A program made the position numbers and the translations under genes. A stretch of DNA of 64,000 bases, from positions 268,009 to 332,008 of the forward strand of contig JAHFLL010000001.1 in the NCBI GenBank assembly GCA_023244895.1, in the 5' to 3' direction. The notes beneath the pieces were generated by a model, which made no database searches, was not told the DNA's origin, and saw nothing but the letters and a program-made list of their open reading frames with translations. This document shows positions 1 through 64,000 of the stretch, one piece after another; the stretch's first letter is position 1; the number at the start of each line of letters is the position of its first letter. Source of the DNA: Candidatus Liptonbacteria bacterium. GTDB lineage: Bacteria; Patescibacteriota; Minisyncoccia; UBA6257; 2-01-FULL-56-20.

Positions 1-561
1 AGGTTTCATATTTTTAACAAGCAGTTTTCGGAAGATGAATATTGGGTTCGGGTGAATGCAATAAAAAATAAAATGTCAGAACGGGAAGAGTACGGCGAGT
101 TTTTTTCGCTCAAGTTAGGTCTAATGCCATATCAGTCCAGTTTCGGACAGATGTATTTTCCCCTAGATGTAGAGTCGGTGGGGGAAATGGGTATTCCTTG
201 GTACGCGGAACCAGCCTTAAAGTTGTCTACCGAGGAGGTTCTTAAAAATGATGATTTGCCGACAAAGATAGTGGACACAGGAGACGATGTTTTACAAAAG
301 ACTATAACATGCGAAGAGAGCGGAGCGCCTTATCGGCTTACTAAGATAGAGCTGGATTTCTACCGGCGCATGAATCTGCCGGTGCCTCGGAAGCATCCCT
401 GGCGCAGAATACAGGACAGAATCAAAAGAGAGCACGGCATGATTTTATATCCATTTTTATGCCCCAAATGCACAGAGGAATCATGGTCGGTTTATAACGA
501 GGAGGACCAGAAGAGGTATAAGATATATTGCGAAAAGTGCTATTTGAAAGAGGTGGTATAG
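1..561 (+). CDS. Cys-rich zinc-ribbon protein, 5'-truncated at window edge; paralog of the C-terminal half of the next gene
   Basis: Reading frame is open from base 1. C-terminal CxxC...CxxC motifs and a ...CYLK ending mirror the C-terminus of the 593..2299 protein. Confidence 0.55.
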   Translation, partial: RFHIFNKQFSEDEYWVRVNAIKNKMSEREEYGEFFSLKLGLMPYQSSFGQMYFPLDVESVGEMGIPWYAEPALKLSTEEVLKNDDLPTKIVDTGDDVLQKTITCEESGAPYRLTKIELDFYRRMNLPVPRKHPWRRIQDRIKREHGMILYPFLCPKCTEESWSVYNEEDQKRYKIYCEKCYLKEVV

Positions 562-592
562 AGCAGTAGTTAGCAGGAAGGAAATCAATAAA

Positions 593-2299
593 ATGGGACC
601 AGAAACAAGAAATTGTCAGAACTGCCAGAGAGGCTTCGCTATCGATCCCGAGAATTTTTCCTTTTACGAAAGAATAAAAGTTCCTCCTCCAACCTTTTGC
701 CCTCCATGTAGATTCCAAAGAAGATTGTTGTTTTGGAATGCCATTAATCTCTATAAGCGACCCTGCGATTTATGTCACAGCTTCAATGTTTCCGTATATG
801 CTCCGGAGGCGCCCTATACGGTTTATTGTCCTAAATGCTGGTGGAGTGATGATTGGGACGCAAGAGATTATGGACAAGATTATGATTTCTCCCGGCCTTT
901 TTTCGAGCAACTGAACGAATTTTGGCATAAGGTTCCGCTCATCGGTTTGTCCACTGATTTAACCGCCATTGAAACGTGTCCCTACAATCACGACAGTGGA
1001 CACGTCAAGAATTGCTATTTAATTTTTCACGGAGAAACAGTAGAAGATTCCGCGTACGGATACTTTGTGGGCTACAGCCAATCTATGTTGGATTGTTCTG
1101 CGGTGGAACAAAGTCAATCTTGCTATGACAGCATGCATTGCTATCGCGCCAATCATTGCGTAGGCATACGCGATCAGATTTCCGAGTCGGTAAACTGTTT
1201 ATTTTGCCGGGACTCGCAAAACTGCCAAGACTGTTTCGCCTCCGCTAATCTTAGGAATAAGAAGTACTATGCCTGGAATAAGCCTCTAAGCAAAGAGGAA
1301 TATCAAAAAGAAATTTCTAAATATGATTTAGGGTCTTATAAGGTCTATCGTGAACTTCAGACCAGGGCGCAAGATTTCTGGAAAACGCAGGTACCCAAAT
1401 CGGAATACAACGAATTTGCAGTTAATTGCACAGGGTCAAATATTTTTAGGTCGAAAAATGTTAAAGATGCTATCGAGACCTATGACACCGAGGACTCTAG
1501 ATACATATTTCGCGTCTGGGGACCGGGGAATAAAAATTGCCATGACATTTCCATGTGGGGAGTTAATCTGTCTAATTCTTACGAGAACATAGTGGTTGGA
1601 GATCACTCAACCGGCATGCTGTTCTGCAATGAAGCTGGTCTTGGTTCTTCGGATGTGCGCTACTCTAAGACTTCCATCTCTGGCAGTCATAACTTCGCCT
1701 GCGTATCTCTTAGGAAGGGGAATAACATGATATTTAATAAACAATATTCTCCAGAAGAATACTTGAAAATGGTTGAGAAGATAAAGAAGCACATGGACGA
1801 GATGCCGTATATAGATAAGGCCGGACGAATATATCGCTACGGAGAGTTTTTCCCTCCAGAAATGTCGCCTTTCGCCTACAACGAAACCCTAGCTTCTAAC
1901 CTATTTCCCATGGACAAAGAAGGAATCGAGCGAGCCGGCTATCGTTTTAGAGAGGTAAAACAGGAGGATGCCATCGCCACTATGAGCTACGAAGAATTGC
2001 CTGACCACATTAAGGACGCGCCAGATTCTGTTTTGAATGAACGGATATCTTGCGAGCAGTGCAGCCGAACTTTCCGTTTAATAGAAATGGAGTTGTCTTT
2101 TTTGCGCAGACAGAATCTACCATTGCCGCGAAGGTGTCCATTCTGTCGTATAGACGAGAAGCTCAATATCTGGGTCAAAGACAATAGGAGAATTTTAAGA
2201 ATTTGTGCTGATTGTGGTAAAAATATGGAGTCAAAATATTCCGAACAGGATGCCGAGGATGTATTCTGCCGCGCCTGCTATCTCAAAAAAATAGATTAG
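593..2299 (+). CDS. Cys-rich hypothetical protein with N- and C-terminal zinc-ribbon motifs
   Basis: 568 aa ORF with many CxxC pairs and a Cys-rich middle (SCYDSMHCYRANHCVG...). Tandem paralog of the upstream partial gene. Confidence 0.5.
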   Translation: MGPETRNCQNCQRGFAIDPENFSFYERIKVPPPTFCPPCRFQRRLLFWNAINLYKRPCDLCHSFNVSVYAPEAPYTVYCPKCWWSDDWDARDYGQDYDFSRPFFEQLNEFWHKVPLIGLSTDLTAIETCPYNHDSGHVKNCYLIFHGETVEDSAYGYFVGYSQSMLDCSAVEQSQSCYDSMHCYRANHCVGIRDQISESVNCLFCRDSQNCQDCFASANLRNKKYYAWNKPLSKEEYQKEISKYDLGSYKVYRELQTRAQDFWKTQVPKSEYNEFAVNCTGSNIFRSKNVKDAIETYDTEDSRYIFRVWGPGNKNCHDISMWGVNLSNSYENIVVGDHSTGMLFCNEAGLGSSDVRYSKTSISGSHNFACVSLRKGNNMIFNKQYSPEEYLKMVEKIKKHMDEMPYIDKAGRIYRYGEFFPPEMSPFAYNETLASNLFPMDKEGIERAGYRFREVKQEDAIATMSYEELPDHIKDAPDSVLNERISCEQCSRTFRLIEMELSFLRRQNLPLPRRCPFCRIDEKLNIWVKDNRRILRICADCGKNMESKYSEQDAEDVFCRACYLKKID

Positions 2300-2341
2300 C
2301 GGAGGCTACAAATTTAGCCGGATTTGTAGCATAATAGGGCC

Positions 2342-3181
2342 ATGTCACAGAATTCCAAGAAAATCGCGGTGGTTTATCACGGCGACTGCCCGGACGGATT
2401 CTCGGGTGCCTGGGTTGCGCGTAAAAAACTAGGCAATAAGGCGGAATATATTCCTGCTTCCGATAGGCATACTCCTCCGGAGGGGCTGGAGGGAAGAGAG
2501 GTGTATTTAATAGATTTTACTTATGCCGTACCGGTAATGGAGAAGCTAAAATCACAAGTTAAAAGATTGGTGGCGATAGACCACCATATTTCCCAACAAG
2601 AGTCCGTCAAAGTGGCGCACGAATATTCCTTCGCGCTCAATCATTCTGGGGCGGTTTTGGCCTGGAAGTATTTCAATTCCAATAAAAAAATGCCGAAGCT
2701 GCTTAACTATGTAGAAGATTATGATATCTGGAATTTCCGACACCCCGCCTCAATGCCCGTGCACGCTTTGATTGAATCAACCCACTTTACCTTTAAAAAT
2801 TGGGATAAACTATCCGCGGACTTGGACAAGCCCGCTACGGCTAAAAGAAGGATTTCGGAAGGCAAGATAGTTCTGGGTCTGTTTGATAAAATTTTGGAAC
2901 GGCTTTTGGGCTACGCGGAAAAAGTTGTTTTTGAGGGATTTGAGATAATGGCGGTAAATTCTCCGGTTTTAAACGACCAATTGGGAAATGTTTTATGCAA
3001 GAAACATCCGCCCTTGGCGATTGTCTGGCGGAGGGAGCGCAATCATATTCATGTTTCCTTGCGTTCGGACGGAAGCGTAGACGTGTCAAAGCTAGCCGCT
3101 AAATTTGGGGGAGCGGGTCATCGGGCCGCCTCCGGTTTTAGCTTGGGAAAAGACCAACCCCTGCCCTGGCGTCCGGTTTAA
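2342..3181 (+). CDS. DHH-family phosphoesterase (NrnA-like oligoribonuclease/pAp phosphatase)
   Basis: Motifs HGDCPDGFSG and AIDHH, plus a C-terminal GGAGHRAASGF (GGGH of DHHA1). Confidence 0.7.
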   Translation: MSQNSKKIAVVYHGDCPDGFSGAWVARKKLGNKAEYIPASDRHTPPEGLEGREVYLIDFTYAVPVMEKLKSQVKRLVAIDHHISQQESVKVAHEYSFALNHSGAVLAWKYFNSNKKMPKLLNYVEDYDIWNFRHPASMPVHALIESTHFTFKNWDKLSADLDKPATAKRRISEGKIVLGLFDKILERLLGYAEKVVFEGFEIMAVNSPVLNDQLGNVLCKKHPPLAIVWRRERNHIHVSLRSDGSVDVSKLAAKFGGAGHRAASGFSLGKDQPLPWRPV

Positions 3182-3205
3182 AAGTGAGCTATCGTTAGCT
3201 TATAT

Positions 3206-3649
3206 ATGACCAAAGAAGAGCTTTTCCCCAGTAAAATACTGGTCCACACGGATGGTGGTTCGCGAGGTAACCCTGGGCCGGCTGCGATTGGGGTGGTTAT
3301 CGGTGGCAAGGAATACGGCGAATATCTGGGAGTAAAGACTAATAATCAGGCGGAATATCAAGCCGTTGTTTTCGCCTTCAAAAAAATGAAGCAGATTTTG
3401 GGCAAAAAGAAGACCAAGGAAACAGAGGTCCTTTTTAGATTGGACAGTGAATTGGTGGTAAAGCAGATTAACGGGCAATATAAAATATTGGAACCCGATC
3501 TGCAGCCGCTGTTTTTAGAAATTTGGAACGCCCGTTTGGACTTTAAAAAAGTTGAATTCGTGCACGTGCCTCGCGAAGAGAATAAAATAGCGGACAAAAT
3601 TGTTAACCATATTCTAGACCAGGAGAAAAGAACCTCTTATCAGAATTAG
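3206..3649 (+). CDS. rnhA: Ribonuclease HI
   Basis: Motifs TDGGSRGNPGPAA, NNQAEYQA and REENKIAD. Confidence 0.8.
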   Translation: MTKEELFPSKILVHTDGGSRGNPGPAAIGVVIGGKEYGEYLGVKTNNQAEYQAVVFAFKKMKQILGKKKTKETEVLFRLDSELVVKQINGQYKILEPDLQPLFLEIWNARLDFKKVEFVHVPREENKIADKIVNHILDQEKRTSYQN

Positions 3650-3694
3650 GCTGGTGGGAGCGTGTTCTAAAGCGACGTCTTTGCGACAGACTTC

Positions 3695-3726
3695 ATGAAA
3701 CGAAAAGACCCCGCGTGAGCGGGGCT
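3695..3726 (-). terminator. Rho-independent terminator after rnpB
   Basis: Hairpin GACCCCGC-GUGA-GCGGGGUC followed by UCUUUUCGUUU on the minus strand. Confidence 0.55.
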
Positions 3727-4083
3727 TTCGGTAATTCGTAAGCCGGATTCTGTGCCTCCGAAAAATCGGAGCGGTAATCATTTCTCTGGACCCTCGATTA
3801 CTCTCGGGTTCTTGCGGCACAAACCATTGCTTACGCAATGGAGTACGACCTTGCACCCAGTAAGGATTTAGCCGTTTCACTCCTGCTTTTTTGTCCCTAT
3901 GGCAGGATTAAGCCAACTAGCTTGGGATCGGGCTCTCTTGGCTCTTTCGGACCAAGACGTCACTGCTCGCACCTCTCGCATTACTGCGGTCCGCCGTTAG
4001 CGGATACGCTTGTCTCGCGAAGCGAGACTGGTGTCCGGACTTTCCTCTCCTTGAAAAATCAAAGAGCGATTACCTGAATTACG
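3726..4083 (-). ncRNA. rnpB: RNase P RNA (bacterial type A-like)
   Basis: Minus strand carries CR-I GGAAAGUCCGGAC (complement of 4033-4045) and CR-IV ACAGAAUCCGGCUUAC (complement of ~3737-3755). P1 pairs GUAAUUC with GAAUUAC. Ends are approximate. Confidence 0.75.
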
Positions 4084-4089
4084 TTCCTA

Positions 4090-4118
4090 ATTATATCAAA
4101 ACGTAAGGTTTTGGTCAA
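4090..4118 (-). promoter_or_regulatory. sigma70-like promoter for rnpB (TTGACC-17-TATAAT)
   Basis: Minus-strand TTGACC (complement of 4113-4118), 17 nt spacer, then TATAAT (complement of 4090-4095). The -35 overlaps the terminator hairpin of the upstream mgtC-like gene. Confidence 0.6.
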
Positions 4119-4153
4119 TTCGACCAAACCCTTCTTTCTGAGTTGGTGGCTCG

Positions 4154-4591
4154 TCAGTTATTTTTCCGAACCTCCCTTATTTCCGTCTTGCGCAATATAT
4201 AAAGCAATACCGCGAAAAGTATTCCCGAGAAAGCCGCAAATTCTATCAGACCCACGCCGGCTAGTACGCCCACTGCGGAGGTGGTCCAGATGACGGCGGC
4301 AGTAGTCAATCCATGCGCGCGTTTATCGTCCTTAATAATCGTACCAGCTCCTAAAAATCCAATACCCACGACAATATTCGCGATAACTGCTAGAGCAGAT
4401 CCGGAAGCGGAAGAGGCTCCAATAATGCCGGGCAGGCTCAAGCCGACCATTGCGAAAATAACCGACCCGCCCGCCACCATCATGCCGGTGCGCACGCCCG
4501 CTTCTTTTCCAACTAGTTCACGCTCCAGGCCCATAAGGGCTCCGAGTGCGAGCGCCACCAGTAGGCGAATGACCATTTGAGAAAATTCCAT
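4154..4591 (-). CDS. MgtC/SapB family membrane protein
   Basis: LALGALMGLERE motif and multiple TM segments. Start chosen at the internal Met (MEFSQMV) rather than the longest ORF. Confidence 0.65.
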   Translation of the reverse strand: MEFSQMVIRLLVALALGALMGLERELVGKEAGVRTGMMVAGGSVIFAMVGLSLPGIIGASSASGSALAVIANIVVGIGFLGAGTIIKDDKRAHGLTTAAVIWTTSAVGVLAGVGLIEFAAFSGILFAVLLYILRKTEIREVRKNN

Positions 4592-4662
4592 TGTTGCTTT
4601 ATTATAGCATACGTGATTTAAACGATCTCGGGCGGTAGGCAAGACTTTAAAAAATATAAAAA

Positions 4663-6066
4663 ATGAGAATAAATATAGGAGACATCTCGGGCAAGGTGGG
4701 TGAGCAGGTTGAGCTGAAGGGCTGGGTGCATGCCCGGCGCGACCACGGCAAGTTGGTTTTTATAGACCTAAGAGATAGAAGCGGATTGGCGCAGATAGTG
4801 CTTACGCCACAGATAGAAGGCGCCTCCGACCTACGCTTGGAATATGTGGTGGGAATAACGGGCAAGGTAAAAGAGCGCCCTGCCAGCATGGTAAACAAAG
4901 ACCAGCTAAACGGAGCTTATGAGGTAGAAGCCAGCACGCTTCAAATACTCAACAAATCCGAGCCAGTTCCTTTTCCGATAGATACGGATGGTTATGAGCA
5001 AAGTGATGACCTGAGAATGAAGTACCGGTATTTGGATTTGAGGCGTGAGCGCATGCAACGCAATCTGAAGGCCAAGCATGAGGCGTCTCAATTTATTCGC
5101 AACTATCTGACCGAAAAAGGATTTTGGGAGGTAGAAACTCCAATTTTAACCAAATCCACTCCGGAGGGAGCGAGGGACTTTCTGGTGCCGTCTCGCCTTC
5201 AAAAAGGTAAGTTTTACGCTCTGCCTCAATCGCCTCAGCAATATAAACAGATGCTCATGATCGCGGGAGTGGAAAGATATTTTCAGATAGCGCGCTGTTT
5301 TAGAGATGAGGACCCGCGCACCGATCGTGCCTATGGGGAATTTACCCAGTTGGATTTGGAAATGTCTTTCGCGACCCAGGAAGACATTATGCAATTAGCG
5401 GAAGATTTATTTACCAAACTAACCCACGCGATCTTCCCTGAGAAGAAGATATCCCAAACACCCTGGCCAAGACTTTCCCATAAGGATGCGATGGAAAAAT
5501 ATGGAACGGATAAGCCGGACTTAAGAAAGGATAAAAACGACCCGAACGAACTGGCTTTTGCCTGGACCGTGGATTTTCCGCTCTTTACCGAGCAGACCGC
5601 AGACGACTTTTTCCATGGCTCCGGTTCTGCCAAGTTCGCGCCTTCGCACCATATGTTTACGGCGCCCCATCCGGATGATGTCGCGCTTTTAGACACAGAC
5701 CCCATGAAAGTTAGAGGGCTCCAGCACGACATGGTTTTGAATGGTTACGAGGTTGGTGGGGGAAGTGTGCGTATCCATCAGCGCGAGGTACAGGAAAAAA
5801 TATTTGACCTGATTGGGTTCAGCGCGGAGCAGAAAAAACAGTTTGATTATTTCTTGAGTGCTTTTACCTATGGCGTGCCCCCGCACGGAGGCATAGCTCC
5901 GGGATTGGATAGGTTCTTATTCGCCATCTTGGGCGAAAAGAGCATTCGTGAAATAATTGCTTTTCCGGCCACCTCCGGTGGTCAGACGGCGGTTATGACT
6001 GCGCCCTCGGAAGTCGACCCGAAGCAGTTAAAAGAGCTAGGCATAGAAATAAGTAAAAAAGAGTAA
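4663..6066 (+). CDS. aspS: Aspartate--tRNA ligase, class II, short form lacking the GAD insertion
   Basis: Motifs FRDEDPRTDR, GGGSVRIHQRE and GVPPHGGIAPGLDRF. N-terminal OB fold. Confidence 0.8.
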   Translation: MRINIGDISGKVGEQVELKGWVHARRDHGKLVFIDLRDRSGLAQIVLTPQIEGASDLRLEYVVGITGKVKERPASMVNKDQLNGAYEVEASTLQILNKSEPVPFPIDTDGYEQSDDLRMKYRYLDLRRERMQRNLKAKHEASQFIRNYLTEKGFWEVETPILTKSTPEGARDFLVPSRLQKGKFYALPQSPQQYKQMLMIAGVERYFQIARCFRDEDPRTDRAYGEFTQLDLEMSFATQEDIMQLAEDLFTKLTHAIFPEKKISQTPWPRLSHKDAMEKYGTDKPDLRKDKNDPNELAFAWTVDFPLFTEQTADDFFHGSGSAKFAPSHHMFTAPHPDDVALLDTDPMKVRGLQHDMVLNGYEVGGGSVRIHQREVQEKIFDLIGFSAEQKKQFDYFLSAFTYGVPPHGGIAPGLDRFLFAILGEKSIREIIAFPATSGGQTAVMTAPSEVDPKQLKELGIEISKKE

Positions 6067-6140
6067 ATTCCCGATGCCCCCGAAGGGATCGGAATCCCGA
6101 CCGAAGCGTCGGTAGATTAATCAATAATAAATAAACTAAT

Positions 6141-7217
6141 ATGAAGGGCGTGAATTTTCCGATATTCAATATTAAATCCGGAGAAGGCTCCAGGAAGTTT
6201 AATCTGAGTAGTCCCGCAGAGCGCAAAGAATACTTCGCGCAAAAAGCCGGACCAGAGATAGAAAAGATTAGGAAGTATTTGGCCGAGGGTAAGACCTTCG
6301 TGGGATTCCTGCTGGGCAAGAAGAACTCCGGCAAGGGGACTTATTCTAAATTGATAATGGAGGCGGTAGGAGGGGACAAGATTGGTCATGTCTCTATCGG
6401 CGACATTGTACGCGACGTGCATGGCAGTTTGTCTGATCCCGCCAAAAAGAAAGAACTAGGAGAATTCCTTTCCAAGAATTATCGCGGCTTTCACACCCTT
6501 GAAGAGATAGACGATTTAATTGAGGGTCGCAGTCAGTCCACGCTCGTATCCACAGAGCTGATTATCGCCCTTTTAAAATATGAAATTAGCAAGCGTCCCA
6601 GGCAGGCCATATTTATTGATGGTTTTCCGCGCGGTTTGGATCAGATTGCGTACTCAATGTTTTTGAAAGATGTTCTGGGCTACAGAAACGATCCCGACTT
6701 TTTAGTCTTTATAGATCTTCCGACGACAATAATAGAGGCACGCATCAAGACTCGCGTTATCTGCCCTATCTGCAAGGTTCCGCGCAGCACCAAGCTTATG
6801 GCTACAAGTGAGGCCGGATATGACGCGGAAAAGAAGGAATTCTATTTGATGTGTGATAATCCGGAGTGCAATAAGGCGCGCATGGTGCCTAAAGAAGGGG
6901 ACTCTCTCGGCATAGAGCCTATTCGAGACCGCTTGGAGCTGGATGAGAAAATAATCAAGCAGCTATTGGATGTGAGCGGTTGGTCTAAGATTTATTTGCG
7001 CAACGCTCTGCCGGCGGATAAAGCTTCAGAAGTTGTGGACGATTACGAAATAACTCCAATGTACGACTATGAGCTAGACGAGGCGTCCGGCAAGGTTAAG
7101 ATAAAAGAATCGGTTTGGACCGTCGCGGACGACGAGGGAGTGACCTCTTGCAGTCTTTTACCCCCGCCGGTGGTGGTTACTTTTCTAAAGCAGATTGTGC
7201 AAGCCCTAGGACTCTAA
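6141..7217 (+). CDS. Adenylate-kinase-like NMP kinase with N-terminal extension and Cys4 LID
   Basis: P-loop GKKNSGKGTYSKL. LID-like segment RVICPICK...CDNPEC...RDRLELDE. Confidence 0.45.
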   Translation: MKGVNFPIFNIKSGEGSRKFNLSSPAERKEYFAQKAGPEIEKIRKYLAEGKTFVGFLLGKKNSGKGTYSKLIMEAVGGDKIGHVSIGDIVRDVHGSLSDPAKKKELGEFLSKNYRGFHTLEEIDDLIEGRSQSTLVSTELIIALLKYEISKRPRQAIFIDGFPRGLDQIAYSMFLKDVLGYRNDPDFLVFIDLPTTIIEARIKTRVICPICKVPRSTKLMATSEAGYDAEKKEFYLMCDNPECNKARMVPKEGDSLGIEPIRDRLELDEKIIKQLLDVSGWSKIYLRNALPADKASEVVDDYEITPMYDYELDEASGKVKIKESVWTVADDEGVTSCSLLPPPVVVTFLKQIVQALGL

Positions 7218-7230
7218 CTTTCCGCTCGGC

Positions 7231-7941
7231 CTAGTATCTTTTGACGGTGTATTTGCGCTCCACAAACTGGAAAGCGCCGGATTTTATTATTTTAATGGTT
7301 TCATCCACCCCGTCGAAAACATCCGGCAACCTGAATATTTCCTCTTCTCTAGTCCAGGCATTTTTACCGCCTTCGATATTATCTCTTAGCGTGCCGGTGG
7401 GATTTTCTGTCTTTACTATGAAAAAATATTTATCTTCCAGTAATTCGCCTGATTCTGAATAGTCCATTTTGTGCTTTACGCCAGAGATGGATAATTCAGC
7501 GGAAAGCCCCGCCTCTTCCTGAAGCTCGCGCGCGGCAGTCTCTAAAATCGTCTCGCCCCAGCGCACCTTCCCCGTGATAAACCCATGATAACCAAAATAT
7601 GGCTGTTTGAGTCTCTGTTGTATCAAAAAAAGTTCTTCGCCATTCCCGCTGTTTTTTATACAAGAGACTGATACTCCCAGCTTGGCCTGTCGCTCAAAGA
7701 CCATTTGGGCGGAGTCGGTATCGAAGCGATTGGCGAATTCTTTGCCGGGCGCGGTGAGTTCGTAGCCCGCGTCGGTTTTACGGATAAGATTTAATTCCGC
7801 GAGCCGGCGTAGGTGAAAGCTAAATTGATCGCTAGAAACCCCTTCCACATTCAACTCCGAAAACTTGCGTTCCGGGTGAAATATTAACTCTTTCAATATC
7901 TTGGCCTGGATGGGGTGAATATCTGCTTGGTTTATAGACAT
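7231..7941 (-). CDS. Winged-helix HTH plus NUDIX hydrolase domain protein
   Basis: N-terminal HTH (LRRLAELNLIRK). Nudix box GKVRWGETILETAARELQEEAGL. Confidence 0.65.
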   Translation of the reverse strand: MSINQADIHPIQAKILKELIFHPERKFSELNVEGVSSDQFSFHLRRLAELNLIRKTDAGYELTAPGKEFANRFDTDSAQMVFERQAKLGVSVSCIKNSGNGEELFLIQQRLKQPYFGYHGFITGKVRWGETILETAARELQEEAGLSAELSISGVKHKMDYSESGELLEDKYFFIVKTENPTGTLRDNIEGGKNAWTREEEIFRLPDVFDGVDETIKIIKSGAFQFVERKYTVKRY

Positions 7942-7964
7942 ATTCCCATTTTAGACACGTCCGA

Positions 7965-8500
7965 CAACTTGTCTAGTGAAGTCGGGTTCACTAGATATTA
8001 AACGAGAACAGACCGACACGCATCGGGCATGTGGGTCTGTTTCTTCTTGCTACTGCTCTTGCGTCAGAGTCCCAGGAGTCGTCGCACGACTCCGCGAGGA
8101 TCCCCGTCGCCTTTCTGAAAAAACTCGGTTGCCCGGACGGGGAGCTTGTCGTACTCCGCGTAAGACATCGAGCTTGTCATCAGCGTCGGTGTGTCGGGGC
8201 TCTCCGCTTGAACTACGGCGACCACCGTATCTCCGTAGGGTCCGGGCGGCATCCGGTAGTCCACGATTGCGAGCTTGAATGGCTGGCCCGCCGCTACTGC
8301 CTCACGGATCTTGGAGATGGCCTCCGTCGCCCCGCCGGCCGTGACGATCTCGATCTCCGCACCGATGGTCTCGAGAAGTGCCCTCATCCCCACGAGAGCG
8401 ATTGGCGTATCATCTACCACGAGAATGCGTCTTATCATGGTTCCTGCCCCCCCTCTCTCTTCTGGAGGCCATTATATTATCCATGTCTTTTAAGTCAATT
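7965..8500. other. GC-rich island A (about 65% GC), carries the orphan receiver gene
   Basis: Sharp compositional shift relative to flanks. Own SD and terminator (CAGACC...GGTCTG plus U-run). Confidence 0.5.
8064..8438 (-). CDS. Single-domain response regulator (CheY-like receiver), inside GC-rich island A
   Basis: Motifs LVVDD and AIVDYRMP. About 65% GC. SD-like GAGGGGGGG sits upstream of the ATG. Confidence 0.6.
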   Translation of the reverse strand: MIRRILVVDDTPIALVGMRALLETIGAEIEIVTAGGATEAISKIREAVAAGQPFKLAIVDYRMPPGPYGDTVVAVVQAESPDTPTLMTSSMSYAEYDKLPVRATEFFQKGDGDPRGVVRRLLGL

Positions 8501-8512
8501 ATAAAAAAGGAC

Positions 8513-8548
8513 TTGACATTATATTTACTACGCTATACTATAGTATAG
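8513..8548 (+). promoter_or_regulatory. Promoter plus operator module 1: TTGACA-17-TACTAT overlapping the 16 bp perfect palindrome CTATACTATAGTATAG
   Basis: TTGACA at 8513-8518, -10 at 8536-8541, palindrome at 8533-8548. The ATG at 8550 implies a leaderless mRNA. Confidence 0.6.
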
Positions 8549-8549
8549 T

Positions 8550-8900
8550 ATGCAAAATAAAAAAATGAACAAGAAAGAAAAGTGGCAGAACGAGGATAGT
8601 GAGGAGTTATTTAAAGCCGTGCTTGGTCTTAAAAATACGTCCGAAGCTAGGGCTTTTTTTAGAGATCTTTTAACCGAGAAGGAGATTTTGGAGTTCGGTC
8701 AGCGCTGGAAGGTGGCCAGGATGTTGTCCGAGAGTGTTCCTTATTCAGAAATAGGGCATAGAACCTGGATGAGTCCCAGAACCATAGCGCGTATTCAAAA
8801 ATGGCTTAAAAGCGGGAGGGGCGGTTACCGCTTAGCAATTCATCGGTTGGAGCAGAAAGCGGGTAAAAGGCCCGTTGCTGGCAAGAAAAGAAACAGATAG
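8550..8900 (+). CDS. YerC/YecD family TrpR-like DNA-binding protein
   Basis: Motifs FFRDLLTEKEILEFGQRWKVARML, PRTIARIQKWL and SGRGGYRL match the YerC/TrpR-like pattern. Confidence 0.75.
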   Translation: MQNKKMNKKEKWQNEDSEELFKAVLGLKNTSEARAFFRDLLTEKEILEFGQRWKVARMLSESVPYSEIGHRTWMSPRTIARIQKWLKSGRGGYRLAIHRLEQKAGKRPVAGKKRNR

Positions 8901-8963
8901 GCAAGGGGGTTGGGTAGAGGAATAAGTAAGCACCCCCCTTGCTTCCATTGAATATTTAAACCC

Positions 8964-8998
8964 TTGACTTTTTTATCCACCGCTATACTATAGTATAG
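8964..8998 (+). promoter_or_regulatory. Promoter plus operator module 2: TTGACT-16-TACTAT overlapping a second copy of the same 16 bp palindrome
   Basis: TTGACT at 8964-8969 and palindrome at 8983-8998. The shared 19-mer CGCTATACTATAGTATAGT matches module 1. Confidence 0.55.
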
Positions 8999-9004
8999 TG
9001 CACT

Positions 9005-9100
9005 ATCGGGGGTGACTACTGGGAGAGAGTAGAGAAGAGTAGAGGATAAGAGAGAAGAAGAGGAAGATAAGAAAGAAGAGAGAGGGTGGCGTGGGGTGGA
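9005..9100 (+). repeat. Polypurine (GA-rich) tract of about 95 nt
   Basis: Plus strand is almost entirely G/A (gagagagtagagaagagtagaggataagagagaagaagagg...). The two minus-strand ORFs across it are low-complexity artefacts. Confidence 0.7.
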
Positions 9101-9182
9101 ACACATTAGGTAGATGAGTGGGGTGAAATTGTAATGGGAGTACGAGCCGAGGGGCACTAGATTGGTTAAACAAGAGAACAAT

Positions 9183-9275
9183 ATGACTAAACAAAATATA
9201 AATTTTAATACGAGCGCCGGGCATCACAACCAACTCTTCCGAGAAGAGATTGGTTGTGGTTTTTATTTTTCTTAA
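9183..9275 (+). CDS. Candidate 30-aa leader peptide ORF running through a terminator hairpin
   Basis: ATG...TAA encodes MTKQNINFNTSAGHHNQLFREEIGCGFYFS. No SD, like host genes. Weak evidence. Confidence 0.2.
   Translation: MTKQNINFNTSAGHHNQLFREEIGCGFYFS
9225..9270 (+). terminator. Strong rho-independent terminator
   Basis: Hairpin CACAACCAACTCTTC / GAAGAGATTGGTTGTG followed by TTTTTATTTTT. Confidence 0.65.
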
Positions 9276-9310
9276 TAAGAAACAACACTCATTCTCCTCT
9301 CGGAAGTTCC

Positions 9311-9356
9311 GAGGGGTGTCGGCAAACCGAGCCCCTCACGAGAGGGGCTCTTTGAT
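9311..9356 (+). promoter_or_regulatory. Alternative-hairpin (attenuator-like) element upstream of the GCS2-like gene
   Basis: GAGGGGT (9311-9317), GCCCCTC (9331-9337) and GAGGGGC (9342-9348). The middle segment can pair with either flank. The perfect 9 bp stem GAGCCCCTC/GAGGGGCTC is followed by TTTG. Confidence 0.4.
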
Positions 9357-9382
9357 ATTGGCAGAACAAGAGGGAGGACGAT

Positions 9383-10396
9383 ATGAACGCTAAGGACCTG
9401 GTCCAGTACTTCACGCGCGGACTGAACGGGCTCTATGAGCTCGGAACAACAATCGGGATTGAGGTTGAGACCCAGTTCGTGGATCTGGGTGGTCGTGCCA
9501 TCCGGACGGAAATCGCCCAGCAGATCTTCCGGGGTTTCGTCGCTAGCGGTTGGAGGGTCGTGACGCGCAAGGGCGAGTTGCTGACGGAATTAATCTCTCC
9601 CGGGAATGATAGGTTGCTCTACGAGCTTGGCCGGCACAATTTGGAAATCAGTGCCGCGCCACGTCCCGCCGACGCGGTCGTCCCTGCCGTCCTGCGCTTA
9701 CTGGCGGAACTTTACGGCCAGGCTTGGAACTTGGGCGTTCGTCCGCTTCTTGCTCCGATCTTGGAGACGGAAGAGGACCTCCTGGTCGTGCCGGACGAAC
9801 GGGACGCGCAATGGGTAAGGACAGACGGGCGAAGCGCGCTCAATAATCTAACCAGATGCTCGGCGGTGCAGTTTACTATCGATGTGCCGCTCAAGGACGC
9901 GATACGCTGCGTCAATGTTCTGAACGAGATGAAATACTCCTTCCTGAACGAGTATCCCCAGGAGGAGTTGTGGCGGCGCTATATCAAGGAATCAGCCGCC
10001 ACCTATTCTCCCAGCCGCTACGGCGGTCCGGATCGCTTCGCCGATCTGGATGATTACTGCGCGAAACTGGCCGAGCATGGCGTGGTGCGAGACGGTAGGG
10101 TGGTGCCGTGCGAGTCGGCGGGGGAGGTGGATATCCCGCTCTTCCTGCGTTCAGTCTGGTGGTACTTCAGATTGAAGCGTTATGGTCCGAAGCTTTGCCT
10201 GGAAGTGCGCCCGTTCGCGCGGGGCAGGGATTCGAAAATCCAGGAGGATCTGGATCGGGTGCTGCAAATTCTGGGCATCTCCGGTCGGGAGCGCATGGAG
10301 CGAACGGTCGCCAGCCTTCGGGACAGTCTTGAGACACTGAAGTTCCAGGCGGTCCGCCGGCCCGTGTCTCTCGATTGGCCTTCGGGTGGTCACTAA
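9383..10396 (+). CDS. Carboxylate-amine ligase (GCS2/YbdK-like) family protein, GC-rich island B
   Basis: N-terminal TIGIEVETQFVD resembles the YbdK GIELEMQ motif. About 62% GC. Strong SD GAGGGAGGA 5 nt before the ATG. Confidence 0.4.
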   Translation: MNAKDLVQYFTRGLNGLYELGTTIGIEVETQFVDLGGRAIRTEIAQQIFRGFVASGWRVVTRKGELLTELISPGNDRLLYELGRHNLEISAAPRPADAVVPAVLRLLAELYGQAWNLGVRPLLAPILETEEDLLVVPDERDAQWVRTDGRSALNNLTRCSAVQFTIDVPLKDAIRCVNVLNEMKYSFLNEYPQEELWRRYIKESAATYSPSRYGGPDRFADLDDYCAKLAEHGVVRDGRVVPCESAGEVDIPLFLRSVWWYFRLKRYGPKLCLEVRPFARGRDSKIQEDLDRVLQILGISGRERMERTVASLRDSLETLKFQAVRRPVSLDWPSGGH

Positions 10397-10408
10397 ATCG
10401 CAAAGTAG

Positions 10409-10445
10409 TTGGGGCCGGACATCGTAGTCCGGCCCAATTTTTATA
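10409..10445 (+). terminator. Rho-independent terminator
   Basis: TTGGGGCCGGAC-ATCGTA-GTCCGGCCCAA followed by TTTTT. Confidence 0.65.
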
Positions 10446-10514
10446 TAGAAATAAATCAAAACCACCGTCCATCTGGGCGAAGTCCGTTACTAATGTGTCC
10501 TGTTCTGATCTCCG

Positions 10515-11237
10515 TTAAGATTGTTTCTTGAATGCTTCCACGATCTTGTCTAAATCTCCGTCCAAAATCTTCTCTATGTTATGAAACTTTTTACCGATGC
10601 GGTGGTCCGTAATCCTGTCTTCCGGGAAGTTGTAGGTACGAATCTTTTCGGAGCGGTCTGCACTACCAATTTGCTCGTTACGGTTCAGACCTGATTTTTT
10701 TGCCTCTTCTTCCATTTGAGCTTCGTGCAGCTTGGCCCGCAAAATTGTCATGGCGCGTTCGCGGTTGCCATGCTGGGAGCGTTCTACCCGGGAAGATATT
10801 ACGATGCCAGACGGTTTGTGAAGCACGCGTACCGCGCTTTCAATTTTATTCACATTCTGTCCGCCCGGCCCGCCTCCACGCGAGAAAGTTACTTCCAGAT
10901 CGCCTTCGTTTATTTGGACCTCTTTGGCTTCTACCTCCGGCATAATCGCGACGGATGCGGTAGAGGTGTGTACCCGGCCGGCTTTCTCGGTCTTAGGCAC
11001 TCTTTGTACGCGGTGCACGCCGGACTCCTGTTTTAGAGCGTCGTAGCAACCCTCGCCGGATATACCTGCCACAAAAGATTTATATCCGTATAAGGAAGTT
11101 TCGTTACTGTCTATTATGCTAAAGCCCCAGCCGCGCCTTTGGGCATACCTTTGATACATGCGCGCCAAGTCGCCCGCGAAGATGGCGGCTTCGTCTCCGC
11201 CCGCACCGGCTCTGATTTCTAAAATAATCTTATTCAT
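10515..11237 (-). CDS. prfA: Class I peptide chain release factor (RF1-like) lacking N-terminal domain 1
   Basis: GGQ motif SRGGGPGGQNVNK, RVQRVPKTEKAGRVHTS and an RF1-like C-terminus. The protein starts at RF1 domain 2 (ILEIRAGAGGDEA). An in-frame TAA sits 2 codons upstream of the ATG. Confidence 0.75.
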   Translation of the reverse strand: MNKIILEIRAGAGGDEAAIFAGDLARMYQRYAQRRGWGFSIIDSNETSLYGYKSFVAGISGEGCYDALKQESGVHRVQRVPKTEKAGRVHTSTASVAIMPEVEAKEVQINEGDLEVTFSRGGGPGGQNVNKIESAVRVLHKPSGIVISSRVERSQHGNRERAMTILRAKLHEAQMEEEAKKSGLNRNEQIGSADRSEKIRTYNFPEDRITDHRIGKKFHNIEKILDGDLDKIVEAFKKQS

Positions 11238-11246
11238 AGATGTTTA

Positions 11247-11276
11247 TGCAGAGATTCTAACAGAAGGAGTCGGGAG
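11247..11276 (-). promoter_or_regulatory. sigma70-like promoter TTGAAT-17-TAGAAT for the RF gene
   Basis: Minus-strand TTGAATctcccgactccttctgtTAGAAT, followed by a 16 nt leader before the ATG. Confidence 0.5.
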
Positions 11277-11285
11277 ATTCAATCT

Positions 11286-11314
11286 GATTGACTCGTTTTT
11301 GTCTCGGAGGCATA
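11286..11314 (+). promoter_or_regulatory. Divergent promoter TTGACT-17-CATACT for the island C small peptide gene
   Basis: ttgactcgtttttgtctcggaggcatact, back-to-back with the RF promoter. Confidence 0.45.
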
Positions 11315-11337
11315 CTCTTTGTCAGGAGGGCAGGGCG

Positions 11338-11484
11338 ATGATACCTCACCCGGCGGTAGTATTCGGGCTTGATGCTGTTACGGTGCGACAGTTGATCGTG
11401 GCCGGCATCGCGGTCTGCGTCGTGTCCGTCGCCCTCGGAGTCGCGGGCGCGGCCGGACTCGTCTACCTCGTTTCTTTGATCTAG
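11338..11484 (+). CDS. 48-aa hydrophobic (single-TM) peptide, GC-rich island C
   Basis: Peptide MIPHPAVVFGLDAVTVRQLIVAGIAVCVVSVALGVAGAAGLVYLVSLI. SD CAGGAGGG 8 nt upstream. Confidence 0.4.
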   Translation: MIPHPAVVFGLDAVTVRQLIVAGIAVCVVSVALGVAGAAGLVYLVSLI

Positions 11485-11866
11485 AGCTCGGACAGGCGCG
11501 CATGGGGTATCCTACGCGCCACGGGATGTGTGTCCCATCCGGGGCGGGGATGCTCTGGTCGTGCTGTTCAGTGTTGCCTCTGGGTAAGCGGCATGCTTTG
11601 CCGCTCGGTCTTTGGGCAACATTGCTCAGTTGCGGACGACTGGAGCATCTCCGTGTTTTCACAAGTCTTGATTCGGTGGGCGGTCTTGCTACTGGCAGGC
11701 ATCACCGCTTGAGGCGTGTGACCTCAGCCGAATCATGGGGCGCGGTCTGGTGGATTACCCAGGCTAGGCAGGCGGGGCAATGAAGCCAGCCGCGCCCTCT
11801 CATAGCGACCTCCGGAACCTACGGGAACCGGGGGTTTTGACTTATTTAGGGTCATATTCCAGCCAC

Positions 11867-11894
11867 TTGACATGGGCTGTGGATATGCTATAAT
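11867..11894 (+). promoter_or_regulatory. Consensus sigma70 promoter TTGACA-16-TATAAT
   Basis: ttgacatgggctgtggatatgcTATAAT, a perfect match to both hexamers. Confidence 0.6.
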
Positions 11895-11900
11895 GCATCT

Positions 11901-12500
11901 CAAGTGGGCGAGTGGGGATTCTTGGTCGGCGTCGGCTCTACGGAGCTACTGGCCACCTTCCCTCCCGAGCCTGCGGCGCTTTCGCCGCGTCGACTCGAGC
12001 GAGCGGGGGATTTCTTGGGCAGATTCGTCTGACCCACCCCCTCGTCCACAACCCTGCCGGCGGGTTCCACCGGTAATCGTTCTTGCGGGGCACAGCGCCG
12101 TCGGCACCGCGCACCGCCCCAAGACCATACGGGCCTGACCACATGGCCCACATTGGAAGGGAGGAAGAAAGTTCCGAAACCGAGACGTAGACGTTTGTGG
12201 AGGAGGGAAGACCAAATCTACAGATGGGTCTCGGGATGGCTGATCCCCATCCGGACGCGCTTCAAGGGATAAAATCCTAGGGCTAATAACCCGAAGCGTG
12301 AAAGTAGGATCGCAGGTAAGTAGGCGACCCAAAGCAGGGCGCCACCAACGGAGGTAACCACTCGGGAGTTCGCACGACCTTCGGGCCGGCGACGAGACGA
12401 CGGGGCACGCGCGACACGCATCCGCCCCAAACCCGAGAGAGCGATACTTCCAATCGGCGCCCTGCTATAGTCAACGGCCCCAGAGCATCAAAGCTCGGGG
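11901..12500 (+). ncRNA. Candidate GC-rich structured non-coding RNA of unknown family (about 600 nt)
   Basis: Lies downstream of the consensus promoter. No plausible ORF on either strand, only overlapping Arg/Pro-rich artefacts. The 5' GGGGAUUCUUGGUCGGCGUCGG loosely resembles a tmRNA 5' end, but no tag ORF or T-arm was found. Confidence 0.25.
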
Positions 12501-12581
12501 TCGTTTGCGTTTTGGGGATATGGTTCGCCCTCCCTTTCCTTTCCTGCTAGAATAACTTTTACTGGAAGATATAAATAAGCC

Positions 12582-13082
12582 ATGTTGCATAAACGCCCGG
12601 GCGACAAAAATGTTTATTTAAAAGTGGGCGCCTTAGTTCAAAAAAGAGGCGAGCTTTTACTAATCAAGGAGCGGAGTAATTGGAAAAAGAAATATCTTTG
12701 GAACACCATCAAGGGTAGTTTCGAGGGGGGAAAAGACAAAACCATAATGGCCGCGGTAGCACGGGAAGCCTGGGAAGAGGCGCGGGTTAAGATAAAAATC
12801 ACCCATCTCCAAAGCGTGAGTCATGCATATCAATATCAGAAAACTTTTATTCAATTCAATTTTGTGGCGGAACTTGTAAGTGGTGACGCAAGACTGCCGC
12901 TTCCAAAAGAGCAGCGTCTTTTAGATGAAGACATAGTTGAGGTGCGCTGGTTTAGTAGAAAGGAGGTTCAGAAACTGAAGGCCAGGGACATGATTAATAA
13001 CCGTGCCTGGGTTGCGGTTCAGGATTGGCTGGCTGGCAAGAGATTTCCCTTGGTCGCCATCCGAGAGTTGAATAAGCTTTAA
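12582..13082 (+). CDS. NUDIX-like hydrolase
   Basis: Degenerate Nudix box GSFEGGKDKTIMAAVAREAWEEARV. Confidence 0.45.
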   Translation: MLHKRPGDKNVYLKVGALVQKRGELLLIKERSNWKKKYLWNTIKGSFEGGKDKTIMAAVAREAWEEARVKIKITHLQSVSHAYQYQKTFIQFNFVAELVSGDARLPLPKEQRLLDEDIVEVRWFSRKEVQKLKARDMINNRAWVAVQDWLAGKRFPLVAIRELNKL

Positions 13083-13083
13083 G

Positions 13084-14079
13084 ATGAAGAGCCCTTTAGT
13101 CAGCAGAATTTTAAAGAAGCTCGCCAAGCGGGCGGGCGTAAAAGTTAATCTGGAGCCGAACTGGGGTTTCGTTGGCCAGGTGGTTTTACCAGATGGTAGG
13201 AAAAGATATTTTAGAAATACTAGTTTAGATTTGAATCCGCTGGGCGCGTCGGAAGTTGCAAGAGATAAAGACTACTCCAATTATTTCATGGGTAAGATGG
13301 GCTACCCCATTGTACCCGGGAAATCTTTCTTTTCGGATAAGTTGTCTACCGCCTTAAAATCTAAACGAAATATAGATGCGGGCTGGCGTTACGCTCAAAA
13401 AATAGGTTTGCCGGTTATCGTAAAGCCAAACAGCCGCAGTCAGGGCGTGGGCGTGAGTAAGGTTTCAAACAAAAAAGATTTTTACGCCGCTGCTAAGTTT
13501 GTTTTTAAAAAAGACAACGTGATGCTGGTGCAGCGCGCGCTTACGGGCAAGGATTATCGCATCGTGGTTTTAGATAAGGAAGTCATCTCCGCTTACGAGC
13601 GCCTGCCGCTTACGGTTGTGGGGGACGGCAAAAGTAGTATTTCTAAACTACTGGGCTTGCTACAAAAGAAATTTACGAGGGAGGGGAGAGACACCATGAT
13701 TAATCCGGAAGATTTTCGGATTAAGGCCAAGCTTCGGAGGCAGGGGCTAAAAATGAATTTTGTACCCAAGAAAAATGAGAAAATAACTTTATTGGACAAT
13801 GCCAACCTATCGGCTGGGGGCATGGCGCTCGATGTCACCGAAATTATTCATCCGGGTTTTAAGAAAATTGCGATTAAGCTCACCCGGGATATGGGCCTGC
13901 GCTATTGCGGAGTGGATTTGATGGTGGTGGGTGACATAGCTAAAGCTCCTCTAAAATACTGGGTGCTGGAGATAAACGCGGCAGCAGGATTGGATCACTA
14001 TGTTTCTTTGGGTAAAAAACAAGCTCGCATTGTGAATGACCTGTATCTCAAAGTATTGCGCGCGATGAAAAAATCCTAA
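13084..14079 (+). CDS. ATP-grasp family ligase (RimK/GshB/cyanophycin-synthetase-like)
   Basis: Motifs NLSAGG, VIVKPNSRSQGVGV and DYRIVVLD, typical of the ATP-grasp fold. Confidence 0.55.
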   Translation: MKSPLVSRILKKLAKRAGVKVNLEPNWGFVGQVVLPDGRKRYFRNTSLDLNPLGASEVARDKDYSNYFMGKMGYPIVPGKSFFSDKLSTALKSKRNIDAGWRYAQKIGLPVIVKPNSRSQGVGVSKVSNKKDFYAAAKFVFKKDNVMLVQRALTGKDYRIVVLDKEVISAYERLPLTVVGDGKSSISKLLGLLQKKFTREGRDTMINPEDFRIKAKLRRQGLKMNFVPKKNEKITLLDNANLSAGGMALDVTEIIHPGFKKIAIKLTRDMGLRYCGVDLMVVGDIAKAPLKYWVLEINAAAGLDHYVSLGKKQARIVNDLYLKVLRAMKKS

Positions 14080-14086
14080 ACAAATC

Positions 14087-14111
14087 AAAAACCGCCTTAA
14101 GGCGGTTTTTG
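14087..14111. terminator. Bidirectional terminator
   Basis: AAAAACCGCCTTAAGGCGGTTTTT. Confidence 0.7.
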
Positions 14112-14119
14112 AGTAGAAG

Positions 14120-14374
14120 CTACTTAGAAGCTTTCTTGGCGCGCACCTTCTTGGTCTTCTTGGGCGCGGTAGAAGCGCTCGCTCGGCGAGCCTTAAACTT
14201 CTCAACTCTTCCGGCGGTATCAATAAGCTTGTTCTCGCCAGTGTAGAAAGGATGGCAATTACTGCATATTTCCACGCGTATCTCTTCTTTAGTGGCTCCG
14301 GTTGTGACCGTGTGGCCGCAAGCGCAGATTAGCTTTGCTTTAGGAAAATATTTAGGATGAATTTCGTTTTTCAT
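14120..14374 (-). CDS. rpmE: 50S ribosomal protein L31
   Basis: Motifs IHPKY, C..C...C..H and [15 protein letters not shown]. Confidence 0.85.
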
Positions 14375-14474
14375 AACGGGAGGATTTTCGCTGATTTTTG
14401 GTGAAAAGTCAAATCGGGCTGGCTTAAATAAAACATCTCCGCGCCGGACCCCCTATGGGTGCGGCGCGGTTGGG

Positions 14475-14726
14475 CTACTGGATCGCGCTCAGGATGGCAT
14501 CCAGGTCGACTGGCCGCATAGAGAGCAGATCGTTGCACGTGGGGTGGGTCCGATGGGCGTTTGCCGCGCACTCAATGCGGACCCCGACCGCGCCCGCCAT
14601 AACCCGGGTGCCGTCCTTCCTGATGAGGTAGACGGCAGTTTCGTCGCCGTCTATCCCGACGACGAGAGCTGCGACTGGGCCACCAGCCACGGCCTCCACA
14701 TCCGTACGACTCACGGTCATGTCCAT
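14475..14726 (-). CDS. 83-aa hypothetical protein, GC-rich island D
   Basis: SD AGGAGG 6 nt upstream. Own promoter-like TTGATT-17-TAATCT. Terminator hairpin CCGCGCCG...CGGCGCGG plus U-run. Confidence 0.4.
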   Translation of the reverse strand: MDMTVSRTDVEAVAGGPVAALVVGIDGDETAVYLIRKDGTRVMAGAVGVRIECAANAHRTHPTCNDLLSMRPVDLDAILSAIQ

Positions 14727-14881
14727 CTGGGCCTCCTGCTGGCTACAGATTAGAATCTAGAGTTCTTTAAATCAATAAAAAATTGTCCCCAAAAGGTTTG
14801 TAAAAATTCAGAACGGCTCCGGGCGCTTGTGCGCGGAGCCGTCTTGGCTTACTGAGCCCGGTCACCCCCATCCAGGTTGTC

Positions 14882-15055
14882 CTATGGCCTTGCGAGCCTT
14901 AGGAACCCCCTGATCAGTTCCTGTACCACATCGTTGCAGAGGTACAGGAACAGGCCACCGATCAGGCAGATCACGAGAATGGCTGCCGCAACCGTGAGGT
15001 GCTTGGCGGTGCGGGTTATCGTTATTCTGTCTTCGTCCGACATGTGCACGGACAT
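14882..15055 (-). CDS. 57-aa single-TM small protein, GC-rich island D (below the 60 aa ORF cutoff)
   Basis: Peptide MSVHMSDEDRITITRTAKHLTVAAAILVICLIGGLFLYLCNDVVQELIRGFLRLARP. SD GGAGGG 4-5 nt upstream. Promoter-like TTGACG-17-CATAAT. Terminator hairpin plus U-run. Confidence 0.4.
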   Translation of the reverse strand: MSVHMSDEDRITITRTAKHLTVAAAILVICLIGGLFLYLCNDVVQELIRGFLRLARP

Positions 15056-15146
15056 GCAACCCTCCTGCTGATTGAAGATTATGTTGAAATTTAGGCATGC
15101 GTCAAATAGGGGCCTAAAAGCCCTTTCACTCAGGGCGTAATCAGAC

Positions 15147-15175
15147 TTGACTTTGGGGTTCGGTCCGTCTAGAAT
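15147..15175 (+). promoter_or_regulatory. 16S rRNA promoter TTGACT-17-TAGAAT
   Basis: ttgactttggggttcggtccgtctagaat, about 300 nt upstream of the 16S 5' end. Confidence 0.6.
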
Positions 15176-15471
15176 ATACCTCGCGTCTGATATGGGCGGT
15201 CCCTGCTGAACCGACAGCTTTTTGATAATTGAGACCCGTCATCTTTCGACAATTCAAGATGATCCATCTTGAACGGAGTCGAAAGATAAAAACAATAAAT
15301 CAGAAATAAGAGTTTTCTAGTTGTCCCAATGACAAACCCGATGAATGTACTTTACAGACATCGGTTCCGATCACGGTTTTTCACGCAAGTGAACTTTGCG
15401 AATTTGCATGGTTACTCCATTTGCAAATTCGCGTAGTCATTTTATCTTCGGATAAAATGGGTCGCGATCTT

Positions 15472-17009
<1,538 letters not shown>

Positions 17010-17111
17010 GTCGAATATTTTTCTTTTGAAAAATATGGTGCGTAAGCATTTCAGTCATTTGGGCAGCTAGAAAACTCTGATTTAAAAAGGGACCGATTGG
17101 TCCGTGGAAAG

Positions 17112-17137
17112 TAGGCCTGGTCAAAGGCCTATTTTCT
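17112..17137 (+). terminator. Terminator after 16S
   Basis: TAGGCC-TGGTCAAA-GGCCTA followed by TTTTCT. Confidence 0.45.
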
Positions 17138-17156
17138 ATGCTACAATCAATAAACT

Positions 17157-17558
17157 ATGGAACCAGCCAAAGTGTTAATTATTGAAGACGACCACTTCTT
17201 ATCCTCTATTTTAAAGAGCAAATTAGAGAAGGAGGGGTTTGAGGTTCACCAGGCTTTTGATGGAGATGAGGGCTTGGCTATACTCCAGACTTTCAAGCCG
17301 AATCTGATTCTGCTGGATTTGATTATGCCGAAATTGTCCGGCTTTGATGTTTTGCAGCAAGTTTCGGTTGACCCGGAGCTTAGTCAGATACCAATAATGG
17401 TCGCGTCCAACTTAGGGCAGGACAGCGACATCCAGAAGGCAAAATCACTGGGCGCGATAGATTATTACGTGAAAGTGCGCACCTCTATTGACGAACTGGC
17501 TCAATTAGTGAAAAATGTGATAAACCAAAACGCAGCCAGTCAACCGAATCAAACTTAA
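17157..17558 (+). CDS. Single-domain response regulator (CheY-like receiver)
   Basis: Motifs KVLIIEDD, LLDLIMPKLSG and a conserved K. A -10 TACAAT sits 9 nt before the ATG. Confidence 0.75.
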   Translation: MEPAKVLIIEDDHFLSSILKSKLEKEGFEVHQAFDGDEGLAILQTFKPNLILLDLIMPKLSGFDVLQQVSVDPELSQIPIMVASNLGQDSDIQKAKSLGAIDYYVKVRTSIDELAQLVKNVINQNAASQPNQT

Positions 17559-17562
17559 AACT

Positions 17563-17871
17563 ATGATAAAAGAAGAAATTTTGCAGAAAATAAAACCGGG
17601 CGCCAAAGTTAAGGTTTGGGAAGGCGCGGCCACCGCTCCTTTTCAGGGCTTGGTTATCGCGCGCAAGCATGGCTCCGAAAAAGGAGCGACCTTCACGGTG
17701 CGCACAGTGCTCGCCGGCGTAGGCGTGGAAAAAGTTTATCCCATAAATACTCCTATTATTAGTAAGGTGGATATCGTCTCCAGCCCCAAGAAGATTCATC
17801 GTTCCAAGTTGTACTTCGTGCGCAAGGCTTCCGGCGCTAAAGTGAGAAGGAAGTTGGGAGTATCTGTTTAG
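17563..17871 (+). CDS. rplS: 50S ribosomal protein L19
   Basis: Motifs PGAKVKVWEG, TFTVR, GVGVEKVYPINTP and KLYFVR. Confidence 0.85.
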   Translation: MIKEEILQKIKPGAKVKVWEGAATAPFQGLVIARKHGSEKGATFTVRTVLAGVGVEKVYPINTPIISKVDIVSSPKKIHRSKLYFVRKASGAKVRRKLGVSV

Positions 17872-17916
17872 GATATAGGACTTAGTCTTTAGAACTTAGA
17901 AACGTATGAAATACAC

Positions 17917-17947
17917 AAACCCCGCCCGAGCGGGGTTTGTGGTTTGA
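17917..17947 (+). terminator. Rho-independent terminator after rplS
   Basis: AAACCCCGCCCGAGCGGGGTTTGTGGTTTG. Confidence 0.7.
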
Positions 17948-17984
17948 AAAACATTGATAGCTAGCTTATAATCCCGAACGTAAC

Positions 17985-18067
17985 GCGCGGGTGGCGAAAT
18001 GGCAGACGCACTACCTTGAGGTGGTAGCGCTCGTAAGGGCGTGGAGGTTCGAATCCTCTCCCGCGCA
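17985..18067 (+). tRNA. tRNA-Leu (anticodon GAG), type II with a long variable arm
   Basis: Acceptor GCGCGGG/CCCGCGC, anticodon loop TTGAGGT, T-arm GGAGGTTCGAATCCTCT. Confidence 0.85.
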
Positions 18068-18090
18068 CAATCTAATAAATAGTCACAACC

Positions 18091-19599
18091 ATGGACACTC
18101 AAAGCTCGCAACCAAGCATATCGGCCAAGGCCTCTCTAATAGCGGGAGCCTCGTTGGCGTTGGGCTTACTTTTTGATTACTTTTTTTACGAAAAGGCTCC
18201 TGGAATAGGATTCCCGATATACGTGGGGCTGATTCTGGTGGGACTATTCGTTATCTCGGTATATTTTAAAAAGCGGGTAGATAAGCAGGCGCTTTGGCTT
18301 TTGATACCGCTGGCGTTCTTTAGCTCTATGGTCTTTGTGCGCTCCAGCATACTGCTTACGTTTCTAAATATTGTGGGTAGCTTCTTGTTGCTATTGCTTA
18401 TAGTAGAGGTGTCGCCCGTGCGGGCACTTAAAAGGTTTCTGGCGGAGGATTATATAAAAATAATTTTCCTGCCGCTCCAGTTTATTCGTCCATTTTTCCA
18501 AACGGTGGCGAGCATCTTTAAATTTAGAGAAGCGGGCGGGAAGCCAAGGGTATCCTCGCAGGTAATTAAGGGGGTGGTAATGGCTCTGCCGGTCCTTTTG
18601 GCATTTTTATTACTCTTTTCTTCGGCAGACCTTATTTTCCAGAAATACCTTTTAAACCTAATCCATATCAGCATAGACCCGCGGATTGTCTTTAGATCAA
18701 TTCTGGTATTGTGCGCCACTTCCGGCTTGATGGGGGCTTACGCCTATGCCTTCAGTAAAAAAGAAGAGGCGGCAGTTTCGGGCGAGACGAAGGATAAATT
18801 GCGCACGGTTGGCCAGATAGAAACCTCAATACTTTTGGGCGCGGTTAATGCTCTTTTTCTCGTGTTTATACTTGTTCAACTGACATATCTTTTCGGCGGG
18901 GAGGGCAACATCGCCTCGCAAGGATTTACCTACGCCGAGTATGCCCGCAAAGGATTTTTTGAATTGATCGCGGTCGCGGTCATTTCTTTTCTGCTAGTCC
19001 TGGCTACGGAAAAATATACGGCGAAGAAGGACACGGAACATACTTTAATTTTTAAAACATTAAGCACGGCGCTCACGGTGCAGGTAATGCTTATAATGGC
19101 GTCCGCCTTCAAGCGCCTTTTGCTCTATGAGGAAGCATACGGATTCACAACTCTTAGGTTGTATAGCCACGCTTTTATTATCTTTTTGGCAATTATCTTC
19201 GTTCTATTGCTCTATAAGATTTTTAAGGACAAAAGAGAAAATTTATTCGTATTTAGAGCCTTCATCTCCATTATCCTTTTTCTAGCCACCATAAATCTCC
19301 TCAACCCGGATGCGTTTATCGCTCGGCGCAACATTGAGCGGCTTAAGACCACCGAAGAGCTGGATGTTTATTACCTAAGCCGGCTGTCTGACGATGCCTT
19401 ACCCGAAACGATAAAAATATTGAATATCCCGAATGAAGATTTGAGAAAAAGTTTTGCGCGAGAATTGTATTGGCGGACTCAGGACCATGTTGCGCTTTTC
19501 TCCCGCTGGCAGTCCTCTAACATCTCCCGCATGAACGCGGACAGGATTTTGAAATCAAAAATTGCGGAGCTGGAACAGTCTAAAGATTATCAGCCATAG
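18091..19599 (+). CDS. Polytopic membrane protein of unknown function
   Basis: 502 aa with more than 10 predicted TM segments. Confidence 0.5.
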   Translation: MDTQSSQPSISAKASLIAGASLALGLLFDYFFYEKAPGIGFPIYVGLILVGLFVISVYFKKRVDKQALWLLIPLAFFSSMVFVRSSILLTFLNIVGSFLLLLLIVEVSPVRALKRFLAEDYIKIIFLPLQFIRPFFQTVASIFKFREAGGKPRVSSQVIKGVVMALPVLLAFLLLFSSADLIFQKYLLNLIHISIDPRIVFRSILVLCATSGLMGAYAYAFSKKEEAAVSGETKDKLRTVGQIETSILLGAVNALFLVFILVQLTYLFGGEGNIASQGFTYAEYARKGFFELIAVAVISFLLVLATEKYTAKKDTEHTLIFKTLSTALTVQVMLIMASAFKRLLLYEEAYGFTTLRLYSHAFIIFLAIIFVLLLYKIFKDKRENLFVFRAFISIILFLATINLLNPDAFIARRNIERLKTTEELDVYYLSRLSDDALPETIKILNIPNEDLRKSFARELYWRTQDHVALFSRWQSSNISRMNADRILKSKIAELEQSKDYQP

Positions 19600-19656
19600 A
19601 GCTTGTGTGTTTATCTGCGTTTCGTAAAAACCAGTGGAAAGTGGTTTAATTAAGGT

Positions 19657-20703
19657 ATGACTAAGTTGCATATCCTTTGGGGCGTGTTGGCTGTTTTGGT
19701 TCTAGTTGGTGGAGGTATTTTATATATATACAACATAGAGCCCAGCCTGAACCCACATCCAGTTGGCCCAATTGTGGGCGGCGATAGGGATGAGCATGGC
19801 TGTATCGGTTCCGCAGGTTATTCTTGGTGCGAGCTCAAGCAGAAATGTTTAAGAGTTTGGGAGGAGAAGTGCGAAGCGGGAACGACGAGTGATGTTAATA
19901 CCAAAACCCACATGACCAGCTGGTTTGAGGGTTTTGATTATGTAAATTTTGGCGTAAATTTGCCGCCCGATATCGCCCCGACCGCCAAGGGTGGCCAGGG
20001 TTGGCTAAGCTGGTGGGATAAGGGCGCCAATAAGGAGGTGTTACTATTCGCCTCATATGAAGGAGGAAGAGGATATGGCTTAAAAGAATATTTTGATTAT
20101 GTGATTTTGGCCAAGTGCCCCAAGTGCACGGAAAAAAGCGCTATGTCTCTGGGAAATATTTCCGGTAAGACATATTCGGACGGCGTCAAAGAATATGCTG
20201 ATTTTCTGGTCGCTAAAAATAACGGCGTTATGTTTCATATGGAATATCCCGCCGCCGCTTCTCAAAATGTCCAAAATATTTTGGCGACTTTTTGGAGCGA
20301 GTTTCCCAAAAGGGAAGAAGTGGAGGGCATGGAGCTAAAAATTTATCTAGTTAAGTCCAACGGTAATTCAGAAGAATATATTGAGGCGAAGCGCATGATT
20401 CCCAAGGCAAGCGCGGTGGCAACGGCGGCGATAAACGAGCTGTTGGTCGGTCCGTATCGCGCCGAGGTGGAAATGGGCTATTTTAGCGCCCTACCGCTGG
20501 GTAGTAGGCTTAACTCACTCAAGATAGAAAACGGCGTAGCCTATGCCGACTTCAATCAGCAGACCCAATCGGGCGGAGGCTCAACCAGTATGATGTTGCG
20601 TAGAAGTCAGATAACGCAGACGCTAAAACAATTTCCGACCATAAAATCCGTCGTGCTCTCGATTGATGGTAATTCTCAGCAGGATTTAATATTCCAACCG
20701 TAA
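19657..20703 (+). CDS. Membrane-anchored protein with C-terminal GerMN-like domain
   Basis: N-terminal TM segment. C-terminus INELLVGPYRAE...GYFSALPLGSRLNSLKIENGVAYADFN matches the GerMN/Gmad2-type fold common in CPR. Confidence 0.5.
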   Translation: MTKLHILWGVLAVLVLVGGGILYIYNIEPSLNPHPVGPIVGGDRDEHGCIGSAGYSWCELKQKCLRVWEEKCEAGTTSDVNTKTHMTSWFEGFDYVNFGVNLPPDIAPTAKGGQGWLSWWDKGANKEVLLFASYEGGRGYGLKEYFDYVILAKCPKCTEKSAMSLGNISGKTYSDGVKEYADFLVAKNNGVMFHMEYPAAASQNVQNILATFWSEFPKREEVEGMELKIYLVKSNGNSEEYIEAKRMIPKASAVATAAINELLVGPYRAEVEMGYFSALPLGSRLNSLKIENGVAYADFNQQTQSGGGSTSMMLRRSQITQTLKQFPTIKSVVLSIDGNSQQDLIFQP

Positions 20704-20709
20704 ATAAAA

Positions 20710-21405
20710 ATGGACATAAAAGGCAAGACAGTAATTATCACGGGAGGCAGTTCTGGTTTGGGTAGAGCACTGGCAGAGGGTTTTAAAAATGCCGGGGCGC
20801 ACGTTTTAATTTGCAGTAACAACCAAAAGGAGCTTCGAGAAGTAATAGTGGAGGCGGGAGTAGATGGCTTATTGTGCGATATAACTGATCCAGTCCAAGT
20901 GCAAGGCTTTGCCAAATCCGCGCATTCCAAATTGAAGAAAGTAGATATCTGGGTAAATAACGCAGGCGTAGGCAACCACCATACGGAGATAGAGCTTCAA
21001 GACCCCGCCTTCGTCCACAAGATGATGGAGGTTAATTTTTTTGGGATGATGTATGGCTCTCAAGAGGCGTTAAAGATTATGAAGAAGCAGAAGCAGGGAA
21101 CCATAATCAATATTCTTTCCATAAGAGCCATGAAAGCGCATCCCTTGTCCGCGGGCTACTCCGCGACAAAATGGGCGGCACGGGGCTTCGCGGAAGCGTT
21201 ACGAGTTGCGGGAGAAGAAAGCGGGGTGTCTGTCATAAATATTTATCCAACCGGTATGAAAACGGAATTTTACAACATCAATAAGCCAGACGATTATAGC
21301 CGTTTTATGGAACCAAGAGAGGTTGCGCGGCGGGTTATAGAAAATTTGGAACTTAGCAATCCGGAAGATGACCTGATTGTTGAAAAAAACAGTCTGTATT
21401 CCTGA
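20710..21405 (+). CDS. SDR family oxidoreductase
   Basis: TGGSSGLGRALA and YSATKWAARGFAEAL (YxxxK). Confidence 0.8.
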   Translation: MDIKGKTVIITGGSSGLGRALAEGFKNAGAHVLICSNNQKELREVIVEAGVDGLLCDITDPVQVQGFAKSAHSKLKKVDIWVNNAGVGNHHTEIELQDPAFVHKMMEVNFFGMMYGSQEALKIMKKQKQGTIINILSIRAMKAHPLSAGYSATKWAARGFAEALRVAGEESGVSVINIYPTGMKTEFYNINKPDDYSRFMEPREVARRVIENLELSNPEDDLIVEKNSLYS

Positions 21406-21420
21406 GTATCTACGTTCGGT

Positions 21421-21468
21421 AAAAACGGGAACAGGACGCGCAACGGGCGCATCCTGTCTTGTTCTGTT
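21421..21468. terminator. Bidirectional terminator between SDR and island E
   Basis: ACAGGACGCGC-AACGG-GCGCATCCTGT with T/A runs on both sides. Confidence 0.5.
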
Positions 21469-21471
21469 GCC

Positions 21472-21846
21472 CTAGGTGGGCGTCTCCTCTGGGAAGAGGA
21501 GTGTGCGCGTAGTGCATTTGTAAGTGTCCGCGCATCGCATTCCAACCTTACCCGCTTCTTGGAGCTTGGCTTGGATCTGCTTGTCCACTACGGCCCTTTG
21601 TGTCGCGTCGAGATCCTGCCATCCCGAACTAGACAAGGCCGCAATCATCGCATCGGCCACGACTTCGCCCATCAGGTGGCAATCTGATGATCCGAGTCCG
21701 TGGACCAGTCTTGATACCACTCCGGTGCGATAGCTGAACCTCGCTCCGATTCTTGACTTGGCAACGCTGAGTGAGCCACCTGACATCTCGTACGCAGTCC
21801 GGGCAGTTTCCACGAGTTCTTGCATTATCGCAATCGGTTCGGTCAC
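21472..21846 (-). CDS. 124-aa hypothetical protein (GTG start), GC-rich island E
   Basis: High-GC ORF with SD-like GGAAGGAAGG upstream. No recognisable domain. Confidence 0.35.
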   Translation of the reverse strand: MTEPIAIMQELVETARTAYEMSGGSLSVAKSRIGARFSYRTGVVSRLVHGLGSSDCHLMGEVVADAMIAALSSSGWQDLDATQRAVVDKQIQAKLQEAGKVGMRCADTYKCTTRTLLFPEETPT

Positions 21847-21973
21847 GGCGACGCCTTCCTTCCTGATTGAGTGGGAGAGCTGAAAACAATTTTCTTAAAT
21901 TATTACCCTCCGGTCAATGTGTATAACTTGAATTTGGCTGGAAACCTGCTAGATTTTTTACCAGAGGTGACTC

Positions 21974-22183
21974 ATGGCGAAACAGTGGAAACTGTCTGCG
22001 GATGGAATGCCGCAGAGGCCCGCTCGGCCCCGCAGACCGGATGCGCCCGAAGTCCCCGCGACCCTAGGTGGCAGCTACCTCGCTTCCACCGCAGGCCTCG
22101 GAACCACCAGTCCTCCGCCGAAGTTGCGAGGACGCGCACGATACGGTAAAGGCGCGTCATTCCGAGGGTGGGAGGCGCAGTAG
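21974..22183 (+). CDS. 69-aa Pro/Arg-rich small protein, GC-rich island E (tentative)
   Basis: SD AGAGGTG 5 nt before the ATG. Promoter-like TTGAAT-16-TAGATT at ~21929. Terminator at 22201-22233. Composition is low-complexity, so it may instead be an ncRNA. Confidence 0.25.
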   Translation: MAKQWKLSADGMPQRPARPRRPDAPEVPATLGGSYLASTAGLGTTSPPPKLRGRARYGKGASFRGWEAQ

Positions 22184-22200
22184 AACGGGAAACGAAGATT

Positions 22201-22233
22201 GGCGGCGTCGCGAGTGACGCCGCCACGCTTTTT
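22201..22233 (+). terminator. Rho-independent terminator
   Basis: GGCGGCGTCGCGAGTGACGCCGCC followed by ACGCTTTTT. Confidence 0.65.
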
Positions 22234-22249
22234 ATTATAGAATTCACTC

Positions 22250-22894
22250 ATGCGCTACATAGTTGGCTTAGATGAAGTGGGGCGAGGCCCGCTGGCCGGG
22301 CCGGTGGTGGTTGCGGCTGCCCTTATAATGCAAAATGTAAAAATTAAAGATAAAAAATTGGGGATACCGAGGGATTCCAAAAAGCTCACCCCAAAACAGA
22401 GAGAGGATTGGGTCAGATATTTTGAAAATAATCCCAAGATTTTTTACGCCGTCGCGCAGGTTTCGCCCAGAGTGATAGATAAAATAAATATCTCCGCCGC
22501 AGCAAACCTAGCCGCTTGGCGGGCCTACGGTAGGCTAATTAAAAAATCAAAAATCCATCCTTCGTCTAACTACGAACGGGCGAGCAAAATTAAAAATGTG
22601 GGAGTGTTCCTGGATGGGGGGTTGTATCTAAAGAAAAAAGGATTTTATCCTGGCGCGAAAACCATTATAAAAGGGGACCAGAAAATACCAGCGATTTCTA
22701 TCGCATCCATTATCGCCAAGGTCTATCGGGATGATTTAATGAACAAAATGGCAAAGAAGCATCCCGGGTATGGATTTGAAATTCATAAAGGCTATGGCAC
22801 CAAGGCTCATTATTCCGCTTTAAGAAAATTGGGTCCTTCCGAAATCCATCGGTTGACGTTTTTGGGAAAAAAACATAAAATCACAAAGTCGTAA
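22250..22894 (+). CDS. rnhB: Ribonuclease HII
   Basis: GLDEVGRGPLAGPVVVAA and DSKKL. Confidence 0.85.
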   Translation: MRYIVGLDEVGRGPLAGPVVVAAALIMQNVKIKDKKLGIPRDSKKLTPKQREDWVRYFENNPKIFYAVAQVSPRVIDKINISAAANLAAWRAYGRLIKKSKIHPSSNYERASKIKNVGVFLDGGLYLKKKGFYPGAKTIIKGDQKIPAISIASIIAKVYRDDLMNKMAKKHPGYGFEIHKGYGTKAHYSALRKLGPSEIHRLTFLGKKHKITKS

Positions 22895-22913
22895 TATCAG
22901 CAGGAAGTCGGCG

Positions 22914-22946
22914 ATCCCGCCTACGGCGGGATGCAAGATTTTCTAG
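22914..22946 (+). terminator. Rho-independent terminator after rnhB
   Basis: ATCCCGCC-TACG-GCGGGAT followed by GCAAGATTTT. Confidence 0.6.
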
Positions 22947-22975
22947 GCTCGTAAACTCACCAACAAAATCTAAGC

Positions 22976-23134
22976 ATGGGTGGCGTACCTACTAAACATC
23001 ATTCTCACGGCAAAGTTGGCCGCAGGCGGTCGCATCTGGCGTTGAAGAAAATAACGCTCAAGGTTTGTCCTACTTGTAACGGTCCTAAGGTGGCACATCG
23101 CACCTGCAAGCAGTGCGGCAAGAAGAGTAAGTAA
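22976..23134 (+). CDS. rpmF: 50S ribosomal protein L32 (52 aa, below the ORF-track cutoff)
   Basis: Translation MGGVPTKHHSHGKVGRRRSHLALKKITLKVCPTCNGPKVAHRTCKQCGKKSK. Confidence 0.75.
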   Translation: MGGVPTKHHSHGKVGRRRSHLALKKITLKVCPTCNGPKVAHRTCKQCGKKSK

Positions 23135-23157
23135 GTTAACTCGTCTAGTCGCACGAG

Positions 23158-23184
23158 ACCCCTTTTGGAATAAGGGGTTTTGTG
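23158..23184 (+). terminator. Rho-independent terminator after rpmF
   Basis: CCCCTTTTGGAATAAGGGG followed by TTTTG. Confidence 0.6.
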
Positions 23185-23210
23185 TTATTCTAAATTACAG
23201 TTAGCTCTTT

Positions 23211-23681
23211 ATGGCAACCAGGCACCTTATCAGAAGCGTCATACTCCAAACTTTATACGAATGGGATTTCTATAATCGCCAGCGAGATTTGGTTGCGATG
23301 CTGGATCGTAATCTAGCCGAATTCGCGCCCGAAATAGACGAGCCGGAATTTGCCTGGAAGATAATGAAGGGAGTGATAGACCATCTAAAGGAAATAGACG
23401 CGACAATTACGAAGGCGGCTCCAGAGTGGCCTATGGATAAGATTGCCATAGTAGATAGGAATATCTTGCGGATTGGTCTATACGAGCTTTTGTATGCCGA
23501 TCCAGAGGAGGTTCCGCCGAAAGTCGCTATAAACGAGGCAATTGAGATTGCAAAAAGCTATGGCGGACCGAACGCGGGTCGTTTTGTAAACGGCGTGTTG
23601 GGCACGGTTTACCGCGAACGCAAGGCATTGAAGCAGAAAGAACGGGAAGAGGAGGGAGGGCTGCAGGAAAAGAAAGAGTAG
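23211..23681 (+). CDS. nusB: Transcription antitermination factor NusB
   Basis: N-terminal ARxxxLQxLY-like segment and GRFVNGVLG. Confidence 0.75.
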
Positions 23682-23692
23682 AGAACCGAAAA

Positions 23693-24367
23693 ATGGACTT
23701 AGAAAAAAGAATAGGAGTAGTTTTTAAAAATAAAGATTTATTGAAAGAGGCCTTAACTCACAGGTCTTATTTGAATGAGCATCCAGAGTGGGAGCTGCCC
23801 CATAACGAGCGATTGGAGTTTTTGGGCGACGCAGTTTTGGAATTAGTGGTCACGGAATATCTATATAACCGTTTCCCGGATAAGCCGGAAGGACAACTTA
23901 CTATGTTGCGCGCCGCGCTGGTTAATTATCAGTTTTTGAGCAAAATCACGGCGGAGTTTGATCTAGATGGCGCAATGCTCATGTCGCGGGGCGAACGAGC
24001 GGATAATTCCAAGGCGCGCGAGGTAATTCTAGCGAACGCGATAGAATCTCTAATCGGCGCGATATATCTGGATCAGGGTTTTGAGATGGCAAAAAACTTC
24101 ATTCACCGTTTTGTTATTGAGTATTTGCCCCAGATACTTGAAACCAAGAGCTACAAGGATGCAAAGAGTGAGCTACAGGAAATCGTCCAGGAGAAGTTGA
24201 GGGTTACTCCCAGCTATAAGGTTTTGAGCGAAATAGGTCCGGCGCATAAGAGGACATTCAAGATAGGGGTCTATTTTGGCGATAAGTTGGTCGCTAGCGG
24301 AGAGGGATCTTCTAAACAGGAAGCTGAAATAGAAGCAGCAAGGGAAGCATTGAAGAAATACAAATAA
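23693..24367 (+). CDS. rnc: Ribonuclease III
   Basis: ALTHRSY, ERLEFLGDAVLELVV and a C-terminal dsRBD. Confidence 0.85.
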   Translation: MDLEKRIGVVFKNKDLLKEALTHRSYLNEHPEWELPHNERLEFLGDAVLELVVTEYLYNRFPDKPEGQLTMLRAALVNYQFLSKITAEFDLDGAMLMSRGERADNSKAREVILANAIESLIGAIYLDQGFEMAKNFIHRFVIEYLPQILETKSYKDAKSELQEIVQEKLRVTPSYKVLSEIGPAHKRTFKIGVYFGDKLVASGEGSSKQEAEIEAAREALKKYK

Positions 24368-24373
24368 GCCTTC

Positions 24374-26572
24374 ATGCCCCATCTTCTCAAAAAGTTAGAA
24401 CTGAACGGTTTTAAATCTTTTGCTCAGAGAACCGTTTTAGACTTTCCGGAGGGTATTACCGGCATAGTCGGTCCGAACGGTTCCGGCAAGTCCAACGTGA
24501 TAGACGCCATCCGCTGGCTTTTGGGCGAACGGGAAGCAAAGAATCTGCGCGGGGCCAAATCCGAAGACTTAATATTTGCGGGCACGGCCAAGCGCCCGCG
24601 CATGGGTCAGGCCTCCGCCAGCCTACATTTTGATAACAGCAGCGGTTTTTTCCCGGTGGATTTTTCGGAAATAATCATCACTCGCCAGGCCAGCCGGGAC
24701 GGTAATAATCAATATTTTATTAACAAGTCAGAGGTTCGCTTAAAAGATATTATTGATTTCTTCGCGCAGGCTCGTTTGGGTTCGCGCGGGCTAGTGGTAG
24801 TTACGCAGGGCAATAGCGATATGTTTATTCAGGCTAATCCTACTCAGAGAAGAGAAATGGTAGAGGAGATGCTGGGGCTAAGAGAGTATCAGCTAAAGAA
24901 GGGCGAAGCCGAAAGACGTCTTAAAAATACCCAGATAAACTTGGATAAAGTAAGCGCGCTCACGGAGGAAATTTTGCCCCACCTACGTTCTTTGAAGCGC
25001 CAGACCGGACGTTGGGAAAAAAGGGCGGTATTGGAGCAGGAACTACGTGATTTAGAAAATAGATTTTTTGGCTCTGCCTGGCAGGACATAGAAAGTAGAA
25101 AGAAAGCTTTGGAATCGGAGCTCGCCGAACATCACAAACAGCTATCGCATCTTTCTAAGGAAAAAGAGTCCGCGGAGCTGAGGTTAGCCAAGGTTGAATC
25201 CAACCAGCCGGAGGAACGCAAGGAGTTGCAGGAGATAAAAGAGAAAACCAGAAAATTGTTGGACGAAAGAAACGCGCTTCAGAAGGAAATCGGTCGTCTG
25301 GAGGCCCAGTTGGAATATTCTCCGGCGGCTCCTCAGAATCAGGCCACGCCGGAAGCCAGGGAGCTCCTGGAGTTCGTCAAAAAGATGAGAACCAAGCTGG
25401 AGGTCGCGCTAGACGACCCGGAAAAATTAGAAAGAGTGGTGGGGGAGATATTGGAGGAAGTGGAAGATTTTCTGGCTTCCGGTAGAAACATTCAAAGTAA
25501 AATTGCACCTCCGGCACAGAACCAGGAAATAAAAAACCGTTTTGAAAAAATTAAAAAGGATCTCGCCCTTCTGGACTCTAGCCTAAAAGATTTATCAGAG
25601 CGAGAAAAGCATCTGGAGAAGAACCAGGAGTCTTTCTATCAAGCTTTCAAGATGGCTGTGGCGGAGTTGGAGTCCGCTAAGGATAAGTTAGAGAGGTGGC
25701 ATAACGCGGAACAGCAGAAAAAGTTTGAATTAGAAAGGCTGAGTCTTCATATGGAAGAATGGTCCCGCCAGGTTGAGCAAAGCGGCCGGCGCGAGGAAGA
25801 GTTTCATAAACTAGAATCGCTTATGTCTCTTGGCGGGGAGGAGAAGGGTCAGATAGAACACCGCATTTTCAGGTTGCGCGGGGATTTGGCCAGTATCGGC
25901 GAGATAGATGAAGCATTACTAAAAGAGGCGCGCGAGACAGAGGAGCGTTATGAGTTTTTAAAAAGGGAGTCGGATGATTTGGAAAAAGCCAGAATTGATT
26001 TACGGGCACTTATTTCAGAGTTAAACGAGAAGATTAAGACTGAATTTGGTTCCGCCCTGGTTAAGATAAATGAGGAATTTGAAAAATTTTTCGGGGTTAT
26101 GTTTGGGGGAGGGCAAGCCAAGCTGAAATTGGAAAAACCCAAGTCCAGGCAGGCGGTCTCAGAGATAGAGGGCTCGATCTCTGCCGAGGCTCGCGTGCCG
26201 GATGAAGTCAAGGTGGAAGAGGACGAAGAGGTAGAGGCGGGCCTAGAAATAGACCTAAAGCTTCCCAGGAAGCGTATAAATTCGCTGGATGTCTTGTCTG
26301 GCGGAGAGAGGAGTTTGGTGGGCATAGCCGCCCTTTTCGCGCTTATATCCGTCAGCCCGCCCCCGTTTTTGGTATTGGACGAGGTAGACGCTCCGCTTGA
26401 CGAACGCAACACGCGTCGGTTTGCGGAAATGCTCAAGGAATTTTCCAAGCACAGCCAATTCATTCTAGTAACCCACAACCGGGCCACTATGGAGGCGGCC
26501 AATCTTCTTTATGGCGTGACCATGAACGAGGATGGAACTTCTAAGATTTTATCTTTGAGTATTGAGGTCTAG
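24374..26572 (+). CDS. smc: SMC-family ATPase, short (732 aa)
   Basis: Walker A GPNGSGKSN at the N-terminus, long coiled coil, signature LSGGERSL, Walker B LVLDEVDAPLD. Confidence 0.6.
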   Translation: MPHLLKKLELNGFKSFAQRTVLDFPEGITGIVGPNGSGKSNVIDAIRWLLGEREAKNLRGAKSEDLIFAGTAKRPRMGQASASLHFDNSSGFFPVDFSEIIITRQASRDGNNQYFINKSEVRLKDIIDFFAQARLGSRGLVVVTQGNSDMFIQANPTQRREMVEEMLGLREYQLKKGEAERRLKNTQINLDKVSALTEEILPHLRSLKRQTGRWEKRAVLEQELRDLENRFFGSAWQDIESRKKALESELAEHHKQLSHLSKEKESAELRLAKVESNQPEERKELQEIKEKTRKLLDERNALQKEIGRLEAQLEYSPAAPQNQATPEARELLEFVKKMRTKLEVALDDPEKLERVVGEILEEVEDFLASGRNIQSKIAPPAQNQEIKNRFEKIKKDLALLDSSLKDLSEREKHLEKNQESFYQAFKMAVAELESAKDKLERWHNAEQQKKFELERLSLHMEEWSRQVEQSGRREEEFHKLESLMSLGGEEKGQIEHRIFRLRGDLASIGEIDEALLKEARETEERYEFLKRESDDLEKARIDLRALISELNEKIKTEFGSALVKINEEFEKFFGVMFGGGQAKLKLEKPKSRQAVSEIEGSISAEARVPDEVKVEEDEEVEAGLEIDLKLPRKRINSLDVLSGGERSLVGIAALFALISVSPPPFLVLDEVDAPLDERNTRRFAEMLKEFSKHSQFILVTHNRATMEAANLLYGVTMNEDGTSKILSLSIEV

Positions 26573-26661
26573 ACAGCGCCCAATCCTTGCCTTTTGGCTC
26601 GTTTTATATTACTCTTACCTCGCTTAATTCATAATTCAATATTCTAATTTATCCTAATACT

Positions 26662-26964
26662 ATGCTAGTCATCAGATTGCAGCGCGTAGGCAAAAAGCAT
26701 CAACCCAGCTATAGGCTAGTGGTGGCAGAAAGGCGGTCCAAGATGATTGCCCCTCCCACCGAAGATTTGGGCACTTATAATCCTTCCGGTAAAAAAGCTT
26801 CTTTTAAGAAGGAGAGAATTTTGTATTGGCTGGGAGTTGGTGCTAAGGCAAGCGTTACTACCCATAACATTTTAGTCAAAGAGGGCGTTATTTCCGACAA
26901 GAAGAGAGCTGTTAGGATGAAGAAGGCTGTTCCGAAAGCGGCAGAGGCCGCTCCGGCTGCTTAG
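26662..26964 (+). CDS. rpsP: 30S ribosomal protein S16
   Basis: MLVIRLQRVGKKHQPSYRLVVAE. Confidence 0.85.
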   Translation: MLVIRLQRVGKKHQPSYRLVVAERRSKMIAPPTEDLGTYNPSGKKASFKKERILYWLGVGAKASVTTHNILVKEGVISDKKRAVRMKKAVPKAAEAAPAA

Positions 26965-27021
26965 TTTGACCAGTTTATAAATAAAAAAAGAAAGGTCGTA
27001 GAAGCTTAAATACAGACCAGA

Positions 27022-27339
27022 ATGAATAAAGAGAACGATAAGGAATTTTTGGAATTCTTGGTCAAATCCCTAGTGGATCACCCAGAAGATGTGCAGGTTG
27101 TCCGCACTGTAGATGAGCGGGGGGTACTGTTATCTTTAAGGGTAAATCCGGCGGATATGGGCCAGGTGGTAGGTCGCAAGGGCGCTACCGCGAATGCCAT
27201 TCGTCCGCTTTTGCGTATCGTGGGCAGGAAGAACAACGCCCATATCAATCTCAAGATTGAAGAGCCGGAGGGTAGTACCTATGTGCGACCGGTAGAAGAT
27301 GGCGCGCATCAGGCTGGCGGTCCGGAGGCGCAGATTTAG
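27022..27339 (+). CDS. KH-domain RNA-binding protein (UPF0109/YlqC-like)
   Basis: GQVVGRKGATANAIRPLL motif. Sits directly after rpsP, the usual YlqC position. Confidence 0.7.
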   Translation: MNKENDKEFLEFLVKSLVDHPEDVQVVRTVDERGVLLSLRVNPADMGQVVGRKGATANAIRPLLRIVGRKNNAHINLKIEEPEGSTYVRPVEDGAHQAGGPEAQI

Positions 27340-27358
27340 CCAATAGATTGCTTTCTTG

Positions 27359-27386
27359 TAAAATCCCCGCTTAGCGGGGATTTTAC
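27359..27386. terminator. Bidirectional terminator
   Basis: AAAATCCCCGCTTAGCGGGGATTTT. Confidence 0.7.
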
Positions 27387-27467
27387 TTTAAAACCCTTTT
27401 CAAAATATGGAATTTGAGTATAATATCCCCGTCGCGATCAATACTGACTCTTAAAAACTAATTCACT

Positions 27468-28028
27468 ATGCTTAACTATACGGACCTGAAGCGCGGAGTA
27501 ATATTTTTGTACGAAGGCCATCCCTACGAAGTGATAGAGGCTAATTTTTTGCGCATGCAACAGCGCAAGGCGGTGGTAAGCACCAAGATCCAAAATCTCG
27601 CAACGGGCAAAATTTTGGATAGAACTTGGCAGGCTTCGGACTCTTTTGAGGAAATAGAGGTGGAGCGCAAGAAAGCGATTTTTATTTATATTTCTAAGGA
27701 CGAATGTTGGTTCCATGAGGCGGGAGATAAGTCCAAGCGTTTTGCCGTAAAAGAAGAGATAGTTGGTTCCCCGGCAAGGTTTTTGAAAGCCAACACAGAA
27801 GTGGTTACCCTTATGTTTGGAGACAAGGTTCTGACGGTAGAAGTACCCATTAAGATGACCCTAGAGGTCAAAGAAGCTCCTCCGGGAGTGAAGGGCAATA
27901 CGGCCCAAGGGGGAGTAAAGCAGGTCGTTCTTGAGACGGGAGCAACCGTCAACACCCCGCTTTTTATAGAATCTGGCCAGAAGATTATAGTGAACACTCA
28001 GACGGGAGAGTATGTGGAGCGAGCTTAA
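27468..28028 (+). CDS. efp: Elongation factor P
   Basis: 186 aa. LKRGVIFLYEGHPYEV, VVLETGATVNTPLFIESGQKIIVNTQTGEYVER. Confidence 0.85.
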   Translation: MLNYTDLKRGVIFLYEGHPYEVIEANFLRMQQRKAVVSTKIQNLATGKILDRTWQASDSFEEIEVERKKAIFIYISKDECWFHEAGDKSKRFAVKEEIVGSPARFLKANTEVVTLMFGDKVLTVEVPIKMTLEVKEAPPGVKGNTAQGGVKQVVLETGATVNTPLFIESGQKIIVNTQTGEYVERA

Positions 28029-28065
28029 GACGGAACCTGAATTAGGAAATTAACAGTTGGGATAT

Positions 28066-28112
28066 GTAAAAACGATTTGGCTCCACCCCGGACGGGTGGA
28101 GCCTTGTCGATC
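28066..28112. terminator. Bidirectional terminator shared by efp and the island F gene
   Basis: GGCTCCACC-CCGGACG-GGTGGAGCC flanked by an A-run and a T-rich run. Confidence 0.6.
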
Positions 28113-28116
28113 TTAC

Positions 28117-29004
28117 TTAGGGGTCGGGTATATACGTCCCGCAGTTTGGACATTTGTACCCGTGCCCATTGCGGTACATGACCGCGTCGCAATCATCGCA
28201 CTTCCTATCTCCGTGCACGGGCTCTTTCTCTCCGTTTACGCCCGCGCAGAAACGAGCTTCGGGAGACAGGAATTCGATCGCCAGCCACCGGAAGACGTAG
28301 TCCACGATGGACTTCGCGAACCGAATCTTCGGATGTCTGGTCATCCCCGACGGTTCGAAACGCATGTGGCTGAACCTGTCTACCAGCGTCTCGAGAGGTA
28401 CGCCGTACTGCAGGGCAATTGTGATTGCACTGGCAAACGCGTCCGCGAAGCCCGAGATCATCGAGTCCCCGTTGGCCATCACGAGGAACAAGTCGGCGGG
28501 CTTGCCGTCTTCGTATCGCCCGACGGTTACGTAGCCCTGGTGGCCACCGATGTCGAACTTGTGGGAGAGGGCGCGTCTGTCTTCAGGTGGTCTGCGGCGC
28601 TCAACATCCATCCGTCTGGATGCCTTGGCGAGATCGCCAAACTTCAGATCCAGCCACCGGAAGATGTAGTCCGCGATGGATTTTGCGAATCCAATTCGCG
28701 GATGCTTGGTCATCCCGGATGGCTCGAAGCGCATGTGGCTGAACCTGTCTACCAGCGTCTCGAGAGGGACGCCGTACTGTAGGCAGTACGACACCGCCCG
28801 CGCGAATGCGTCCGCGAAGCCGGAGAGGGTTGACCCCTCCTTAGCCATCACGAGGAACAGCTCTCCGAGAGTGCCGTCCTCGTAGAAGCCTACCGTGATG
28901 TAGACTTTGTGCCCACCGATTTTAACTCGGTGCACGAGCGCGTTGCGCTCGTCCGGTAGCGTCCGCCGGAGGGGCGGGTTTACTAACGAGCTGCTAGCGC
29001 TCAT
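28117..29004 (-). CDS. Tandem-duplicated (~130 aa x2) domain protein resembling the class II ribonucleotide reductase C-terminal (TSCPD-like) domain, with C-terminal zinc ribbon. GC-rich island F.
   Basis: Two repeats share ...GGH.GY.TVG.YEDG...LFLVMA...SGFADAFA.A....LQYGVPLETLVDRFSHMRFEPSGMT.HP.I.FAKSI.DY.FRWL. The tail carries CDDCD...CPNCG. The antisense 241-aa ORF is rejected. Confidence 0.4.
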   Translation of the reverse strand: MSASSSLVNPPLRRTLPDERNALVHRVKIGGHKVYITVGFYEDGTLGELFLVMAKEGSTLSGFADAFARAVSYCLQYGVPLETLVDRFSHMRFEPSGMTKHPRIGFAKSIADYIFRWLDLKFGDLAKASRRMDVERRRPPEDRRALSHKFDIGGHQGYVTVGRYEDGKPADLFLVMANGDSMISGFADAFASAITIALQYGVPLETLVDRFSHMRFEPSGMTRHPKIRFAKSIVDYVFRWLAIEFLSPEARFCAGVNGEKEPVHGDRKCDDCDAVMYRNGHGYKCPNCGTYIPDP

Positions 29005-29126
29005 CCTCTTTATCTTCCTTTCTGGTTTAACAGCTGACTTTCTTATATCAGAATATAATTTAAAGTCAAATCCGGGTTCCGCTATCCTTGTCTTTTTGCC
29101 AAGATGTTCAATAATTTGGAAGTTAC

Positions 29127-30305
29127 ATGAAAAAGATTGCGAAAAAAGTATTTGTGGGAATGAGTGGGGGCGTGGACAGCTCCGTAGCCGCTTATTTGCT
29201 CAAGAAGCAAGGTTATAACGTGACCGGTGTTTTTATGCGTTGTTATAACTTAGATGGATGTTCCGAAAAAGACGCGGAGGATGCCCGCCGAGTAGCGGAG
29301 CATTTAAAAATCCCATTCTATGTTTGGGATTTTGAAAAGGAGTATAAAAAGAAGGTAGTAGATTATATGATTCGCGGTTACAAGAGTGGCATTACGCCCA
29401 ATCCAGACGTGATGTGCAATCGCGAGATAAAGTTCGGTTTATTCTTGGCGCGAGCACTAAAAATGGGCGCGGATTATGTCGCTACGGGGCACTATGTGCG
29501 GCTTCGCCGGAAAAGCGATCCGAATACCCCGAATCACATCCGAATTCCACGAAAAAAGGACGATTCGGAGCATTCGGATGGATTTGTAGGTTTGGGTCGC
29601 TACTCTCTGGCTATAGCCAAAGACCCAAATAAGGATCAATCCTATTTTTTATGGACACTGACTCAAAGACAGCTCCAACATTGTTTGTTCCCGATAGGAG
29701 ATTATCTAAAGCCTAAAGTTAGAGAAATTGCACGTAGAGCGGGACTGCCAACCGCGGACAAAAAAGATTCCCAAGGTATCTGCTTTTTGGGCATGGTTTC
29801 TATGGATGAATTTTTGGAGAAATATATCCCCAAAAAGAAAGGAGATGTGTTGGACGCGAAGGGTAAAAAAATAGGGGAGCACATTGGAGCCCATTTCTAT
29901 ACCATTGGGCAGAGGCAGGGCGTAGGCAACATAAAGCATCAAAAGGGGAATCAGATACACAAGCCAGTTTATGTTTCTAAGAAGGACGTGAGGAAGAACG
30001 TGGTGGTAGTAGAAGAAGAGGGCAGTCCGGCTTTGTATCGTAGCGTGGCGCGCCTGAGCGATCTGAATATTATTAATCCGATTGGTCCAAACAGGGGCAA
30101 GAGGACCAAGGTAAATGTTTGGACGAGAGTAAGATATAGACAGCCGCTAGCTCCAGCCGTGCTGGAGAAGTCCCAAGTACTAAATTCCAAACGTCAAACT
30201 TGGAAGCTAGTCTTTAAAAATCCGCAGAAGTTCGTGGCGGAGGGTCAGTCCGCGGTTTTTTATAAGAAGAACGGAGAAATGTTGGGCGGAGGGATAATCG
30301 TTTAA
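29127..30305 (+). CDS. mnmA: tRNA 2-thiouridylase MnmA
   Basis: PP-loop SGGVDSSVAA and the C-terminal catalytic region. Confidence 0.85.
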   Translation: MKKIAKKVFVGMSGGVDSSVAAYLLKKQGYNVTGVFMRCYNLDGCSEKDAEDARRVAEHLKIPFYVWDFEKEYKKKVVDYMIRGYKSGITPNPDVMCNREIKFGLFLARALKMGADYVATGHYVRLRRKSDPNTPNHIRIPRKKDDSEHSDGFVGLGRYSLAIAKDPNKDQSYFLWTLTQRQLQHCLFPIGDYLKPKVREIARRAGLPTADKKDSQGICFLGMVSMDEFLEKYIPKKKGDVLDAKGKKIGEHIGAHFYTIGQRQGVGNIKHQKGNQIHKPVYVSKKDVRKNVVVVEEEGSPALYRSVARLSDLNIINPIGPNRGKRTKVNVWTRVRYRQPLAPAVLEKSQVLNSKRQTWKLVFKNPQKFVAEGQSAVFYKKNGEMLGGGIIV

Positions 30306-30324
30306 ATTTGCTATAATTCTGGAC

Positions 30325-30846
30325 ATGGAAGAGATAGAGCTAACATATCTAGCGAAAAATTTACCAGATGGCATTTTGGAATTCCCCAGCAAGGAGATTT
30401 TGGATATTTATCTTCCGTCTTCCGCGGTTCATCCCGGGCTACGCATCCGAAAGTCGGGAGATAAATACGACATAACCAAAAAGCGTCCGCTAAAGGAGGG
30501 CGACTCTTCTTATCAGCTGGAAACGACCGTACCTCTTACCCCCGAAGAATATTCGGAAATAAGCACGCTCCCGGGCAAGAGGGTCCGCAAGATTCGTTAC
30601 TATTACGAGCAGAATGGTGCGAGCTATGAAGTAGACGTTTTCAAAGATAATCTGGAGGGCCTGGTCTTGGTGGATATTGAGTTCAAGACCGTGGAGGAAA
30701 AAGATAGTTTTGTAATGCCCGACTTCTGCCTGCGGGAAGTGACTCAGGAAACGTTTATTGCGGGAGGCATGGTCTGTGGCAAAAAGTACAGCGACCTAGA
30801 GGGTGACCTAGAGAGGTTTGGATATAAGCCATTATTTCTCAAATGA
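30325..30846 (+). CDS. CYTH-like (triphosphate tunnel metalloenzyme) domain protein
   Basis: EIELTY, RIRK and EVDVFKDNLEGLVLVDIEF acidic motifs. Stop overlaps the next start (ATGA). Confidence 0.45.
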   Translation: MEEIELTYLAKNLPDGILEFPSKEILDIYLPSSAVHPGLRIRKSGDKYDITKKRPLKEGDSSYQLETTVPLTPEEYSEISTLPGKRVRKIRYYYEQNGASYEVDVFKDNLEGLVLVDIEFKTVEEKDSFVMPDFCLREVTQETFIAGGMVCGKKYSDLEGDLERFGYKPLFLK

Positions 30847-31370
30847 TTATATTGATAACCGGAGATGGTAAAGGGAAGACCACTTCCGCCTTGGGGCAGA
30901 TGATGCGGGTTTTGGGGCGGGGTAAGTCCGCGCTTATGATCCAGTTTATTAAGGGCCCCTGGATATCGGGGGAAGATAAGTTTGGGGAAAAATATCATAT
31001 ATCAAACGATAAGTTTCAAATAAGAAAAAGAGGCTTGGGGTTTGTGGGGATTTTGGGAGACAAACTGCCCCGAGAAGAGCACGCGCGAGCGGCCAAGAGC
31101 GCCCTGGAGGAGTTCGGGAGAGAGCGGGAGTCCGGTAATTGGCACCTAATAGTTTTAGACGAGATTAATGTCGCGCTTTCTTTGGAGTTGCTGACGATAC
31201 AAGAAGTTTTAAACGCTATTAAGGATTATCCCGAAGATAGCTTACTGATGCTGACCGGCCGAGGCGCGCCCCAGGAATTGATTGATTTAGCGGATCTAGT
31301 GACGGAAACTAAGGACATTAAGCACCCCTACCACGACGGTCAGGATGCCAAGCCGATGGTGGAATTCTAG
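30843..31370 (+). CDS. cobO: Cob(I)alamin adenosyltransferase (CobA/CobO/BtuR family)
   Basis: MIILITGDGKGKTTSALGQMMRVLGRGKSALMIQFIKG closely matches the BtuR/CobA P-loop region. HLIVLDEIN also matches. Confidence 0.75.
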   Translation: MIILITGDGKGKTTSALGQMMRVLGRGKSALMIQFIKGPWISGEDKFGEKYHISNDKFQIRKRGLGFVGILGDKLPREEHARAAKSALEEFGRERESGNWHLIVLDEINVALSLELLTIQEVLNAIKDYPEDSLLMLTGRGAPQELIDLADLVTETKDIKHPYHDGQDAKPMVEF

Positions 31371-31437
31371 TCTTTACAAGGCCCATTTTTTTTACTATAC
31401 TGTCTGCCGTGCCCCTAAGGGGCTATTATCAATAAAA

Positions 31438-32211
31438 ATGACTGAAGACCAAACAATAGCTAAAGTAGAAGAGATTTTTACGGACCCGGCCTTTAAGGAT
31501 ATGGTGGAGGCGGGTATTTATTATGGCCGTAAAAAGAGCAAGACCCATCCCAAAATGAAACAGTTCACTTTGGGTAATCGCAGTGGCATAGAGATAATCA
31601 ATTTGATCAAGACCAAGGAGCTGCTAGATGAGGCCCTAAAGGTTATTGAAGACAGGGTAAAAAACGGAGGCAGCATTCTGGTTGTTGCGACTCAACCGCA
31701 AGCAGAGGAGGCGGTAACTTTCGCGAATGAGTTTGGCTTTCCGGTAGTCAATAAGCGCTGGCTGGGTGGAACTCTCACTAATGGACGCATAATACTAACT
31801 CGCATTGAGCACTTTAAGAAGTTAAGAAATGATTTGGCTCAGGGCCTACTTGAAAAATATACCAAGAAAGAAAGATTAGGCTTTGAGAAAGAAACTAAGA
31901 AAACTACAGAGCTTTTAGGTGGACTGGAAAACTACAACGGCCGGCCGGCGCTGATGTTGGTTATTGATTCCAATATGCATATGACTGCCGTGCGAGAGGC
32001 GCACCACATGCATGTTCCGGTAATCGCCTTTTCCAACACGGATGTTGATCCGGACACGGTGGACTATCTGGTCTTGGGAAACAATAAGGCGCGCGTGGGC
32101 ATTAGTTGGTTCTTGGGTAAGGTAAGAGAAGCGGTAAAATCCGGTATTGCGGCACGGCCGGTAGTCAAGCCCGCGGAAGAGAAAGTGGAACCATCCGCGG
32201 ATAAGAAGTAA
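31438..32211 (+). CDS. rpsB: 30S ribosomal protein S2
   Basis: FTLGNRSGIEIINL and RWLGGTLTN. Start moved to the internal ATG at 31438. The upstream ORF extension is rejected. Confidence 0.8.
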   Translation: MTEDQTIAKVEEIFTDPAFKDMVEAGIYYGRKKSKTHPKMKQFTLGNRSGIEIINLIKTKELLDEALKVIEDRVKNGGSILVVATQPQAEEAVTFANEFGFPVVNKRWLGGTLTNGRIILTRIEHFKKLRNDLAQGLLEKYTKKERLGFEKETKKTTELLGGLENYNGRPALMLVIDSNMHMTAVREAHHMHVPVIAFSNTDVDPDTVDYLVLGNNKARVGISWFLGKVREAVKSGIAARPVVKPAEEKVEPSADKK

Positions 32212-32244
32212 AATTAGCGGGTAATAAAAATTAAATAAAATTTT

Positions 32245-32694
32245 ATGTCTCAACCAGCGAGTTTAGTTCAGCAGTTGCGAGAATTGACCGGCGCGGGCGT
32301 AATGGAGTGCAAGAGAGCATTGGAGGATGCGGCGGGCGATATGGAAAAAGCAAAAAAGCTCATTGCGGAGCGTGGTTTGGCTAGTGTGGGCAAGCGTTCC
32401 GAGCGGGAAACCGGCGCGGGCTTACTTAAGACTTATGTTCATAATAATCGTATCGGCGTTCTCTTGGAGATAAGGGCGGAGACCGACTTCGTGGTCCGTT
32501 CTGATCCCTTCCAGCAATTGGCGCAAGAACTAGTTATGCAGATAGCGGCGGTGGAAGTGGAGAGTGTGGAAGATTTATTGAAGCAACTTTACGTTAGAGA
32601 CGAATCTAAGACGGTAGACATCTTAGTTAAGGAGGTTATCGCCAAGGTTGGCGAAAACGTACGTATTACCCGCTTCGCTCGTTTCGCGTTATAA
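32245..32694 (+). CDS. tsf: Elongation factor Ts, short form
   Basis: LRELTGAGVMECKRALE. 149 aa, as in reduced genomes. Confidence 0.8.
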   Translation: MSQPASLVQQLRELTGAGVMECKRALEDAAGDMEKAKKLIAERGLASVGKRSERETGAGLLKTYVHNNRIGVLLEIRAETDFVVRSDPFQQLAQELVMQIAAVEVESVEDLLKQLYVRDESKTVDILVKEVIAKVGENVRITRFARFAL

Positions 32695-32727
32695 TTAGGG
32701 AGCCCCAGTTTAGCTGGGCTTAAATCA

Positions 32728-33066
32728 ATGGATGCCATTCAATTCATATTTTCAACTACTTTAATGATAGCGGTGGGCGTGGTTTTGTATTTCTCCGCGC
32801 GCGCCCTACCCAGGATTTCAGATGACAATGGGGAGCAGAAGGCGTCTCTTTTGGAGCGCTGGCTGACTTCCGAGATGCCGAACCGGCTGGACCAGGTGCT
32901 TAATAACTATATGGGCAAGTTCTTTCGCAAGCTAAAGGTATATATATTGCGCATGGACAATGTCTTGACCGGTAAGCTAAGGAAAATGAATATGGAGCAG
33001 AACGGTAAGCCCAGAATAGACTTCAACGAAATAACCGGAGACAAGAATATGGAGGGAGGGGAGTAG
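32728..33066 (+). CDS. Small membrane protein, hypothetical
   Basis: N-terminal TM segment. No homology recognised. Confidence 0.35.
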   Translation: MDAIQFIFSTTLMIAVGVVLYFSARALPRISDDNGEQKASLLERWLTSEMPNRLDQVLNNYMGKFFRKLKVYILRMDNVLTGKLRKMNMEQNGKPRIDFNEITGDKNMEGGE

Positions 33067-33160
33067 GCTCTAGCTATTGCCGAAAAGGGCTAATTTTTGT
33101 TAAATTAGATGCGCCCACATGACGCTGTTTTGAGCGGAGGGCGTGGGAGTGGTTTTACAT

Positions 33161-33244
33161 GCACGGGTGGCAGAGCGGTCAATTGCAATAGACTGTAAAT
33201 CTATCGCCTTTATGGCTACGCAGGTTCGAATCCTGCCCCGTGCA
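33161..33244 (+). tRNA. tRNA-Tyr (anticodon GTA), long variable arm
   Basis: Acceptor GCACGGG/CCCGTGC, anticodon stem ATAGA/TCTAT with loop CTGTAAA, T-arm GCAGGTTCGAATCCTGC. Confidence 0.85.
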
Positions 33245-33355
33245 CAAAAAACAGAACGTGATATTCTTTATGAGTATCACGTTTTGTTTTGTATAGTCAG
33301 ATTCGAACCGCGGGCCGCAGGCTCCGAAGAGGAGCCGAAGGTTTCGAGCATAGTA

Positions 33356-33772
33356 ATGCGAGAGGCGAATCCCATCCCGTGCACTAAGAAAATGAGAAAA
33401 GACGTAGTTGTTAAAAAATCCCGATTATCTGGCATGGGCGTTTTTGCTGCCAGGAGTTTTAAAAAAGGGGAGGTTGTGATGCGCTGGAATCCGCTGACGA
33501 TCAATAAGGAAGATTTAAAAAAATTATCACGGAAGGAGCGGCGCTATATTAACCATCCAGCCCCGGGAAAGTATTTTTTAATGCAACCACCGGAACGATA
33601 TGTAAATCATTCCTGTGATGCAAATACTATCGCTAGAAACTCCCGGGATGTCGCGAGAAGAGCTATAAAAAAAGGAGAGGAGATAACATCTGATTACGAA
33701 AAGCTGGGTCCATCAACGATTGTTTTCAAATGCATGTGTGGTTCTAGAAAATGTCGTGGAAAAGTGTCTTGA
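33356..33772 (+). CDS. SET-domain protein (putative lysine methyltransferase)
   Basis: GMGVFAARSFKKGEVV, NHSCDAN and GEEITSDY. The upstream part of the tracked ORF overlaps the tRNA and is rejected. Confidence 0.65.
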   Translation: MREANPIPCTKKMRKDVVVKKSRLSGMGVFAARSFKKGEVVMRWNPLTINKEDLKKLSRKERRYINHPAPGKYFLMQPPERYVNHSCDANTIARNSRDVARRAIKKGEEITSDYEKLGPSTIVFKCMCGSRKCRGKVS

Positions 33773-33817
33773 ATCGGAAGAAAATTATAACATCGTCCCA
33801 TCCTGTGCACCAACAAA

Positions 33818-34900
33818 ATGAAAATTGAAGACCTCGGTTACGACGATTCTTTTGAGGTCAATCGCAATAAATTAGGACTGGCCGAATTTTCGGTTGCACG
33901 GGTCGTGGTTCAGCATAGGGGAGTCTACAAGGTCAAGAACGCGGATGGGGAATACCTGGCGAAGATAACCGGTAAGCGGATGTTTGAGGCCGTCTCCCGA
34001 GAAGATTATCCCGCCGTAGGAGATTGGGTGGCGATTGCTGTGCTCGGCCAGGGGCAGGCCATTATTCGGGGCGTATTGCCGAGAAGAACGATAATCAAAA
34101 GAAAGCATGGAGATAGAGACAGACTTAAGGAAAAGAGCGAGACACAGATTATCGGGACGAACATTGACGTGGCATTTGTGGTTGAGTCGGTGGATAGAGA
34201 TTACAATTTGAACCGATTGGAGAGATATTTTGCCATAGTAGGCGACGGGGGCGTGAAGCCTGCCATAATAATCAACAAAACAGACCTAATCTCTAAAACG
34301 GAACTTGACCTAAAATTAACCCAGCTTAGAGCCAGGTTCGGGGACGCAGATATTGTAATTACCAGCACCAGGACGGAAGAGGGATTGGACGAGCTTAAGG
34401 CCCGCATTCAAAGCGGGAAGACCTATTGTTTTTTGGGTTCGTCCGGAGTTGGAAAGTCCTCTTTGATTAATAAACTGCTCGGAGAAAATGTTATAAAGAC
34501 CGAGGAGATAAGTCTTAGTACCGGCAAGGGCAGGCACACCACCACCAACCGGGAAATGTATTTTTTGGAAAACGGGGGGATTGTGATAGACAACCCGGGC
34601 ATGCGGGAAGTGGGGATGACGGACGTGAGCGCGGGCATAGACAATTTATTTGATGAAATAACGGCTTTGGCCGATAAGTGCAAGTATGCTGATTGTGCCC
34701 ACATAGAGGAGCCCGGTTGCGGAGTTCTACTCGCCCTCAAAGCCGGCAAATTGGATAAAGATAAATACTTAAACTATATTAATCTGAAGAAGGAGGCCAA
34801 GCACTATGAAATGACCGAGCTAGAAAAGAGAGAGAAGGACCGCCGATTTGGAAAGTTTATCAAAAAGGCCAAAGAAGAAGTGAAGAGATATAAGTCTTAG
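33818..34900 (+). CDS. rsgA: Ribosome small-subunit-dependent GTPase A (RsgA/YjeQ)
   Basis: G-motifs in circularly permuted order, GSSGVGKSSLIN, and the zinc cluster CKYADCAHIEEPGC. Confidence 0.8.
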   Translation: MKIEDLGYDDSFEVNRNKLGLAEFSVARVVVQHRGVYKVKNADGEYLAKITGKRMFEAVSREDYPAVGDWVAIAVLGQGQAIIRGVLPRRTIIKRKHGDRDRLKEKSETQIIGTNIDVAFVVESVDRDYNLNRLERYFAIVGDGGVKPAIIINKTDLISKTELDLKLTQLRARFGDADIVITSTRTEEGLDELKARIQSGKTYCFLGSSGVGKSSLINKLLGENVIKTEEISLSTGKGRHTTTNREMYFLENGGIVIDNPGMREVGMTDVSAGIDNLFDEITALADKCKYADCAHIEEPGCGVLLALKAGKLDKDKYLNYINLKKEAKHYEMTELEKREKDRRFGKFIKKAKEEVKRYKS

Positions 34901-34970
34901 GATCTATTAGTAGACTTTGCGTGAGATGTTTTAGGCACAAAGAAGAGTGATATAATGCCGTAGTAATAAA

Positions 34971-35405
34971 ATGACCTGCCCTTATTGCGAATTGCCAGAA
35001 CTAAAAACAAGAACGATCGTAAGGAATCGTTCAGCGTGGGCTTTCCCGACTAACATCCCAATAGTTCCCGGCCATATTTTGATTGCGCCGATTAGATGTG
35101 TGCCTACCTTTGAGGAGCTTACCTCCGATGAGGTTGAAGACATATTTGATTTAAAAAAGAAGCTGAAGCTGGCTCTCATAAAATCATTCGGAGCTGAAGG
35201 ATTTAATTATGCTTGGAATGAAGGCGACCTAGCTGGGCAATCCATCCCGCACTTTCACCTCCATATGCTTCCCCGAAAGACCGGGGACGAAGGGATAACG
35301 GAATATGAGCCGAGGAAATTTCTATACCGTCCCGGATCAAGAGAGAAAACCCCAGAGCAGGAATTGGCTAAGGTGGCGGATCTAATTAGAGGCTCAATTG
35401 AATAA
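34971..35405 (+). CDS. HIT family hydrolase
   Basis: HFHLHMLPR histidine triad. Confidence 0.75.
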   Translation: MTCPYCELPELKTRTIVRNRSAWAFPTNIPIVPGHILIAPIRCVPTFEELTSDEVEDIFDLKKKLKLALIKSFGAEGFNYAWNEGDLAGQSIPHFHLHMLPRKTGDEGITEYEPRKFLYRPGSREKTPEQELAKVADLIRGSIE

Positions 35406-35408
35406 ACT

Positions 35409-35954
35409 ATGTCCGTAAACATCACCTATTTTGTTCACGGGACGACCACGGATAACGAAAAAGACATATCGTCCGGATGGTATGATGTAGAGTTGTCGGA
35501 TTTGGGAGTAAGACAGTCCACTGAGCTTAGAGACAAGATAAAAGATAAAAAATTTGATGTGGTTTTCTGCTCCGATCTCAAAAGGGCAACCAATTCGACA
35601 AGGCTGGCATTTGAAGGGTTAGCTCCCATAATACCCGACCAAAGACTTAGAGAGTGCAACTACGGGGAATACAATGCTAAGCCTTCGGAGGTGGTTGAGC
35701 CAATGTGCGAGAAGCTATTGGACGAAAGATTCCCAGGAGGGGAAAGCTATGAAGACGTGAAGGCCAGAATTTCTGATTTTTTGGATTTTTTAAAAGCTAA
35801 CTATGACGGTAAATCCGTCGCGATTGTCGCTCATAAGGCGCCTCAGCTCGCGCTCGACGTTCTGCTTAAGGGGAAGACCTGGGAGCAGGCTTTTGCCGAA
35901 GACTGGCGCAAGACCCGTTCTTGGCAACCGGGCTGGGACTATATTCTTAACTGA
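35409..35954 (+). CDS. Histidine phosphatase (phosphoglycerate-mutase-like) family protein
   Basis: N-terminal VHGTTTDN, a variant of the RHGxT motif. Confidence 0.5.
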   Translation: MSVNITYFVHGTTTDNEKDISSGWYDVELSDLGVRQSTELRDKIKDKKFDVVFCSDLKRATNSTRLAFEGLAPIIPDQRLRECNYGEYNAKPSEVVEPMCEKLLDERFPGGESYEDVKARISDFLDFLKANYDGKSVAIVAHKAPQLALDVLLKGKTWEQAFAEDWRKTRSWQPGWDYILN

Positions 35955-35987
35955 TTTTATATTAAAGAGAAGAGGATATTTTATACG

Positions 35988-36197
35988 ATGTCTCCCGATA
36001 ACCCCGCGCCACCTAAAAGAAGCGAAATCCGCCCGGGCGTGGCGGTTTGGGTTATAGAGAAAGAGAATTATGGCACGAACAAATACGTCCAGGGCATAGT
36101 AAAAGACGTTTTAACCTCCATTAGCAATCACCCCCGTGGCATAAAAGTTCGCCTCACGGACGGCACCATCGGGCGGGTGCAGTGGCTGGTGGATTAG
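35988..36197 (+). CDS. YwbE family small protein
   Basis: GIVKDVLTSISNHPRGIKVRLTDGTIGRV matches the YwbE/TIGR03833 pattern. Confidence 0.55.
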   Translation: MSPDNPAPPKRSEIRPGVAVWVIEKENYGTNKYVQGIVKDVLTSISNHPRGIKVRLTDGTIGRVQWLVD

Positions 36198-36212
36198 TGC
36201 TACAATTGCTCC

Positions 36213-36794
36213 ATGCCTAAGCGGGTCTTTATCGTGCACGGTTGGGATGGCAGTCCAGAAGAGGGCTGGTTTCCTTGGCTGAAGAAAAATCTCACAGATA
36301 GGGGTTTCAAGCCTAGAATCCTTGAGATGCCGAATCCGGGCGAACCGATTATAAAAGATTGGGTGTCGTGCATTGCTAACGCAGTAGGCGCGATAGATAA
36401 TCAAACTTACTTTGTCGGACACAGCATCGGCTGCCAGGCAATCCTAAGATATTTAGCCGGCATTAGTCAGGATGTTCAGGCGCGCGGAGCGGTTTTTGTG
36501 GGCGGGTGGATAGAGGTGAGCGGTCTTGAAACAGAAGAAGAACGCAGGATCGCCCAGCCCTGGCTCACGACTAAAATAGATTTCTGGAAAGTAAGACAGC
36601 ATGCCCGCAGGTTCTCCGCGATATTTTCGGATAATGATAAGTTCGTCCCTTTAAGCAACAGAGAAATATTTAAAAAAGAACTCGGAGCGAAAATAATAAC
36701 CGAACACAATAAGGGACATTTTAGCGGTAGTGATGGCACGACCGAACTACCGAACGCGCTAGAAGAGGTATTTCAGATGCAATTTATGGAGTAA
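36213..36794 (+). CDS. Alpha/beta hydrolase, RBBP9/YdeN-like serine hydrolase
   Basis: IVHGWDGSPEEGWFPWL and the nucleophile elbow GHSIG. Confidence 0.6.
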   Translation: MPKRVFIVHGWDGSPEEGWFPWLKKNLTDRGFKPRILEMPNPGEPIIKDWVSCIANAVGAIDNQTYFVGHSIGCQAILRYLAGISQDVQARGAVFVGGWIEVSGLETEEERRIAQPWLTTKIDFWKVRQHARRFSAIFSDNDKFVPLSNREIFKKELGAKIITEHNKGHFSGSDGTTELPNALEEVFQMQFME

Positions 36795-37288
36795 TGCACG
36801 AACATTTGGGTCGGGCTATCGTTTTAGAGGTTTTGCCGCGCGGCAATTCGGACGCACGGGTGATTTTGTTTATGGAGAAAATGGGCAAACTTCTGGCGCG
36901 CGCGCAGAGCTTAAGAAAAATAACCTCCAAACTAGCCTCTCACCTCCAGCCGGGCAATTTGGTGCGGGTAAGAGTGATAGAGAAGGGCAATTTGGTTCAG
37001 GTGGTGGACGCCCTCAAGATTGGTAAGGTTAGCGCGGATCTAGAAAAACTCCACCTACTCAGCGGTCTTTTAGCGGATAATCAGCCCGAGGATAAGTTAT
37101 GGCAAGAGGTCGCCAAAGACGGCTTGTCTTGGCGGGAGATACTTAAACTATTGGGCTGGGACCCGGATCATGCCGCTTGCCACATTTGCGGTCATGTTAA
37201 GGTAGCGTCTTTTCACGTCCGTAGCCAGGATTTTTTCTGCGGGGAGTGTTCTTCTCAATTACGGCCAAATGAGCTAATATTTATATAA
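36794..37288 (+). CDS. recO: Short RecO-like recombination mediator with C-terminal zinc finger
   Basis: N-terminal OB-fold pattern RAIVLEVLPRGNSDARVILFMEKMGKL. C-terminal CHICG...CGEC. Confidence 0.45.
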   Translation: MHEHLGRAIVLEVLPRGNSDARVILFMEKMGKLLARAQSLRKITSKLASHLQPGNLVRVRVIEKGNLVQVVDALKIGKVSADLEKLHLLSGLLADNQPEDKLWQEVAKDGLSWREILKLLGWDPDHAACHICGHVKVASFHVRSQDFFCGECSSQLRPNELIFI

Positions 37289-37291
37289 ATT

Positions 37292-39016
37292 ATGACTCAG
37301 ATGACAAGAGTTTTGGTTGTTTTGGCGGTTTTGGTCGTGCTGGCGATCGCTGCCGTGGGCGCCTATTTTATTTGGTTCGCGCCCCCGCCCGCCGGCGTGG
37401 AATTGGAATTTCAAACTCCTGCGGAAGTGTCGGTTGGGCAACCGTTTGAAGTGTCTGTCCATTTTTCCAATCCCAATGATCAGATTATTAAAAATGCCAG
37501 GATGTCGCTTATTTTGCCGGAAGGGATATCTTTTGTGGGAAAGTCGGGCGAGCTAAAAGTTTCGGAGCAAATGATAGGGGATATCGGTCCCGGCAGTTTA
37601 AATAAGCAGTCATTTAATTTAATAGTCACAAACGGAGTCCAGTCCGTTAAAAGAATATCAGCCAAGATAACTTATGGGCTAGAGAGTAATCCCTCCGCGG
37701 AATTTGAATCTAAAAAAGAGGCCAGTATCTCAATCGGGCAATCGTCTATTTCTTTGTCTTTCTCCGCGGCGGAGAAAGTTTTCGCCGGTCAGAATTTTGA
37801 TATAGGAATAAATTATGTGAATAACACCAATCAGGACCTGGAAAATGTTCAGTTAAAGCTGGAATACCCGCCCGTATTTCAATATAAGGAGAGTAGTGTC
37901 GAGCCTTCGCATGGTAATAATTTTTGGGATCTAGGGTCTCTGGCAGCCGGCAAGAACGGAGAAATAGCTATTACCGGGAATCTGGTTGGGCAGGTTGCCG
38001 GAGAGTACGTTTTTAATGGAACTATTACCGCCTCTTACCAGGGTCAGACATATACTATTAGCGGACAGGCGATTAAAATAGGCATCGCGACCTCACCCCT
38101 TGTTATCGGGGTTCAGGTGAATGGCTCTTCGGAAGGAGTTTTAAATTTCGGTCAGATTGCTCGCTACACCATTAACTATCGCAACGATTCCAATACCTCT
38201 CTCTCTAACTTATCCATAGAGGCGAACTTGGTGGGGCAGGCTTTAGATTTATACAGCTTGCGTACGGAGGGATCGCTTAACTCGGTTAGGAACACGATTA
38301 CATGGAACAAGGCCACGACTCCAACTCTAGCTTCCATTTTGCCTGGCGGGACGGGTAGAGTGACTTTTGATGTTCAAATGAAGAAGCAATTCGCGCCCAC
38401 TAAATTAACAGACAAAGATTATTCCGTGCGGGTTGACGCTCAAATTGAATCTCCCACCGTGCCGGCCGGCGCAAGCGGAGACAAGACAATGTCAATGACC
38501 GGCCTAGAGAGCAAGCTGGCTGGATATTTAGGCCTGGAGGCCAAGGCTTTTTTCCGAGATGCTTCGTCCGGCATTCTTAACTCCGGACCTTATCCGCCCA
38601 AGGTCAACGTTCCGACCAGATACACGATTCATTGGATATTAAAAAACTACACCACCGATATGGGTAACGCGCGGGTTTCCGCCTATCTTCGTCCCAACAC
38701 CAAGTTTACCGGCACAACCAAGAGCACGACAGGTTCCAAGCCAGAATATAATTCCCAAACAGGGGAGGTCGTTTGGGATGTGGGCAGTATCGCCGCCGCG
38801 CAGGGTATTGTGGGCGGCAAGCTGGAGGCCATCTTCCAGGTAGAAAATACTCCTGGCGCGAACGAGATCGGCAAAGATTCTAATTTAATAAGCGAGAGCA
38901 AGCTAACAGCCAAAGACCTTTTTACCGATCTAGACATAACCGGTAGCGCATCCGCGATAGACACCAACCTGCCAGGCGATACGAGTTTTGGCGGCAGTAG
39001 ATCAGTTGGACAATAA
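37292..39016 (+). CDS. Large secreted/surface protein with beta-rich repeat domains (DUF11-like)
   Basis: N-terminal TM/signal anchor, then repetitive Ser/Thr/Asn-rich segments without Cys. Confidence 0.4.
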   Translation: MTQMTRVLVVLAVLVVLAIAAVGAYFIWFAPPPAGVELEFQTPAEVSVGQPFEVSVHFSNPNDQIIKNARMSLILPEGISFVGKSGELKVSEQMIGDIGPGSLNKQSFNLIVTNGVQSVKRISAKITYGLESNPSAEFESKKEASISIGQSSISLSFSAAEKVFAGQNFDIGINYVNNTNQDLENVQLKLEYPPVFQYKESSVEPSHGNNFWDLGSLAAGKNGEIAITGNLVGQVAGEYVFNGTITASYQGQTYTISGQAIKIGIATSPLVIGVQVNGSSEGVLNFGQIARYTINYRNDSNTSLSNLSIEANLVGQALDLYSLRTEGSLNSVRNTITWNKATTPTLASILPGGTGRVTFDVQMKKQFAPTKLTDKDYSVRVDAQIESPTVPAGASGDKTMSMTGLESKLAGYLGLEAKAFFRDASSGILNSGPYPPKVNVPTRYTIHWILKNYTTDMGNARVSAYLRPNTKFTGTTKSTTGSKPEYNSQTGEVVWDVGSIAAAQGIVGGKLEAIFQVENTPGANEIGKDSNLISESKLTAKDLFTDLDITGSASAIDTNLPGDTSFGGSRSVGQ

Positions 39017-39066
39017 TTAAGAAATAGGATTTAATCGTCAGAAATCAGACAACATAAACAAAACAG

Positions 39067-40455
39067 ATGGAGAAAAAACAGGAGAAATCGGATTTGATGG
39101 AAAAGATTGTGAGTCTTTGTAAGAGGCGCGGATTTGTTTTCCCGGGCTCAGAGATCTATGGGGGATTGGCCAACTCCTGGGACTATGGTCCTTTGGGCGT
39201 AGAGCTTAAGAATAATATCAAGAGCTATTGGTGGAAGAAGTTTGTGCACCAGCGGGACGACATGGTGGGCATAGACGCGGCACTTATTATGAATCCCAAG
39301 GTCTGGGAAGCGAGCGGGCATTTATCTAATTTTTCCGACCCGCTCATAGAGTGTGAAAAATGTCACGAACGATTTCGTTGCGACGATCCGCATTCTCCAG
39401 AGGCGACGCAGGAGATGTTTGATCACCTGACCAAAAAGCATTCAGATGTTAAACACCTGGTGTCTAGCTTCAAGCTAATAGGGGAAAATTTCACGAAGCC
39501 GAAGCAATTCAACTTAATGCTCAAGACTTTTTTGGGTCCAGCTGAAGAGAGCGTTAATACGGTCTATTTCCGTCCCGAAACGGCGCAAGCTATGTTTGTG
39601 GATTTTAAAAATGTTTTGACTACTAGCCGCAAGCAAGTTCCTTTTGGTATCGCTCAAATCGGTAAGGCTTTCCGGAACGAAATAACGCCAGGCAATTTCA
39701 TTTTTCGCACACGGGAGTTTGAACAGATGGAAATAGAATACTTCATACATGAATCCGGTTGGCAGGAGTTCTTTGAACACTGGAAAGAGCAAATGAATGA
39801 ATGGATGAGGGAGGTGGGTATCAACTTGGACCTGGTCCACGAGGTAGAAATATCGGAAGAGGACCGAGCGTTTTATTCCAAGCGCACCATAGATTTTGAA
39901 TTTGATTTCCCGTTCGGGCAGAAAGAGCTGTTTGGTTTGGCATATCGCACGGACTACGACCTAAGCAGGCACCAAAAAGAATCCGGAGAAAATCTGGCCT
40001 ACAAAGACCCGCAAACCGGGGAAGAGTTTATCCCGCATGTGATAGAGCCAACCTGGGGCGTGGACCGGGCCATGCTTGCGATATTGGTGAGCGCCTATCA
40101 AGAGGACGGCGAGAGAGTTTATCTCAAGCTAAAACCGTCTATGGCGCCCTACAAGGTGGCCGTTTTCCCGCTTCTGGCCAACAAGCCCCAGTTGGTGGAG
40201 AAGGCGCGAGAGATATACGACTTACTTAGAAAGGATATGAATGTCGCCTGGGACGACCGGGGCAATGTGGGTAAGCGTTACTACGCGCAAGATGAAATCG
40301 GTACGCCTTATTGCATTACGGTAGACTTTGATACCCTGGGCGAGAAGGGAGAGGAATTAAAAGACACCGTTACCGTGCGCGACCGTGATACAGCTAAGCA
40401 GGAACGAATGAAGATAGGGGAGCTAAAGGCTTATCTTAAAGAAAAGATCGGGTAG
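39067..40455 (+). CDS. glyQS: Glycine--tRNA ligase (alpha2 type)
   Basis: RRGFVFPGSEIYGGLANSWDYGPLG and a class II core. Confidence 0.85.
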   Translation: MEKKQEKSDLMEKIVSLCKRRGFVFPGSEIYGGLANSWDYGPLGVELKNNIKSYWWKKFVHQRDDMVGIDAALIMNPKVWEASGHLSNFSDPLIECEKCHERFRCDDPHSPEATQEMFDHLTKKHSDVKHLVSSFKLIGENFTKPKQFNLMLKTFLGPAEESVNTVYFRPETAQAMFVDFKNVLTTSRKQVPFGIAQIGKAFRNEITPGNFIFRTREFEQMEIEYFIHESGWQEFFEHWKEQMNEWMREVGINLDLVHEVEISEEDRAFYSKRTIDFEFDFPFGQKELFGLAYRTDYDLSRHQKESGENLAYKDPQTGEEFIPHVIEPTWGVDRAMLAILVSAYQEDGERVYLKLKPSMAPYKVAVFPLLANKPQLVEKAREIYDLLRKDMNVAWDDRGNVGKRYYAQDEIGTPYCITVDFDTLGEKGEELKDTVTVRDRDTAKQERMKIGELKAYLKEKIG

Positions 40456-40591
40456 ACAAGCTTGGGGGTATAGGCTCGGACTAGTAAAGACTCTAACTTA
40501 TCCACAGGGGCTTGTTTGTGTTATATCATATGTGATATACTACTAATAAAGGACATATAACACGTGGCTTATAAAAATAAGCAAAAATATT

Positions 40592-42136
40592 ATGGACAAG
40601 AAAACTAAAAAAGCGCCAGTTGTGGAAAACGAGCAGGAAAAAATAGGTAAGTTTATCGCGGACTTACGGGAAAGATTGGGTTTAACCCAAGAGGATTTAG
40701 CCAAAGAGCTTAAAACCAGCCAAAGCGCTATCGCGCGCATGGAGGCGGGCGAGCAAAATTTCTCAACCGAAATGCTTGGTAAATTAAGCCATGCCCTAAA
40801 CCGACCGATTATTCAACTCGCGAGCGGAGCGGTTAACTTCAAGATTGAGGGCGGGCACAAGCTTTCCGGCACGATAGTTACCAATACTTCCAAAAACTCC
40901 GCGGTCGGCCTCTTAATGGCCACGCTCATCAATAAAAATAAAACGATTCTGAAAAGAATGCCTCGCATAGAAGAGGTGTATCGTTTGTTGGAGGTACTGG
41001 AAAGCTTGGGCGTATCAACCAAATGGCTGGAGGGCAATGACTTGGAAATCGTTCCGCCCGCCAAGCTTAACCTGGCGGGACTTAACACCGAATCCGCCAC
41101 CCGCACCCGTAGCGTGCTAATGTTGCTCGGCCCGCTTATCCATCTTTTTCCGGAATTCAAACTGCCTTATCCGGGTGGCTGTAAATTGGGCAGACGCACG
41201 GTGCGACCGCATCTTTTCGCCCTAGAGAAATTGGGCGTGAAGATTAAGGCCACGCATGGTTATTATCATGTTAGGTCCAGTCGGCTAAGGGCGTCAGAGG
41301 TAGTGCTCTACGAATCGGGAGACACGGTAACCGAAAATGTGGTTATGGCGGCGGCACGGCTCGACGGAGTAACTACCGTCAAATTCGCCTCAGCCAACTA
41401 TATGGGCCAGGACGTTTGCCACTACTTGGAAGCCCTGGGCGTGCAAGTGGAGGGCATAGGCACCAGCACTCTTAGGATTTACGGCAAGTCGGAGATTGAT
41501 TCACCGGTAGTTTTTTACCCCGGCGAAGATCCCATTGAGTCAATGTTGTTTTTGTCGCTCGCGGCCACTACCAACTCTTCCATAACCATTGAACGTTGCC
41601 CGATAGACTTTTTGGAGCTGGAACTTCTGAAGTTGGAGAAGATGGGTTTCAAGTACAAAATATTAAAGCGTTACAAGTCTTATAATGGCTACACCAATTT
41701 GGTGGACATAAAAACTCTGCCGTCCAAGCTGAAGGCGCTGGAGGAAAAGATACATGCTCAGCCATTCCCGGGCATAAACATAGACAACTTGCCCTTCTTC
41801 GTGCCGGTAGCTACCCAGGCCAAGGGCACCACTTTAATTCACGACTGGACTTATGAAAATCGGGCAATTTACTACATGGAAATGGTCAAGCTAGGCGCGG
41901 ATGTGATTTTGGCCGACCCTCACCGAGTTTATGTGAACGGTCCGACCGAACTGCGGGGTGCGGAGGTAGTCTGCCCGCCCGCCTTGCGTCCGGCAGTCAT
42001 TATTCTAATCGGTATGTTGGCCGCTAAAGGAACTTCCGTCTTGCGCAACGTCTACTCCATCAATCGCGGTTACGAAGATTTGTGCAATCGTCTAAACAAG
42101 CTGGGCGCGAGGGTTGAAATAATGCAGGGGGTGTAG
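40592..42136 (+). CDS. murA: UDP-N-acetylglucosamine 1-carboxyvinyltransferase with N-terminal XRE-type HTH domain
   Basis: N-terminal LRERLGLTQEDLAKELKTSQSAIARMEAG. MurA core with KLSGTIVTNTSKNSAVGLLMA and the active-site Cys in PYPGGCKLGRR. Confidence 0.7.
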   Translation: MDKKTKKAPVVENEQEKIGKFIADLRERLGLTQEDLAKELKTSQSAIARMEAGEQNFSTEMLGKLSHALNRPIIQLASGAVNFKIEGGHKLSGTIVTNTSKNSAVGLLMATLINKNKTILKRMPRIEEVYRLLEVLESLGVSTKWLEGNDLEIVPPAKLNLAGLNTESATRTRSVLMLLGPLIHLFPEFKLPYPGGCKLGRRTVRPHLFALEKLGVKIKATHGYYHVRSSRLRASEVVLYESGDTVTENVVMAAARLDGVTTVKFASANYMGQDVCHYLEALGVQVEGIGTSTLRIYGKSEIDSPVVFYPGEDPIESMLFLSLAATTNSSITIERCPIDFLELELLKLEKMGFKYKILKRYKSYNGYTNLVDIKTLPSKLKALEEKIHAQPFPGINIDNLPFFVPVATQAKGTTLIHDWTYENRAIYYMEMVKLGADVILADPHRVYVNGPTELRGAEVVCPPALRPAVIILIGMLAAKGTSVLRNVYSINRGYEDLCNRLNKLGARVEIMQGV

Positions 42137-42177
42137 ATGGGATTGTGGTAATAGCGTAAAATACATAAAAAGATTCA

Positions 42178-42528
42178 ATGACAGAAGAGAAACCATTCAT
42201 AAAGAAATTGTCGGACATACCCATAGAAGACGCCCATGGCGGAAGCGGGAAGAGGCAATTAATATTAACCCAAGAAGATCATGTTTCAGAACGGCTTCAG
42301 GCTATGACAAAAGGTTTTCTATCGGCTGGGGCGGTTTTCGATTGGCACAAGCATGAGGGAGTGGACGAACTGTTTTTCGTGATTAAGGGAGATGGGCTTG
42401 TAGAGTTTAGGGAGACGCAGGGCATGAGTTATGCAAACGAGGACGTGGTCTATGTACCATCCAATATTGAGCACAAAATCACAGCCCAGAAAGACACAGA
42501 ATTTATATTTATTCGCCTAAATCGCTAG
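42178..42528 (+). CDS. Cupin domain protein
   Basis: WHKHEG...ELFFVIKG and YVPSNIEHK are cupin motifs. Confidence 0.6.
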   Translation: MTEEKPFIKKLSDIPIEDAHGGSGKRQLILTQEDHVSERLQAMTKGFLSAGAVFDWHKHEGVDELFFVIKGDGLVEFRETQGMSYANEDVVYVPSNIEHKITAQKDTEFIFIRLNR

Positions 42529-42658
42529 GATTGTCTTGGAGGTGTCCAGAGAACATAAATCTAGCCTAAATATTTTAGCCCGCCCGCCAGATTTGAAATT
42601 AGGGTTCTTTAGAGTTAGTATTCATCCAATTAACCAGGTCGTCATTTAATAAACAAAA

Positions 42659-43408
42659 ATGTATTACTTAATAACCTTCGTCGTAGTCATAATTTTGGTA
42701 AGTATTCGCCAAATTAATCAGTGGGAAAGAGGTGTGAAATTCACTTTGGGTAGATTCACCAGCACCGTCGGGCCTGGCTGGCGACTGGTTATTCCCGTTT
42801 TCCAGACGATGAAGAAGGTAGATATGCGTCTTAAGACGGTGGATGTACCGGCGCAAGACGCCATCACTAAGGATAACGTTTCCGCTAAGATTAACGCGGT
42901 TATTTACTACAAGGTCACGGACGCGGCCAAGGCGATTATAGATATACAGAACATTGATTACGCGGTAATACAGTTGGCCCAGACCACGATGCGCAACATC
43001 AGTGGTTCGGTAACGCTGGACGAGCTTCTGGCAGAGAGACAGAGTATCTCCGAAAAAATTGAGCAGATTGTGGACGCGGCCACCAAGGACTGGGGCGCGG
43101 ATGTGGTAACGGTTGAGCTTAAGGATATTGATTTGCCGGAGGATATGGTGCGCACTATCGCCAAGCAAGCGGAGGCGGAGCGCGAGCGCAGAGCCGTCAT
43201 CATAAACGCGGAAGGAGAAGTAATAGCGGCGCACAATTTGGCCAAAGCGGCGGAAATATTGGGAGCTTCGAGGGGCGCTTTGCACTTGCGTACCCTAAAC
43301 TCCATTAATGATATTTCTTCGGATAAGTCCAATACGGTAGTGTTCACTATTCCGCTTGAAATTATGCAGGCCATCACCGGTTTTGTGGAAAGTAAGCAAG
43401 CTAAATAA
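42659..43408 (+). CDS. SPFH/band-7 (stomatin/prohibitin-like) protein
   Basis: N-terminal TM segment, then PVFQTMKKVDMRLKT...PAQDAITKDNV, typical SPFH. Confidence 0.75.
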   Translation: MYYLITFVVVIILVSIRQINQWERGVKFTLGRFTSTVGPGWRLVIPVFQTMKKVDMRLKTVDVPAQDAITKDNVSAKINAVIYYKVTDAAKAIIDIQNIDYAVIQLAQTTMRNISGSVTLDELLAERQSISEKIEQIVDAATKDWGADVVTVELKDIDLPEDMVRTIAKQAEAERERRAVIINAEGEVIAAHNLAKAAEILGASRGALHLRTLNSINDISSDKSNTVVFTIPLEIMQAITGFVESKQAK

Positions 43409-43440
43409 GGGTTAGCTATTCCAACTGTTTGAAGAAGGGC

Positions 43441-43475
43441 TCATTTGAAAAAATGGGCCCTTCGGCGTAGAATAG
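43441..43475 (+). promoter_or_regulatory. sigma70-like promoter TTGAAA-17-TAGAAT for mreB
   Basis: ttgaaaaaatgggcccttcggcgtagaat. The spacer contains the 3' half of a 10 bp hairpin. Confidence 0.45.
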
Positions 43476-43503
43476 AGCCTGTTAAATAGCCCGCAAAACA
43501 AAG

Positions 43504-44511
43504 ATGTTTACCCGCAAAATAGGTATAGATTTAGGGACTGCGAACACGGTCGTTTTTGTGCCGGGTCGTGGTTTTATCATCAATGAACCGACCATTGTAG
43601 CTCTCCGTAAGCCCGAAAATACGGTCTTAGCGGTGGGGGTGGAAGCTAAGGAGATGATTGGGCGTACCAGCGAGGAAATAGTGGCCTATAGACCCCTCAA
43701 AGATGGCGTAATCGCGGACTATTACATCACCAAGGCGCTTCTTACCTACTTTATCCGTAAGGCGGTGGGACGAGGCAATATCTTTAAGCCAGACGTGATT
43801 ATCTCCGTCCCGGCGGGAATTACCCAGACTGAGCGGAGAGCGGTTATAAACGCGGGCGAAGAGGCGGGCGCGAAGAACGTTTTTATTGTGCGCGAACCGG
43901 TTCTGGCGGCGCTTGGTGCCGGAATTCCGATTAATGCTCGTTCCGGGCATATGATTGTAAATATGGGCGGAGGCACATCCGAGGTGGCTGTTATCGCTTT
44001 GGGTAATATTGTTTCTTGGGCCAGCGTGCGTATCGCGGGTAATAAATTTGACCAAGCCATCACGGACTTTGTTAAAAAGAAATATTCTCTGGCCATTGGC
44101 GAACAAACTTCCGAGACGGTGAAGATAGAGATTGGCTCTGCTCTGCCCACTAAAGAAAAGACAGAGCATCAATTGCGCGGGCGCAGCTTGACCAACGGGC
44201 TACCTAAAGATGTTGTTCTAAATAGTAACGAGATAGCGGAGGCGTTACAGCCACTACTAATAGACATAGCTTCTGCCGTCCAAAATGTTTTTAACGAAAC
44301 TCCGCCGGAGCTGGTGGCGGATATTATGGGCAAGGGCATAATACTTTCCGGAGGAAGCGCCCAGTTGCATCACCTTTCCGAATTTTTTGAAAGATTTTTG
44401 GGCGTGGCCGCTTACGTGGCGGAAGACCCGCTTTTCTGCGTGGCTAAAGGCACAGGCTTGATCTTAGACCATTTGGAGGTGTACAAACAAACCCTGCTCA
44501 ATAAACGCTAG
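43504..44511 (+). CDS. mreB: Rod shape-determining protein MreB
   Basis: IGIDLGTANTVVFV, and the N-terminal region matches MreB. Confidence 0.85.
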   Translation: MFTRKIGIDLGTANTVVFVPGRGFIINEPTIVALRKPENTVLAVGVEAKEMIGRTSEEIVAYRPLKDGVIADYYITKALLTYFIRKAVGRGNIFKPDVIISVPAGITQTERRAVINAGEEAGAKNVFIVREPVLAALGAGIPINARSGHMIVNMGGGTSEVAVIALGNIVSWASVRIAGNKFDQAITDFVKKKYSLAIGEQTSETVKIEIGSALPTKEKTEHQLRGRSLTNGLPKDVVLNSNEIAEALQPLLIDIASAVQNVFNETPPELVADIMGKGIILSGGSAQLHHLSEFFERFLGVAAYVAEDPLFCVAKGTGLILDHLEVYKQTLLNKR

Positions 44512-44612
44512 TAAGAGGAGTAGGTAGCAGGTAGAATGTAGTATAAAATTACCACGAATTCGATTTTATTAGATACTTACATTACCTACTGCTCACTACT
44601 ATCTACTTACTA

Positions 44613-45461
44613 ATGTTGATTGGCCACGAAGAGTTAAAAAAGGAATTTTGCGCTTGGGCGGACGGTGGGAGCCTGGCGCAAAGCTACATATTTTACGGTC
44701 CGGCCCGGGTCGGTAAGTTCGCGTTCGCGCGCGCGTTGAGCAACTATTTGGAAAACGGGGTGTTTGAAAAAGAATCCCAGGCACCCCTGGGCGATGCCTT
44801 AGTGGTTGCGACGGATGAGTCCAATTCAATCGGCATAGATCGCGCCCGCGAGATAAAAAAATTTCTTTGGCAAAAACCAAACCGCAGCGCTAATCGGACG
44901 CTAATAATAGACCGGGCGGAGTTGCTGACGGATGAGGCGCAAAACGCGCTCCTTAAGATTACAGAGGAACCTCCCGCTTCAAGCCTTCTGATTTTAGTTG
45001 TTGAAGACCCAGAGTCCTTGAGGCCAACCCTCCAATCCAGATTTCGTAAGATTTATTTTGGTCCGGTTTCTCTGAAGAAGATAGAAAAATGGTTACAGAC
45101 GGATTTCAGTATGTCCAAAGAGGAATCCGTAAGTATGGCGGAAAAGTCTTTGGGCTTGCCGGGCTTGGCGGCGGAGCTAACAGATAAGGACAGCGCTCTC
45201 TCTCGCGGGCTGGGCCTGGCTGGGAAGTATCTAAAACTGCAAGGCGCGGCGAGGGGAGCATTTATTAAAGAGATGCTGGAAGACGAAACTTTCAGGTTGG
45301 ATAATTTTTTGGAGGCTCTGGCTATGTTTGCTAGTCAATCCGGCTACAGACAGGCAGGTTTTTGGCACTATCTTTTGGAGTTGCGCAGGCAGGTTAGTTC
45401 CTTTAATCTTAATCCGCGGATACAGCTGAGTGCGCTCTCGCGACATATAGACAATAGATAA
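44613..45461 (+). CDS. holB: DNA polymerase III delta-prime-like AAA+ subunit
   Basis: Degenerate P-loop YGPARVGK, NALLKITEEPP and SRFRKI. Confidence 0.65.
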   Translation: MLIGHEELKKEFCAWADGGSLAQSYIFYGPARVGKFAFARALSNYLENGVFEKESQAPLGDALVVATDESNSIGIDRAREIKKFLWQKPNRSANRTLIIDRAELLTDEAQNALLKITEEPPASSLLILVVEDPESLRPTLQSRFRKIYFGPVSLKKIEKWLQTDFSMSKEESVSMAEKSLGLPGLAAELTDKDSALSRGLGLAGKYLKLQGAARGAFIKEMLEDETFRLDNFLEALAMFASQSGYRQAGFWHYLLELRRQVSSFNLNPRIQLSALSRHIDNR

Positions 45462-45501
45462 GACGTATCACATAACAATTAACACGCAACAATAACCAAA
45501 A

Positions 45502-46056
45502 ATGTTGGAATCAATAATAAAAGAATTAGAGGGCAAGCTAAATCAGGTAACGGGCTTTTTCCAGTCCGAATTGCAGGGTGTGCGCAGTAATCGTCCCTCG
45601 GTGGGACTTTTGGAAGATATTAAGGTGGAATATTACGGTCAGATAATGCAAATAAAACAACTGGCGTCCCTTTCTATCCGCCCGCCCAGAGACATTGAGG
45701 TCAGTATTTGGGATAAGGGCGCGGTGGGCGCGGTAGCCAAAGCGATTGAAACCGCCAAAGCGGGATTTTCGGTTTCAAACGACGGTAACATCGTGCGTGT
45801 TTCCTTACCGCCCTTGACCGACGAACGACGCGCGGAAATGACCAAATTGGTTAAAAGAATGTCGGAAGACGCGCGCATATCAATCCGGGGCGAAAGAGAT
45901 GAGGCGAATAAAAAAGTTAAAGCAGGGGAGGACTCCGGGCAGATAACCGAGGACCAGGCCTTTAAAGGCAAGGAACAGATCCAAAAGAGTACGGAAGCGG
46001 CTAATAAGCAGGTAGAGAACTTATTGAATAGCAAGATAGCGGAACTTAGCGAATAG
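45502..46056 (+). CDS. frr: Ribosome recycling factor
   Basis: VRSNRPSVGLLEDIKVEYYG and ISIRGERDEANKK. Confidence 0.85.
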   Translation: MLESIIKELEGKLNQVTGFFQSELQGVRSNRPSVGLLEDIKVEYYGQIMQIKQLASLSIRPPRDIEVSIWDKGAVGAVAKAIETAKAGFSVSNDGNIVRVSLPPLTDERRAEMTKLVKRMSEDARISIRGERDEANKKVKAGEDSGQITEDQAFKGKEQIQKSTEAANKQVENLLNSKIAELSE

Positions 46057-46081
46057 CCATTTTACTGCTATAATAAGCCCT

Positions 46082-47122
46082 ATGCTAACTGGAATATTGG
46101 TAGTCTTGGGTTTGGCTTTATTGGTCTTGAGTCACGAGGCAGGGCATTTTTTCGCGGCGAAATCTTTCAAAATGAAGGTAGAGGAGTTTGGTTTCGGTTT
46201 CCCCCCGAAAATATTTTCCAAAAAGAAGGGGGGTACAATTTATAGTATAAACCTCTTGCCTTTGGGCGGATTTGTTCGCATCGCCGGAGAGAATGAAAGA
46301 TTGTTGGGCGACGATAAGGCTTTGGAATCTTATCCGCCGGAAGAGAGGAGAAAATTGTTTTTTAACCAGCCCCCTTGGCGACGGAGTGTAGTTATTCTAG
46401 CGGGCATAACCATAAACATTGTTTTAGGCTGGGTTCTTTTTTCGGGTGTCTTGTGGGTCGGCTCTTCCGATAATTTGATTGTGGCGGGTGTGCAGGAGGG
46501 CTCTCCCGCGGAGCAGGCAGGCATATTGCCTCAAGACCAAATTTTAAATTTCAAGACGGATGCGGAGTTTATTAAATTCGGAAAAGCGAACGGAGGCCAA
46601 GCGATAAAAATACATATTGAGCGAAAGGGCGAGGCGAAAGAAATCGAGGTTACGCCCAGGATTAATCCCGCTCCGGGACAGGGCGCGACCGGCATAATCC
46701 TGGCGGGCATAACTCCTAGGCCACTTGGAACGGCTTTAAAGGACGGAGTAATTATGACTTGGCAGTCTATTGCTCAAACCTTTGAGGGTTTGGCGCTCAT
46801 CTTCAACAGTTTAATTCAGTATGGCAGACTGCCGGAAGGTATTATGGGGCCGGTTGGAATATTTTCTGTCGCGCAAGAGAGCGCGCGCGTTAGTATCGTA
46901 TTCTTTATCCATCTTCTGGCGCTTATATCCATAAATCTGGCAGTCCTTAATCTGTTGCCAATCCCGGCTTTAGATGGAGGCAGGTTTTTGCTGATACTCA
47001 TAGAAAAGATAAAAGGCTCTCCGGTCTCGCGTAAAATAGAGATAGGCATAAATACCACCGGCTTGGTTTTGCTCCTACTTTTGATGTTAGCGGTTACGGT
47101 GCGGGACGTGATGCAGCTTTAG
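46082..47122 (+). CDS. rseP: RIP metalloprotease RseP (site-2 protease)
   Basis: HEAGHF at the N-terminus, PDZ-like middle, LNLLPIPALDGG at the C-terminus. Confidence 0.8.
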   Translation: MLTGILVVLGLALLVLSHEAGHFFAAKSFKMKVEEFGFGFPPKIFSKKKGGTIYSINLLPLGGFVRIAGENERLLGDDKALESYPPEERRKLFFNQPPWRRSVVILAGITINIVLGWVLFSGVLWVGSSDNLIVAGVQEGSPAEQAGILPQDQILNFKTDAEFIKFGKANGGQAIKIHIERKGEAKEIEVTPRINPAPGQGATGIILAGITPRPLGTALKDGVIMTWQSIAQTFEGLALIFNSLIQYGRLPEGIMGPVGIFSVAQESARVSIVFFIHLLALISINLAVLNLLPIPALDGGRFLLILIEKIKGSPVSRKIEIGINTTGLVLLLLLMLAVTVRDVMQL

Positions 47123-47517
47123 CCCGCGCCGTTTTCTAGCAACAGGGATATCCTTTTTAATATTTTAGGATGCCAAAATTTGTATAATTCGGCATCTTCC
47201 GGTTTGATCCAGGCAAATTCCTGATGCTCTTTGCTCAAAACTATCTTTGGGTTATTTTCGATTTCGCACAAAAATGTAGTTACATAAGAATCCTTATCAT
47301 CACTTGTGTCTGCGTCCAGCACTTTTTTTATCAACAAATCTACTATCCCGGTTTCTTCTCTAATCTCCCTTAGCAATCCTTCGGCGCAGGTTTCATTTTC
47401 TTCCAGCCTGCCTCCGGGCAGCATCCATGAATCATTTTTCTTTAATATCAAAATTTGCCCCATTTTATTTCTAATTATGGCGGCTTGTCCCACCTTGAAT
47501 CTTTTATGACTATTCAT
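47119..47517 (-). CDS. NUDIX hydrolase
   Basis: Nudix box GGRLEENETCAEGLLREIREETGI. Confidence 0.75.
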   Translation of the reverse strand: MNSHKRFKVGQAAIIRNKMGQILILKKNDSWMLPGGRLEENETCAEGLLREIREETGIVDLLIKKVLDADTSDDKDSYVTTFLCEIENNPKIVLSKEHQEFAWIKPEDAELYKFWHPKILKRISLLLENGAG

Positions 47518-48748
47518 ACCTCAAGGCCTCAATCGGATCTTTTTTAGCAGCCTGTCTCGCGGGATAGATTCCGAAGATTAGCCCTATTGCGGAAGAAACT
47601 CCAATGCCCAGTATTACGGAAGATAGGGGCAGGAAGAAACCCCACTCCATACCATAAAAGTTAGTTAGAACGGTGGCGATTAAGAACGATAAGGCGCCTC
47701 CGAGGGCGATGCCTATTATGCCTCCTAGGCCGGTCAGTATGATCGCTTCCAGCAGGAACTGGCTCAAGATGTTGTTGTTGGTTGCCCCGAGCGCCTTGCG
47801 CAGGCCTATTTCATGGGTGCGCTCCGTAACCGAGACGAGCATTATATTCATAATGCCTATACCACCTACCACCAGAGATATGGCGGCTATCGCGGCCAGA
47901 AATACGGTCAGAGCGCTCATAATAGTGCTGACCATAGCCATCGCGTCCGCCTGAGTTTCTACGAAGAAGTCGTCCTTGTCCGGGTCGGTAATGTTGTGGT
48001 TGTTGCGCAGGGTGCGCTCAATATCGCTTACGGTCGCTTCAATGTTTGCCTCGCTGTCGGCCTCTACCACGAGGCGGTTGTAGTGCTTGATGCCAAAAAT
48101 ATATTGTTGCGCGGTAGTGTAGGGCACGAAGATGACCTTATCAAAATTTAAGAAGGAGACTTGGCCGGTTTTGGGCAGGATGCCAACCACTCTTAGATTT
48201 CTGCCCTTAATCTTTATTTTTTGACCCAGCGCGTCATCGTTGCCGAATAGCTCATCCTTAACTTCGGAACCTATAATCGCCACTTCACTATAACCGAGTA
48301 TTTCTTCTTCCGTGAAGACTCTGCCTTGGTTGGGATAGGTGTCGTATATGCGGAAGCCCATACTGGTTCCGCCGAAAATAGTTGGCACATATATTTCGTT
48401 ACCATAGGTCGCGGATTCACTGCCAAAAACGACCGGCATTATTTCTTGGGCATGGGGCACGTTGCCCTTGTTGAGCAGAGATTCCAAATCCCTCTTTTTG
48501 AGCGAGTCGGTAAAGGTGGAGAGCGAATCCGTCAGGCTGGTGGGGTGCTTGCCGGGCGAGACCCCGATAATTTTAGAGCCCACGCTTTGGATTTGCTCAA
48601 GAATGAGGTTTTGCGCTCCTTGGCCGAGCGACATAACCATAATAATGGAGGTTATACCTATCACTATGCCCAAAATAGTGAGCAGGGAACGGGACTTGTG
48701 CGTTTTAAGGCCGATTATGGCTGTTTTAAGAAGGTAACGACTGCGCAT
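47510..48748 (-). CDS. ABC transporter permease (MacB/FtsX-like)
   Basis: N-terminal TM, large periplasmic domain, C-terminal FtsX-like TM bundle. Confidence 0.75.
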   Translation of the reverse strand: MRSRYLLKTAIIGLKTHKSRSLLTILGIVIGITSIIMVMSLGQGAQNLILEQIQSVGSKIIGVSPGKHPTSLTDSLSTFTDSLKKRDLESLLNKGNVPHAQEIMPVVFGSESATYGNEIYVPTIFGGTSMGFRIYDTYPNQGRVFTEEEILGYSEVAIIGSEVKDELFGNDDALGQKIKIKGRNLRVVGILPKTGQVSFLNFDKVIFVPYTTAQQYIFGIKHYNRLVVEADSEANIEATVSDIERTLRNNHNITDPDKDDFFVETQADAMAMVSTIMSALTVFLAAIAAISLVVGGIGIMNIMLVSVTERTHEIGLRKALGATNNNILSQFLLEAIILTGLGGIIGIALGGALSFLIATVLTNFYGMEWGFFLPLSSVILGIGVSSAIGLIFGIYPARQAAKKDPIEALRYE

Positions 48749-49467
48749 TATTTTCTGAAAGATTCTTTGGCCAGATGCCTGGTCTTGACCTTTTCGTCGC
48801 TCTCAATGCGTCCGTCTCTGACCCGGATTATGCGTTCCGCGTGTTCGGCAGTGTAGGTTTCGTGCGTTATTAAAACTATGGTATGGCCCTGTTCCATATT
48901 TAAAGTTTGAAGAACCTCCATTACGGCCTGTCCCGATTTGGAGTCCAGGTTGCCGGTCGGTTCATCCGCGAAGATGACCCTGGGCGAATTTACCAGGGCG
49001 CGCGCGATTGCGGCGCGTTGCTTTTCTCCGCCGGAGAGCTGAGATGGCACGTGGGTCAGGCGATGCTCCAATCCAACCGAGCGAATCGCGCCCAAAGCCA
49101 TTTCCTCCCATTTTTTTTCCGGAAACTTTGAATAGAGTAGGGGAAGTTTAACGTTTTCCAACACTGAAGTTCGGGAAAGCAAATTAAAGGATTGAAAGAT
49201 AAAGCCCATTTCCTGGTTGCGCACGTGCGCCATGCTTTCCTGGTCATAGGAACAGATCTCTTTGCCGTTGAAATAGTATTTACCGCTGGTAGGACGGTCC
49301 AGAAAGCCCAAAATATGGAGTAGGGTAGATTTGCCCGAGCCGGACGGTCCCATTATCGCCACAAATTCACCTTCCTTTATGGAGAAGGTTATATCGTCCA
49401 ATGCCAGCGTCTCTACGTCTTCATTGGCGTAGGCCTTATGCAATTCGACGGTCTCTATAAGCTTCAT
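48748..49467 (-). CDS. ABC transporter ATP-binding protein (MacB/LolD-like)
   Basis: [42 protein letters not shown]. Confidence 0.85.
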
Positions 49468-49480
49468 GGGCTTATGCTCT

Positions 49481-51043
49481 TTATTCCGGCGAGCTTAAGA
49501 TTATTTCTCCTTCCGTGAGCCCGCTGACTATTTCCACGTTTCCGTCCGAACCACGCAGGCCGGTCACAACCTCTCGCTCCTGCCCGGTTATCTGTTCGGC
49601 AACGTAAATCATAACTATTTTTTTGCCATCCGAAGTTTTGACCGAGCGTTGGGGGATAGAAATGACCCCGCTCTTTTTCTGGGTCATGATGTCCAGATTG
49701 GCGGTCATGCCCGGCTTGGCCTGTTCGTATTTTTTGTCAAAGAGAACTTTTGTTTTATAAGTGGCCACCCCTTCGATAACGGTTTCGGATGGGTCAATGC
49801 TGGCCACCTTGCCGGCAAACTTAACGTCTTCTCCGTAAGCATCCAGAGTAATCACTGCCGTGTCTCCTATCTTTACCTTCGCAATGTCCACCTCCGGGAT
49901 GTTGGACTCTATCAGCAAACTGCCCGCGATTAGCGAGACTAGGTTTACGTTGGTCGCGACTATGGCTCCTTCTTTGGCGTCCTGCCTGGTAATCACTCCG
50001 GATTGGGGCGCCCGCAGAACAGTTTTGGCCAACTGGGCTTGTATTAGCTCCACGTTAGCCCTGGCCTGAGCGACTTGCGCCTCCTGCACTTTTATTTCTT
50101 CCGGATCGCTGCCGGATAGCATTTTGTTTAGCTCGTCGTTTGTTCTCACAACCACTAATTCTTGAGATGCAAGGGTGTCTATTCGGGTGTTTATCGCGGA
50201 GAGGGCGCTAGTCACATTGGTCCGAGCAGTATTGATGCTGGTTCTGTATTCGCTTATAGTGGCACCGCTTATCCCAGACGCATCTGCCACCGCTGAATTT
50301 ATAACAGCCAGAGCGCCGCGTATAACCTCCAAATGTTTTTGGGAGGTCACAAGAATCGGCTTGTCTTTCTCGGTTGCGGTACTGGTTTTATCAAATTGAT
50401 TTAGCTCTAGAAGCCAGGTGCGCAACTCCGCCCCCGCGGCATAGCGCTCTCTTTCCGCGTCATTCTTGACCTGAGAAGACAATGTTTGAAATGCCAGAGC
50501 AACATTTGAATCCTCATCATTGCTAAAGAGGGAGTCAATCTGCTTGCGCATGGCATCGTCAGCTTTAATATAAGCATCATGAATAACGTCGCTGATGCCA
50601 CGGTAGTAATTGGTCAGATCTTGCTCGGCTTTAGCCAGGTCGGTTTTTTTAGCCTGAACATCTTCTGCTCTGCTTCCGCGTTTTAACTCATCTAGCTTCG
50701 CGACTTGCGCGTCCACGCTGGCCTCCGCCTGACTAAGCTGAGCTTGAAGTTCAGAGGTGTCAAGCGTCACTAAGGCTTGTCCCGCACCAACCCTGTCTCC
50801 GACTTTAACGTATGTATTCCTTACCCTACCGCCCCGCTCAAAGGAGAGATCGATATCTTGATTAGGAGTAACTTTACCGGTTACGGAAACTTCTTGAACT
50901 ATATCGCCCCGCTCAATCTTAATGGTCGCGGGACCACTTTTCGGTTTACCCCCAAAAGAGAACCAGGCAACAGCAATTATGACTAGTACTAAAAGGATAT
51001 AGGACTTCTTTCTGTTTTTTAGATGATCAATTATGTTTTTCAT
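49481..51043 (-). CDS. HlyD/MacA-family periplasmic adaptor subunit
   Basis: N-terminal TM, long coiled coil, beta-barrel/lipoyl-like segments. Adjacent to the ABC pair. Confidence 0.7.
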   Translation of the reverse strand: MKNIIDHLKNRKKSYILLVLVIIAVAWFSFGGKPKSGPATIKIERGDIVQEVSVTGKVTPNQDIDLSFERGGRVRNTYVKVGDRVGAGQALVTLDTSELQAQLSQAEASVDAQVAKLDELKRGSRAEDVQAKKTDLAKAEQDLTNYYRGISDVIHDAYIKADDAMRKQIDSLFSNDEDSNVALAFQTLSSQVKNDAERERYAAGAELRTWLLELNQFDKTSTATEKDKPILVTSQKHLEVIRGALAVINSAVADASGISGATISEYRTSINTARTNVTSALSAINTRIDTLASQELVVVRTNDELNKMLSGSDPEEIKVQEAQVAQARANVELIQAQLAKTVLRAPQSGVITRQDAKEGAIVATNVNLVSLIAGSLLIESNIPEVDIAKVKIGDTAVITLDAYGEDVKFAGKVASIDPSETVIEGVATYKTKVLFDKKYEQAKPGMTANLDIMTQKKSGVISIPQRSVKTSDGKKIVMIYVAEQITGQEREVVTGLRGSDGNVEIVSGLTEGEIILSSPE

Positions 51044-51165
51044 GTGTTTTTATACCCGGACATTATATCTCAAAGTTAACCAATATGGAACCTGGGGCTC
51101 CGGAACGCATAACATGAAACACGGAACACGGGGACTCGCTTGTTTCGTGTTAGGTGATGCGTGTT

Positions 51166-52545
51166 TTATGTCTGGCGGTAGTCCTCAATTATCTTAAGCA
51201 ATAATCGGATGGGGGAACCGGTTGCGCCCTTGGCTAGCTCATCCGTGTCGGAGGGAGTCATGGTGGGCGCCATGTCTATGTGTAACCAGGGATAGTTCTT
51301 GGCGTATTGATATAGAAACATGCCCGCGTTAATCGCATCTCCACATTTTTCTTTCCTACCCGCGTTTAGGATATCCCCGAAATCACCCTTAATGTATTCG
51401 TAGTATTCATCCCAAAGTGGCAGGGGCCAGACATAATCTCCGCTTTCTTCGCCCCATTTGCGAGTGTTTTTTTCTAAGGATTCGTTTCGGGTCATAATCG
51501 CGGAGGCCTTTTCTCCTAGGGCGACGATTGATGCACCAGTTAAGGTTGCCACGTCCACCACCAGCTGAGGATGGAATCTTTCCGCGTATGCCAATGCGTC
51601 CGCTAAAACCAAGCGCCCTTCCGCGTCGGTGTTTTTTATCTCTATAGTCGGTCCGGAAAGAGGACGAATTACATCGCTGGGATGAAAGCTGGAACCAGAA
51701 ACGGCATTTTCCGCGGCTGGAATTATTCCGACAATGTGGCGCTTAACTTTCAATTTCGCGGCCAAAATGCATGCGTGGATAACTGCCGCGCCGCCCGCCA
51801 TATCAAGGTGCATATCTCCCAGCCCCTCCCCGGGTTTTATATTTATGCCACCGGTGTCAAAAGTTATGCCCTTGCCTACCAAAACGATTGGCTCTTCCTT
51901 GCGTCCGGCGTATTCCATAATAATAAACTTCGGTTCTGCAACCGCGCCCTGTCCTACTGCCAAAACCGCCCGCAGGCCGGCGCCCTCCATCTCTTTTTTG
52001 TTCAAGACGGTAACTTTGATGGGCAAGCCTTTGCTGGCTGTTCTCGCGCTATCTGCCAGAACGGCGGGAGTCATGTCCGCTCCCGGCGTATTAGATAGAA
52101 CCCGTGCGGAATTTATTTCCCGACCAATCATCTGTCCTCGCTCTATGGCTCTGCGGAGGGAGACCGGAGTTTTATGAATCAAGGCTATTTCTTCCAGAAA
52201 CGGCCAGCCCGCCTTGGGGGTGGTTTTATATGCTACGGATTCAAAGTCGGCCAATTCAAAATTTTGAACCAATATGTCCGCGAGTTCTTGAGGTGTTAGG
52301 CGTAATTTTGGGAAACGGAACTCATCCAGAAATATGGCGATTTTTTTAAGGTTGTTCGCCTTGGTCTGGCGGACTACTTTGCGAGCCAAGATTATCAGCT
52401 TGCGGCGATTAAGATTTTTAATATCTTCCACTCCTACTATCAACTTTTCCGCCCCCGGAGAGCTTTCCCTATAGCTGGCAATGCCTTCTTTTAGGGAGAC
52501 CTGCGTGAATCCGGCTGGAATACGCGAAATTACGCTTATTTTCAT
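51166..52545 (-). CDS. pepA: Leucyl aminopeptidase (M17)
   Basis: NTDAEGRLVLADAL motif. Confidence 0.85.
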   Translation of the reverse strand: MKISVISRIPAGFTQVSLKEGIASYRESSPGAEKLIVGVEDIKNLNRRKLIILARKVVRQTKANNLKKIAIFLDEFRFPKLRLTPQELADILVQNFELADFESVAYKTTPKAGWPFLEEIALIHKTPVSLRRAIERGQMIGREINSARVLSNTPGADMTPAVLADSARTASKGLPIKVTVLNKKEMEGAGLRAVLAVGQGAVAEPKFIIMEYAGRKEEPIVLVGKGITFDTGGINIKPGEGLGDMHLDMAGGAAVIHACILAAKLKVKRHIVGIIPAAENAVSGSSFHPSDVIRPLSGPTIEIKNTDAEGRLVLADALAYAERFHPQLVVDVATLTGASIVALGEKASAIMTRNESLEKNTRKWGEESGDYVWPLPLWDEYYEYIKGDFGDILNAGRKEKCGDAINAGMFLYQYAKNYPWLHIDMAPTMTPSDTDELAKGATGSPIRLLLKIIEDYRQT

Positions 52546-52605
52546 AGCTTCAACATAGCCAAATTGAGGGGGTTGGTCAAACGTCTATCTTGTGCAAAAA
52601 ACCTA

Positions 52606-53907
52606 TTATCGCCCAAGGGCAAAGAACATAGCGATGGCCGCCGCGCCCATGATTACAAATCCGCCCCAAACAAACAAGCTGGAGAGAAGGCCGCTTTTAT
52701 GTTCGCCCATTACTTTCTCGCTCCTTGCGATTTTTGCGATAAGAAAAATAAGCGGTACCGCGGCGACGCCGTTAAAAACCGCGGCGAACACGAGCGCTCG
52801 CATCGGGTCTATTCCCAAGAAGTTGATAGCCAGACCGATTATAGTGGCGATTGTTATTACTCCGTAGAATCCGTGCGCGCGCTTAAATTTTAGATTCAGG
52901 CCCTCCTTCCAATTGAGTGTTTCCGAAACAGCGTAAGACGCTGAAGCGGAAAGAACCGGTACGGCCAATAGTCCCAGGCCGATAATTCCGATTGCGAATA
53001 TGAGCTTTGCCAAAAAGCCGGCGAAGGGGAAGGTGTGCACCAGCGGTTCCAGCGCCCGAGCCGCGTCCGCGGCAGTAGTAATATTTGTTACCCCGTTAGA
53101 ATTTAAGACCGTAGCCGCAACGACGATAATGCTCCAAGTCGCGATTTCGGAAGAGAGCATTCCGATAAAATTATCCATTCTGAGGCGCTGCAAAAAGGAT
53201 TTAGTAATATGCGGTCCGTCTTTTCTCATAAGCCCCAGCCTTCTTTCTTCTTCGTTTTCTTCAGACGCTTCCCAGAAAAACATATAAGGAGAGATGGTGG
53301 TTCCGAAGACGCCGGTAATGATAAACAGAAAAGCAAAACTTAGTTCCACGTGCGGGACGAACGTAGCTTTGAGCAGTTCCATCCACGGCTCTTTCACTAA
53401 AAACAAGGTGATGGGATAAGCCAGAAGAGAGAGGGCGAGCCACTTTAGAATTTTGGAGTAAGTCTTGTAGGAGGTAAAAATTTCCAAGACCAAGATGACA
53501 ACCGTGAAAAAGAGCGTAAGAACAGCGAAGTTTATCGGTAAAACGAGATGTGCCGCCGCACCCATAGCTCCCAAGTCCGCTCCGATGTTGATAGTATTGG
53601 CTACTAAAACCAAGATGAGGGTCGCATAAAGAATCTTTTTGTTGTAGTGCTCTTTAATAGCTGCCGCCAAGCCCTTGCCGGTCACCGCGCCTATCCTGGC
53701 GCAGGCTTCCTGAATCGCGGTCATAAAGGGCAACAACAATAAAGCCGTCCAGAGTTGGCCATAGCCGAACTGGGCGCCGGTCTGGGAATAAGTGGCGATT
53801 CCGGAGGGGTCGTCGTCCGCCGCTCCGGTTACTATGCCCGGTCCCAGAGCGCGAAAAAACGACGCTACTTTTTTAAAAGGATGCAGCGCGCGTGTTTTCC
53901 AGGTCAT
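52606..53907 (-). CDS. mntH: NRAMP-family divalent metal transporter (MntH-like)
   Basis: GPGIVTGAADDDPSGI, GAQFGYGQLW...IGAVTGKGLA. Confidence 0.75.
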   Translation of the reverse strand: MTWKTRALHPFKKVASFFRALGPGIVTGAADDDPSGIATYSQTGAQFGYGQLWTALLLLPFMTAIQEACARIGAVTGKGLAAAIKEHYNKKILYATLILVLVANTINIGADLGAMGAAAHLVLPINFAVLTLFFTVVILVLEIFTSYKTYSKILKWLALSLLAYPITLFLVKEPWMELLKATFVPHVELSFAFLFIITGVFGTTISPYMFFWEASEENEEERRLGLMRKDGPHITKSFLQRLRMDNFIGMLSSEIATWSIIVVAATVLNSNGVTNITTAADAARALEPLVHTFPFAGFLAKLIFAIGIIGLGLLAVPVLSASASYAVSETLNWKEGLNLKFKRAHGFYGVITIATIIGLAINFLGIDPMRALVFAAVFNGVAAVPLIFLIAKIARSEKVMGEHKSGLLSSLFVWGGFVIMGAAAIAMFFALGR

Positions 53908-53911
53908 ATGT

Positions 53912-54649
53912 TTATTGCATCACGAAAGAAGCGCGTACTACCGAGGTTATCTGCTTCTCTATGGACGAGGTGTCGTATGAGCCATAGTCGGAAACGTCTG
54001 TGGAATTAACCTGGGTTATTTGGAACACGCCCTGGCTGGCGGATTTTATCTTACCAACCTTACTGCCGGAACTTTCCGCGATCTTGCTGGCGCGTACCTG
54101 GGCATCTTCCGTTGCCTTAGAAAGCATTTCCAGCTTAATATCCGCCAGTTTGCTGTAATAGTATTCCAGCGGGCGGGAAGCGAAAGTCACGCCCTGGTCT
54201 ATTAGTTCTCCGCTCTTTTGGGCTATGCGAGTTATCTTCTCCACATCACTCAGTTGAACCTGAATATTTTGGGTAAGATTATAACCGGTTATCTCGCCCG
54301 ACTTCCCGCCGTAGTTACTGCCGTAGTTGTAGTTAGTCTGCACATCTATCACGCCTACGGTAATATCTTTTTCTTCCACCCCGTTAGCTTTTAAAAACGC
54401 CATTACTTTTTCCAGGTCGCCCTTCATCAAGCGGTAAGAGTCGGATAATTTACTCGTGTCCGCCTGGCGGGAGATATAGCTGTTCCACTTTCCAACGTCG
54501 GAAGTAATAATTTTTTGAGAATAACCGGACACGGATATGACATTATCAAGCGAGCGCACCTGGTAGATGGCGTAGGCGACTATTATAGAAACTATCACCA
54601 AACACCCCCCGATTATTAGCCCGAAAACAGACAAACCTTTATTAGTCAT
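53912..54649 (-). CDS. SIMPL-domain (DUF541) protein, membrane-anchored
   Basis: N-terminal TM. C-terminal GVFQITQVNST is SIMPL-like. Confidence 0.6.
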   Translation of the reverse strand: MTNKGLSVFGLIIGGCLVIVSIIVAYAIYQVRSLDNVISVSGYSQKIITSDVGKWNSYISRQADTSKLSDSYRLMKGDLEKVMAFLKANGVEEKDITVGVIDVQTNYNYGSNYGGKSGEITGYNLTQNIQVQLSDVEKITRIAQKSGELIDQGVTFASRPLEYYYSKLADIKLEMLSKATEDAQVRASKIAESSGSKVGKIKSASQGVFQITQVNSTDVSDYGSYDTSSIEKQITSVVRASFVMQ

Positions 54650-54747
54650 GGTCTATATGAATTAATCTAACGACTTGTCTATTATAGCAAAAACAAGGAG
54701 AACTCTGCTATTGTGTCGCGCTACGGGGTTGGTGCTATAATTTAGCT

Positions 54748-55029
54748 ATGAATAAAAAAATAATTTTAGCCGTAGTCGCGGTTTTGGTTCTCTTGGGGGT
54801 TTGGTGGTGGTACAAGTCGAAACCGGGCGCAAGCTCGGACGAAAATAGCGCCATGGGTCCCGGCGGAGAGGGAGCGGCAATTCCAGTGGCAGATCAGTCT
54901 TTAGGTGCTTCAATCTATTCTCAGGTAGGAGCAACCGGCAACCCGGCCGAGAAGATGCCGGACACGAATCCTCTGGGCGACAAGTCCAATCCAATCAAGG
55001 GCGCGTACAACAATCCTTTTGGAGAATAA
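54748..55029 (+). CDS. Small secreted/membrane-anchored protein
   Basis: N-terminal TM anchor. A -10 TGCTATAAT with extended TG lies 10 nt upstream. Confidence 0.4.
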   Translation: MNKKIILAVVAVLVLLGVWWWYKSKPGASSDENSAMGPGGEGAAIPVADQSLGASIYSQVGATGNPAEKMPDTNPLGDKSNPIKGAYNNPFGE

Positions 55030-56869
55030 TATGAAAAAAATAATTAGTCTTACTCCGGTCTTGGTGCTGTCTTTAGGGTTAATGATCAGCTCCGCGATAG
55101 TCGCTTTTGCGCAGGTTTCTGTGACCGCGACTCCGGCAGGAGTAACAGTGGGGGCAGCTCCGGCGGGGGTAATTTTCCCGATAGCGGAACTTGGTAATTG
55201 TAAAAATCAGGGTGACTGCAAGTCTTATTGTAATAAGAAAGAAAATATTCAGGCCTGCGTCGGTTATGCCGAGAAAAACGGCATGATGTCCGCGCAAGAT
55301 GCCGCCCAGGCGCGCGAGTTCGCGGACGCGTTAGCAGGGGAAGCACCGGGTGGGTGTCAAGATAAAAAGACCTGCGAAAAGTATTGCGCGGATATTTCTC
55401 ATTTGGATGAGTGCGTGGCTTTCGCGGAAAAGCATAATTTTGTGGACAAGGGCGACTTGGCGGTAGCTAAAAATATCGCCAAAGCGTTAAAGAGCGGCAA
55501 GAAGCTGCCAGGCGGATGCAGCAGCCAGGCTTCTTGTAACAACTACTGCGAGAATACCGAGCACGCGGAAGAGTGTATCTCTTTCGCGGAGGGAACGGGA
55601 ATTCTCTCAGACGCGGATTTAGCAGAAGCTAAGAAGGTTCTGCCTCTCATAAAGGCGGGCAAGGCGCCGGGCGGGTGTAAAACTAAGACGGAATGTAAGG
55701 CCTACTGCGAAGCGGATGGTCATTTTGAGGAGTGTATCTCTTTCGCGGAGGAGGCTGGCTTTGTGGATAAAGAGGAAGCTGTGATGGCTCGTAAAACCGG
55801 AGGTAAGGGACCGGGTGGGTGCAAGTCTAAGGCTGCTTGCGAGGACTACTGCAATAAATCGGAAAATGCCGCCACCTGTTTTAATTTCGCCAAAGAGAAA
55901 GGACTTCTTTCCGAGAAAGAGGTAAAAGAAATAGAAGATGGTATGGGTCGTTTGCGCTCGGGATTAAGCCAGATGCCGCCCGAGATGGTGGATTGCTTGA
56001 AAGAAGGTTTGGGCGCGGATTCGGTTTCTAAAATTGAAGCCGGGACGTTAATTCCGGGTCCGAAAGTTGGCGAAATGGTTAAGGCTTGCGTTAGTAAATC
56101 TCTGCCCAAATTAAAAGAGAAGATGAATTCTGCCATGAAGATGGCGACGCCGGAAGTAAAGGCGTGTTTGGAGCAGGGCGGAATTAATGAGGCGGAGTTA
56201 GAAAAAATACAGAACGGCGAGGCGCCTAGCCCGAGCCTAGGAGACGTGATGAAGAAATGTTTCAACGTCTTGAAGAAAGAGGGGCTAGATAAAGCTCGGG
56301 CGGGTCTGGCTAAAATGCCGCCCCAGATGCGCCAGTGCGTGGAAGATAAACTGGGTGCGGATGTTTTACGTAAGATAGCGAATGGCGAAGATGTGGAGGC
56401 TGGCGCGGAAATGGGGGAGGCGTTTGAGTCTTGCGTGCAAAATGCGGCTGGAGCCGCCGGGGAACAGTTCAAGAACGCACAAATTCCAGCCGGGGCTAAA
56501 AAGTGCATTGAAGATAAGCTGGGCATGGATGTTCAGAGCGCGGTAAATGCCGGAAAGATAAGCGGACCGGAAGAGGTTCAAAAATTGATAATGGAGTGTA
56601 TGAAGGGGGCTATCCCGGGCGGAGCACCTAGTGGTGCGGGTGGTCCTCCGGATGGTACCCGAATGGGTCCTCCAGCAGGGACAGATATGGGTCCACCGCC
56701 CGGCATGGGTATGGGTGGTCCGGTTCCAGCTCCGGGAGGTCCTGGTGCGGGTGGTCCGCCTGCGGGAGGTGGCGGTCCGGACTGCTCTCAGTTTGCATCC
56801 GCTCCATCTTGCGACTATGTCCCAGCCGGTCAGCCCCAGGAGATGTGCAAGAAGTGCAGGGGACAATAA
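55019..56869 (+). CDS. Secreted modular Cys-rich repeat protein with Gly/Pro-rich C-terminal tail
   Basis: Signal peptide. Six ~45-aa modules (PGGC..K..C..YC......EC..FAE..G). Three or four second-type modules (MPP.M..C.E..LGAD). Poly-G/P tail ending in C-rich CSQFASAPSCD...CKKCRGQ. Confidence 0.5.
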   Translation: MENNMKKIISLTPVLVLSLGLMISSAIVAFAQVSVTATPAGVTVGAAPAGVIFPIAELGNCKNQGDCKSYCNKKENIQACVGYAEKNGMMSAQDAAQAREFADALAGEAPGGCQDKKTCEKYCADISHLDECVAFAEKHNFVDKGDLAVAKNIAKALKSGKKLPGGCSSQASCNNYCENTEHAEECISFAEGTGILSDADLAEAKKVLPLIKAGKAPGGCKTKTECKAYCEADGHFEECISFAEEAGFVDKEEAVMARKTGGKGPGGCKSKAACEDYCNKSENAATCFNFAKEKGLLSEKEVKEIEDGMGRLRSGLSQMPPEMVDCLKEGLGADSVSKIEAGTLIPGPKVGEMVKACVSKSLPKLKEKMNSAMKMATPEVKACLEQGGINEAELEKIQNGEAPSPSLGDVMKKCFNVLKKEGLDKARAGLAKMPPQMRQCVEDKLGADVLRKIANGEDVEAGAEMGEAFESCVQNAAGAAGEQFKNAQIPAGAKKCIEDKLGMDVQSAVNAGKISGPEEVQKLIMECMKGAIPGGAPSGAGGPPDGTRMGPPAGTDMGPPPGMGMGGPVPAPGGPGAGGPPAGGGGPDCSQFASAPSCDYVPAGQPQEMCKKCRGQ

Positions 56870-56957
56870 CTAGTAACCAGTAGTTAGTAGATAGAAGTTA
56901 GAAGTTAGAAGATAGAATGTAGAAGTTGGAATAAAGAGAGGGGACGGGAATGAGTAA

Positions 56958-56990
56958 TGGCCGAGCGCGATGTTTTGCGCTCGGCCATTG
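56958..56990. terminator. Bidirectional hairpin terminator
   Basis: GGCCGAGCGC-GATGTTTT-GCGCTCGGCC. Confidence 0.5.
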
Positions 56991-57012
56991 CCGTTCTCTT
57001 GCCGTCTTCCGT

Positions 57013-57516
57013 TTACCGCTGCTCGGCTGCGACAGGCGGCCAAGCGGGCGGGACGACCGGACGGACGGGCCGACCGGCTTCTTCCGCCAGGTAGTCCTTG
57101 AAGCTGATTCGACCGTCCTGAGCGGACGAGCGTCGCAGAGCAAAGTCGTACTCGCGCGCCCAGTCTACGACGGCGAAGAACTTGGCGGTGGCAGCCTTGA
57201 ATCTGGATTCGTAGGACCTGAGGTTGTCCTCCAGGGACTGGGTGTCCCAGATTTCCGACTCTGCCGCCGCGCGAAGCCGCTTCTGGAGGAGGCCGATGCC
57301 CTTACTCCAGGCCTCACACTCGCGTGCGAGCTTGACGAGTCTCGCGTCCATGTCCTCGTCCGAGAGGAGTTGGTGCACCACCGCCATGGTCTTCTTGATG
57401 AACCGACTACGCACCGCGCTGGCCGCAATGGACCAGGTTATGGCGCCGGTCAAGATGGAGAAAAAGACAAGGAGCGCCAGCTGAACCTCACGCGTGATGT
57501 CCATATCCAAGCTCAT
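57013..57516 (-). CDS. 167-aa membrane-anchored coiled-coil protein, GC-rich island G
   Basis: N-terminal TM, then charged helical region. SD CGGGGGT 5 nt upstream. About 62% GC. Confidence 0.4.
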   Translation of the reverse strand: MSLDMDITREVQLALLVFFSILTGAITWSIAASAVRSRFIKKTMAVVHQLLSDEDMDARLVKLARECEAWSKGIGLLQKRLRAAAESEIWDTQSLEDNLRSYESRFKAATAKFFAVVDWAREYDFALRRSSAQDGRISFKDYLAEEAGRPVRPVVPPAWPPVAAEQR

Positions 57517-57714
57517 ATGTACCCCCGAGACACTCTTTGCTTGATTGCCATCCGGAGATTTGCTCCAGAGAGGGACGATTTGCGCCCCTAAAGAGTCTGG
57601 CCAAAGAATATATGTTTATTGAAAAATGTCAATGGTAACTGAGTCAATAAAGACAGCAAGCAGATTATTAATAATTGATTATTAATTACTGTTATAATAA
57701 GATGGTTCCGCGAT

Positions 57715-57787
57715 TGGGAGATCGTCTAATGGTAGGACAGCGGCCTTTGAAGCCGTGAATCTAGGTTCGATTCCTAGCCTCCCAGCA
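57715..57787 (+). tRNA. tRNA-Gln (anticodon TTG)
   Basis: Acceptor TGGGAGA/CCTCCCA with one A-C mismatch. 3-bp D stem. Anticodon loop CTTTGAA. T-arm CTAGGTTCGATTCCTAG. Confidence 0.75.
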
Positions 57788-57844
57788 TTCGTCCAGTATA
57801 GACGCTTGTTTCTCGGCATTCTTAGATTATGTATAATGTTTTAA

Positions 57845-58492
57845 ATGAAAGAGCTTATTTTAAGGAATAAATTGGCTTGGACGAATCGCAATTTTCTGAT
57901 TAGCACACTTCTTGGTCTGGCGCTGTTGCTTATTGGTTTCATCGTCACTTATTATGCCAATGCGTTTGCTACCGTGAGCGCCAGCAATTATGTTTCTGAC
58001 TTGATTTTAGATAACGTACCGGTTATGGGCGTAGATTTTTTATATTATCGGGGCATATTGATATTTATCGCTTTCCTTACCTTAATTCTATTTTACGAGC
58101 CCAAAAGGATTCCTTTCATCCTTAAAATCATCGCGGTTTTTTATCTGGTAAGATCGTTTTTTATGATTCTTACTCATCTGGCTCTACCGATAGATGTCTC
58201 TTCGGAATCCTTAAGTTCTGTTTCCAACTTTTTAAGTTCCGGCGCGGACCTATTCTTTTCGGGCCACGCGGGTGCGCCCTTTATCATTGCCTTGGCTTTT
58301 TGGAATAACAAGACCTTGCGCTTTATATTTCTTGCCGGTTCCGTGTTCGGGGCGCTTATGGTCATTCTTGGGCATATGCATTATTCCATAGATGTATTTT
58401 CCGCCTACTTCATCGCTTATGGAATTTATAAATTCTGCCAATACTTTTTTAGAGAAGATCACCAAAGAGCCGGATTGGGTCGCCCTATATAA
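57845..58492 (+). CDS. PAP2-superfamily membrane phosphatase-like protein
   Basis: FFSGHAG and GHMHYSIDV motifs (SGH and H...D), multiple TM. Confidence 0.5.
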   Translation: MKELILRNKLAWTNRNFLISTLLGLALLLIGFIVTYYANAFATVSASNYVSDLILDNVPVMGVDFLYYRGILIFIAFLTLILFYEPKRIPFILKIIAVFYLVRSFFMILTHLALPIDVSSESLSSVSNFLSSGADLFFSGHAGAPFIIALAFWNNKTLRFIFLAGSVFGALMVILGHMHYSIDVFSAYFIAYGIYKFCQYFFREDHQRAGLGRPI

Positions 58493-58523
58493 AATATTAA
58501 GCCCGACGTGATTCGTTATCCCT

Positions 58524-58772
58524 ATGCACTTCGTCTATATTCTTAAATGTGCCGATAAGTCCCTGTACACCGGCTGCACCAACAATCTTGAGAAAAGATT
58601 AGAGGAGCATAATAATTCCAAAAAGGGAGCGCGCTATACCAAAGCTCGGCGCCCCGTAAAACTTATTTATCAAGAGAGATTTAGAACTCTCCACCGTGCC
58701 CGTGCGCGGGAAGCCGAAATAAAAAGCTGGCCGAGGGAGAAGAAGTTGGACTTGATAGATAAATCTAAATGA
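58524..58772 (+). CDS. GIY-YIG nuclease family small protein (UPF0213-like)
   Basis: [28 protein letters not shown]. Confidence 0.7.
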
Positions 58773-59173
58773 TTCAAAACCGCATGTCTCTAAAAACAAT
58801 AAAAAGAATTATAGTCGGGGTTGTCGCGCTGATTCTAGTGCTCACGGTGCTGGAATTTCCGGCGCCGGTTGGGTTTGAGGTTAGACCGCAAGATAATGTT
58901 TCTCTGTGGTGGCTAGCCTTATTTTTGGCCAGTCTAGCATCTGAAATAGCCACGATTTCACTGGTCTTTAGATGGCCGAGCTTGGGCGCGAAATTTGGGC
59001 TTCTAGCCGCGACTCTCAATATCTTGCAGGTTGTCGCCGACCAGACTCACATGATGCAACCGGAAATAGCCCCTTTGGGATATTTGCTTTTGGAAGACGC
59101 TGTGGCGTTCGCTTCTTTGGCATTGAGTTACTTCTCTTGGAAGATTTTAACGATATATAAATCTCGTTCCTAA
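58769..59173 (+). CDS. Small membrane protein, hypothetical
   Basis: 3-4 TM segments. Start overlaps the upstream stop. Confidence 0.4.
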
Positions 59174-59249
59174 GCTGAATAAAGCTTCACTTGTTTCCTG
59201 TTTGGGAGGGGATTAGTATTAGGGGCAATACAGGAGCCTTAATTTATAT

Positions 59250-60059
59250 ATGTTCAGACAGCTCAAGCAAGCCTCGGTCATTATCAGCTCGGCGTTCCAG
59301 AGAATGCTGAGCTATCAATTTTCAGTCATAACTTACCGCATCGGCGAAGTCGCGGAGGTTTTGGTTCTTATTCTGATGTGGAGCGCCATTTATTCTAGTG
59401 GCAATGGCGCGGTTAAGGGTTTTACCTTAAACGAGATGATTACCTATGTTCTGGTCGGTAATCTTTGCGCGGTAGCCGTCCGAAGTTTTCTGCCTTCTGT
59501 CGTCGCGCGCGACATTGAAGAGGGCAAGTTGTCTATGTTCCTCGTCAAACCGATACCTTACATAAAATATATATTTTTAAACGAATTGGGGCGCATTTTC
59601 CTTTCTACCGTGCTCTCCGTGATATCTCAGCTATGCGTCATATTATTTTTCTTGGATAGAATATTTATCAATACGGACTGGAGATATATCTGCTTAATAT
59701 TCTTAATGCTTATCCTCGCATTTATTATTGAACTCTTAATCGGTTTCCTGATAGGCGCGATAGCTTTCTGGACAGAAGAGGTGAACGGCTTGCAGACCAC
59801 GTTAGAGCGCATAAAAAGATTTTTCTCGGGTGGTTACTTCCCGCTTAGTCTTCTGCCAATATATCTTATAACCGCCAGCAAATACCTCCCGTTCCAGTAT
59901 TCTTTTTTTGCGCCCGCCCAGCTGTATCTTAAAAAAGTTGATTTGGGCCAAGGTCTAGAGGGTATATTGATTCAAGTTGTGTGGGTGATACTACTATCCC
60001 TTATAGTGCGCGTAGTGTGGCATATGGGATTGCGTAAATATGAAGCAGTTGGATCTTAA
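59250..60059 (+). CDS. ABC-2 family transporter permease
   Basis: Six TM segments. Adjacent to the ATPase. Confidence 0.6.
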   Translation: MFRQLKQASVIISSAFQRMLSYQFSVITYRIGEVAEVLVLILMWSAIYSSGNGAVKGFTLNEMITYVLVGNLCAVAVRSFLPSVVARDIEEGKLSMFLVKPIPYIKYIFLNELGRIFLSTVLSVISQLCVILFFLDRIFINTDWRYICLIFLMLILAFIIELLIGFLIGAIAFWTEEVNGLQTTLERIKRFFSGGYFPLSLLPIYLITASKYLPFQYSFFAPAQLYLKKVDLGQGLEGILIQVVWVILLSLIVRVVWHMGLRKYEAVGS

Positions 60060-60062
60060 AAT

Positions 60063-61040
60063 ATGGACATAATCCGCGTTAAAAATTTAGTAAAAAGTTA
60101 CGAGATATATCGCAAAGAGCCGGGCTTGTGGGGCTCGGTAAAATCCTTCTTCTACCGTAAGAAGGATTTCGCGGAAGCGGTCAAGGATATTTCTTTTACC
60201 ATTAAAGAAGGGGAGGTGGTCGGGTTTTTGGGTCCGAATGGTGCCGGTAAGACCACGACTCTCAAGATATTGTCCGGGATTTTGTATCCGACTTCCGGTA
60301 GCGTGGAAGTGTTGGGCTTTACTCCTTACGACCGAAAAAAAGAGTTTAAAAAACAGTTTGGCATAGTAATGGGCCAAAAAGACCAGCTGGTGCGGATGCT
60401 TCCGGCTATGGACAACTTTCTGCTTTTTAAAGAGTTCTATGAGGCACCGGAAGGAGAATTTGATAAGACTCTGGAAGAGCTTATAGAGCTTTTGGATGTA
60501 AAAGAATTTTTGAATATTCCAGTCAGAAAGCTATCTCTCGGCCAGCGTATGCGCTGTGAGCTAATCGCCGCCCTACTCCACAATCCCAAAGTGCTTTTAT
60601 TGGATGAACCGACCATCGGCTTAGACGTAGTCGCTCAAAAGAACATTCGGGATTTTATACGAAAATATAATCAGAAGAAGAAGACTACCATTCTCTTAAC
60701 CTCTCACTATATGGATGACATTAAGGAGTTATGCGAGCGGGTCATTATTATTAACTTTGGCAAAATAATTTACGATGGCAAGCTGGCAGATCTAATATCC
60801 AGATATGCCACGGAAAAAATCATTAAGATCACCGCGACCGATACTATTTCTAAAGAGTCTTTAGGGAAATTTGGACGGGTGGAGGATTATCAGGGCATTC
60901 GGGCACTGATACGCGTTCCCAGGGATAGGGTCAAATCCGTGGCGGCGGAGATTATCAGTTCCAATCTGCCAGTGGACGATATTTTCATAGAAGACATGCC
61001 GATTAGCGACATCGTGCGAGCGATATTTGAGGGCAGGTAA
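60063..61040 (+). CDS. ABC transporter ATP-binding protein (ABC-2 exporter type)
   Basis: GPNGAGKTTTLKIL, LSLGQRMRCELIAALL, LLLDEPTIGLD. Confidence 0.85.
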   Translation: MDIIRVKNLVKSYEIYRKEPGLWGSVKSFFYRKKDFAEAVKDISFTIKEGEVVGFLGPNGAGKTTTLKILSGILYPTSGSVEVLGFTPYDRKKEFKKQFGIVMGQKDQLVRMLPAMDNFLLFKEFYEAPEGEFDKTLEELIELLDVKEFLNIPVRKLSLGQRMRCELIAALLHNPKVLLLDEPTIGLDVVAQKNIRDFIRKYNQKKKTTILLTSHYMDDIKELCERVIIINFGKIIYDGKLADLISRYATEKIIKITATDTISKESLGKFGRVEDYQGIRALIRVPRDRVKSVAAEIISSNLPVDDIFIEDMPISDIVRAIFEGR

Positions 61041-61058
61041 TTAAGACCGACCTTCAAT

Positions 61059-61412
61059 CTATTTTTCCGGAAAACTCAGGCGCTCAAAGACGCTGCGAAT
61101 CATCATCCTATTGCCCGCGATCAAAGCTACGTTTAAGTCGCTCGCGAACTTGCCCAGCTTGTTCTCAAACACCCGAGCTTTTGCTCGGTCTGCGGTTTTG
61201 CAGGCAAAGTTTGTTTGAGTCATCTCCGCCAGCGCCCGGCGATAGTGCCCAACCGACTCCCGAAGCTCTTCGTCTCCACCCGAAGTAAGAGCCTTGTCCA
61301 GATTTGTACCCGCCTTGCCCAGCGCCAACGAGAAGTAGGCCCAGCTTTCGGGCCTGTTTACCTTGCGAATCTCCTCTGGCGGAAGAAACTCCGGACGCAA
61401 CTTATCAAACAT
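61059..61412 (-). CDS. 117-aa hypothetical protein, moderately GC-elevated, SD-like GGAGG next to the ATG
   Basis: ORF with no recognised domain. GC is about 54%, above the local background. Confidence 0.35.
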   Translation of the reverse strand: MFDKLRPEFLPPEEIRKVNRPESWAYFSLALGKAGTNLDKALTSGGDEELRESVGHYRRALAEMTQTNFACKTADRAKARVFENKLGKFASDLNVALIAGNRMMIRSVFERLSFPEK

Positions 61413-61568
61413 GCCTCCACTCTACTCTCTTTGTCCCATCCCGTCCATTATTTAAGCCATAGTTCTTGCAGTGTCGGCGCGTTTCTCGGTCCTGTTTTTT
61501 GGTTTGCACCACCCTCTATCTTTTGTTATTTTTTAATAAGACCAAACAAAAATATAAATTTTTTAAAA

Positions 61569-62000
61569 ATGAACAAAATATTAATTGCGGGATTGATAAT
61601 AATATTAGTTTTATTGGGGGTTTATTTTTATTGGCCTAGCGAAAAGCAGGCGCGAATGGAAAATATTCCGACCGTCAGCGAAAGAGACCCGAATCCGCCC
61701 GCTTCCTATCCGGGTAGGTGGCGAAGCGATGAAGACGCCAAATATGAACTGGAATTCTTAGCGAGCGGTTCTTTTGTGGAATATTATGATGGTAAGGAAA
61801 CCGAAAAAGGCACTTGGCTGGAGACGCCGAGCCTGGGCGCCGAGGCGAGCAACTATGGAGACCTAGGGACGTCTGGGCCGTTTCTAAAACTTCAGCGCGG
61901 AGATGGTCCCTACCTATACAAGGTTTTGAAAGAGGACTCTGCCTCTCTTCAGATTATTTATCTGGGCCGGGGCAATACCCTGAGCTTCACCAGAGAGTAG
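61569..62000 (+). CDS. Membrane-anchored/secreted hypothetical protein (143 aa)
   Basis: Start moved to the internal ATG (MNKILIAGLIIILVLLGVYFYWP). The upstream ORF extension is antisense to the previous gene. Confidence 0.5.
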   Translation: MNKILIAGLIIILVLLGVYFYWPSEKQARMENIPTVSERDPNPPASYPGRWRSDEDAKYELEFLASGSFVEYYDGKETEKGTWLETPSLGAEASNYGDLGTSGPFLKLQRGDGPYLYKVLKEDSASLQIIYLGRGNTLSFTRE

Positions 62001-62064
62001 TTTAATTTGTTGGACGGTTTAAATTTACGTACATAAGCATGTAAGACCGTGGTATAATAGATTT

Positions 62065-62262
62065 ATGGAAGAAGATATATTGAAAAGAATTGAACAGCAG
62101 GAGAAGAGGCTGGAGGAGATTTATGTTTCCGTGGAGAAGACCAGGAAATATTTTCTCTGGACGATGATCATCACGGTAATCACAATCGTGTTGCCCCTAA
62201 TCGGTTTAGCGGTTGTGATCCCCATGCTTTTCAGCACTTACACTAGCGCCCTGGGTATTTAA
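62065..62262 (+). CDS. Small membrane protein with a coiled N-terminus
   Basis: -10 TGGTATAAT lies 6 nt upstream, implying a leaderless mRNA. One C-terminal TM. Confidence 0.4.
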   Translation: MEEDILKRIEQQEKRLEEIYVSVEKTRKYFLWTMIITVITIVLPLIGLAVVIPMLFSTYTSALGI

Positions 62263-62275
62263 TTTGTGGTGAGTC

Positions 62276-62779
62276 ATGAAGATTTTTAGCCGCAGGAAAC
62301 TGGACCCCAGGAAAAAAGACACGGGACCATTTTATGTTACCGCGCAGGGGCTCGCGGGTCTTAAGCAACAGCTCGCGCATCTTAAGAGTGTTTTGCCGGG
62401 CTATATCGCGGAAACCGCACGCACCGCGGCTTATGGCGACAGGTCGGACAACGCGGAATATAAAGACGCGAAGGGGACTTTGCGCCGGACCAACTATCGC
62501 ATATTGGAGTTGGAGGACCAGCTAAAGCGGGCGGAAATTATCAAATCCGGATTCAATTCTTCCGGAATAGTGGAGCTGGGGTCCACGGTTGTGCTGAGCG
62601 CGGGCCAATCCCAGAAAAGTTTTCAAATTGTCGGCCCACACGAAACTAATCCCGGCGAGGGGCGCATTTCGCACCAGTCTCCGCTCGGTTCGGCTCTCTT
62701 GGGTCACAAGAAAGGCGACGTGGTTAAAGTTAAAATAGCCAACGCCTGGCTGGAATATGGCATATTAGAGGTAAGATGA
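62276..62779 (+). CDS. greA: Transcription elongation factor GreA
   Basis: YGDRSDNAEYKDAK, HQSPLGSALLGHKKGDVV. Confidence 0.75.
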   Translation: MKIFSRRKLDPRKKDTGPFYVTAQGLAGLKQQLAHLKSVLPGYIAETARTAAYGDRSDNAEYKDAKGTLRRTNYRILELEDQLKRAEIIKSGFNSSGIVELGSTVVLSAGQSQKSFQIVGPHETNPGEGRISHQSPLGSALLGHKKGDVVKVKIANAWLEYGILEVR

Positions 62780-62841
62780 AGCCGGGGCGTTAAGAAGTAT
62801 GTGAATTCCATAAGCAACCGTTTTGGTGCTAAACTGGGGAC

Positions 62842-63795
62842 GTGAAAAACATAGTCACTATCGGTGGTGGGAGCGGCAGTTTCGTGGTTTTAAGCGCGCT
62901 TAAGCGCTATCCCGTCAACCTCTCCGCTATTATTTCCATGGCGGATGACGGGGGATCCACGGGGATGTTGCGCGATCAGTATGGCGCCCTGCCCCCGGGC
63001 GATATCCGGCGTGCCCTGGTAGCTCTTTCGGAATCGTCCGAGACTATGCGCAACCTATTTAATTATCGTTTCGAGAGTGGTGGTTTGGGCGGACACAGCT
63101 TCGGCAACCTATTCATTACCGCCCTTGAAAAGACTACCGGCAGTTTCGCTTCCGCCCTGCAGGAGGTTTCCAATATTTTAAACATTAACGGAGAGGTCGT
63201 GCCGGTAACTTTTGACGACGTGCGCTTATACGCGAAGCTGGAAGATGGGAAAATTTTAAAAGGGGAGACGAATATAGATATACCCGTTCATATAGATCGT
63301 TCTCCGATTGAGAGGGTTTGGCTCGCGCCGGAAGCAAGGATAAATCCCAGTGTGCGACGAGTGTTGAAAACGGCGGATTTAATTGTTATCGGTCCGGGAG
63401 ACATATACACCAGCATTTTGCCTAATTTTCTAGTTAAGGGAGTGGCGGAAGAAATCCGCAAATCCAGGGCGGTTAAGGTGTATATCTGCAACCTAATGAC
63501 TAAGCAAGGCGAGACGGACGGATATGCCGGTAAGGATTATCTCAAAAAAATAGAAGAATATCTGGGTAAGGGCGCGATAGATTACGTTATTTTTAACAAC
63601 AAGCGTCCGACCGAGAGGGTGATGAAAAAGTACCGCAAGGAAAACGCCAAGTTTGTAGAGATTGCCGGCATCGGCGAGAAAATTGGTAGAACCAAGTGCA
63701 TTTATTCCGACCTATTGGATTATGAAAAAGTTGTGCGTCACGGTCCGCCCCGCAAATTGGCCGGTATCTTGTTGCGCCTGATAGAAGGGGTATAA
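62842..63795 (+). CDS. YvcK/CofD-like family protein (UPF0052, gluconeogenesis factor)
   Basis: GTG start. IGGGSGSFVVLSAL...MADDGGSTGMLR. Confidence 0.75.
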   Translation: MKNIVTIGGGSGSFVVLSALKRYPVNLSAIISMADDGGSTGMLRDQYGALPPGDIRRALVALSESSETMRNLFNYRFESGGLGGHSFGNLFITALEKTTGSFASALQEVSNILNINGEVVPVTFDDVRLYAKLEDGKILKGETNIDIPVHIDRSPIERVWLAPEARINPSVRRVLKTADLIVIGPGDIYTSILPNFLVKGVAEEIRKSRAVKVYICNLMTKQGETDGYAGKDYLKKIEEYLGKGAIDYVIFNNKRPTERVMKKYRKENAKFVEIAGIGEKIGRTKCIYSDLLDYEKVVRHGPPRKLAGILLRLIEGV

Positions 63796-63836
63796 CTCGG
63801 ACGTGTTTATCCCTGGCGTGGTGCTATGATGACTAT

Positions 63837-64000
63837 GTGGAATACGTAGCCAAAAGAGAACCCCTTAGCTCGCTGTCTCATTCTGTGGGAGTGGTTTTGT
63901 CTATTGTGGCGTTGATTTTCCTTATTCTCTCCGCCGTAGAGAACGGTACCGCTCGGAATATCGTTGGCTTCACTATTTTCGGAACGAGTTTGATTCTCTT
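63837..64000 (+). CDS. Hemolysin-III/YqfA family channel protein, 3'-truncated at window edge
   Basis: Open frame reaches the window end: ...SLSHSVGVVLSIVALIFLILSAVENGTARNIVGFTIFGTSLIL. Start (GTG at 63837) is tentative and no ATG is in frame. Confidence 0.4.
   Translation, partial: MEYVAKREPLSSLSHSVGVVLSIVALIFLILSAVENGTARNIVGFTIFGTSLIL

What the first reader, a model, noticed from the sequence alone, without database searches (positions are those of the whole stretch)
28060..29010. Island F: internally duplicated protein resembling the C-terminal domain of B12-dependent (class II) ribonucleotide reductase plus a zinc ribbon, near a cobalamin adenosyltransferase gene
Two approximately 130-aa repeats are about 60% identical. 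Their conserved core GELFLVMA..GS..SGFADAFA.A....LQYGVPLETLVDRFSHMRFEPSG resembles the NrdJ C-terminal TSCPD-type domain, though the TSCPD Cys is not conserved. A CDDCD...CPNCG ribbon follows. About 1.8 kb downstream, after mnmA and the CYTH gene, is a clear CobA/BtuR adenosylcobalamin-forming enzyme (30843-31370). A free-standing duplicated RNR-tail domain is unusual. It could be a split or regulatory partner of an RNR, or a repurposed metal-binding module.
Basis: inference. Interest (0 to 1): 0.6.

Follow-up and report, generated by a model that had tools for sequence, protein, structure and literature searches.

The report
Stand-alone, doubled, redox-dead RNR tail protein
A small-genome (candidate phyla radiation-like) bacterium carries a horizontally acquired gene that encodes only the C-terminal tail of a B12-dependent ribonucleotide reductase, with its main module doubled and its two electron-shuttling cysteines lost, so it is a rare variant of a known module and probably acts by binding rather than as a split enzyme subunit.

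Summary
Window 28117-29004 (minus strand) encodes a 295-aa protein with two 110-aa repeats (68% identical, E=1e-56). Both repeats hit Pfam TSCPD (E=1.3e-27) and the C-terminal region of NrdJ (NCBIfam PRK06556, 320 bits). A CxxC...CxxC ribbon follows.

In published terms this is the NrdJ cysteine-rich domain (CRD): an IscU-like domain plus a zinc finger, free-standing as in NrdJb of split class II RNRs.

It is not a canonical NrdJb:
- The four zinc ligands are kept, but both redox-pair positions (Cys933/Cys945 equivalents) are Gly282 and Asp294.
- No RNR catalytic domain lies in the 64-kb window.
- The gene is a foreign island (GC3 0.75 against about 0.5), inserted between efp and mnmA. The closest relative found has no such gene there.

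It is a real gene. An 82% ortholog sits at the same site, dN/dS is 0.20 (0.10 for repeat 2), and it has its own terminator.

Wider searches found:
- ten short redox-dead CRD proteins, every one lacking both cysteines;
- at least six independent tandem duplications of the module;
- fusions of the module to defence-type SIR2 domains.

Most likely it is a non-redox CRD mimic acting by binding, probably to class II RNR. This is inferred, not shown. The BtuR proximity is coincidental.

The parts
28117..29004 (-). Complete gene, 295 aa plus TAA stop: a free-standing, internally duplicated NrdJ cysteine-rich-domain (CRD) protein
   Evidence: ORF list. Pfam TSCPD in two stretches. NCBIfam NrdJ models. 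Identical protein P0001 in public data and an 82% ortholog P0002. dN/dS 0.20 against the ortholog.
28639..28968 (-). Repeat 1 (residues 13-122): IscU-like / TSCPD-type module of NrdJ
   Evidence: Self-alignment at 68% identity, E=1e-56. Keeps 29 of 30 family-invariant residues. dN/dS about 0.40, so more relaxed than repeat 2. AF2 gives a beta-beta-beta, two-helix, beta, helix order.
28600..28638 (-). Inter-repeat linker (residues 123-135)
   Evidence: Poorly conserved between orthologs, dN 0.29 against dS 0.38. pLDDT 65-68.
28270..28599 (-). Repeat 2 (residues 136-245): second IscU-like / TSCPD-type module
   Evidence: Keeps 30 of 30 family-invariant residues. dN/dS about 0.10. pLDDT 79-91.
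28201..28269 (-). Post-domain segment LSPEARFCAGVNGEKEPVHGDRK (residues 246-268). It corresponds to the canonical NrdJ FLSPEAQFRAGVN motif plus a much shortened linker, and has an Arg-to-Cys change at residue 253 shared by both orthologs
   Evidence: Comparison with canonical NrdJ C-termini and coordinates.
28120..28200 (-). Four-cysteine zinc ribbon (C269, C272, C285, C288). Gly282 and Asp294 occupy the positions of the NrdJ redox pair (Cys933/Cys945 of S. nassauensis NrdJd)
   Evidence: Pattern mapping. Cysteine roles from PMC5704485. Tail dN/dS 0.155 over residues 246-295.
28079..28103 (-). Intrinsic-terminator-like hairpin (10-bp stem, 8 G-C pairs, then a T-rich tail) 14 bp after the stop codon
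   Evidence: The sequence is conserved in the orthologous locus L001.
29005..29126 (.). 122-bp divergent intergenic region between this gene and mnmA. It holds a Shine-Dalgarno-like AAGGAAG/AGAGG just upstream of the ATG. L001 has a further GC-rich 122-aa ORF inserted in this region

Best explanation
What it is (well supported). The gene encodes only the C-terminal cysteine-rich domain (CRD) of a class II, B12-dependent ribonucleotide reductase of the NrdJd-like type. An ancestor of two closely related small-genome (Patescibacteria/CPR-like) bacteria acquired it by horizontal transfer into the efp-mnmA junction. The IscU-like (TSCPD) module was then duplicated in tandem, and purifying selection has kept the gene since. 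The four zinc-ligand cysteines are retained. Both cysteines of the putative redox-active pair have been lost.

How it works (inferred). It cannot shuttle electrons to an RNR active site the way NrdJb or a fused CRD does. It most likely uses the other documented property of the CRD, protein-protein association. The two IscU-like modules, which each keep the family's invariant residues, would form an intramolecular pseudo-dimer or a bivalent adaptor, stabilised by a structural zinc ribbon. This would dock onto a class II RNR, either at the CRD docking site near the cofactor cleft or onto the enzyme's own CRD. That would modulate re-reduction or higher-order oligomerisation. In short, it would be a redox-dead CRD mimic or regulator rather than a catalytic partner.
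For: Identity:
- Pfam TSCPD in two stretches and NCBIfam NrdJ models.
- Nearest homologs are NrdJ C-termini at 65-70% identity per repeat.

Foreign origin and insertion:
- GC3 is 0.75 (0.77 in the ortholog) against 0.49-0.59 for flanking genes.
- Its repeats nest in the NrdJd-like clade and are only about 50% identical to Patescibacteria NrdJ CRDs.
- The closest relative found, L094 (efp 88% identical), has efp-mnmA without it. L099 and L100 have gaps of 177 and 97 bp.

Real and functional:
- The same junction appears in independent assemblies.
- dN/dS is 0.20 overall, 0.10 for repeat 2 and 0.155 for the tail, with dS equal to that of flanking genes.
- It has its own terminator and a Shine-Dalgarno-like site.

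Redox-dead:
- Mapping onto C-x2-C-x9-C-x2-C-x2-C-x5-C gives G282 and D294 at the Cys933/Cys945 positions.
- 352 of 362 ribbon-bearing homologs keep both cysteines, 10 lack both and none lacks just one.
- All six cysteines were needed for TCEP-driven activity in S. nassauensis NrdJd, while C933A and C945A kept zinc (PMC5704485).

Binding role:
- The CRD mediates tetramer/hexamer formation, and NrdJb binds NrdJa tightly near the cofactor cleft (PMC5704485, PMC4520616).
- Both repeats keep 29-30 of 30 invariant residues.
- Tandem duplication arose independently at least six times in detached modules, which suggests the working unit is a pair.
- The AF2 model has pTM 0.69.

Host probably uses NrdJ:
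- BtuR is present.
- nrdJ lies immediately upstream of btuR (gaps of 7-476 bp) in six related loci, within about 3 kb in two more, and on the same contig in a ninth (L120).
- Essentially all of the 240 listed Patescibacteria-type NrdJs carry a fused TSCPD domain.
Against: - No RNR gene was seen in the 64-kb window. I could not show that the host genome has one. Two searches with CPR NrdJ queries did not return a protein from the 840,672-bp contig, which is inconclusive because only the top 120 hits are listed.
- In S. nassauensis a separately expressed CRD did not restore TCEP activity to the CRD-less enzyme, so binding in trans is not guaranteed for NrdJd-type CRDs.
- The protein comes from a distant lineage and is only about 50% identical to Patescibacteria CRDs, so recognition of the resident enzyme is uncertain.
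- Repeat 1 evolves about four times faster at non-synonymous sites than repeat 2.
- None of the other free-standing tandem or redox-dead proteins I could place lies next to an nrdJ.
- The inter-domain geometry could not be inspected, because no coordinates or PAE were available.
Confidence: 0.5

Rival explanations
1. It is a genuine NrdJb-type subunit of a split class II RNR. It supplies the C-terminal domain in trans to a CRD-less NrdJ encoded elsewhere in the genome, with reduction achieved by another route, for example direct reduction of the active site or use of Cys253.
For: It has the free-standing IscU-like plus zinc-ribbon architecture, as in NrdJb (PMC9669993 and PMC5704485). BtuR in the window implies AdoCbl use. 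An Arg-to-Cys change at residue 253 is shared by both orthologs.
Against: Both redox-pair cysteines are replaced, whereas the phage NrdJb-like proteins (L092, L093) and 352 of 362 ribbon-bearing homologs keep them. No nrdJa is adjacent or anywhere in the window, while known nrdJa/nrdJb genes form an operon (PMC4520616). The gene is compositionally foreign and absent from the closest relative found, so it did not arise by fission of the host gene. Essentially all listed Patescibacteria-type NrdJs already carry a fused CRD.
Confidence: 0.12
2. It is a sensor or decoy module in phage-host conflict. The tandem NrdJ-tail module recognises a phage or host RNR-related protein or a purine dNTP signal, as it presumably does when fused to a SIR2 effector. 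Here it acts with a partner encoded elsewhere, or as a decoy.
For: Three 50%-identity clusters (P0121, P0139, P0123) fuse a defence-type SIR2_2 domain (ThsA/LmuA/Dsr1-like by PADLOC) to the same tandem module. P0121 lies beside a phage-type integrase and an M78 peptidase. The efp-mnmA junction carries different GC-rich cargo in three related genomes, which is typical of variable islands. Loderer et al. suspected an extra purine-dNTP site tied to CRD-dependent oligomerisation.
Against: The window protein has no PADLOC hit and no effector domain. No defence gene is adjacent, and the neighbours are housekeeping genes. The SIR2-fused modules stem from a separate duplication and are only about 42-44% identical.
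Confidence: 0.15
3. It is a decaying remnant of a transferred nrdJ 3' end, or an assembly or annotation artefact, with no function.
For: It is foreign in composition, very rare (two clusters of one member each among about 15 billion proteins) and has lost residues essential for the parent function. Repeat 1 is under relaxed constraint.
Against: The 295-codon frame is intact in two genomes that have diverged to dS 0.55. dN/dS is 0.20, and 0.10 in repeat 2. 29-30 of 30 invariant residues are kept in each repeat. The terminator is conserved. The junction is identical in independent assemblies. No RNR-barrel remnant lies upstream.
Confidence: 0.05
4. It is an IscU-like iron-sulfur or other metal-handling scaffold, unrelated to RNR function.
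Against: The cysteine ligands are absent: each module has at most one cysteine (C74 only). The sequence nests within NrdJ tails, not within stand-alone TSCPD proteins. The only metal site left is a CxxC...CxxC structural ribbon.
Confidence: 0.03

Closest known systems
NrdJb, the small subunit of split class II RNR (NrdJa+b subclass; Pseudomonas aeruginosa; PMC4520616)
   Same: A free-standing polypeptide that consists of the NrdJ C-terminal domain, that is, the IscU-like domain plus zinc finger (PMC9669993).
   Different: NrdJb is encoded with nrdJa, has one IscU-like module and carries the redox-active cysteines that re-reduce NrdJa. The window protein has two modules, lacks both redox cysteines, has no nrdJ within the window and is a foreign insertion.
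Cysteine-rich domain (CRD) of NrdJd, Stackebrandtia nassauensis (PMC5704485)
   Same: This is the closest sequence type (PRK06556-like tail). It shares the motif order RRxLPDER...GEhFLVMAKEGS...LQYGVPL...FSHxRFEPSG...DYxFRW...FLSPEA...CxxC...CxxC, and the zinc ligands Cys920/923/936/939 are all retained.
   Different: The window protein is detached from the catalytic barrel and its module is duplicated. The long linker before the ribbon is shortened. The Cys933 and Cys945 equivalents are Gly and Asp, and all six cysteines were required for CRD-dependent turnover in NrdJd.
Full-length NrdJ with a duplicated IscU-like domain (SSN clusters 5-7 of Burnim et al. 2022; example P0143, 1086 aa)
   Same: Tandem IscU-like modules followed by a zinc ribbon.
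   Different: P0143 keeps the catalytic barrel and the six-cysteine tail. Its duplication is independent of the window protein's: its own repeats are 38% identical, against 68% here.
Stand-alone TSCPD-domain proteins (Pfam PF12637)
   Same: Passes the Pfam gathering threshold and is not fused to an RNR barrel.
   Different: Classic stand-alone TSCPD proteins carry the conserved cysteines and the TSCPD motif. This protein is the cysteine-less NrdJ-tail subtype.
SIR2_2-tandem-TSCPD fusion proteins found here (P0121, P0139, P0123)
   Same: A tandem NrdJ-type module detached from any RNR, with the FxHxRFEPSG and AKSxxDY motifs kept.
   Different: These have an N-terminal defence-type SIR2 effector and no zinc ribbon, and they arose from a separate, older duplication. 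I found no description of them in the papers I read.

Membership tests
Pfam TSCPD domain (PF12637) | HMM score above the gathering threshold | tested here: met
   96.4 bits against a cutoff of 22.8, in two stretches.
Pfam TSCPD domain (PF12637) | Conserved cysteines and TSCPD motif of the stand-alone, IscU-like Fe-S-type members | tested here: not met
   The only cysteines outside the ribbon are C74 and C253. The motif region reads RFEPSG.
Class II ribonucleotide reductase NrdJ (NCBIfam PRK06556 / PRK07562 equivalogs) | Full-length match above the curated cutoff, including the catalytic barrel (PF02867) | tested here: not met
   320.7 bits against a cutoff of 859, with only model positions about 740-859 of 960 matched. 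No Ribonuc_red_lgC hit. No barrel remnant anywhere in the window.
NrdJ cysteine-rich domain (CRD; Loderer 2017) | Homology to the 150-220-aa C-terminal domain of non-monomeric NrdJ | tested here: met
   Each repeat is 65-70% identical to NrdJ tails. 29-30 of 30 invariant residues are kept in each repeat.
NrdJ cysteine-rich domain (CRD; Loderer 2017) | Array of six conserved C-terminal cysteines (four zinc ligands plus a redox pair) | tested here: not met
   Four of six are present. G282 and D294 replace the Cys933/Cys945 equivalents.
NrdJb (split class II RNR subunit) | CRD encoded as a separate polypeptide | tested here: met
   A 295-aa ORF with its own start, Shine-Dalgarno-like site and terminator.
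NrdJb (split class II RNR subunit) | Encoded next to nrdJa in an operon | tested here: not met
   No RNR barrel within the window, which extends about 28 kb to one side and 35 kb to the other. The neighbours are efp and mnmA.
NrdJb (split class II RNR subunit) | C-terminal redox-active cysteines that mediate thiol-disulfide exchange | tested here: not met
   Both are absent. The phage NrdJb-like proteins in L092 and L093 keep them.
NrdJb (split class II RNR subunit) | Forms a 1:1 complex with NrdJa and stimulates activity | not testable with these tools
   Needs biochemistry. The host NrdJ could not even be located.
IscU/NifU Fe-S scaffold | IscU-like alpha+beta fold | tested here: inconclusive
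IscU/NifU Fe-S scaffold | Three cysteine cluster ligands | tested here: not met
   The ligand cysteines are absent.
Known anti-phage defence proteins (PADLOC-DB 2.0) | A match to any PADLOC model | tested here: not met
   No hit for the window protein. The SIR2-fused relatives hit ThsA/LmuA/Dsr1 models through their SIR2 part only.

The most novel reading that the evidence does not exclude
The paired IscU-like module of the NrdJ tail may be an autonomous recognition unit that evolution has detached from RNR many times. The evidence is the 10 redox-dead stand-alone forms, the six or more independent tandem duplications and the fusions to defence-type SIR2 NADases. In that reading the window protein would be a stand-alone sensor, decoy or inhibitor aimed at class II RNRs (host or phage) or at purine dNTP levels. 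That would make it a new class of RNR-directed regulator or immune sensor in ultra-small bacteria, rather than an RNR subunit.
Probability: 0.17. Interest if true: 0.75.

Novelty: new variant of a known kind. Interest (0 to 1): 0.5.

Why it matters
Two things about the NrdJ C-terminal domain are still unknown. One is the function of its IscU-like part, present in about 70% of class II RNRs. The other is its physiological reductant (PMC5704485, PMC9669993).

Natural proteins that keep the IscU-like module and the zinc site but have cleanly lost the redox pair act as separation-of-function variants. They argue that the module has a selectable activity independent of electron transfer. The repeated tandem duplications suggest that the activity needs a pair of modules.

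The all-or-none loss of the two cysteines (10 proteins lack both, none lacks one) independently supports the proposal that Cys933 and Cys945 work as a pair. That proposal previously rested on a homology model.

The SIR2 fusions suggest a link between RNR-tail modules and phage defence that could be tested. For the organism, this is one of few clearly foreign genes kept under selection in a roughly 0.84-Mb genome.

Tried and rejected
1. Looking up the exact protein's contig failed: it is not on record. Context came instead from the ortholog (L001) and from the flanking efp gene (L082).
Neither the source genome nor any tandem relative was recovered.
3. A metagenome scan for the family-specific NGHGYKCPNCG motif gave 0 hits.
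4. Two attempts to find the host's own NrdJ used CPR NrdJ queries and looked for a hit on an 840,672-bp contig. None appeared in either top 120, which is inconclusive.
5. 122-aa ORFs next to TSCPD genes in L001, L156/L157 and L083/L084 looked like a recurring partner. They are unrelated by BLASTP, so this was coincidence.
6. The 241-aa plus-strand ORF 28057-28782 is a shadow ORF of the GC-rich gene. The substitution pattern fits the minus-strand frame.
7. PDB sequence search found no significant match. Foldseek against the PDB found nothing at E<0.01. The afdb50 library was unavailable.
8. A literature search for 'TSCPD' and for CPR plus RNR plus cobalamin gave nothing useful.
9. A prfB-type frameshift site was not found upstream of ORF 10515-11237.
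10. BtuR as a functional neighbour was rejected, because btuR occupies the same position in relatives that lack the gene.
Full report
THE OBJECT

Window 28117-29004 on the minus strand is a 295-codon ORF with an ATG start and a TAA stop. It is the only minus-strand gene in a run of plus-strand housekeeping genes: SMC, S16, a KH protein and EF-P on one side, and MnmA, a 173-aa ORF, BtuR/CobO, S2 and Tsf on the other.

Residues 13-122 and 136-245 align without gaps at 68% identity (E=1e-56). Pfam TSCPD (PF12637) matches twice (E=1.3e-27, 96 bits against a cutoff of 22.8). The NCBIfam NrdJ equivalog PRK06556 matches at 320 bits over model positions about 740-859 of 960. That is far below its whole-protein cutoff of 859, so the protein is a piece of an RNR and not an RNR.

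The last 27 residues form a CxxC...CxxC ribbon (C269, C272, C285, C288).

WHAT THE DOMAINS ARE, IN PUBLISHED TERMS

Loderer et al. 2017 (PMC5704485) defined a 150-220-aa cysteine-rich domain (CRD) at the C-terminus of about 70% of non-monomeric NrdJs.
- It ends in six conserved cysteines. By homology modelling and mutagenesis, Cys920, 923, 936 and 939 bind zinc, and Cys933 and Cys945 form the putative redox pair.
- All six were needed for TCEP-supported turnover.
- The CRD also drives dATP/dGTP-induced tetramer and hexamer formation.
- In the NrdJa+b subclass the CRD is a separate gene, nrdJb.

Crona et al. 2015 (PMC4520616) showed that NrdJb binds NrdJa near its C-terminus and the rim of the cofactor cleft.

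Burnim et al. 2022 (PMC9669993) showed by AlphaFold that the CRD is an IscU-like domain plus a zinc finger. They also showed that NrdJb has the same two parts and that the IscU-like domain is duplicated in some NrdJ clusters.

My AF2 model (pLDDT 77.9, pTM 0.69) has two modules with the order beta-beta-beta, two helices, beta, helix, followed by a small beta ribbon.
- Foldseek finds nothing in the PDB at E<0.01.
- In BFVD the only matches at E<=0.001 are phage RNR pieces.

THE KEY DIFFERENCE FROM THE KNOWN FAMILY

Canonical tails among the hits read ...FLSPEAQFRAGVN-(long linker)-CSTCGSIMxRSGxCYKCxNCGTTSGCA. The window protein reads ...FLSPEARFCAGVNGEKEPVHGDRK-CDDCDAVMYRNGHGYKCPNCGTYIPDP.

In register with C-x2-C-x9-C-x2-C-x2-C-x5-C, the four zinc ligands are present. 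The Cys933 and Cys945 positions are Gly282 and Asp294, and the same holds in the 82% ortholog P0002.

I counted all 508 homologs collected. Of the 362 with a terminal CxxC...CxxC ribbon:
- 352 keep both extra cysteines;
- 10 lack both;
- none lacks only one.
The ten are all short proteins (163-354 aa) without an RNR barrel. Free-standing NrdJb-like proteins in two phage contigs keep all six cysteines.

So the protein fails two defining features of NrdJb and the CRD, namely the redox pair and the linkage to nrdJa. It meets the homology and free-standing criteria.

IT IS A REAL, SELECTED, FOREIGN GENE

Composition. GC is 0.593 and GC3 is 0.753, against 0.48 for the window and GC3 of 0.49-0.57 for the neighbouring genes.

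Ortholog. L001 (GCA_964529845.1) carries the ortholog in the same SMC-S16-KH-efp | gene | mnmA setting.

Selection, by Nei-Gojobori estimates:
- dS is 0.55, like the flanking genes (0.48-0.78), so the gene has been inherited vertically since the two genomes split.
- dN/dS is 0.20 overall: 0.40 for repeat 1, 0.10 for repeat 2 and 0.155 for the tail including the ribbon.
- GC3 is still 0.77 in the ortholog.

Conserved residues. Each repeat keeps 29-30 of the 30 columns that are invariant in a 48-sequence alignment of NrdJ tails.

Expression signals. A 10-bp G+C-rich hairpin with a T tail follows the stop codon and is conserved in L001. AAGGAAG/AGAGG precedes the ATG.

Not an artefact. An independent Logan assembly (L082) is 100% identical across the efp-gene junction.

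Insertion. Loci recovered through the BtuR protein include L094, the closest relative found (efp 88%, BtuR 82% identical). It has KH-efp-mnmA-...-BtuR-S2 but no such gene. Its 497-bp efp-mnmA gap holds a different GC-rich 88-aa minus-strand ORF. L099 and L100 have gaps of only 177 and 97 bp. L001 has an extra GC-rich 122-aa ORF beside the gene. The efp-mnmA junction is therefore an insertion hotspot, and the gene arrived after the L094 lineage branched off.

Source. The two repeats are sister sequences nested within the NrdJd-like clade. They are 65-70% identical to such tails but only about 50% identical to Patescibacteria NrdJ CRDs.

Age of the duplication. dS between the repeats (0.86-1.11) modestly exceeds dS between orthologous repeats (0.62). 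The duplication therefore predates the split of the two genomes, but not by much.

RARITY AND RELATIVES

The exhaustive search of 1.84 billion cluster representatives gave 7396 hits, but only about a dozen tandem proteins. The family-specific ribbon motif is absent from JGI metagenome contigs.

The free-standing tandem forms are:
- P0003, P0124, P0127 and P0145 (no ribbon);
- P0004 (domain-ribbon-domain, with Tyr and Ala at the redox positions);
- P0132 (repeats 93% identical, with a different four-cysteine ribbon, followed by a rhodanese gene in two contigs).

P0143 is a full-length NrdJ with a tandem module and a six-cysteine tail.

In a neighbour-joining tree of single modules, repeats 1 and 2 are each other's closest relatives in six lineages: the window protein with P0002, and P0003, P0004, P0127, P0132 and P0145. 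The module has therefore doubled independently at least six times (no bootstrap support was calculated).

Unexpectedly, P0121, P0139 and P0123 fuse a defence-type SIR2_2 domain to the tandem module (Pfam E=1e-26; PADLOC ThsA/LmuA/Dsr1-like). P0121 lies beside a phage-type integrase and an M78 peptidase.

P0158 is a single-module redox-dead protein. Its gene has GC 0.55 in a locus of GC 0.42 with TsaD, a tRNA synthetase and type IV pilus genes, flanked by small orphan ORFs. That is a second case of the same kind of acquisition.

THE B12 LINK

ORF 30843-31370 is a clear BtuR/CobO. Its position is ancestral, because it sits in the same place in relatives without the gene. Proximity is therefore not evidence of coupling.

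BtuR is informative about the host, though. Among 62 related loci, a full-length nrdJ lies immediately upstream of btuR (gaps of 7-476 bp) in six, within about 3 kb in two more, and on the same contig in a ninth (L120). All eight whose C-terminus I read have intact six-cysteine CRDs. NCBI names the closest database relatives of these NrdJs Patescibacteria, Parcubacteria, Sungbacteria and similar, and essentially all 240 listed carry a fused TSCPD domain.

By inference the host uses AdoCbl for an NrdJ that has its own CRD. I could not verify this. No RNR barrel is in the window, and the host's NrdJ was not among the top hits of either search.

MECHANISM

Shown:
- The protein is a CRD homolog with a retained zinc site and no redox pair.
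- It is under purifying selection.
- It is foreign.

Inferred:
- It cannot perform the CRD's electron-shuttle role, so selection must act on the CRD's other property, association.
- Both modules keep the invariant surface residues, and detached modules repeatedly become tandem. I therefore propose a pseudo-dimeric or bivalent binding unit.
- This unit would dock on class II RNR, either at the CRD site near the cofactor cleft or on the enzyme's own CRD, and change re-reduction or oligomerisation. It would be a redox-dead mimic or regulator.

I give the combined statement about 0.5. Identity is about 0.9, and the RNR-binding mechanism is about 0.35-0.4.

Rivals:
- true NrdJb-type subunit (0.12);
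- conflict-system sensor or decoy (0.15);
- non-functional remnant (0.05);
- Fe-S scaffold (0.03).

VERDICT

This is a new variant of a known kind. A free-standing CRD (NrdJb) and duplicated IscU-like domains are both published. I did not find the following described in the papers I read:
- a redox-dead, tandem, horizontally acquired stand-alone CRD in a CPR-like genome;
- the all-or-none loss of the cysteine pair in ten stand-alone proteins;
- the recurrent independent duplications;
- the SIR2 fusions.

Interest is moderate (0.5).

Noticed in passing
P0121 (584 aa), P0139 (573 aa), P0123 (377 aa, truncated); loci L083 5519-7273 and L084 656-2410: A defence-type SIR2_2 domain (PADLOC ThsA/LmuA/Dsr1-like) is fused to a tandem NrdJ-type TSCPD module with no zinc ribbon. 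In L083 it sits beside a phage-type integrase and an M78 peptidase gene. This could be an undescribed defence architecture that uses an RNR-tail module as its sensor.
   Followed up: partly
Window 28029-29126; L001 1450-2097; L094 2234-2726: The efp-mnmA junction is an insertion hotspot. It holds this gene in the window, this gene plus a GC-rich cysteine-containing 122-aa ORF and a hairpin in L001, and an unrelated GC-rich 88-aa minus-strand ORF in L094. It is nearly empty in L099 (177 bp) and L100 (97 bp).
   Followed up: partly
L142, L131, L130, L129, L136, L150 (nrdJ ends 7-476 bp before btuR at about 10001); L121 and L128 within about 3 kb; L120 on the same contig: In many Patescibacteria-type contigs a full-length nrdJ with a six-cysteine CRD lies directly upstream of a btuR/cobO adenosyltransferase gene. 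This is an apparent nrdJ-btuR operon that ties AdoCbl formation to the RNR in these small genomes.
   Followed up: partly
P0126, P0132, P0141, P0150, P0151, P0158, P0184, P0246; L156 8001-8594: Eight further short proteins (163-354 aa) keep a four-cysteine ribbon after an NrdJ-type module but lack both redox-pair cysteines. P0158 is itself a GC-rich (0.55) gene in a GC 0.42, CPR-like locus, flanked by orphan small ORFs, two of them cysteine-rich.
   Followed up: partly
L085 8001-9449 and L086 1133-2581: The tandem protein P0132 (repeats 93% identical) is followed 43 bp downstream by a 118-aa rhodanese gene in two independent contigs.
   Followed up: no
Window residue 253 of the protein (codon at 28243-28245, minus strand): An Arg-to-Cys change in the otherwise conserved FLSPEAQFRAGVN motif is shared by the window protein and its 82% ortholog. 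Its role is unexplained.
   Followed up: no
Window 10515-11237 (-): A 240-aa ORF with PCRF and RF-1 domains begins at position 100 of the PCRF model and lies in a GC-rich stretch (0.557). No CTTTGA frameshift site was found upstream, so it may be a truncated or unusual release-factor gene.
   Followed up: partly
Window 40592-42136 (+): A 514-aa ORF fuses an N-terminal XRE-type HTH_3 domain (E=1.5e-15) to a full EPSP-synthase/MurA-type domain (E=6e-41). This is an unusual architecture.
   Followed up: no
Window 15470-17009 (+), 3727-4082 (-): A complete bacterial 16S rRNA gene with no 23S gene detected anywhere in the 64-kb window (an unlinked rRNA arrangement), and an RNase P RNA scoring just above threshold (103 bits against 100).
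   Followed up: no
Only one of the 62 BtuR-related loci (L096) matched it by tblastn.
   Followed up: partly
P0367, P0392, P0403 and others (1250-1350 aa): Many Patescibacteria NrdJs in the hit lists carry intein domains (PF14528/PF14890) inserted in the RNR.
   Followed up: no
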